Part shown: positions 1-28,224 of the stretch, in pieces
Position numbering within the stretch: position 1 is the first letter of the stretch
How the letters are laid out: every line of letters begins with the position of its first letter
NCBI GenBank assembly: GCA_037380845.1
Contig: JARRRI010000046.1
Span: forward strand, 1 to 28,224
Direction: 5' to 3'
DNA from: Candidatus Sulfobium sp.
GTDB lineage: Bacteria; Nitrospirota; Thermodesulfovibrionia; Thermodesulfovibrionales; UBA6898
DNA: 28,224 nt
Made by a program: the position numbers and the translations under genes
Notes under the pieces: generated by a model
What the model was told of the DNA's origin: nothing
Databases searched by the model: none
The model's input: only the letters and a program-made list of their open reading frames with translations

Positions 1-746
1 CCCCTGTCATTGTGTGCGTGGGCGCTGATAATTACGCTCTCCCGGTTTCTGATATGTCGGCAGAACCACTCGATCCGGTCGGCGTAAACGTTGGGCGTCG
101 CCATCTCTACAGTCGCAGGGAGGTTCAAGATGACCTTCCTCTGCGGCGACGGCTCCCACACTTCCATGACGGCCTCGCATATCTCGAGGGCATAATCCGG
201 CTCGGTGCCAGTGAAGCTTTCCGGGGAATACTCGTACATAATCCGGCTGCCGGTCATCTTTTCCGCCTCATTCCGTATCAGTTCGGCCCCCCGGACCGCG
301 AGTTCCAGGATTTGTTCTTTCCCCATGCGGAAGACTACGCGGCGCTGCAGTTCGGATGTCGAGTTGTAGAGGTGAACAATCGCCTGTTTTACACCCTGAA
401 GAGATTCGAAAGTCCTCCTGATGAGATGGTCTCGTGACTGTGTCAGCACCTGTACGGCCACATTCCCCGGTATCAAATCCTCTTCTATCAGAAGTCTCAG
501 GAAATCGTACTCAGTCTGAGAAGCGGAAGGAAATCCAGCTTCTATTTCCCTGAAGCCGGTTTCAACAAGCAGTTCAAACATCTCTCTCTTCTCTCCCAGT
601 CCCATCGGGACGATCAGGGCCTGATTTCCGTCTCTCAGATCGACGCTGCACCATTTCGGGGCATGGGTGATCGCTGCGGACGGCCATTTGCGGTCGGGCA
701 GATCCACCGGCGGGCAGGGTCTGTATTTGTGAACCGGCATCTTCAT
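1..746 (-). CDS. leuA: 2-isopropylmalate synthase, 5' part (runs off the window edge)
   Basis: Not in the ORF track. The minus strand from ATG 746 reads [44 protein letters not shown], which carries the DLRDGNQ motif of IPM synthase. SD GGAGG lies upstream. Confidence 0.95.
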
Positions 747-763
747 GGTTGTTTCCTCCTTTG

Positions 764-798
764 AAATAAAAAAGGCCACGGTTCTACACCGTGGCCTT
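764..798 (-). terminator. Intrinsic terminator in the leuA leader (attenuator terminator)
   Basis: 11-bp stem AAGGCCACGGT/ACCGTGGCCTT (772-782/788-798), 5-nt loop, then a U-tract on the minus strand just upstream of the leuA SD. Confidence 0.85.
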
Positions 799-823
799 CT
801 GGTTATCTTATGCAGAATTTAAA

Positions 824-913
824 CTAAAAGTCTGAAATCATCCTCACCAGCCACGGCTGTTGCCATGCTGTCCCACTAAGTCGTTCAGGTAAAAGAGGAT
901 TTCTCCGTTCCAT
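824..913 (-). CDS. Putative 29-aa leu attenuator leader peptide MERRNPLLPERLSGTAWQQPWLVRMISDF
   Basis: Starts 5 nt after a -10 box. Leu codons at positions 7, 8, 12 and 22. Overlaps the segment CCGTGGCTGGT, which is complementary to the terminator 5' arm. Confidence 0.5.
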   Translation of the reverse strand: MERRNPLLPERLSGTAWQQPWLVRMISDF

Positions 914-918
914 GAATA

Positions 919-948
919 ACAATAGCCCGTGAGGGTCTTTTTTGTCAA
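919..948 (-). promoter_or_regulatory. sigma70-type promoter for the leuA leader
   Basis: TTGACA-N18-TATTGT on the minus strand. Confidence 0.65.
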
Positions 949-979
949 GAAAGACCAGACAGAGAAATCTTTATCTTCA

Positions 980-3349
980 TCAATCATTGCGCTTCCAGGT
1001 CCATTCCCTGATCTCCGGCATGTCCTGACCATATTTCGATATGTATTCCTTGTGCTCTATCAGTTTGTCGCGTATGGTCTGTTTGGTATAGGCAGCGATG
1101 TATCCCAGCTTTGGAACACGGTCGATCACGTCCGACACGAGATGGAAACGGTCAAGGTCGTTCCTGACAACCATGTCGAAGGGGGTGGTGGTGGTCCCTT
1201 CCTCCTTGTACCCGCGGACATGGAGGTTCTTATGGTTCGTCCTGCGATAGGTGAGGCGGTGGATCAGCCAGGGATAGCCGTGGTAGGCGAAGATTATCGG
1301 CTTCTCCGTGGTAAAGATGGTGTCAAAGTCCCGGCCGGAGAGGCCGTGGGGGTGTTCCTCTTTTGGCTGGAGTGTCATAAGGTCGACCACATTGATTACC
1401 CGCATCTTCAGGTCGGGGGCATGTTCACGCAGCAGTTCCACTGCTGCAAGGGTTTCGATAGTAGGTACGTCCCCGGCGCAGGCCATTACCACATCGGGCT
1501 CGCCACCTCTGTCGTTACTCGCCCACTCCCAGATGCCGATGCCTGAAGTGCAATGTCTGACGGCCTCTTCCATACTGAGCCACTGTGGCTGTGGCTGCTT
1601 TCCCGCTACTATGACGTTCACATAATTACGGCTGCGAAGGCAATGGTCCGTCACCGACAGAAGGGTGTTTGCGTCGGGGGGGAAATAGACCCTTACGACA
1701 TCAGCCTTCTTATTGACCACGTGGTCTATGAATCCCGGGTCCTGATGGCTGAAGCCGTTGTGGTCCTGGCGCCATACATGCGAAGTGAGCAGATAGTTGA
1801 GAGAGGCGATCGGCCGGCGCCAGGGGATTTCGCCCCGCGTGGTCTTGAGCCATTTCGCATGCTGGTTGAACATCGAGTCGACTATGTGGATAAACGCCTC
1901 GTAGCAGGAGAAGAAACCGTGGCGGCCTGTGAGAAGGTAGCCTTCAAGCCACCCCTGACACGTATGTTCACTCAGTATTTCCATTACCCTTCCGTCGCGG
2001 GAAAGTTGCTCATCCTCGGGCAGCATTTCCGCCATCCATCTCCGGTCGGTGACATCGAACAGTGCGCTGAGCCGGTTGGAAGCAGTTTCGTCGGGTCCCA
2101 TTACCCGAAAATTCTTCTGGTCCATGTTGAGCTTCATGATGTCACGCAGAAAGGACCCCATTACCCTCGTTGCTTCCGCAACCGTTCCGCCCGGTTTGGG
2201 AACATCGACCGCATAGTCCCGGAAGTCCGGCATCCTGAGGTCTTTCAGGAGAAGCCCGCCGTTGGCGTGAGGGTTTGCACTCATGCGTATCACTCCTTTG
2301 GGAGGCAGTTCAGCCAGTTCCGGAATGAGCGTTCCTCCACTGTCGAAAAGTTCTTCAGGCCTGTAGCTCTTCATCCAGCTTTCCAGCAGTTTGACATGCT
2401 CAGGTTTCGTCGCCATGTCCGTTATCGGCACTTGGTGGGAACGCCAGAAGCCTTCTGTTTTCAGGCCGTCTACCTCTTTTGGACCTGTCCACCCTTTAGG
2501 AGTCCGGAGCACTATCATCGGCCAGCGGGGACGTTCTGTTGCACCCTTGCCGCGGGCGGTGTCCTGAATCGTCTTTATCTCGCTGAATACCGTCTCAAGG
2601 GTGGCGGCCATGAGCTGGTGCATCGACTCCGGATCCGACCCTTCGACCAAATGTGGCCTGTAGCCATAGCCTATGAAAAGGGCCTCCAGCTCTTCCCTGC
2701 TAATACGGGCCGGGACGGTCGGGTTGGCTATCTTGTAACCGTTAAGGTGAAGAATAGGGAGGACGGCGCCGTCGGTGACCGGATTGATGAACTTGTTTGA
2801 ATGCCACGCCGTGGCCAGAGGGCCCGTCTCGGATTCGCCGTCACCGACCACACAGGCCACGATGAGATCGGGGTTGTCGAAGGCTGCCCCGTACGCGTGT
2901 GCAATCGAATAGCCCAGTTCTCCCCCTTCATGGATGGACCCCGGTGTCTCGGGGGCAGCATGGCTGGGGATGCCGCCCGGGAAAGAGAACTGTTTGAAGA
3001 GCTTCTTGAGGCCCTCCTCGTCCCTGGTAATATTCTGATATACCTCGCTATAGGTCCCTTCCAGGTAAGTGTTTGCGACCAGTCCGGGCGCGCCGTGGCC
3101 GGGGCCCAGAATGAAGATGACATTGAGGTCTCTGATCTTGATTACGCGGTTCAGATGCAGGTAAATGAAATTCACTCCGGGTGTAGTCCCCCAGTGCCCC
3201 AGAAGTCTGGGCTTAATATGTTCCAGCTTCAAGGGCTCCCTTAGCAGGGGGTTATCGAGCAGGTATATCTGTCCCACCGAAAGATAGTTCGCCGCGCGCC
3301 AATAGGCGTTCATGGCATCGAGTTCTTCCCGGGAGAGAATGTCCGGCAT
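980..3349 (-). CDS. xfp: Xylulose-5-P/fructose-6-P phosphoketolase
   Basis: 789 aa. Motifs [28 protein letters not shown] (TPP binding), [24 protein letters not shown]. Confidence 0.97.
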
Positions 3350-3414
3350 GGCGGCCTCCTGTTGTTTTGCTGAGGTTTTCTAAATAGGAAGAAATTCTGA
3401 ATAAACCTGATCCA

Positions 3415-3442
3415 AGTTTATCACATTGAGGGGGAAAGTCAA
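3415..3442 (-). promoter_or_regulatory. Putative xfp promoter
   Basis: TTGACT-N16-TAAACT with an extended -10 TG. Confidence 0.5.
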
Positions 3443-3576
3443 CGCATACGGCGCCGAGCCTCCCCTTCTGCAGGGTCAAAAAAGTGAAAAGCCGTTGCAG
3501 AAATTATTAGTTGTGCCGAATAATATTGACTTAAAAGTGATTCAGGAGCAAATCGGGAAAGTATGACAGACAGGCA

Positions 3577-4293
3577 ATGAACCTTATTCTCCTGTTTCCC
3601 CGTGATTTTGTCGGGGAGGGTCGCGTTCGCCTTGAGGGACGGCGCTTCAGACATGTGAAGGAGATACATCGCGCCTCGGTAGGCGACGAACTGCATGTCG
3701 GGCTGGCCGGCAGTCTCGCGGGGAGGGGAAGGGTGATCGAACTCCGCGACGGGTTGATCGAGATGGATGTTGATCTCTTCGAAGAACCACCGGCCCCCCT
3801 GCCGGTGACCCTTGTCCTCGCCCTGCCAAGGCCCAAGGTGCTCAGAAGGGTACTGTCTTCCGTGACCTCTATGGGAGTCAAGAAGATTGCTCTTACCAAC
3901 TCCTGGCGGGTCGAAAAAAGTTTCTGGCAGAGCCCTCTGCTGGAAGCGGACAAGGTGAACAGTGAGCTCGTGCGTGGACTTGAACAGGCCCGCGATACAG
4001 TTATGCCCGAAGTCCTTATCCGTCCCCTGTTCAGACCGTTTGTGGAGGACGAGTTGCCGGAAATTGTGGAGGGGACGGTCCCGCTTGTCGCTCATCCCTC
4101 TGCCACCCGGGAATGTCCGCGGCAGTCTGGCGGAAGGGTGACCCTGGCAATCGGACCGGAAGGCGGATTCATCGACTACGAAATTGAAAAGTTGACTGAG
4201 TGCGGGTTTTCGGCAGTAAGTCTAGGTAGCCGCATTCTCACCGTCGAGACGGTTATCCCTTTTGTGGTGGGCAGATTGTTCCAGATCGCTTAA
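3577..4293 (+). CDS. rsmE: 16S rRNA m3U1498 methyltransferase
   Basis: SPOUT motifs LALPRPK, IGPEGGF, LGSRILTVET. Confidence 0.92.
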   Translation: MNLILLFPRDFVGEGRVRLEGRRFRHVKEIHRASVGDELHVGLAGSLAGRGRVIELRDGLIEMDVDLFEEPPAPLPVTLVLALPRPKVLRRVLSSVTSMGVKKIALTNSWRVEKSFWQSPLLEADKVNSELVRGLEQARDTVMPEVLIRPLFRPFVEDELPEIVEGTVPLVAHPSATRECPRQSGGRVTLAIGPEGGFIDYEIEKLTECGFSAVSLGSRILTVETVIPFVVGRLFQIA

Positions 4294-4296
4294 TAT

Positions 4297-4378
4297 AGCC
4301 ACAAAAAGCACAAAATCCCAAAATATTCAAATATTGACAGAAGCCTTTTCTTATGTGTTATTTGTGCTGTTTGTGGCT
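4297..4378. repeat. Inverted repeat between convergent genes (repeat element or bidirectional terminator)
   Basis: AGCCACAAAAAGCACAAA ... TTTGTGCTGTTTGTGGCT, 17 of 18 bp complementary, AT-rich spacer. Confidence 0.7.
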
Positions 4379-4394
4379 TATTGTTTTTTTATTC

Positions 4395-5300
4395 TTACTC
4401 GACGTCCACCATGAATTGTGTGAGAACGATCCTGCCGTGGTGTTTTATCTGGCCGAATATCTTGTAGAGACCCTTTACGGGAAAGACCACGCGGGCCTCG
4501 ATATAGGGGCCGAAATTTCCATGGACCGTTCCGTGTATATGGCCGACCGGTTGGTCCATATGATGGTTCTCCGTGCCCGGCACCATGCCGTGAGCATGGA
4601 TAAAGTCGTTCAGATCGGCGTGGACGACGGCGATATGCATGGGGGCGGAGAGATAGAGTTCGAGGTCGGCAACGGGCCGGCCTCCATTTTCGACGAAATA
4701 TTTCAGGGTGGTCGCCTCCCCGGCCCTGATGTGAACCGGAGATGTGCTGAAAGTCACATGGTATTTCCCGAAGTCTTTTTCTTTCGACAGGTCTTTCTCC
4801 GGGTGTCCCATGTGGGGCCGGCCTGTAACGTTGACGATAAAGTGCCTTGAAAAGTGGCGACCTCTCACCACATAGTCCACGGCGACGAGATACTTTCCTG
4901 CCTCCGGGAAGGTATAGTGAACTGGAAAGGTGGCGCTCTTCTTCATTTGGTCCGTTATCGGTCCTGAATCTTCGGGATGGATATGGGCAAAGATACTGAA
5001 ATCCCTGCTGACTACTACCACATGTAGCAGGCGGTCATGCATGACCGACAACTGCGCCGGCCTGCCCTGCGAGTCGGTAATGTGAAAGGAAAGGACTTCC
5101 GGCATGCCGGCTGCCGGAGTTGCAGGATCGATTTCCATTTCAGCCTGAGCGATGATGCCGGCGGCACCGCTTGCTCCGGTACCTTCTTCGTGGGCATCTG
5201 CAGGGGCGACAATGAAGTGCATTCCGAAGAGGCTCACGCAGAGCGTAATCATTAAGGCGAAAATATTAATGCGGTTTTTCCCGGACCTGTATTTTTTCAC
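4395..5300 (-). CDS. Exported His/Met-rich putative heavy-metal (copper?) binding protein with two repeated beta domains
   Basis: Signal peptide ending ADA-HEE. Internal duplication HDRLLHVVVVSRDFSIFAHIHP / SAPMHIAVVHADLNDFIHAH. His/Met-rich linkers. Confidence 0.7.
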   Translation of the reverse strand: MKKYRSGKNRINIFALMITLCVSLFGMHFIVAPADAHEEGTGASGAAGIIAQAEMEIDPATPAAGMPEVLSFHITDSQGRPAQLSVMHDRLLHVVVVSRDFSIFAHIHPEDSGPITDQMKKSATFPVHYTFPEAGKYLVAVDYVVRGRHFSRHFIVNVTGRPHMGHPEKDLSKEKDFGKYHVTFSTSPVHIRAGEATTLKYFVENGGRPVADLELYLSAPMHIAVVHADLNDFIHAHGMVPGTENHHMDQPVGHIHGTVHGNFGPYIEARVVFPVKGLYKIFGQIKHHGRIVLTQFMVDVE

Positions 5301-5532
5301 TGGACGGGATCTCCTTTCGAATTGGTTCCATTTTCATTATATCAACCTTTGGGCCACTGCTTTAATACCTGACATAGCCACATAATGCAAAAAAATACAT
5401 GAGAAAATACTACATTAATGACAGTCTTTGAATGCCTTGCGCTTTTTTGAGGCAGCGTCCGGAGGTTCTGCCGTGCTGCGAGGATTCGGGGCCATGCAGC
5501 GATCTGCTATACTTTCAGAGGTAATAAACGTC

Positions 5533-6258
5533 ATGCTTTTTAAAGAGAAGATCGGGAACTTTTATGCCGCGACAGTGGATGATCTGCGCGGGGCCCGCAG
5601 CTACGTATATTTTGCGGTGGCTGTATATATGGCCGCTCTTCTGGTCGGCCTTGCCTTCCCCGGCCGCTTCGAGATATTCCTGGATTCTTTCAGGAAACTC
5701 GCCGAGAAGTTCGCGGGACGCAGCTTACCCGTCCTCATTGTCATGATCTTCCTCCAGAACCTTTTTGCCTCCTTTGTCTCAATGTGGGCAGGTGCGCTTC
5801 TTGGACTGGTGCCGCTGGCTGCGGCTGCGACTAACGGCATCCTGCTCGGCGTGGTCCTGTCGGCGGCTAACGGGAACTTCGGACATGCAATGTGGAAATT
5901 GATACCGCACGGCATTTTTGAAATGCCGGCGGTGTTCATCTCCTGGGGACTGGGCATGTGGCGCGGCGCATGGCCTTTCCGAAGACGGAGGGAGACCAGG
6001 TTTCGTGAAAGGGCCGCCGGGGCATACCGTATTTTTTTGCTCCGGCAATTAAATATCTTAGAGTCGTCATTCCACGGTCCAGTCGCCTTTGGCGCCGCCG
6101 TGGCGGGTAAGCCCGCCTTGTGGCTGGCGGGTAAACTTGACCGGGGGATCCATAATGAACCGGATGCTCCGATCAAGCGGGAGCATGATATGTTTCAACT
6201 ATATAACCCCGGCGTAATAAAGAGTCTGTCCCTGAGCGCTCTTTTCAGGTATTATTAA
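5533..6258 (+). CDS. SpoIIM (DUF95)-family membrane protein whose C-terminus is replaced by a read-through repeat element
   Basis: IFLQN, NGILLG and IPHGIFEMPA motifs. ATG 5533 follows TGnTATACT and GAGG. After YRIFL the frame runs into the palindromic element 6034-6220. Confidence 0.75.
   Translation: MLFKEKIGNFYAATVDDLRGARSYVYFAVAVYMAALLVGLAFPGRFEIFLDSFRKLAEKFAGRSLPVLIVMIFLQNLFASFVSMWAGALLGLVPLAAAATNGILLGVVLSAANGNFGHAMWKLIPHGIFEMPAVFISWGLGMWRGAWPFRRRRETRFRERAAGAYRIFLLRQLNILESSFHGPVAFGAAVAGKPALWLAGKLDRGIHNEPDAPIKREHDMFQLYNPGVIKSLSLSALFRYY
6034..6220. mobile_element. Miniature palindromic element (GTCAT..ATGA twin hairpins) with a nested ~58-bp insert
   Basis: Imperfect terminal IRs (CTCCGGCAATTAAATA / TATATAACCCCGGCGTAATAA). 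Core GTCATTCCACGG[6078-6135]CTTGACCGGGGGATCC..GGATGCTCCGATCAAGCGGGAGCATGA. An inverted homolog lies at 25060-25263. Confidence 0.75.
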
Positions 6259-6263
6259 GAGAC

Positions 6264-6917
6264 ATGAAATATAGGGTCGATCTGCATGTACATTCAAGAT
6301 TCAGCGGTGATAATGATTCCGATCCGGAAGATTCGATCATCCGGGCGATCGGGCTTGGGTTGACAGGCTTAGCATTTACGGAACATTATTCCTATGACGC
6401 TTCGGCACCGGTGGAGGCACTGAGGCAGAAATATGGCAATGCCATTGCAATTTTCAGGGGGGTAGAGTTCTCTTCTGAAGAAGGTCATTGCCTGGTTTTT
6501 GGCGTAGATACCGACAGGCTGTCAGTGGCAAGACACGCACACGTCGAAGAACTGGTAAAGGCGGTGAATGAATGGGGCGGTGTTGTTATTCCGTCGCATC
6601 CATACAGAAAGGGCAGCGGTGCGGGCGATATGATCCGGGGCATTGGCGGAATCTGTGCCGTCGAGGGATATAACGGCTGTAACATGAACTGCTTCAATGA
6701 ACAGGCGGTTGCATTGGCAGCCGCACTCAATTTGCCTTTTACGGGAGGCTCGGACGCGCATTTTCCCGGGGAAGTCGGTTCTTGCTTTACTGAATTCGAA
6801 GACCGGCCCACTTACGATAATTTTGTTTTTTTACTGCAAGCCGGCAGGTATCGGGGCGTAGACGCGAGGAAGATCAGCAGGATTCATCATTTCGGACAGG
6901 CGACGGTCCGTGACTGA
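6264..6917 (+). CDS. PHP-domain metal-dependent phosphoesterase
   Basis: DLHVHS, FTEH, GVE, SHPY and GGSDAH motifs. Confidence 0.92.
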   Translation: MKYRVDLHVHSRFSGDNDSDPEDSIIRAIGLGLTGLAFTEHYSYDASAPVEALRQKYGNAIAIFRGVEFSSEEGHCLVFGVDTDRLSVARHAHVEELVKAVNEWGGVVIPSHPYRKGSGAGDMIRGIGGICAVEGYNGCNMNCFNEQAVALAAALNLPFTGGSDAHFPGEVGSCFTEFEDRPTYDNFVFLLQAGRYRGVDARKISRIHHFGQATVRD

Positions 6918-6949
6918 AGCCGGGGGTGAGGAGGTCCGGGCGAAGAGTT

Positions 6950-8158
6950 ATGGAAAAGTATGACGTTTTAGTGGTGGGGGCCGGGATAAGCGGCCTGAGC
7001 CTGGCGCATTACTGTGCCCGTGCCGGGTTTAAGACTGTTGTGATCGAAAAGCGCGAGCGCACGGGCGGTGCCTTTTGTTCCCACAGGTTCGAAGGCGAGG
7101 CGGAGGATTTCTGGCTGGAAATGGGGGCTCATACCTGCTATAACTCCTACGGCAATTTCATAGGGATTCTCGAAGACCGCGGCATCATGGACCGCATCAT
7201 CCCGCGGGAGAGAGTGTCTTTCAAGATGCTGGTCGACCACGAAGTAAAGTCTATTGTTTCTCAGTTGAGCTTCCCGGAACTGCTCCTTTCGGCACCCCGT
7301 GTTCTGACCCTCAAAAAAGAAGGACGCAGTGTAGAGTCCTATTATTCGAAAATAGTCGGACTGGGGAACTTCGACAAGGTTTTCTCTCCCGCCTTCAATG
7401 CCGTGGTGTCTCAGGATGCCCGTGATTTTCCCGCGGACATGCTGTTCAAAAAGAGGGGCCGCAGGAAGGACGTAATAAAGAAATTCACTCTTACCGGCGG
7501 AGTCCAGACGGTGACGGATGCCATCAGCAACGGAAGTGATTTCGACATGGTACGGGGACAGGAGGTTACGGGACTGGATTTCAGGGATGGTCTTTTTGAA
7601 GCGGCTCTTTCCGACGGGCGGAGTTTTCAGTCTCCGTTTCTCGCAGTCGCTGCTCCTGCCACTGTTGCAGCCCGTTTGCTTCGTCCTTTATTCCCGGATG
7701 TCGCCGGTCTGCTGTCGCGGATTGAGGTGTTCTCCGTGGAATCGGTCGGAGTGGCGGTCAGAAGGGACTCTCTTTCTTTAGGATCTGTAGCAGGGATAAT
7801 CCCAAGAAACGACGCCTTCTTTTCTGCGGTGTCGAGGGACAGCGTCAGTCACGACCTCTACAGAGGATTTGCTTTTCACTTCAAGCCGGGTCTCACCGAC
7901 CGCGATGCTAAAATGGAGAAGATTGCCGGAGTCCTCGGGATTGACCGCGGCAGACTGGACCAGGTGGCGTTCAGAGAGAACCTGGTCCCTGCCCTGAGAG
8001 TCGGTCACGGCGGGCTGGTCAGGCAGGTCGACGACCTCCTGGCGAACAAGTGTCTTTTCCTTACCGGGAATTATTTTATCGGCCTGGCCATCGAGGACTG
8101 CGTTTCCAGGTCGCTGGGCGAATTCAGGAGGTTGAAAAGGCTGGCCGGAAAGACGTGA
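6950..8158 (+). CDS. FAD-dependent oxidoreductase, HemY/protoporphyrinogen oxidase-like
   Basis: VVGAGISGL dinucleotide fold, GG..EMGAH, C-terminal GNYFIGLAIEDC. Start taken as ATG 6950. Confidence 0.8.
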   Translation: MEKYDVLVVGAGISGLSLAHYCARAGFKTVVIEKRERTGGAFCSHRFEGEAEDFWLEMGAHTCYNSYGNFIGILEDRGIMDRIIPRERVSFKMLVDHEVKSIVSQLSFPELLLSAPRVLTLKKEGRSVESYYSKIVGLGNFDKVFSPAFNAVVSQDARDFPADMLFKKRGRRKDVIKKFTLTGGVQTVTDAISNGSDFDMVRGQEVTGLDFRDGLFEAALSDGRSFQSPFLAVAAPATVAARLLRPLFPDVAGLLSRIEVFSVESVGVAVRRDSLSLGSVAGIIPRNDAFFSAVSRDSVSHDLYRGFAFHFKPGLTDRDAKMEKIAGVLGIDRGRLDQVAFRENLVPALRVGHGGLVRQVDDLLANKCLFLTGNYFIGLAIEDCVSRSLGEFRRLKRLAGKT

Positions 8159-8266
8159 TCCCGACCTCGCAAAACAGCTTTCGCGATTTTTTCGAAACTG
8201 CAAGAGTAACATACTCCCGGCCTGAGGATTATTCCCAAAACCTTCCGGTTTGGTGTAAATTTATGT

Positions 8267-8983
8267 ATGTCAGTATCGTCTACGATAAAGGCCCCTGAAC
8301 AGGTAGCCCTGCCTTTTGAGCGGGATGAGAAGGCCTTGCAGCACCATCTGCAGCACGCCCTCGGAGAAAGGATTTCCCTTACGGTGACAGACAACTCTAC
8401 GAGCATGATATCATCATGCCGCAAGAAAGGCGTCCTGTTCGTACGCCTTCACGGGATGTTCCTCACAGCAGACGTTCATGTCATCGATGAAATAGTGAAA
8501 TTCCTGCGCAACAGCCGTTGCAAAACACCTCTGATACGCAGATATATAAAAGAAAACAGCGGCCTCCTGAAGGCCCGTCCGCCGAGGACTGTGAGTGTGA
8601 AGACGCAAGGCCGGCATCACGACCTGTCGGAGATTTTTTCACGTCTGAATGACGACTATTTCGGCGGAGGGATCAGCGCCAGAATTACCTGGGGTACAAG
8701 AAAGAGAGGGCGGGCGGCAGTGAGGCTCAGAACACTCGGCAGCTACAGCAGGCATACACACACGATAAGGATAAATCCTGTGCTTGACTCAAAGTCCGTC
8801 CCGAGATATTTCGTCGAGTTTGTCCTCTATCACGAAATGCTGCACGCCGACGTCGGCACGGAGAAGAAGGGTGGACGGAGGATCGTCCACTCGAGGTCAT
8901 TCCGTGAAAGGGAGATGCTGTTTGCGGATTATGAAAGGGCATTGGCCTGGGAGAAAAAGTGGACAGGCCGTGATTGTAGTTGA
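8267..8983 (+). CDS. SprT-like zinc metalloprotease-domain protein
   Basis: LNDDYF, LGSY, IRINPVLD, HEMLH (HExxH) and a downstream HSRSF third ligand. Confidence 0.8.
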   Translation: MSVSSTIKAPEQVALPFERDEKALQHHLQHALGERISLTVTDNSTSMISSCRKKGVLFVRLHGMFLTADVHVIDEIVKFLRNSRCKTPLIRRYIKENSGLLKARPPRTVSVKTQGRHHDLSEIFSRLNDDYFGGGISARITWGTRKRGRAAVRLRTLGSYSRHTHTIRINPVLDSKSVPRYFVEFVLYHEMLHADVGTEKKGGRRIVHSRSFREREMLFADYERALAWEKKWTGRDCS

Positions 8984-9029
8984 AACAGGACGCAGGATAT
9001 CAAGACTTTGTTATTATTCGGGAGGTTGA

Positions 9030-9246
9030 TACTGCGGCAAATTAAATAGATGAAAGCCCAGAGCCGCTGTCATTCAGGCTTGTCCGGCCTGCCCCGCCCT
9101 TCAGGGGAATCTTTTTTTATTTCTTGGAAGGTCGAAGCGACTCCGGCGAAGATTCGCTACAAGATCACCGACCTGCCTGCCGGCAGACAGGCCCGGTTCA
9201 CTCGCGGGAATGACGATTTTATGGTTCTTACTCCCCGCAGTAATAA
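9030..9246. mobile_element. Miniature palindromic element of the same family, with different nested inserts
   Basis: Ends TACTGCGGCAAATTAAATA / CCGCAGTAATAA. Core GTCATTCAGGCTTGTCCG...GAATC...GCGGGAATGAC. Contains the palindrome CCTGCCTGCCGGCAGACAGG. Confidence 0.7.
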
Positions 9247-9358
9247 TACTCGTCGCTTCCGATAAATCACTGTAACCTGAACAGGTCCGAAGCGGTCTGA
9301 CGTTTCAATAATCTTCCGGGGTTTGCCCTTCCTTTCACGCCTTTGTTGCCTCACGGAC

Positions 9359-9386
9359 TTGACAACATCTCGCGAAGTGGTAAGCT
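9359..9386 (+). promoter_or_regulatory. Putative promoter of the multiheme cytochrome
   Basis: TTGACA-N16-TAAGCT with an extended -10 TG. Confidence 0.55.
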
Positions 9387-9463
9387 GTGAGTAATAACAG
9401 ACCTTTAACAGCGGGGAAAGCAGTCTCGCCTTTAATAACCGTTATATTTTATGAGGTGAAGTC

Positions 9464-11872
9464 ATGAAGAAGAATTCTCTTCTGCCAGTCTTTTGTCTGG
9501 TTGTCTTCGCGGCGGCGGTTCTGATGGTGAGTCCGCCCTCTGCCGAATCGTACAATACAAGCCCGCCCTTTAAACTCGGACTCCTCAAGAAGGTGGAGAT
9601 CAAGGCCGGCATGCCAGCGAAGAAGATGTGGGCCTATAATCCCAAAAATCCCTACGACATTTTCATCAATTACGAACTCGGGATGCACTGTGTGGGCTTT
9701 GACATTTCCTACTGCTGCGTTATCCCGCCCTATAACAGCGTACAGGCCCAGCCTGTCATGGCCGGAGCCGAAGGCAGGAAACCGAAACTGTTGTCACCCG
9801 CCGACGGGGTGAAGCTTTTTTATTACATCAAAGACAACAGTTACAGCCAGGGCAACAAAATGAAATACTGGTCTGTCGTCAAGGACGTAAACGGCAACGG
9901 AAAAATGAGCGACCCGGGAGACAACATGCCCAACTACGTCTGGGACCACCTGTTCATTTACAAGGACCTCGAAGGTACGATTCCAGCCGACTGGCAGAAG
10001 GAGAAGAGGTTATACGTCGGAAAGGAGATTCCCGTAAATATAGATTGCGGGCCGACGGGCAAGATCGTCTCGGGCCAGTATATGGATTATGCGCCGGACA
10101 AGGGCGGCAATATCGTATTTACCGACTCAATGATTCCCGCGGTAAAGAACGTGCCCCTGAAACTGACGGCATCCTACATATGGGACGCGCTGGGGCTTCC
10201 GCTCACCGCTTTCGACGACAGCAGGAGGAAGGGGTCCATAAGGACCATAACAAACCTGAGCTTTCAGCCCTATCAGTATTCAACGGTCGAGCTGCACGAC
10301 ACCCAGGGGAAGCCGGTAAAGACCGCAAAAGGTAAAAAGGTCTCTTTTTTCGGCACCAACCCGGTCGACATCCCCAACTGCTACCTGTGCCATTCGGGGA
10401 AGGGGCCGGCAGCGGAGCTTGCCAGAAAAGAGGGGCTTACGTTATTCGACAAGGAGTACTCATACTGGAAGAAAAATTATTCCGACATGACGGACTATAT
10501 GGCGAGACTATCGGCGGCTTCTATAAATATCCTTGAACTGCACGACAAGCTTAGCGGGACGACGCTCCTGAAAGACTATAATGCCAATGCGCCTTCCAAC
10601 AGGCTCGGCGCCACGGGATCCGTCTATTGTGCCGACTGCCACGGCGACAATATTTCGGGCAACCTGCAGTCTCCCCGGCCGAGCGCTACGGGATATAAGG
10701 CGGTGAAGGCGCAAGCTCTCACCGAGGCCATACATTCCGTCCATGCCAAGGCCATCCCGATGCCGGACAAGGCGGGCCGGACCCAGAGTTGCCAGGCCTG
10801 CCATCCGACCCACTGGCAGCCCGAGGCGATGAACGACTTCGCGAAGAACCCCTACCAGATTGTAGACGAGGAGGGAAGACCCAGGTTTACCGACAAGGAC
10901 TTGCGGACTGCAGGCGGAGGATGTTACCTCAGGAGAGACGCACACGCCAACCCCGACGTCAAACCGCCTTTCTTCCTGAACGAGGTCGGGAAATGGTATC
11001 TGCGTGAAGTGAGCATGAAGGACGAAAACAGACAACCTGTGACCCGCATGAGGGGACTCTATTGCACCAACTGCCATAACCACCTCGCACAGGCGCTTTA
11101 CCGGTACGATAACCTGGAGGATACCACCTCCCAGAAGGGGAAGACCCTGCGTGACAAATCCATGGAGGAGATAATCAAGGCCACGGCGAAGGGCGACCGA
11201 AAGAAATTCGACACGTATTTTGCCGATCCCATTGTCGGTGCCGAGGGAGACCCCTTATATACTTACGAAGCTGACCACAAAGGCGTGACACTGGTAAAGG
11301 CCGAGAAAGACAAGGAAGGCAAGCTTCACCTTCTCCCATGGAACTCCGGGAAAGGCGACGCCGTGCCTTATGACGCGGCTGCCGCGGGCAAGGACTGGTG
11401 GCTGGCGCCTGCCGAGCCGCATTGTGCCGACTGTCACATCGCTCCCATGGTTGAAAGTGAAGGGGGCGCTTACTTCCCTATCGATCAGCCCAACAAGTAC
11501 TCACTCTACAGGTATTCGAAGGCCCACGGCGTTATCGCCTGTCAGTCCTGCCATCAATCGATCCACGAGCTTTATCCGGTGAGATACGAAGGAACGAAGA
11601 AGACTGTCGATCTTACCACGCACGAACAGGCCCTTCAGTTCAGTCCCGACGGCAAATATGCCGGTCCCGTTACGTGCAGCGCGTGTCATACGGTAAACCT
11701 CAGAGGAATTCCCGTACAGCTTAGCGGCACGAAGTACTATAGCGACTACTGGGCATCCGTCGTCCTTCTCCATTTCATGCGGGACGGTGACCAGAAACTG
11801 CCGATCGGGGACCTGATAAAGAAATATCCCTATGAGAAATCACAGGAAATAGTGAAAAAAGGGTGGAAGTAG
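9464..11872 (+). CDS. Secreted multiheme c-type cytochrome (7 CxxCH)
   Basis: Sec signal peptide. Heme motifs CYLCH, CADCH, CQACH, CTNCH, CADCH, CQSCH, CSACH. N-terminal ELGMHC..YCCVIPPYN. SD GAGGTG. Confidence 0.93.
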   Translation: MKKNSLLPVFCLVVFAAAVLMVSPPSAESYNTSPPFKLGLLKKVEIKAGMPAKKMWAYNPKNPYDIFINYELGMHCVGFDISYCCVIPPYNSVQAQPVMAGAEGRKPKLLSPADGVKLFYYIKDNSYSQGNKMKYWSVVKDVNGNGKMSDPGDNMPNYVWDHLFIYKDLEGTIPADWQKEKRLYVGKEIPVNIDCGPTGKIVSGQYMDYAPDKGGNIVFTDSMIPAVKNVPLKLTASYIWDALGLPLTAFDDSRRKGSIRTITNLSFQPYQYSTVELHDTQGKPVKTAKGKKVSFFGTNPVDIPNCYLCHSGKGPAAELARKEGLTLFDKEYSYWKKNYSDMTDYMARLSAASINILELHDKLSGTTLLKDYNANAPSNRLGATGSVYCADCHGDNISGNLQSPRPSATGYKAVKAQALTEAIHSVHAKAIPMPDKAGRTQSCQACHPTHWQPEAMNDFAKNPYQIVDEEGRPRFTDKDLRTAGGGCYLRRDAHANPDVKPPFFLNEVGKWYLREVSMKDENRQPVTRMRGLYCTNCHNHLAQALYRYDNLEDTTSQKGKTLRDKSMEEIIKATAKGDRKKFDTYFADPIVGAEGDPLYTYEADHKGVTLVKAEKDKEGKLHLLPWNSGKGDAVPYDAAAAGKDWWLAPAEPHCADCHIAPMVESEGGAYFPIDQPNKYSLYRYSKAHGVIACQSCHQSIHELYPVRYEGTKKTVDLTTHEQALQFSPDGKYAGPVTCSACHTVNLRGIPVQLSGTKYYSDYWASVVLLHFMRDGDQKLPIGDLIKKYPYEKSQEIVKKGWK

Positions 11873-11914
11873 ACAAGAGTTGTAAAGCCCGGACTGTCTG
11901 CAAGTCCCCTGGTT

Positions 11915-11950
11915 TATTCCCCCGGCCCGCCACAAAGGGCCGGGGGAATA
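11915..11950 (+). terminator. Strong hairpin after the cytochrome gene
   Basis: 14-bp perfect stem TATTCCCCCGGCCC/GGGCCGGGGGAATA followed by CTTT. Confidence 0.65.
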
Positions 11951-11957
11951 CTTTACA

Positions 11958-12174
11958 CTAACGTTGCAGAAAAAGCGCATGTAAATATCCGCAAAGGCTT
12001 GATTGGCGGCAGGTACCAATAATGCGGGAGTTCACGGTTTGTTGACTCCAGGTTACACCTCTTGCCGTCATGCCCGATGTCCCTAGTCGGGCATCCACTC
12101 TGCCTGAAAACCTGGATTCCCGATTACTACCTCGGGAATGACCGCCTCAAATGCAAGGTTTTTTGCAACGTTAG
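11958..12174. mobile_element. MITE-like element with terminal inverted repeats and a GTCAT..ATGAC core
   Basis: CTAACGTTGCAGAAAA ... TTTTTTGCAACGTTAG. Internal CCGTCATGCCCGA..TCGGGCATCCA and GGATTCCCGA..TCGGGAATGAC. Confidence 0.75.
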
Positions 12175-12204
12175 AGTTTTATACAAGGCACTCATTAGAC
12201 TCCT

Positions 12205-13530
12205 TCAACTGCGGTTGTGTCCTTTGATCCTCTCCCCCCATTCAACCCCCTTGCCGATTATCTCCGATTCGTCAGCAGTGGTCAAATTACGATTCAGGAG
12301 GACCACACGGCCCTTGATTATTACCGTCTCTACGTCCGCCGGGTTCATGGAGTACACGATGTGGGAGTAAACGTCGTACATAGGTGTCAGGTGGGGTTTC
12401 TTCAGGTCCGCAATAACGCTGTCAGCTTCTTTTCCTTCCTCGATGCTGCCGGAGGTCTTTCCCAGTCCTAGGGCCTCGGCCCCCCACCTTGTCGCCATAA
12501 GCAAAACGGTCCGGGCATCGAGGACTGTGGGATCGGATGCCAGGGCCTTGTGGACCTTGGCGGTGGTCGACATCTCGCCCAGTAAATTGATATCGTTGTT
12601 GCTTGCCGCACCGTCCGTGCCGAAGGTCACCTTTATGCCCTCAGCGAGCATGGTCGCCACGGGAGCAAAACCGGATGCCAGCTTCAGATTGCTTTCCATG
12701 CAATGCGAGACATTCACCTTCTTCTTTCCAAGGATTTCGATCTCTTCATCTTCGACCCATACGCAGTGGGCGGCGAGCACCGCCTCGTCCAGAAAGCCGA
12801 CTGAAGCCAGATATTCAACCGGCTTTTTATCGTGCAGAGCCTTGACCTGCTCGACCTCCCATTGTGTTTCTGAAAGATGTATATGGAGTGGAACGCCGAA
12901 ATGCTCAGACATCTTCTTTGCCCTCTTCAAGGTATCGGGCCCGCAGGCATAAAGTGAGTGGGGAGCAATGCAAGGCATGATCAATTCGTCATCTTTCCAT
13001 GATCTTATCAGGGACTCGGCGTTAGAGAAATAATCTTCGGGGCCTGCCCCGGTACGGGTAGCAAAATCTACTATGCCCGCTCCCACGGAAGCCCTCATTC
13101 CCATCTTCCTGGAAGCAGCTGCGATCTCGTTCCCGTAGAAATACATGTCATTAAAGGCGGTTATCCCCGCCTTCAGCATCTCAAGGCAGGCGAGTTCAAC
13201 GGCGTCCGTGACGAACTCCGGGCTGAGCCACTTCTGTTCAGCGGGCCAGATATACTTCTCAAGCCACTGCTTGAGGGGGATATCGTCTGCAAGACCCCTG
13301 AAATAGACCATGGGGGAATGGGTATGGGTGTTCACGAGGCCCGGAAAGACGACGGTGCCCGGACCACCGAGCAAGTTTCCCGAAGTATATTTTTTCAGAA
13401 CGTCACGAGCGGGACCGGCAGCAGCCACCTTTCCCTCCACCACCGCCACCGCTCCGTCTTCGACCACGGTGAGATCAGCGTCCATTTTCAGTACATGATC
13501 GGCCCTGATTATGAGGTCTGCTTCAATCAT
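12205..13530 (-). CDS. mtaD: Amidohydrolase, 5-methylthioadenosine/S-adenosylhomocysteine deaminase-like
   Basis: PGLVNTHTH, DMYF, APHS, HIHLSET, SNLKLASG, GTDGAASNN motifs. Confidence 0.85.
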   Translation of the reverse strand: MIEADLIIRADHVLKMDADLTVVEDGAVAVVEGKVAAAGPARDVLKKYTSGNLLGGPGTVVFPGLVNTHTHSPMVYFRGLADDIPLKQWLEKYIWPAEQKWLSPEFVTDAVELACLEMLKAGITAFNDMYFYGNEIAAASRKMGMRASVGAGIVDFATRTGAGPEDYFSNAESLIRSWKDDELIMPCIAPHSLYACGPDTLKRAKKMSEHFGVPLHIHLSETQWEVEQVKALHDKKPVEYLASVGFLDEAVLAAHCVWVEDEEIEILGKKKVNVSHCMESNLKLASGFAPVATMLAEGIKVTFGTDGAASNNDINLLGEMSTTAKVHKALASDPTVLDARTVLLMATRWGAEALGLGKTSGSIEEGKEADSVIADLKKPHLTPMYDVYSHIVYSMNPADVETVIIKGRVVLLNRNLTTADESEIIGKGVEWGERIKGHNRS

Positions 13531-13625
13531 GAAGATACCAAGTTAAGGGTTAGTGGAGCCACATTGGGCAATCCTCTGTCATTCCGGCCTGTCGCAGCGA
13601 CTCTCGGCGAAGACCCATCTGTGCT

Positions 13626-14744
13626 CTATGCCCACTTTTCCACGAGTATGCGCAGCATCCGCCTCAAGGGTTCTGCAGCACCCCAAAGGAGCTGGTCGCC
13701 GCATGTAAAAGCGGCAAGATATCGTGATCCCATATTCATCTTGCGCAGGCGCCCGACGGGCACGGCAAGAGTGCCCGTTACTGCGGCGGGGGTGAGTTCC
13801 CGGACCGTGACTTCACGCTCGTTCGGTACAACCTTCACCCACCGGTTATGGCCTGCCAGCATTCCGTGGATTTCGTCGAGGGGAACGTCCCTCGTCAGCT
13901 TTACGGTAAGGGCCTGGCTGTGACAACGCATGGCGCCGACGCGCACGCATATGCCGTCTATGGGAACAGGGTCGTCTTCCCGTCCGAGTATTTTGTTGGT
14001 TTCAGCCTGGCCTTTCCATTCCTCGCGGCTCTGGCCGTTTTCGAGCTGGGCGTCTATCCACGGGATCAGAGAACAGGCCAGGGGAACACCGAAGAACTCC
14101 CGGGGATAGACGTCGGACCGGACATGTTCTGCAAGCGTACGGTCGATTTCCAGGATCGCGCTGGAGGGGTCGGAGAGCTGGCCTTTCACAGAATCGTGTG
14201 CGGACCCCATCTGCCTGATCAGCTCGCGCATGTTCTTGGCGCCTGCGCCCGAGGCGGCCTGGTAAGTCATGACACTCATCCATTCGACCAGTCCTTGCTC
14301 ATACAGCCCGCCCAGGGCTATCAGCATGAGGGAGACGGTGCAATTGCCGCCGATATAGTTCCTGATTCCTCTTGCGACGCCTTCTCTGATTGCGTCCATA
14401 TTGACCGGGTCCAGGACGATGATAGCGTCCTTCTCCATGCGGAGGGCGGATGCCGCGTCAATCCAATAGCCGTTCCAGCCTGACGCGCGGAGTTTAGGGA
14501 ATATTTCCTTTGTATAATCGCCCCCCTGGCAGGAGACTATAGTCTCCATTGCCTTCAGTTCGCCGATATTCCCGGCGTCTTTGAGGGCGGGAACGCTTCT
14601 GCCCATCTCCGGGGCGTCACCTCCCACGTTCGAGGTGGTAAAAAATACCGGTTCAATATGGTCGAAGTCATTTTCCTCGCGCATGCGACCCATGAGCACC
14701 GAGCCCACCATGCCGCGCCATCCAATGAAACCTGTTCGCATCAT
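13626..14744 (-). CDS. asd: Aspartate-semialdehyde dehydrogenase (E. coli-like subfamily)
   Basis: [19 protein letters not shown] (catalytic Cys), [19 protein letters not shown]. True start is ATG 14744 after SD GGGAG. Confidence 0.97.
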
Positions 14745-14927
14745 TTTTCGCACTCCCTTAAAGGAAATCAAAATATTATTATAACTTACACCTGCAGAAA
14801 TTCTACAGGAAGAAAGAAGGTATACAGCTGCACCCCGGGAAGCCGTCATTCTTCACTTGAATCTTAACTGAAGGGTTAAGCCACTGAACCCCGGACAGTG
14901 GGGGGCGTTCTATTAAGAAAACTTAAC

Positions 14928-14942
14928 TGGCATTCGGCCTGC
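14928..14942 (+). promoter_or_regulatory. Possible sigma54 -24/-12 promoter for the PAS gene
   Basis: TGGCATTCGGCCTGC: GG-N10-GC. Confidence 0.4.
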
Positions 14943-15020
14943 CGCGGGTATATCCTAAAGAAAGATTCAGGCCTCCTTTTTCAGCTTTTGGAAACCGGCA
15001 GGGAGAAAGATTGTTCCGCG

Positions 15021-15665
15021 ATGAAAGTCCATATAAGCGAGAATAAAACACTCTTCAAGAAAGATACGGGTGACTGTCTTTGCGGACTCCCGGCTTCGGC
15101 GGCGGAACCAGGAGAAGGGGCAGGAAATATTTCCCGGTCCGGGGAGGACTGGAAAGACATCTTCGACACCCTCACCGATATGGTCACTGTGCATGACAAC
15201 AATTTCAGGATCATCGGCGCTAATGCCGCTGCCGAGAGAGTCCTGGGTCTTCCTTCTCTTACGGCTAATGCAAAATGCTACCAGTATTACCACGGCAGTG
15301 AACACCCTCCCGAAGGATGCCCCAGCTGCCGCTGTCTCAGCACCGGTAAGCCGGCGACTTTCGAAGTCTATGAGCCCCACCTTAAGATGTACGTAGAGAT
15401 AAGGGCGATTCCCCGCTATGGCAGCGATAACCGGCTTATAGGGCTGGTCCACATCGTCAGAGACATCACCAGACGGAAACAGGTGGAGGAAGAACTTGAG
15501 ATACACCGCCACCACATAGAGTGGCTTGTGAAACAGCGGACCGCCGAGATTTCTTTTTCAAATGAACAGCTCAGACGTGAAATCGCCGAACGGAAGCGTG
15601 TCGAGGCGGAAACGGAAAGGCTCATCAGGGAGCTTAAAGACCTCCTGCGGACCACCAGACACTGA
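15021..15665 (+). CDS. PAS-domain protein with coiled coil and no output domain (possibly truncated)
   Basis: IFDTLTD..VHDNNFRIIGANAA, CYQYYHG..CPSCRC, HIVRDITRRKQVEEEL, LVKQRTAE, EIAERKRVE. Confidence 0.8.
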   Translation: MKVHISENKTLFKKDTGDCLCGLPASAAEPGEGAGNISRSGEDWKDIFDTLTDMVTVHDNNFRIIGANAAAERVLGLPSLTANAKCYQYYHGSEHPPEGCPSCRCLSTGKPATFEVYEPHLKMYVEIRAIPRYGSDNRLIGLVHIVRDITRRKQVEEELEIHRHHIEWLVKQRTAEISFSNEQLRREIAERKRVEAETERLIRELKDLLRTTRH

Positions 15666-15677
15666 AGGCTTGTTATG

Positions 15678-15856
15678 CCTTACTGCAAGTTAAACAGCCA
15701 TAGGCCATTGTCCCTTTTTCCGTCCATGCCCACGGCTGTAATCGTACATCCATGTCTGAAAGCGGATTCCCGCCTGATGATTGAGGAATACGGGGCTTGA
15801 GCCCATTTTCGGTTCAATGACGAATTTGAAATGCAACACCTTTTGCAACTGTAAGG
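15678..15856. mobile_element. Degenerate copy of the 11958-12174 type element
   Basis: CCGTCCATGCCC..CATCCA, GGATTCCCG..AATGAC, and right end AAATGCAACACCTTTTGCAACTGTAAG. Confidence 0.55.
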
Positions 15857-15867
15857 TTTAATTTTAT

Positions 15868-16353
15868 TTACCACTTGGCCGGCGGGTTGATGCCCAGCAT
15901 CTGTCGCAGCGTGATTATCTCGCTTGTATGATAGGCGTTGTGGTCCGCCACAAGCAGGACCTCCCGGAAAATAGTGTAATCCTTTGCGTGAGGGATCGGG
16001 CTGAAAAAATCCGTATGGGGGTTTTTGACAAGGTCCTCCACTGCCTTGAGATCGGCCCGGAAATCCCTGACGGTCTTTTTCCATTGAGCTTCAACCGTTT
16101 TTTCATCCGGATCAGGCCAGAATTCCGCATAGTCGGGTGAGACATAATCCGGGTCCCTGACGAATTCGAGGATATCCCTCTGGGCCCTCCGCATATGTTC
16201 AAGGAGGTGCCAGAAGGTATAGTTGAAGTTCGACGGCCTTGTGTTTATGTGTTTTGCGGGAAAAGAGGCGATTGCCTCGTCGAAACCCATGTGGGCGTTG
16301 CCGCCGCGCAAGAGGGCGAGCAGTTGTTCGCGAAGGACTTTGTCAGATTTCAT
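15868..16353 (-). CDS. DinB/YfiT-superfamily metal-dependent four-helix protein
   Basis: WHLLEHM and DHNAYH His triad. Start ATG 16353. Confidence 0.88.
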   Translation of the reverse strand: MKSDKVLREQLLALLRGGNAHMGFDEAIASFPAKHINTRPSNFNYTFWHLLEHMRRAQRDILEFVRDPDYVSPDYAEFWPDPDEKTVEAQWKKTVRDFRADLKAVEDLVKNPHTDFFSPIPHAKDYTIFREVLLVADHNAYHTSEIITLRQMLGINPPAKW

Positions 16354-16495
16354 GGAATTTTCCTTTCTGTAGGATGACTTATTCAAATTCTACCAGAACA
16401 GGGGGGAAGTTCAAGTTCAGGGGTCTGTCTCGTCAAGATCACTCAATGTGATGGAAATTTGTCATTGACCCGAAAATGGCCATTAGATTCATTAG

Positions 16496-16592
16496 AAAAT
16501 CCTCCCTGGCCCCTCTCCGGGATCATAACTCCCCCTTCCCCCCTCTTTCTTAAGAGGGGGGTGCCGGAGGCGGTGGCGTTATCCAAAGGAGG
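16496..16592. repeat. C-rich/G-rich palindromic repeat, probably nested
   Basis: Inner stem CCCCCCTCTT-N4-AAGAGGGGGG (16538-16561) inside an outer AATCCTCCCTGGCCCCTCT...TCCAAAGGAGG unit. Confidence 0.55.
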
Positions 16593-16603
16593 AAAAAAAT
16601 CAT

Positions 16604-16632
16604 TTGACAGTGAACGACCGTTCACCTATAAT
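16604..16632 (+). promoter_or_regulatory. Consensus sigma70 promoter with an SOS-box-like operator in the spacer
   Basis: TTGACA (16604-16609), N17, TATAAT (16627-16632). The spacer contains the palindrome GTGAAC-GACC-GTTCAC (16610-16625). Confidence 0.9.
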
Positions 16633-16637
16633 AAATT

Positions 16638-17234
16638 ATGATGAGGCAAGACCTGAAAGAGGAAAAGCTGCGGTCCAAGATAACTGACATCACCCGTTTC
16701 TACAGGCTGAGCGGCAGGATGCCGAGCTTTTCGGAGATCGGGGAGATGGCGGGTTTCCGTTCCAAAAACGCGGTCTTCAAGCTTGTTAGCAAGCTTGAAG
16801 ACCGCGGGGTCCGGGCAAGAGACGCGAAGGGCAGGCTCGTACCCGGCTCGATAGCGTCTTCCGTAAAGATACTGGGTACCGTGGAGGCCGGTTTCCCGAG
16901 TCCGGCCGAGGAAGAGCTGGTGGACACTCTCTCACTCGACGACCTCCTCATACAGAACCGCGAGGCCACCTTTCTGCTCAAGGTGTCAGGCGATTCCATG
17001 TCCGGGGCCGGAATACTCCCGGGGGACATGGTGTTGATCGACAAGGGACAGACCCCGAAGAGCGGGGACATAGTTATTGCGGAAGTAGACGGCGAATGGA
17101 CCATGAAGTATCTGAGGAAGAGGGGGGAAAGCGTGGCCCTAATACCCGCAAACCCGAATTATAAACCTATAAAACCGAAAAACGAGCTCAAAATCGCCGG
17201 CGTGGTAACGGCGGTGGTGAGGAAGTACAAGTAA
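16638..17234 (+). CDS. lexA: LexA-like S24 self-cleaving repressor (N-terminal HTH + UmuD-like peptidase domain)
   Basis: MPSFSEIG..SKNAVFKLV HTH. Cleavage loop VEAGFPSPA, catalytic Ser in GDSM and Lys in WTMK. Confidence 0.88.
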   Translation: MMRQDLKEEKLRSKITDITRFYRLSGRMPSFSEIGEMAGFRSKNAVFKLVSKLEDRGVRARDAKGRLVPGSIASSVKILGTVEAGFPSPAEEELVDTLSLDDLLIQNREATFLLKVSGDSMSGAGILPGDMVLIDKGQTPKSGDIVIAEVDGEWTMKYLRKRGESVALIPANPNYKPIKPKNELKIAGVVTAVVRKYK

Positions 17235-17253
17235 GTCTGAAGGAGGAGAAAAC

Positions 17254-17439
17254 ATGACTGACGGATTTCTGCTTAAATTTTTTGGAGACCTTTTTTACCT
17301 GATCGTTGCACTCTTTGCACTTTATAGCCTGCGGGGTCTTTTCCGCGCACACAGGGCGATAAATTCAGCGGCTGTTAAGGCCCATATCACCGCATATGAG
17401 CTACAGAAGATGATAGAGAGCCGGACCCGGCAGATATAA
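17254..17439 (+). CDS. Small single-pass membrane protein (61 aa), unknown function
   Basis: Strong SD AAGGAGG, one hydrophobic helix, 19 nt after the repressor stop. Confidence 0.65.
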   Translation: MTDGFLLKFFGDLFYLIVALFALYSLRGLFRAHRAINSAAVKAHITAYELQKMIESRTRQI

Positions 17440-17457
17440 GAGAGAAATTGCGATCAG

Positions 17458-17484
17458 AGGGCAACCACACATGGTTGCCCTTAC
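17458..17484 (-). repeat. REP-like palindrome flanking the RAYT remnant
   Basis: AGGGCAACCA-N4-TGGTTGCCCT-TAC (GTA(A/G)GG-type foot on the minus strand). Confidence 0.75.
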
Positions 17485-17494
17485 AAAAAACATT

Positions 17495-17838
17495 ATGCAA
17501 TACAATCCCGACTTACACATCGCCGTTCTATCCGCCTGGGGGGACATGATTATTCACAGGCAGGGGCTTATTTTGTGACCGTATGCACGCAGGACAAGGA
17601 ATGTCTGTTCGGGGATATTGGTGATGGAGAAATGCGATTGAATGATGCGGGCCGGATGGTCCTGGGCATATGGCTGAAAATGCCAGAACATTTTCCACAT
17701 GTGGATATAGACGAATTTGTTGTAATGCCGAACCACATACACGGAATTATTGTGATCAATTCCAACGGTAGGGGCATGGCATGCCATGCCCCTACACGCA
17801 ATGTTCATGCAAATACCCCATGTCTACCCAGCCGCTAA
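17495..17838 (+). pseudogene. REP-associated tyrosine transposase (RAYT/Y1) remnant
   Basis: MQYNPDL/(frameshift)HRRSIRLGGHDYSQAGAYFVTVCT...VVMPNHIHGII (HUH motif). The C-terminal half with the catalytic Tyr is missing. Confidence 0.88.
17768..17795. repeat. Perfect 28-bp GTAG REP palindrome
   Basis: GTAGGGGCATGGCA|TGCCATGCCCCTAC. Confidence 0.9.
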
Positions 17839-19133
17839 CCATACGTTCCTGGCCGAGGGCGATAGTTCATCTGGACGCCGACGCTTTTTTTGCGTCCTGC
17901 GAACAGGCGGTCCATCCCGAACTCAGGGGGAAACCTGTGATCACGGGGAAGGAGAGGGGGATTGTGGCTGCTGCGAGTTACGAGGCGAAGGCCAGGGGGA
18001 TAGATAGGGGGATGAGTCTTCCGGAGATAAAGAGGGCCTGCCCTGACGTGATCATCGTGCCTTCGGATTACGAGACCTACAGCCTCTTTTCAGTCCGGAT
18101 GTTCGAGATACTCAGGCGGTTCTCGCCGGACGTCGAGGAGTACTCCATCGACGAGGCGTTTGTGGACCTGACAGGCCTGAGGAGGAGCTTTCACGGACCC
18201 TACGGGAGGATCGCCCGGAAGATGCAGGAAGCGGTCGAGGCCGAGCTGGGGATCACGGTATCGATCGGGGTGAGCCTCTCGAAGGTCCTGGCCAAGATAG
18301 GGTCTAAGCACAACAAGCCCCACGGGCTCACCCTGATTCCGGGGAGGGACATACACCATTATCTTGAGAGGCTGCCTCTTGAAAAAGTGTGGGGGATAGG
18401 GCCGAACACGGCGGCTTTCATGAGGAAGTTCGGCATCACCACTGCCCTGCAGTTCGCGGGAAAGGACGAGGCGTTTATAGAGAAATACCTCTCCAAGCCT
18501 TACAGGGAGGTGTGGAACGAACTGAACGGGAGGAGCGTCTATCCCGTCGTCACCGAATCCAAGAGCAGCTATCAGTCGATCAGCAAGACAAAGACCTTTA
18601 CCCCTCCTTCGGACGACGAGACCTTTGTCTTTGCCCAGCTTTCCAAAAACCTGGAGAACGCCTGCATCAAGGCCAGGCGCTACAAACTCGCGGCTACCCG
18701 CCTCCTGGTTTTCCTCAGGACGCGGGAGTTCAGGGACATCGGGGTAGAGATGAGACTAAGCGTCCCCACCGCCTATCCGGCCCACCTCTTAGGTCCCCTG
18801 CATGAGGGGTTCGATTACCTCTATAAGCCCCGGAGCTTCTACCGCCAGACAGGGGTTGTCCTTGCCGGCCTGGTGCCGGACACGAGGGTCCAGTACACGC
18901 TTTTTGATGACACCGCGAGGATAGAGAAGCTTGGCAGGGTCTACAACGCCGTCGACACTATATCCGAAAAGTACGGAAAATACGCCGTCCACCATGCCTC
19001 AAGCCTGCCGACGAAACTGCAGGCCCTTCATGAGGGTGAAAGGGGCGATGTCCCGGAGAGGACAAGGAACCTTGTAAAGGGTGAAAACAAAAGGCAGAGG
19101 CTTAAGCTGCCGATGATGCAAATAAAGGTTTGA
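17820..19133 (+). CDS. Y-family translesion DNA polymerase (DinB/UmuC family, with UmuC-like signatures)
   Basis: HLDADAFFASCE, SYEAK, YSIDEAF, KVLAK, VWGIG, clamp-binding-like QYTLF. Start taken as ATG 17820. Confidence 0.93.
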   Translation: MSTQPLTIRSWPRAIVHLDADAFFASCEQAVHPELRGKPVITGKERGIVAAASYEAKARGIDRGMSLPEIKRACPDVIIVPSDYETYSLFSVRMFEILRRFSPDVEEYSIDEAFVDLTGLRRSFHGPYGRIARKMQEAVEAELGITVSIGVSLSKVLAKIGSKHNKPHGLTLIPGRDIHHYLERLPLEKVWGIGPNTAAFMRKFGITTALQFAGKDEAFIEKYLSKPYREVWNELNGRSVYPVVTESKSSYQSISKTKTFTPPSDDETFVFAQLSKNLENACIKARRYKLAATRLLVFLRTREFRDIGVEMRLSVPTAYPAHLLGPLHEGFDYLYKPRSFYRQTGVVLAGLVPDTRVQYTLFDDTARIEKLGRVYNAVDTISEKYGKYAVHHASSLPTKLQALHEGERGDVPERTRNLVKGENKRQRLKLPMMQIKV

Positions 19134-19196
19134 GAATGTGAAGAAAGGGTTTATGAGGGGACTCATATATACAGATTTTAATGGCCCAGTTCTATT

Positions 19197-19280
19197 CCGT
19201 CATGCCCGAAGTTTTTAATCGGGCATCCAATCAGGGTTTTAAGACCTTAGATTCCCGCTTAACGCACCACGGAAAGACGG
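19197..19280. repeat. GTCAT-family twin-hairpin repeat
   Basis: CCGTCATGCCCGAAGTTTTTAATCGGGCATCCA is nearly identical to the core at about 12065-12097, followed by GATTCCCG..GGAAAGACGG. Confidence 0.7.
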
Positions 19281-19303
19281 CGACGTTGACTATTAGCCCA
19301 GAT

Positions 19304-19521
19304 TATTCATGAAATGTGGTAGACGCGAAAGGACACAGTATTTTCGCTCATTCTCGGTCGTTACGACCTCCGAGGAACTTGCCCTCTTTATTTCAGGATA
19401 CACAATGTCTGAATATCGGGCAAGTAAAACCGCTCAAACAGGATACACAATGTCTGAATATCGGGCAAGTAAAACCGCTCAAACACTATGTCCCTTCGGC
19501 ATGCAGGAAAATTTGTGAATA
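19304..19521. repeat. Long fold-back element containing an exact 45-bp tandem duplication
   Basis: Outer arms TATTCA..AAGGACACAGTATTT / AAACACTATGTCCCTT..TGAATA. Duplicate units at 19394-19438 and 19439-19483. Confidence 0.8.
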
Positions 19522-19540
19522 AAGCGATTTAATAGACTGG

Positions 19541-20606
19541 TTAACCCCCGAGATATCCATCAGGAGCGAGGCTGGTTGCCAGCATTACCATATTGATATC
19601 GCGATGGTCTGTCCAGCTTCCGGCCTGCCTGTTTTCCGGGTTGAGCCAAAAGGCCCGGATGTCTTCTCCCAGCTGCACGTACCGCATGACCCCTTCAGTC
19701 CGCTGATGCAATCCCGGAGTTCTGCTCCGCAGTTCCGGCGAATGTCTTGCCAGTTTCTGCAGCTTTTCAGCGGCGCTTAATCCTATAGCCAATCCCAGTT
19801 CCCGGAACGCCAGACGGTAGACAGCCGGTAATCTTAAAGGCTCTGTTGCGACATAATATTTAAGCCCTTTCATGGCTGCATCCAGGATTGTCGCAGGGAG
19901 GCCGGCCGGTTTAAAGCCTGTTCCGGCCGCCATTAGTGTTGCCTTGAGGGCGTCACACAGAAGGTCGCCCATGCCGAGTGGATCATCCGTAGTCCAGTCC
20001 TTTCCTTCACAGATAAGGGCCATATCGGCAATTTCGGCTGTCAGATCCGGACTTCCCGATATCCCGGGGTGTTTGGCTGAGATCTCCTGAAGCTGACTGT
20101 AAGTGATAAGACCATCCAGAGGGTCGAGATGTCCCATGGATGGCACGAGAGGGCGGGAGAGGTCTATGATCATTTTACAGTACATTCGCTTTTGGCTGCC
20201 GGGAGACAGGGCATAGGTAAACCGGGAATGAGCCGTTTTCGCCAGTTCAGCCGCCCACCTGTTATATGCCGGGTCCCGGGTGGCCCGGCTCACACGGTTG
20301 AGGGCATGCATCCATTTCGTCAGGTAATGGTAGTACTGCCCGTCCCGGTCCCATTCCAATGTTTCGTCGAAGGTCTCTGACGTCTTCGCGATGGCGGCCA
20401 AGTATGTTATGGACCTGATCGACGAGACGCAGGGCGAGGTCCCGGTATTTTTCATCCTTTAACTGCCGGAAGAGTTCCAGAAAGTTGCACACGGCGAAAG
20501 CGTCGGTCCACAGGTAGCGCCGCGGAACTTTCAATGCAGGCGAAAGCCCGGTGAGGCGGGCAAATTCCATCATGATTTCAGCGGCTCCGGCCATGTCTTT
20601 CTGCAC
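19541..20606 (-). pseudogene. Conserved hypothetical protein (RYLWTDAF...DGQYYHYLTKW family), split by a frameshift near 20380
   Basis: The N-half (RRYLWTDAFAVCNF..VHNILGRHRED) and the C-half (EWDRDGQYYHYLTKWMHAL..LAFRELGLAIG..HRDINMVMLATS) are in different overlapping frames. Confidence 0.75.
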
Positions 20607-20791
20607 CTTCCCTCCCGAACGTCTCTTTATTAAAATATCTTATCCAATATCGGCTTATCCCGAAAGCGTTTACCCGGCGGGAGTGTTATGTCAGGTATAA
20701 TATTTGTCATTATCCGCCCGTATGAGATCAGATCATGCGGCAGTTGCGGTGGTCCGGCTGAAGAGTTTGGACGCCTTGATAAGGGAGCAAT

Positions 20792-21538
20792 ATGAAAAAG
20801 AAGAGTAAAACGGACAAATCATTTTTCCTCGCAAGGGCGGGTTTCATTATTGCGCTGGCGGCTGTCCTGTCGGCTCTTGTTGCAGCCTTCTGTACTCGCT
20901 ATGGTCTCTGGAAATTCACGACAGGAATTACTGTTTTCCGGTGTGCGGCCTACGCGGCTGTTGCGGGATCGGCCCTCTCACTGATCGGGCTTGTCGCGTC
21001 CCTGCGGATAGTGATACAGCGCGGCTTCTTTCTGGCCTTTCTCGGACTTCTGATCGGGGGCACCGTCGGAGCGACTGCTCTGTACTGGAGACACGTGGCG
21101 GACAGCGTTCCGCCCATTCACGATATAACCACTGATACACAGGACCCGCCAAAGTTTGACGAGATCCTCCGTCTTCTGAAGAGTGCCGATAATTCTCCGG
21201 TTTATGGAGGAAAGAAGGTGGCGGCACAGCAAAAAAGGTCATACCCGGAAATCGTCCCCCTTATTCTCCGGATTCCCCCCGGTCAGGCTTTCGACAGGGC
21301 ACTCTCGACCGCAAGGAGCTTGGGGTGGCAGATTATAGACGACGATAAAAGCGCGGGTCGCATTGAAGCGGTTGCGACGACCTTCTGGTTCGGGTTCAGG
21401 GACGATATCGTGGTAAGGGTCAGGCCTGAGGATGCGGGCAGCCGGGTCGACATCCGCTCTGAATCACGTGTGGGAGTCAGCGACCTCGGGAAGAACGCCG
21501 AGAGGATCAGAAAATTCCTGACGGCAATGAAGGAGTAA
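20792..21538 (+). CDS. DUF1499 membrane protein
   Basis: Three TM helices, then PPIHDITTD, IEAVATTFWFGFRDD, DIRSESRVGVSDLGKNAERI. Confidence 0.9.
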   Translation: MKKKSKTDKSFFLARAGFIIALAAVLSALVAAFCTRYGLWKFTTGITVFRCAAYAAVAGSALSLIGLVASLRIVIQRGFFLAFLGLLIGGTVGATALYWRHVADSVPPIHDITTDTQDPPKFDEILRLLKSADNSPVYGGKKVAAQQKRSYPEIVPLILRIPPGQAFDRALSTARSLGWQIIDDDKSAGRIEAVATTFWFGFRDDIVVRVRPEDAGSRVDIRSESRVGVSDLGKNAERIRKFLTAMKE

Positions 21539-21558
21539 GTTATTCTCCCGCTATTGAA

Positions 21559-22434
21559 TTAAAAAGAGGCGCGAGTTATCCAGGACTTCGCTACGAGAAC
21601 AGGGCACGGTGCGAGGCCGATGACTTTTTCGGTCACGCTTCCCATGAGGAGTCTTTTTAGACCTGTCCTGCCGTGGCTTCCCATGACGATGAGACCGGCA
21701 TTTTTCTGTTCTGCAATATCTATTATTGTCCGGTAGCTCTCTCCTTCGCGCACATATGTCTCCGCCTCTACGCCTGAAGCCCCGGCCTTCTGTCTCACTT
21801 CCTCGACATATCCTTTAGCCTTATTCACCAGTTCGTCGATAAGGACCGGTGCCTCGGCATACATCTCCGGAAGGACATCGACGACCGAGACCGCCGTCAA
21901 TTTTCCGGCATAGGATCTTGCGAAGTTTACGGCCTTTTCGACGGCTGCGATGCTGCAGCTGGAGCCGTCTGTTGCCACGAGTATTGTTTCCCATGCGAGC
22001 CCGGTGTCGGCGGGGACAACGAGCGTATCCTGGCTGCTGTGGCCGATGACTCTTGCTGTGACGCTGCCCACGAGCATCCTTTCAAGTCTGTTCATGCCCC
22101 GCCGTCCCATGACCACGAGATCGCAGTCCTCGTCATCTGCCGTCTCAACGATCCTTTTGTAAACCTCGCCCTGCCCGCTGCCCGTCAATATGATGGCAGA
22201 CTCTGACCGGGCTATATCGCGCGCGGAGTTCAAGAGTGACTCGGCCGGGCCGCTGATGGTCTTTTTCAAGTCCCTTATGCCGACCAGTTCGAGGTCCCCT
22301 TCGTAGGAGGGGACCACCGATAACACTTTTATCCAGCCGCCTTCAGTACGGGAGAGGCTTATCGCCTGCCGGAGGGCATTTGCGCTTGACGGAGAACCGT
22401 CGAAGGCGACCAGCATCTTTCTGAACCTACCCAT
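21559..22434 (-). CDS. Tandem universal stress protein
   Basis: Two USP domains: VAFDGS..VMGRRG..GSVT and VATDGS..MGSHG..GSVT. Overlaps the TSUP stop. Confidence 0.93.
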   Translation of the reverse strand: MGRFRKMLVAFDGSPSSANALRQAISLSRTEGGWIKVLSVVPSYEGDLELVGIRDLKKTISGPAESLLNSARDIARSESAIILTGSGQGEVYKRIVETADDEDCDLVVMGRRGMNRLERMLVGSVTARVIGHSSQDTLVVPADTGLAWETILVATDGSSCSIAAVEKAVNFARSYAGKLTAVSVVDVLPEMYAEAPVLIDELVNKAKGYVEEVRQKAGASGVEAETYVREGESYRTIIDIAEQKNAGLIVMGSHGRTGLKRLLMGSVTEKVIGLAPCPVLVAKSWITRASF

Positions 22435-23767
22435 TGGTCGCTATTTCCTCCGCGGCCGCCTGCCTTTCCTCGCTCCTGACCCGGATCATCCCCTTTACCA
22501 TCGCTCCGGTTATGATAAGGCCGGCGGTAAGAAGGGCCGCTATAAGCGCCCAGAAGCTCACGTGGTTGAGCATGCGCTCGGCGGTTGCGTCGAGATTCAT
22601 CCATCCGAGGTCGCGCAGATATACGGGCACCTTGGCCCCCCTGCTGACGGCAACGATAAGCATGACAGCGCCCATGACCACCTTGACCACGTAATCCTTT
22701 ACATATGTCGTCCCGAGAGCTCCAAGCTGCACGCCGAAGAGAGAGCCGGCCAGAATCAGAAGGGTAAGCCGTATATCTATCAACCCGCTCAGGCCCCATT
22801 GGACCGAGCCCCACAGCCCCATTATGAAGGCGACTATAAGCTCCGTAGCGCTGGCAACGATGGCGGAAGCCCCCACGACATATATCATTCCGGGCACACC
22901 GATGAAGCCGCCAACGGCTATGGTGGCCGCAAGCATGCCGGTTGCAAGGCCCACCGGGATTGTTACCCAGGCCGAAAGAGTAACGCCTGCCGTCTTGAAG
23001 TGCATCATCGGAGGAATCTTTACCTTCTGAAGGTAAAGGGCGAGTTTTGTCGTTTCCACGTCGCTGCCGCCTTTGGAAAGCTTAAGAGAATCTCTGAAGA
23101 CGTAGCCGCCGACAACGACGAGGACTATGACGAAGACGACACTCACGTACAGATTGGAGCCGGCATTGCCCCAGGCATCGAGGATAAACTTCTGTATCTT
23201 TATGCCTATCTGGACGCCTGCAATGGCCGAGGCGGCCATGACCAGTCCCAGCTTTATATCGGCCTGACCATACTTGAAACGCTTATAGGCTCCTACCATG
23301 GCCTTCGGGAACTTGTGGCACATGTTGCTGGCGACGGCGACTGCCCCCGGGGCACCGAGAGACATCATTGCCGGGGTGAGCACAAAGGCCCCTCCGGAGC
23401 CGATAAACCCGCTCAGGAGTCCTCCGATCAGGCCGATGAGCAGGAGGGCGATGATCTTCTGAAGAGTGAGGCCCATGAACATTATTGATACGTCTTTTAC
23501 AAACTGGTGCCCGTCCTTTTCCGCGAGGCTGATCATGACCTTTCTGTCGACCTTTATGTCGTCAGGCTGAAGCGCCTGCCCCAGCAACAGGGTGACCGTC
23601 TTTTCAGACCCGGACTCCCTGAACTCCGCCGTCCTTTCAACGGGATTGACGGCGGTAAAAATGCCTTTCTTGAAATCTTTGGGCGGGCCGCCTCCTCCGG
23701 CCAGAGCGGGTGAAACAATAGCCAGGGACAGAAACAGGACCAGAATTAGTGAGATTGACTTATTCAT
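22427..23767 (-). CDS. TauE/SafE (TSUP) sulfur-compound transporter with an N-terminal exported domain
   Basis: SGFIGSGGAFVLTP, ASNMCHKFPK, AVGGFIGVPGM. Signal peptide plus ~75-aa soluble domain. ATG 23767 fits SD AGGAG spacing. Confidence 0.88.
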   Translation of the reverse strand: MNKSISLILVLFLSLAIVSPALAGGGGPPKDFKKGIFTAVNPVERTAEFRESGSEKTVTLLLGQALQPDDIKVDRKVMISLAEKDGHQFVKDVSIMFMGLTLQKIIALLLIGLIGGLLSGFIGSGGAFVLTPAMMSLGAPGAVAVASNMCHKFPKAMVGAYKRFKYGQADIKLGLVMAASAIAGVQIGIKIQKFILDAWGNAGSNLYVSVVFVIVLVVVGGYVFRDSLKLSKGGSDVETTKLALYLQKVKIPPMMHFKTAGVTLSAWVTIPVGLATGMLAATIAVGGFIGVPGMIYVVGASAIVASATELIVAFIMGLWGSVQWGLSGLIDIRLTLLILAGSLFGVQLGALGTTYVKDYVVKVVMGAVMLIVAVSRGAKVPVYLRDLGWMNLDATAERMLNHVSFWALIAALLTAGLIITGAMVKGMIRVRSEERQAAAEEIATNG

Positions 23768-23802
23768 TGTACACATTCTCCTTTTGCAAATATATATTCA
23801 AC

Positions 23803-24048
23803 TTAGTGCCTTGACTTGCTCTTGGCCGCCTCAATCCCCAGGATGTCCAGAACGTTGCTGGCGAACGCTCCGTGCAGGAAAGAGAAGTACAGGGCGGTAG
23901 TGACCGGAAGGACGGTGTAGATGCCGCCCTTGGTGTAGACTTCGGTCACCCACTCCAGCCTGCTGAACAAGAGGACGTACGAAGCTATGGAAAAAATACC
24001 GAATACGACAGCCTTCATGTATGGTTTTTTCTTTCTCGATTGCGTCAT
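23803..24048 (-). CDS. Small two-TM membrane protein of the TSUP operon
   Basis: SD GGAGGTG. Two hydrophobic helices and the motif FSFLHGAFASN..LGI. Confidence 0.8.
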   Translation of the reverse strand: MTQSRKKKPYMKAVVFGIFSIASYVLLFSRLEWVTEVYTKGGIYTVLPVTTALYFSFLHGAFASNVLDILGIEAAKSKSRH

Positions 24049-24065
24049 TTGTTTCACCTCCTTTT

Positions 24066-24533
24066 TCAGCCTCCCGGTTCCGATACCAGAACCAGCGGGC
24101 ATTTGAGTTTTTTCCAGAGACCTTTTGGCGTGCCGTCCTCCGTGCAGCCGGCGTTCAGGATGTGCCGTGAGTCTGCTACCACGTACAGGACGTCTTTCCT
24201 TTTCCGGATATAATCCACAACCTGTCTTCCCGTACAGCCGCTCCTGCTGAGGAGATTTACCTTTGCGTTGACGACTCCCGAGAGTCTGGCGGCCTCCCGG
24301 TCGATTTCGCCTTTGTCGGCCTCCTGCCTGAAGAGCAGGATCTCAAGGGCAGCTCCGACCCTCCTGGAGCTGTTAAGCGCATATTTGAAGGACCTTGAAT
24401 CTCCTTCTCTTCCGGTGAGCACAAGCAGGACCGTTTGGCCCTCCATCTCCTTGCGGGCGTCGTCGGGGCAATCCGCCTCGGCGAACGTTACGGCCGACAT
24501 TAGAGTTTCAAACCACTTGCCGAAGTTATTCAC
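24066..24533 (-). CDS. USP-like protein with an N-terminal AVTFAEA motif
   Basis: FETLMSAVTFAEA, VLLVL..FKYAL, C-terminal LKCPLVLV. Confidence 0.75.
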   Translation of the reverse strand: MNNFGKWFETLMSAVTFAEADCPDDARKEMEGQTVLLVLTGREGDSRSFKYALNSSRRVGAALEILLFRQEADKGEIDREAARLSGVVNAKVNLLSRSGCTGRQVVDYIRKRKDVLYVVADSRHILNAGCTEDGTPKGLWKKLKCPLVLVSEPGG

Positions 24534-24602
24534 GGATACGCCTTCCGGCCGGACGGGAGTTTGTTAAGGCGGTTCTGTAGATCCTGAATTTTCCCGGTAT
24601 CT

Positions 24603-24689
24603 TCATGGCACCAAAATGCTCCTGATACCAGCTTCAGCAAAAGTAACGGTTTGCATAAAGTTCTCGAATCCTCTGAAAAGCGTTCTCAT
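24603..24689 (-). CDS. 28-aa peptide MRTLFRGFENFMQTVTFAEAGIRSILVP (possibly a frameshifted ~54-aa protein)
   Basis: Shares FE..M..VTFAEA with the next gene. First ORF after the sigma54-like promoter. Confidence 0.6.
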   Translation of the reverse strand: MRTLFRGFENFMQTVTFAEAGIRSILVP

Positions 24690-24726
24690 TCTCTTTTCTC
24701 TTTCTGCCAGGATGTATGTGACCATT

Positions 24727-24741
24727 TCAAGCTTCGTACCA
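24727..24741 (-). promoter_or_regulatory. sigma54 -24/-12 promoter of the TSUP operon
   Basis: TGGTAC-GAAGC-TTGA on the minus strand, 37 nt before the first ATG. Confidence 0.65.
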
Positions 24742-24818
24742 GATCTGCTTTATGGATGTAATGCCTTGAAAAATCAGAAAAACGGGCCTTTGTTTCTCCG
24801 GGGATGTCACGAATGAGT

Positions 24819-24924
24819 CGTTGCAGGATGCAACGTATGGCTGAGGAGACACAGGGAAGTCCCGCCGTCAGGCTTGTTTTTCTGGAATGTTTCACATTTC
24901 TTATAGCGATTGCAGAATGCAACG
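24819..24924. promoter_or_regulatory. Two palindromic putative enhancer (UAS) sites
   Basis: CGTTGCA-GGA-TGCAACG (24819-24835) and TTGCA-GAA-TGCAACG (24910-24924), 89 bp apart. Confidence 0.6.
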
Positions 24925-25059
24925 GAAAGACGAATCACGGCGAAAGTAACCGGAGCCCCTTGTGACAGGAGGGCCGATTTGCCTTTAACGTGCGGTGAGG
25001 CTATACGAATCGAAATACCGACAAGAGCCGAAGGAAAGTATAACGGGTAAGTATGGAGT

Positions 25060-25263
25060 TCCGGCAACAGATCGGTTCTCAAAAAGAAGAGATCAAGATG
25101 ATCGTCATTCCCTGGCTCGGTCGTGGAATCCACTGTGCCCCTGTTTCGATACTCCGGTCAAGTTTACCGGCCAAACCAAAGGCGCGTTTACCCGCCCCCT
25201 GCGGCCCCGAGAGCGACCCGGGCCGGAGCGTGACGCGAATTCGAGAACGATCATATATCGCCG
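25060..25263. mobile_element. Inverted copy of the 6034-6220 composite palindromic element
   Basis: GTCATTCCCTGG..GGAATCC, CCGGTCAAG[25163-25222]CCGGAGCGTGAC. The insert aligns with the reverse complement of 6078-6135. Confidence 0.75.
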
Positions 25264-25274
25264 CTTCACACCCC

Positions 25275-25304
25275 TTGACAAAGTTATATGGCCTTTGATA
25301 TATT
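25275..25304 (+). promoter_or_regulatory. Putative sigma70 promoter for the small Cys-rich ORF
   Basis: TTGACA-N18-TATATT. Confidence 0.55.
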
Positions 25305-25462
25305 ACGAGGCTTTCGCGAAGTTTTCCTTTGCCGGGGCGTTCTGCCCGCAGGCCGGTATTTTTCACTCGGAGACAGATTACGGAAGACGTGCGTCCATTG
25401 GAGCGCAACCGGGAAATTTGCGCCGTTAATTTTGGGACTGAAGAAAGAAAGGAGGTAGTGCC

Positions 25463-25624
25463 ATGGCTGAGAAGGCTAAATCGAAGACCGACGTTTCAGC
25501 TCGTGCAGCATTGAAGAGCAACGCACAGATCTGCAGATGCTGCGGCAGGAAGATCGATGTCGTGATGTCGGTTTCCCCGACGGGGAAAAAAAGAATGAGA
25601 CGCCTGTGCTGCGAGAGCGAGTAG
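25463..25624 (+). CDS. 53-aa basic Cys-rich protein MAEKAKSKTDVSARAALKSNAQICRCCGRKIDVVMSVSPTGKKRMRRLCCESE
   Basis: Below the ORF-track cutoff. Perfect SD AAGGAGGT. CRCCG...CC pattern. Confidence 0.75.
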   Translation: MAEKAKSKTDVSARAALKSNAQICRCCGRKIDVVMSVSPTGKKRMRRLCCESE

Positions 25625-25846
25625 CATCGCTTCGCAACTTAAAACGACGCTCTTTTTCACAAACGTTTCGAGGGCCGGATCTTCATCACGCACACTCAAC
25701 GTTTTGGCGAAGATCCGACCCCCGGATTCTACCGAGCGGTCTGGCTGTCCGGGCCGAAGCTTCCTTACGTTTACAGTGAAGTCCGGGCAAAAAGGACTTT
25801 TCAATATGTCCCGACGGGTTTACAAAAGAGGGGGCAATACCATTTC

Positions 25847-26482
25847 TCAATCACTGATGCTCGCAAGATAAATTTTGTGCTGTGTATGCCTTACCAGAGA
25901 GATCTTATTCATGGCTTTCAGGACCCTCGTTGCATACCAGGCGTCGCCTCCCTCGTACCGGATGAGCGCCTTTCTGAGATTGCCGGTTCTTGAGATGTAC
26001 CTCTCCAGGACGTAGGTGCCCGCCGCTATGTTGTTGGCAATCTTATAAAGGTCCTCTCTTTTTCTGACGATCCCCTGGGTCTGCAGTTCATCAAGCCAGA
26101 TGCCGGGCATTATTCCCATGAGTCCCATCGCACCCTTGTCGCTGACGGCTCGCGGGTTGTAATTGGATTCTACAAGACAGACGGCCAGGATGAGGTCCCT
26201 GTGGGCGGTATTTGCCGCCGTGCCGTATATATCGGAAAGGACGTTATCGGACATCGCGGAGTTCTCCGCCATCCAATGAAGCACAGCCTGTCTGCCTGCT
26301 TCCCGCAGATCTGCACCTTTCGGGCTGCCAGCCGCGGAATTGTCGATGCCAGGCGGCGGTATCGATGCCTTTGACCTGTAGACCAGCGCAAAACTGATTG
26401 TCGCGACCAGGCACAGAAAGAGGGCCCCGCTGAGCAACCCCCGCCTGAAACGGGCTGCGCTGTCACTCATCGTATCTTTCAT
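25847..26482 (-). CDS. Lytic transglycosylase (SLT domain) with an N-terminal membrane anchor
   Basis: VESNYNPRAVSDKGAMGLMGIMP, NIAAGTYVL, ALIRYEG. ATG 26482 follows GGAGG. Confidence 0.88.
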   Translation of the reverse strand: MKDTMSDSAARFRRGLLSGALFLCLVATISFALVYRSKASIPPPGIDNSAAGSPKGADLREAGRQAVLHWMAENSAMSDNVLSDIYGTAANTAHRDLILAVCLVESNYNPRAVSDKGAMGLMGIMPGIWLDELQTQGIVRKREDLYKIANNIAAGTYVLERYISRTGNLRKALIRYEGGDAWYATRVLKAMNKISLVRHTQHKIYLASISD

Positions 26483-26894
26483 TCTGACTTCCTCCAAAAG
26501 ATCTGCACAAGGGACACCAATTTCTGGAACAACTGCTCGGGCGGTTTAAGGCTAAAGGGGAAAATTGGTACGCCGGAATGTTTTATGGCAGATCTGAATT
26601 ATTTTTGCAACTGATATTATGGCCTTTTTCGGGACTATATGTCAAACGAGACAGCGCGCTTTGAGTTCCCCCATTTTTCCTTCATTCCGGCGAAAGCCGC
26701 GAACCACTTGGGAGAAGGTTGAAAGAGGGAGGGATTTTAGGGAGCAATGACGGAGAAATAAAAAATGGTGCGAACGCCCGGAAGAAGCAGCGATTCAATT
26801 CGGCGTGATTTCGATGTAGAATGAATCATGAGTCAAATGACTGAAGGAGAAAGGTGATGAAACATATAATTATCGGCCGAGGAGGCCGCTCCAT

Positions 26895-27071
26895 ATGAAA
26901 ACTGACCGAAAGAAAGAGGATGGCCCTGCCGGGAAACCGCGGCACAGGGAAGGACCTGCACCGGAAGCCCCCGGCCAGCACGATGAAGAAAGCTGCAGAT
27001 GCAAGGAAGTTTCGCAGAAGTCGATATCGCAACTCCTCAAAGTAGCTGTCAGCGATCTGTCTTTCTGGTAA
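26895..27071 (+). CDS. 58-aa hypothetical protein MKTDRKKEDG...EESCRCKEVSQKSISQLLKVAVSDLSFW
   Basis: SD GAGGAGG 9 nt upstream. Below the ORF-track cutoff. Converges on the ferritin-like gene. Confidence 0.6.
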   Translation: MKTDRKKEDGPAGKPRHREGPAPEAPGQHDEESCRCKEVSQKSISQLLKVAVSDLSFW

Positions 27072-27140
27072 AAAAAGAAATAAAAGCCGGCCGGGCGAGG
27101 CGGCCTTCTCTCCGTACCGCCGTCACCGCAATAACGGCTG

Positions 27141-27569
27141 TTATTTCCCGAGCGCCTGTTCGAGGTCCATGGCGTGCTCCTGTTCCATGGCCAGGATATT
27201 CCTTAACTGCTGAGCCAGATGATAGAGGTTCAGTTCCTCTGCCTGCCTTATTCTTGCAATGTATCTGGCTATTGCGTCATTCTCGCCGTCAAGGTCCTGT
27301 TTGAGCATTTTTACGCTGTCTTTGGCAATCTTTGCGGGCGGCGTATCGACTGTCGGTACCCCGCCCAGATAATCGATCTGCGCGGCAAGGATGGTGGCGT
27401 GCTGAAGCTCCTCCTGGGCATGTACGATCAACTCCTTCTGGATGCTCTGATACATGGCGCCCTTCAGTGCTCCCTGATGCTGAGTATACTGTACGATGGC
27501 GGTATACTCGAGTCCCAGGTCCCTGTTTAGCGCCTCAATCAGCTGTTTGATTTTAGAAACTTTGGCCAT
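27141..27569 (-). CDS. Bacterioferritin-like di-iron ferritin-family protein
   Basis: LEYTAIVQY, EELQH, GENDAI..Y, EQEH ferroxidase ligands. SD GGAGG. Confidence 0.88.
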   Translation of the reverse strand: MAKVSKIKQLIEALNRDLGLEYTAIVQYTQHQGALKGAMYQSIQKELIVHAQEELQHATILAAQIDYLGGVPTVDTPPAKIAKDSVKMLKQDLDGENDAIARYIARIRQAEELNLYHLAQQLRNILAMEQEHAMDLEQALGK

Positions 27570-27781
27570 TCGGTCCTCCTTCCGGATTTTTCTTGTGGCG
27601 GTCTGTTGCGCGCGAATTCCTCAGTGCTGCCTGAACCCTTCTTCCGCTGAAGCCCGTAAAATTCAAGAAAGAGTCTACTGCACGAACCGGCCACCTCAAT
27701 ATCTTATGAAAATCCGGGCGGGAGTGCAACTCGGCCGGCGGGCTGACTTTTTTTGAGGACACTTCGAGTACAATAATCGTG

Positions 27782-28224
27782 ATGCTTCATGTTGTTTTAT
27801 ACCGCCCACAGATTCCTCCAAATACGGGTAATATCGCCCGCCAGTGCGTTGGAATGGCAGCCGGGCTTCATATCGTGAAACCCGTGGGATTCGACCTGAG
27901 CAGACAGGCTGCCCGACGGGCCGGTCTGGACTATTGGGGTGACGTGGACCTTACAGTGCATGAGAGCGGCGGTGAGTTTATGAAGTGGCTGGGAGCGCGG
28001 CAACCGTGGGTTATTACCAGCCGAGGGCGGATTCGCTACGACAGAACTGAATACCGGGATGAAGACCTTCTCCTGTTCGGCAGCGAGACACTCGGTCTGC
28101 CTCAGGATTGGTTCGATCGATGGCCTGAACGAACGGTCTATGTTCCCATGCCAGGGAAGGTCCGAAATTACAACCTTGCCAACACTGTAAGCGTGGTCCT
28201 CGCACAGGCAAGCCTCAAGGCAGG
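27782..28224 (+). CDS. trmL: tRNA (cytidine/uridine 34-2'-O)-methyltransferase (runs off the window edge)
   Basis: Not in the ORF track. MLHVVLYRPQIPPNTGNIAR..RRAGLDYW..LFGSETLGLP..VRNYNLAN. Confidence 0.93.
   Translation, partial: MLHVVLYRPQIPPNTGNIARQCVGMAAGLHIVKPVGFDLSRQAARRAGLDYWGDVDLTVHESGGEFMKWLGARQPWVITSRGRIRYDRTEYRDEDLLLFGSETLGLPQDWFDRWPERTVYVPMPGKVRNYNLANTVSVVLAQASLKA

What the first reader, a model, noticed from the sequence alone, without database searches (positions are those of the whole stretch)
16604..19133. Self-repressing Pol V-like mutagenesis cassette: HTH-UmuD-type repressor plus UmuC-like polymerase
Seen: the S24 protein has an N-terminal HTH, but its cleavage loop is AGFPSPA. 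The co-oriented polymerase has FFASCE, YSIDEAF, VWGIG and QYTLF followed by a 'VD.I..KYG' tail. Known: AGFPSPA is typical of UmuD/MucA rather than canonical LexA (VAAG.P), and these polymerase motifs resemble E. coli UmuC more than DinB. Acinetobacter UmuDAb is a precedent for UmuD-like repressors. Inference: one protein may both repress the operon and, after RecA-stimulated cleavage, supply the UmuD'-like subunit, giving a two-gene self-contained SOS mutagenesis switch. Automated pipelines would label this 'lexA + dinB' and miss it.
Basis: partly seen in the sequence, partly recalled or inferred. Interest (0 to 1): 0.8.

Follow-up and report, generated by a model that had tools for sequence, protein, structure and literature searches.

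The report
LexA-UmuD hybrid with UmuC-like polymerase
This bacterium's only DNA-damage repressor (LexA) has a self-cutting half that resembles UmuD, the helper of the mutagenic polymerase Pol V, and lies just upstream of a polymerase most closely related to Pol V's enzyme, so one protein may both switch the system on and help it work.

Summary
ORF 16638-17234 is a LexA-type repressor: wHTH, A84-G85 cleavage site, S120/K157 dyad. It has the UmuD-type arm AGFPSPA. ORF 17820-19133 is an active-looking Y-family polymerase.

The repressor is the only LexA homologue in the genome. Its consensus promoter carries a GTGAAC-N4-GTTCAC palindrome in the spacer. This arrangement was conserved in all 11 orthologous promoters first examined. 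No comparable site occurs elsewhere in the genome.

LexA lies upstream and co-oriented in 18 of 20 related loci and in 61 of 80 public loci across several phyla. In trees the polymerase clade is sister to UmuC, not DinB, and AU tests reject both alternatives. The LexA falls outside the canonical LexA clade, near UmuD.

A relative without the HTH sits directly upstream of the same polymerase type. Whether the cleaved fragment serves as a UmuD'-like subunit is untested, because the complex predictor was unavailable. Acinetobacter UmuDAb is an experimental precedent.

In this window, 585 bp separate the two genes. They hold a conserved 61-aa membrane-protein ORF and a transposase remnant.

This scan has noted the same cassette before on other DNA (e1-2237058, e1-848407, e1-1581854).

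Verdict: a new variant of a known kind, of moderate interest.

The parts
16604..16632 (+). Promoter: TTGACA, 17-bp spacer, TATAAT. The ATG lies 5 to 8 nt after the -10, so the transcript is probably leaderless or nearly so.
   Evidence: 12 of 12 consensus matches. The same layout occurs in 11 of 11 orthologous lexA promoters.
16610..16625 (.). Putative LexA operator, the palindrome GTGAACgaccGTTCAC (GAAC-N4-GTTC class), filling the promoter spacer.
   Evidence: Conserved (10 of 11 exact, 1 with one mismatch; 39 of 55 exact). It is the only site above 16 bits in a whole-genome matrix scan (25.2 bits against 15.9 for the next).
16638..17234 (+). lexA-type gene (198 aa): a divergent LexA wHTH plus an S24 autopeptidase domain with a UmuD-type arm.
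16887..16907 (+). Codons for A84-G85-F-P-S-P-A, the predicted self-cleavage site and the start of the UmuD'-like N-terminal arm.
   Evidence: A84, G85, P87, S88, A90 and E91-E93 are invariant in 18 relatives.
17254..17439 (+). 61-aa ORF preceded by GGAGGAG, with one hydrophobic N-terminal helix. It is conserved between lexA and the polymerase gene in a subclade.
   Evidence: No Pfam match.
17485..17838 (+). Remnant of an IS200/RAYT-like gene, frameshifted near its start and truncated. Its end overlaps the polymerase start.
   Evidence: 58% identity over 96 aa to the first half of a 213-aa ORF at the same place in a relative. Weak REP_Tyr_transpos and Y1_Tnp matches.
17820..19133 (+). Y-family DNA polymerase (437 aa) with catalytic D19, D21, D111 and E112 conserved. 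It belongs to a clade sister to UmuC.
18891..18905 (+). QYTLF, a beta-clamp-binding-type motif (QxxLF).
   Evidence: Q358, L361 and F362 are invariant. It aligns with QLNLF of E. coli UmuC. The motif class is described in PMC12926913 (passages).
18933..18995 (+).
   Evidence: D379, G386 and K387 are invariant. It aligns with the matching UmuC stretch. The motif is described in PMC6511836 (sections 12-13). No Pfam DUF4113 match was found.
19032..19130 (+). Conserved far C-terminal tail (ERGDvP.R...GEN.RQRL.lP), partner unknown.
   Evidence: R408, R414, G421, E422, R425, L428 and P431 are invariant or nearly so across phyla.

Best explanation
This is a self-repressed DNA-damage cassette: promoter and operator, then a LexA/UmuD hybrid, a small ORF, and a polymerase that is sister to UmuC.

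**Proposed mechanism**
1. The dimeric repressor binds the GTGAAC-N4-GTTCAC palindrome that fills the spacer of its own consensus promoter. This shuts off lexA, the 61-aa ORF and, by read-through, the polymerase gene.
2. RecA bound to single-stranded DNA stimulates self-cleavage at A84-G85 by the S120/K157 dyad, and the operon is derepressed.
3. The polymerase reaches stalled forks through its QYTLF clamp motif and its RecA-NT-like motif.
4. The released C-terminal fragment (G85-K198) begins with the same GFPSPA..(acidic)..LD.LLI arm as UmuD'. It then serves as the polymerase's accessory subunit, as UmuD' does for UmuC and as UmuD1389/UmuDAb does in Acinetobacter.

**Status of each step.** Gene content, motifs, operator conservation, synteny, co-inheritance and tree positions are shown here. 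Repressor binding, cleavage and co-transcription are inferred from family knowledge. The accessory role is inferred from comparative evidence only.

**Odds.** About 0.9 for steps 1 to 3 and about 0.5 for step 4. The confidence given is for the whole statement.
For: **Repressor and operator**
- This is the only strong S24 match in a genome rated 100% complete. The second, weak match is a 147-aa protein without an HTH.
- The operator sits in a perfect promoter and is conserved in 11 of 11 orthologous promoters.
- It is the only strong site in the genome. No box lies in the 600 bases read upstream of recA.

**UmuD likeness of the repressor**
- It scores 124.7 bits on the UmuD model (cut-off 110), against 85.4 for E. 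coli LexA.
- It is 46% identical to E. coli UmuD over 119 aa, against 31% to E. coli LexA over 192 aa.
- Its best PDB sequence match is UmuD.
- Cleavage motif counts: AGFPSPA in 9 of 11 LexAs of this type, with the other 2 AGWPSPA; [AC]GFPSPA in 7 of 7 UmuDs; AGxP[IL][LP]A in 3 of 3 canonical LexAs and 5 of 5 LexAs of a second cassette type.
- Canonical plus second-type LexAs form a clade that excludes this type, at 100/99 for the full-length tree and 99/94 for the C-terminal domain alone.

**Polymerase**
- The split {this clade + UmuC} against {DinB, second-type PolY, UvrX} has support 100/99.
- It persists at SH-aLRT 99 without the C-terminal tail.
- AU tests reject grouping with DinB (p 0.0008) and with second-type PolY plus UvrX (p 2.4e-5).

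**Linkage**
- lexA is upstream and co-oriented in 18 of 20 related loci; the other 2 are cut by contig ends.
- It is upstream in 61 of 80 public loci. This includes all 12 loci labelled Patescibacteria, Omnitrophota, Armatimonadetes or Gammaproteobacteria.
- The gap is 60 bp or less in 35 of the 61.
- The LexA ortholog is present in 19 of 20 genomes that have the polymerase ortholog and in 0 of 21 without it.

**Accessory role**
- A 141-aa relative without an HTH, keeping the arm, GDSM and Lys, lies directly upstream of the same polymerase type (L104/L145).
- Complete 117-134-aa relatives exist. Three of them lack the catalytic Ser, and one starts at the cleavage point.
- PMC13062779 (passages) reports that the LexA-like UmuD1389 with UmuC2015 gave the highest MMS mutagenesis.
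Against: - No direct test of binding was possible.
- HMM scores favour Pol IV-type models (245 and 220 bits) over the UmuC model (152). All are under their cut-offs.
- The C-terminal-domain tree is a star for this LexA type and UmuD. The AU test does not reject one clade of all LexA-named proteins (p 0.397).
- The core of the domain is about as similar to the Mycobacterium tuberculosis LexA C-domain (41-44% over 89-93 columns) as to UmuD' (44-47%). The UmuD likeness therefore lies mainly in the arm.
- PMC12926913 (passages) treats PolY-RecA pairs without a small subunit as a very common type.
- In this window 585 bp with a transposase remnant separate the genes, and co-transcription is unverified.
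- The trees hold only 30 and 28 rows. They lack YqjH, YqjW, ImuB, DinP, DinX and other named groups.
- The genomic context of the Ser-less short forms was not seen here.
Confidence: 0.5

Rival explanations
1. This is an ordinary autoregulated lexA-polY SOS operon. LexA is only a repressor, and the polymerase works alone or with RecA and the clamp (the 'PolY-RecA' type). The UmuD-like arm is retained ancestral sequence needed for RecA-stimulated cleavage.
For: - The protein has a full LexA architecture and passes the LexA equivalog cut-off.
- The operator lies in its own promoter.
- LexA next to Y-family polymerase genes is reported in PMC3765255 (passages) and PMC6511836 (section 17 passages).
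- PolY-RecA pairs without a small subunit are described as widespread in PMC12926913.
- The AU test does not reject LexA monophyly.
- Earlier scan notes e1-836943 and e1-1142240 read similar loci as ordinary.
Against: - It does not explain why HTH-less and Ser-less derivatives of this same domain are kept. At least one of them sits directly upstream of the same polymerase type.
- It does not explain why the arm after the scissile bond matches UmuD' and not other LexAs.
- It does not explain why the polymerase keeps a conserved far C-terminal tail.
- It does not explain why LexA is found only in genomes that carry the polymerase.
Confidence: 0.4
2. In this particular genome the cassette is uncoupled. 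The insertion of the RAYT-like element and the small ORF separates the polymerase from the LexA-controlled promoter, so the polymerase is expressed independently or is on the way to loss.
For: - 585 bp separate the genes, holding a transposase remnant whose end overlaps the polymerase start.
- No second operator occurs near the polymerase.
- In one same-genus relative (G001) the polymerase match is split in two pieces.
Against: - No terminator-like site and no other promoter-like site lies on the + strand between 16633 and the polymerase start.
- The polymerase ORF is intact with all invariant residues.
- Relatives tolerate 2-6 kb of co-oriented cargo at the same junction and still keep both genes.
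Confidence: 0.07
3. The pair is cargo of a phage or other mobile element, with a CI-like repressor controlling a mobile-element polymerase, and is not a cellular SOS system.
For: - Distribution among relatives is patchy.
- The cassette occurs in several phyla, with LexA and polymerase identities correlated at r 0.88.
- Defence and toxin-antitoxin cargo is inserted at the junction in relatives.
Against: - The window's neighbours are housekeeping genes such as phosphoketolase, aspartate-semialdehyde dehydrogenase and a multihaem cytochrome.
- No integrase or phage genes lie nearby, and G+C is even across the window.
- The N-terminal domain is LexA-type, not CI/XRE-type.
- Phage matches to the polymerase are 31.5% identical or less among the 25 records listed, and under 60% in all 124 matching records.
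Confidence: 0.03

Closest known systems
[quoted passage not shown]
   Same: One S24 protein of about 200 aa, cleaved at A83-G84 (here A84-G85). It represses error-prone polymerase genes. According to PMC13062779 (passages), it also gives an active Pol V with a UmuC after cleavage. The host has no other LexA (abstracts and passages).
   Different: UmuDAb is encoded apart from its UmuC partner, needs the corepressor DdrR, and controls many genes. Here the gene heads the polymerase operon, the N-terminal domain is LexA-type, and only one operator was found in the genome. The polymerase is a sister of UmuC, not a UmuC. I did not compare the two sequences.
E. coli umuDC (Pol V, UmuD'2C-RecA-ATP)
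   Same: The gene order is S24 protein then Y-family polymerase, often overlapping in relatives. Also shared are the [AC]GFPSPA arm, the clamp motif followed by a RecA-NT-like motif and a further tail, and control by LexA.
   Different: UmuD has no DNA-binding domain and umuDC is repressed by a separate LexA. This polymerase fails the UmuC model cut-off (152 against 431) and lies outside the UmuC clade.
Geobacter-type lexA - imuB-C - polY operon (PMC6511836, section 17; Jara et al. 2003 as cited there)
   Same: A damage-inducible operon headed by lexA and ending in an active Y-family polymerase. The same order as this genome holds such cassettes: lexA, a 79-81-aa ORF, then polY.
   Different: There is no ImuB-C-like gene here. 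That type's LexA has AGxPILA and clusters with canonical LexA, and its polymerase clusters away from UmuC.
Canonical LexA with the GAAC-N4-GTTC (Cheo-type) box of Gram-positive bacteria
   Same: wHTH plus S24 architecture, autoregulation, and the operator class. The operator class is named from recall and from earlier scan notes.
   Different: No regulon beyond its own operon was detected. It carries the UmuD-type arm, and it lies outside the canonical LexA clade.

Membership tests
LexA (NCBIfam TIGR00498) | Score over the curated equivalog cut-off across both domains | tested here: met
   124.0 bits against a cut-off of 110.95, residues 23-197 on profile positions 20-202 of 203. E. coli LexA scores 289.5.
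LexA (NCBIfam TIGR00498) | N-terminal winged helix-turn-helix of LexA type | tested here: met
   Foldseek matches full-length LexA structures over 193-200 columns. The model shows three helices then two strands. Pfam LexA_DNA_bind is only weak (E 0.0036, under its cut-off).
LexA (NCBIfam TIGR00498) | Ala-Gly cleavage site and Ser/Lys dyad | tested here: met
   A84-G85, S120 and K157 are invariant in 18 relatives.
LexA (NCBIfam TIGR00498) | Palindromic operator in its own promoter (autoregulation) | tested here: met
   Sequence evidence only. Binding is not testable here.
LexA (NCBIfam TIGR00498) | Control of a wider SOS regulon (recA, uvr genes and others) | tested here: not met
   The matrix scan finds one strong site in the whole genome. 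No box lies in the 600 bases read upstream of recA. Of the six weaker matrix sites, the two examined lie inside ORFs.
LexA (NCBIfam TIGR00498) | Clusters with experimentally known LexA proteins | tested here: inconclusive
   The clade of canonical plus second-type LexA excludes it (100/99 and 99/94). The AU test does not reject one LexA clade (p 0.397).
UmuD (NCBIfam NF007621) | Score over the curated cut-off and the [AC]GFPSPA arm | tested here: met
   124.7 bits against a cut-off of 110. The arm is identical to 7 of 7 UmuDs sampled.
UmuD (NCBIfam NF007621) | Short protein without a DNA-binding domain | tested here: not met
   An 83-residue wHTH domain precedes the cleavage site.
UmuD (NCBIfam NF007621) | The cleaved form binds and activates its polymerase | not testable with these tools
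UmuC (NCBIfam NF002955) | Score over the cut-off and placement inside the UmuC clade | tested here: not met
   152 bits against 431. It is a sister clade, not nested within UmuC.
DinB / Pol IV (NF002677 and related models) | Score over the cut-off and clustering with DinB | tested here: not met
   219.8 bits against 256, and the best model NF002848 gives 245.2 against 381. The AU test rejects grouping with 5 DinBs (p 0.0008). The genome has a separate canonical DinB on contig C65.
Geobacter-type lexA - imuB-C - polY | A stand-alone ImuB-C gene between lexA and polY | tested here: not met
   The ORF between the genes here is an unrelated 61-aa membrane-type protein. The 79-81-aa ORF is present in the other cassette type of relatives.

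The most novel reading that the evidence does not exclude
This cassette preserves the ancestral form of Pol V. The SOS repressor and the polymerase's activating subunit are one protein, and the polymerase is the sister of UmuC. On this reading umuDC arose from such a lexA-polY operon by loss of the DNA-binding domain. The HTH-less and 'pre-cleaved' relatives would be independent repeats of that step. In these lineages LexA would exist solely to gate and then arm a single mutagenic polymerase, not to run a broad SOS regulon.
Probability: 0.3. Interest if true: 0.75.

Novelty: new variant of a known kind. Interest (0 to 1): 0.55.

Why it matters
If the cleaved repressor fragment is a polymerase subunit, the dual role just shown for Acinetobacter UmuDAb would not be unique to that genus. 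PMC13062779 calls it 'unique to A. baumannii'. It would instead be a widespread design found in Nitrospirota, candidate-phyla bacteria and others.

It would also give a concrete scenario for the origin of umuDC.

It would explain how a 'PolY-RecA' polymerase with no annotated helper is restrained.

Finally, it shows a minimal SOS system in which the repressor and one polymerase are inherited together. Automatic annotation hides this as 'LexA' plus 'DNA polymerase IV'.

Tried and rejected
- **Complex prediction.** The job was the polymerase plus two copies of residues 85-198. The queue was full, and the tool was declared unavailable. No verdict was obtained.
- **RNA evidence.** No RNA holder was listed among 14 runs, so co-transcription could not be examined.
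- **Pfam DUF4113 on the polymerase tail.** No match even at E 10. The RecA-NT reading rests on the alignment to UmuC and on PMC6511836.
- **A wider LexA regulon.**
  - GAAC-N4-GTTC occurs 49 times in the genome against 47 expected.
  - The extended palindrome at C26:7285 precedes a TetR-type gene and is probably that regulator's own site.
  - A recurrent one-mismatch site (C6:67826, also seen in other genera) lies in no convincing ORF and matches no Rfam family. It remains unexplained.
- **Dropped row.** One DinB row (L137) was removed from the polymerase tree because my script picked the wrong ORF.
- **Timinskas and Venclovas supplement.**
  - The Nitrospirae rows shown are 'gbDinB2-like' or 'ungrouped' and do not look like this polymerase.
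  - The Thermodesulfovibrio genome's identifier occurs once in the file, in the genome table (Table S1).
  - I did not compare this polymerase with the full table, so the group may already be there under another label.
- **Paper not read.** The Patescibacteria SOS paper named in an earlier scan note (Sanchez-Osuna et al. 2017) was not among the five papers returned by my search.
- **Print searches** for a LexA fragment acting as a polymerase subunit outside Acinetobacter found none.
Full report
**What is there**

The window is contig C46 of a 3.18-Mb draft genome rated 100% complete. Names given to close homologues place it in Nitrospirota, order Thermodesulfovibrionales.

ORF 16638-17234 (+) encodes 198 aa. 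It has a Peptidase_S24 domain (E 2.8e-30), a cleavage site A84-G85 inside AGFPSPA, and the Ser120/Lys157 dyad.

ORF 17820-19133 (+) encodes 437 aa with IMS, IMS_HHH and IMS_C domains. The longer reading from 17781 is unlikely, because most of the 120 listed homologues are 437 aa. Their key residues are invariant in an alignment of 20 relatives from several phyla.

The finding's start coordinate is the -35 hexamer of a perfect TTGACA-17-TATAAT promoter. The spacer of that promoter is filled by the palindrome GTGAACgaccGTTCAC.

The genes are not adjacent. The 585 bp between them hold two features:
- A 61-aa ORF with a good ribosome-binding site, 17254-17439.
- A frameshifted, truncated IS200/RAYT-like remnant, about 17485-17838. 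It is 58% identical over 96 aa to the first half of a 213-aa ORF at the same place in a relative.

No terminator-like site and no further promoter-like site lies on the + strand between the promoter and the polymerase start.

**Is the S24 protein the cell's LexA?**

A Pfam S24 search of the whole genome finds this gene and one weak match. The weak match is a 147-aa protein without an HTH. No separate canonical lexA exists.

The protein passes the LexA equivalog cut-off over both domains (124.0 against 110.95). Its AlphaFold2 model (mean pLDDT 71) matches full-length LexA crystal structures over 193-200 columns. The N-terminal domain is divergent, giving Pfam LexA_DNA_bind only E 0.0036.

The promoter-with-operator layout recurs in 11 of 11 orthologous lexA promoters (10 exact boxes, 1 with one mismatch). 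In a wider set, 39 of 55 testable promoters carry the exact GAAC-N4-GTTC. Most of the others have one-mismatch or GTAC-type variants at the same place. For three loci my window missed the site or none was seen. The start codon follows the -10 by only 5 to 8 nt, so the mRNA is probably leaderless.

A position matrix built from those sites scores the window's site at 25.2 bits and nothing else in the genome above 15.9. Of the six weaker matrix sites, the two I examined lie inside ORFs. The gene recA follows another gene, and no box lies in the 600 bases read upstream of it. Across 41 related genomes, near-matches to the palindrome are about as frequent as matches to a reversed control pattern. 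Exact matches are nearly always the lexA promoter alone. On sequence evidence the regulon is this one operon.

**Is it UmuD-like?**

| Measure | This protein | Comparison |
|---|---|---|
| Score on the UmuD model (cut-off 110) | 124.7 bits | E. coli LexA 85.4; E. coli UmuD 163.3 |
| BLAST identity to E. coli UmuD | 46% over 119 aa | 31% over 192 aa to E. coli LexA |
| Best PDB sequence match | UmuD, 86 bits | LexA, 82 bits |

The cleavage motif separates the groups cleanly in my sample:

| Group | Rows | Motif |
|---|---|---|
| LexAs of this cassette type ('type A') | 11 | 9 AGFPSPA, 2 AGWPSPA |
| UmuDs | 7 | all [AC]GFPSPA |
| Canonical LexAs | 3 | all AGxP[IL][LP]A |
| LexAs of a second cassette type ('type B') | 5 | all AGxP[IL][LP]A |

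The similarity continues through the whole arm after the scissile bond (listing).

In maximum-likelihood trees of 28 S24 proteins, canonical plus type B LexAs form a clade that excludes type A. Support is 100/99 for full-length sequences and 99/94 for the C-terminal domain alone. Type A, UmuD and two other HTH-S24 proteins form an unresolved star. An AU test does not reject a single clade of all LexA-named rows (p 0.397).

The domain core is also about as similar to the M. tuberculosis LexA C-domain (41-44%) as to UmuD' (44-47%). The UmuD likeness is therefore real but concentrated in the arm.

**What is the polymerase?**

HMM scores alone favour Pol IV-type models (245.2 and 219.8 bits) over the UmuC model (152.0). 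All are below their cut-offs. For scale, E. coli DinB scores 74 on the UmuC model.

BLAST aligns the protein with UmuC over 393 aa, through the clamp motif and the following motif. It aligns with DinB over only the first 228 aa.

I built a 30-row tree: 11 type A, 7 type B, 6 UmuC, 5 DinB and 1 SPbeta-like UvrX. One mis-extracted DinB row was dropped. The results were:
- Type A is a clade (99/98) and sister to UmuC (100/100).
- The split {type A + UmuC} against the rest has support 100/99.
- AU tests reject holding type A with DinB (p 0.0008) and with type B plus UvrX (p 2.4e-5).
- A tree of residues 1-350 only, without the tail, keeps the split at SH-aLRT 99.

The genome also has a canonical DinB on contig C65.

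Sampling is thin. YqjH, YqjW, ImuB, DinP, DinX and other groups of Timinskas and Venclovas are missing. The safe statement is 'sister to UmuC among the groups sampled, not a DinB, not a UmuC'.

The tail carries three conserved features:
- A QxxLF clamp motif.
- A motif that aligns with the RecA-NT-like motif of UmuC (PMC6511836 sections 12-13).
- A conserved far C-terminal segment.

PMC12926913 (passages) says the very C-terminus of UmuC binds one UmuD' subunit in their model of Pol V.

**Is the pair conserved?**

Among 41 genomes of the same order, 20 have an ortholog of the polymerase (52% or more identity by tblastn). lexA lies upstream and co-oriented in 18 of these. The other two loci are cut by contig ends.

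The LexA ortholog (61% or more identity) is present in 19 of those 20 genomes. The exception is a genome rated 86% complete. It is present in none of the other 21.

A scan of one genome per species returned 80 loci, some of them the same genomes as above:

| Result | Loci |
|---|---|
| lexA upstream and co-oriented | 61 |
| No lexA within 3 kb (three shown to have it further upstream) | 15 |
| Too little upstream sequence | 4 |

All 12 loci labelled Patescibacteria, Omnitrophota, Armatimonadetes or Gammaproteobacteria have the pair. The gap is 60 bp or less in 35 of the 61, and in several the reading frames overlap. LexA and polymerase identities to the window's proteins correlate at r 0.88.

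Where the gap is large, it holds co-oriented cargo:
- A full-length RAYT-like gene.
- PIN and AbrB-type toxin-antitoxin genes.
- DNA methylases.
- A Ser/Thr kinase.
- An AbiEii-type nucleotidyltransferase.
- A DUF5131 gene.

A second cassette in the same order runs lexA, a 79-81-aa ORF, then polY. It matches the Geobacter lexA-imuB-C-polY layout described in PMC6511836.

**Does the fragment serve the polymerase?**

The comparative evidence is as follows:
- The arm after the cleavage site is the UmuD' arm.
- In one Patescibacteria genome, the slot upstream of a type A polymerase (47% identical) holds a 141-aa protein. It has the arm, GDSM and Lys but no HTH. A second, longer S24 ORF lies elsewhere in that genome.
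- In a sample of 201 genomes of that class, 8 had a type A polymerase. Seven had a full LexA upstream and one had this short form.
- A search of 1.84 billion representatives with the C-terminal domain found complete 117-134-aa relatives, 46-60% identical. Three of them lack the catalytic Ser, and one begins at the cleavage point. I did not see their genomic context.
- Earlier notes of this scan (e1-2237058, e1-848407, e1-1581854) describe such forms directly upstream of this polymerase type. I used those notes as leads. My own evidence is L104/L145 and the sequences.
- In Acinetobacter baumannii, the LexA-like UmuD1389 (UmuDAb) with UmuC2015 gave the highest MMS-induced mutagenesis of the variants tested (PMC13062779, passages). 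This is an experimental precedent for one protein acting as both repressor and UmuD' source.

Against this stand the weak resolution of the S24 tree, the reported abundance of PolY-RecA pairs without a helper, and the absence of any binding data.

**Verdict**

The functional claim is plausible at about even odds and remains untested.

The system is best filed as a new variant of known kinds (umuDC, UmuDAb, lexA-headed polymerase operons). It is not a member of UmuD, UmuC or DinB as those families are defined. I found no description in print of a LexA fragment acting as a polymerase subunit outside Acinetobacter. The supplements of PMC6511836 were only partly read, and one relevant paper on Patescibacteria was not available.

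Noticed in passing
window 17254-17439 (+): A 61-aa ORF with a strong ribosome-binding site, one hydrophobic N-terminal helix and a conserved C-terminal IKAHITAYELQKM(V/I)E segment. It is kept between lexA and the polymerase gene in the window and 11 public loci. It is also found in several of the order's loci, some from the same genomes. It has no Pfam match. It may be a damage-induced small membrane protein such as a division inhibitor or toxin, but that is a guess.
   Followed up: partly
window 17235-17819; loci L030-L034: The junction between lexA and the polymerase gene is an insertion hot spot. In relatives it holds 2-6 kb of cargo, always co-oriented with the operon. The cargo includes a RAYT-like gene, PIN and AbrB-type toxin-antitoxin genes, DNA methylases, a kinase, an AbiEii-type nucleotidyltransferase and DUF5131. 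Defence genes may thus be placed under SOS control.
   Followed up: partly
G000 contig C65, locus L003 1483-2856 (+): The genome's canonical DinB is fused in frame to the last 113 positions (32-144 of 144) of a D-Tyr-tRNA deacylase profile. Relatives have DinB of 341-349 aa. This is either a real deletion-fusion or an assembly artefact.
   Followed up: no
loci L115-L122 (relatives): A second LexA-headed cassette occurs in the same order: lexA, a 79-81-aa ORF (weak Pfam DUF6504), then a 405-429-aa polY. It resembles the Geobacter lexA-imuB-C-polY operon. One genome (G009) has both cassette types.
   Followed up: partly
proteins P0147, P0157, P0165 (and other two-stretch hits): Proteins of 249-285 aa carry two tandem S24 domains. 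The first has a GFPSPA arm and, in these three, lacks the catalytic Ser. They may be single-chain UmuD'2-like proteins.
   Followed up: no
G000 contig C6 67826-67841: CTGAACAACGGTTCAC is a one-mismatch copy of the operator. It recurs identically or nearly so in at least seven related genomes. Here it lies in no convincing ORF and matches no Rfam family. Unexplained.
   Followed up: partly
window 16769-16806: An inverted repeat scored as 17 pairs (10 G-C), with a 4-base loop, lies inside the lexA coding region, in the part encoding the DNA-recognition helix. The scan flagged it as terminator-like on the minus strand. The encoded residues differ in relatives, so it seems specific to this lineage.
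   Followed up: no
window 15868-16386 (-): The divergent upstream neighbour belongs to the DinB_2 superfamily (PF12867), named after a Bacillus damage-inducible protein and unrelated to the polymerase. The sequences upstream of lexA differ among relatives, so the pairing is probably not conserved.
   Followed up: no
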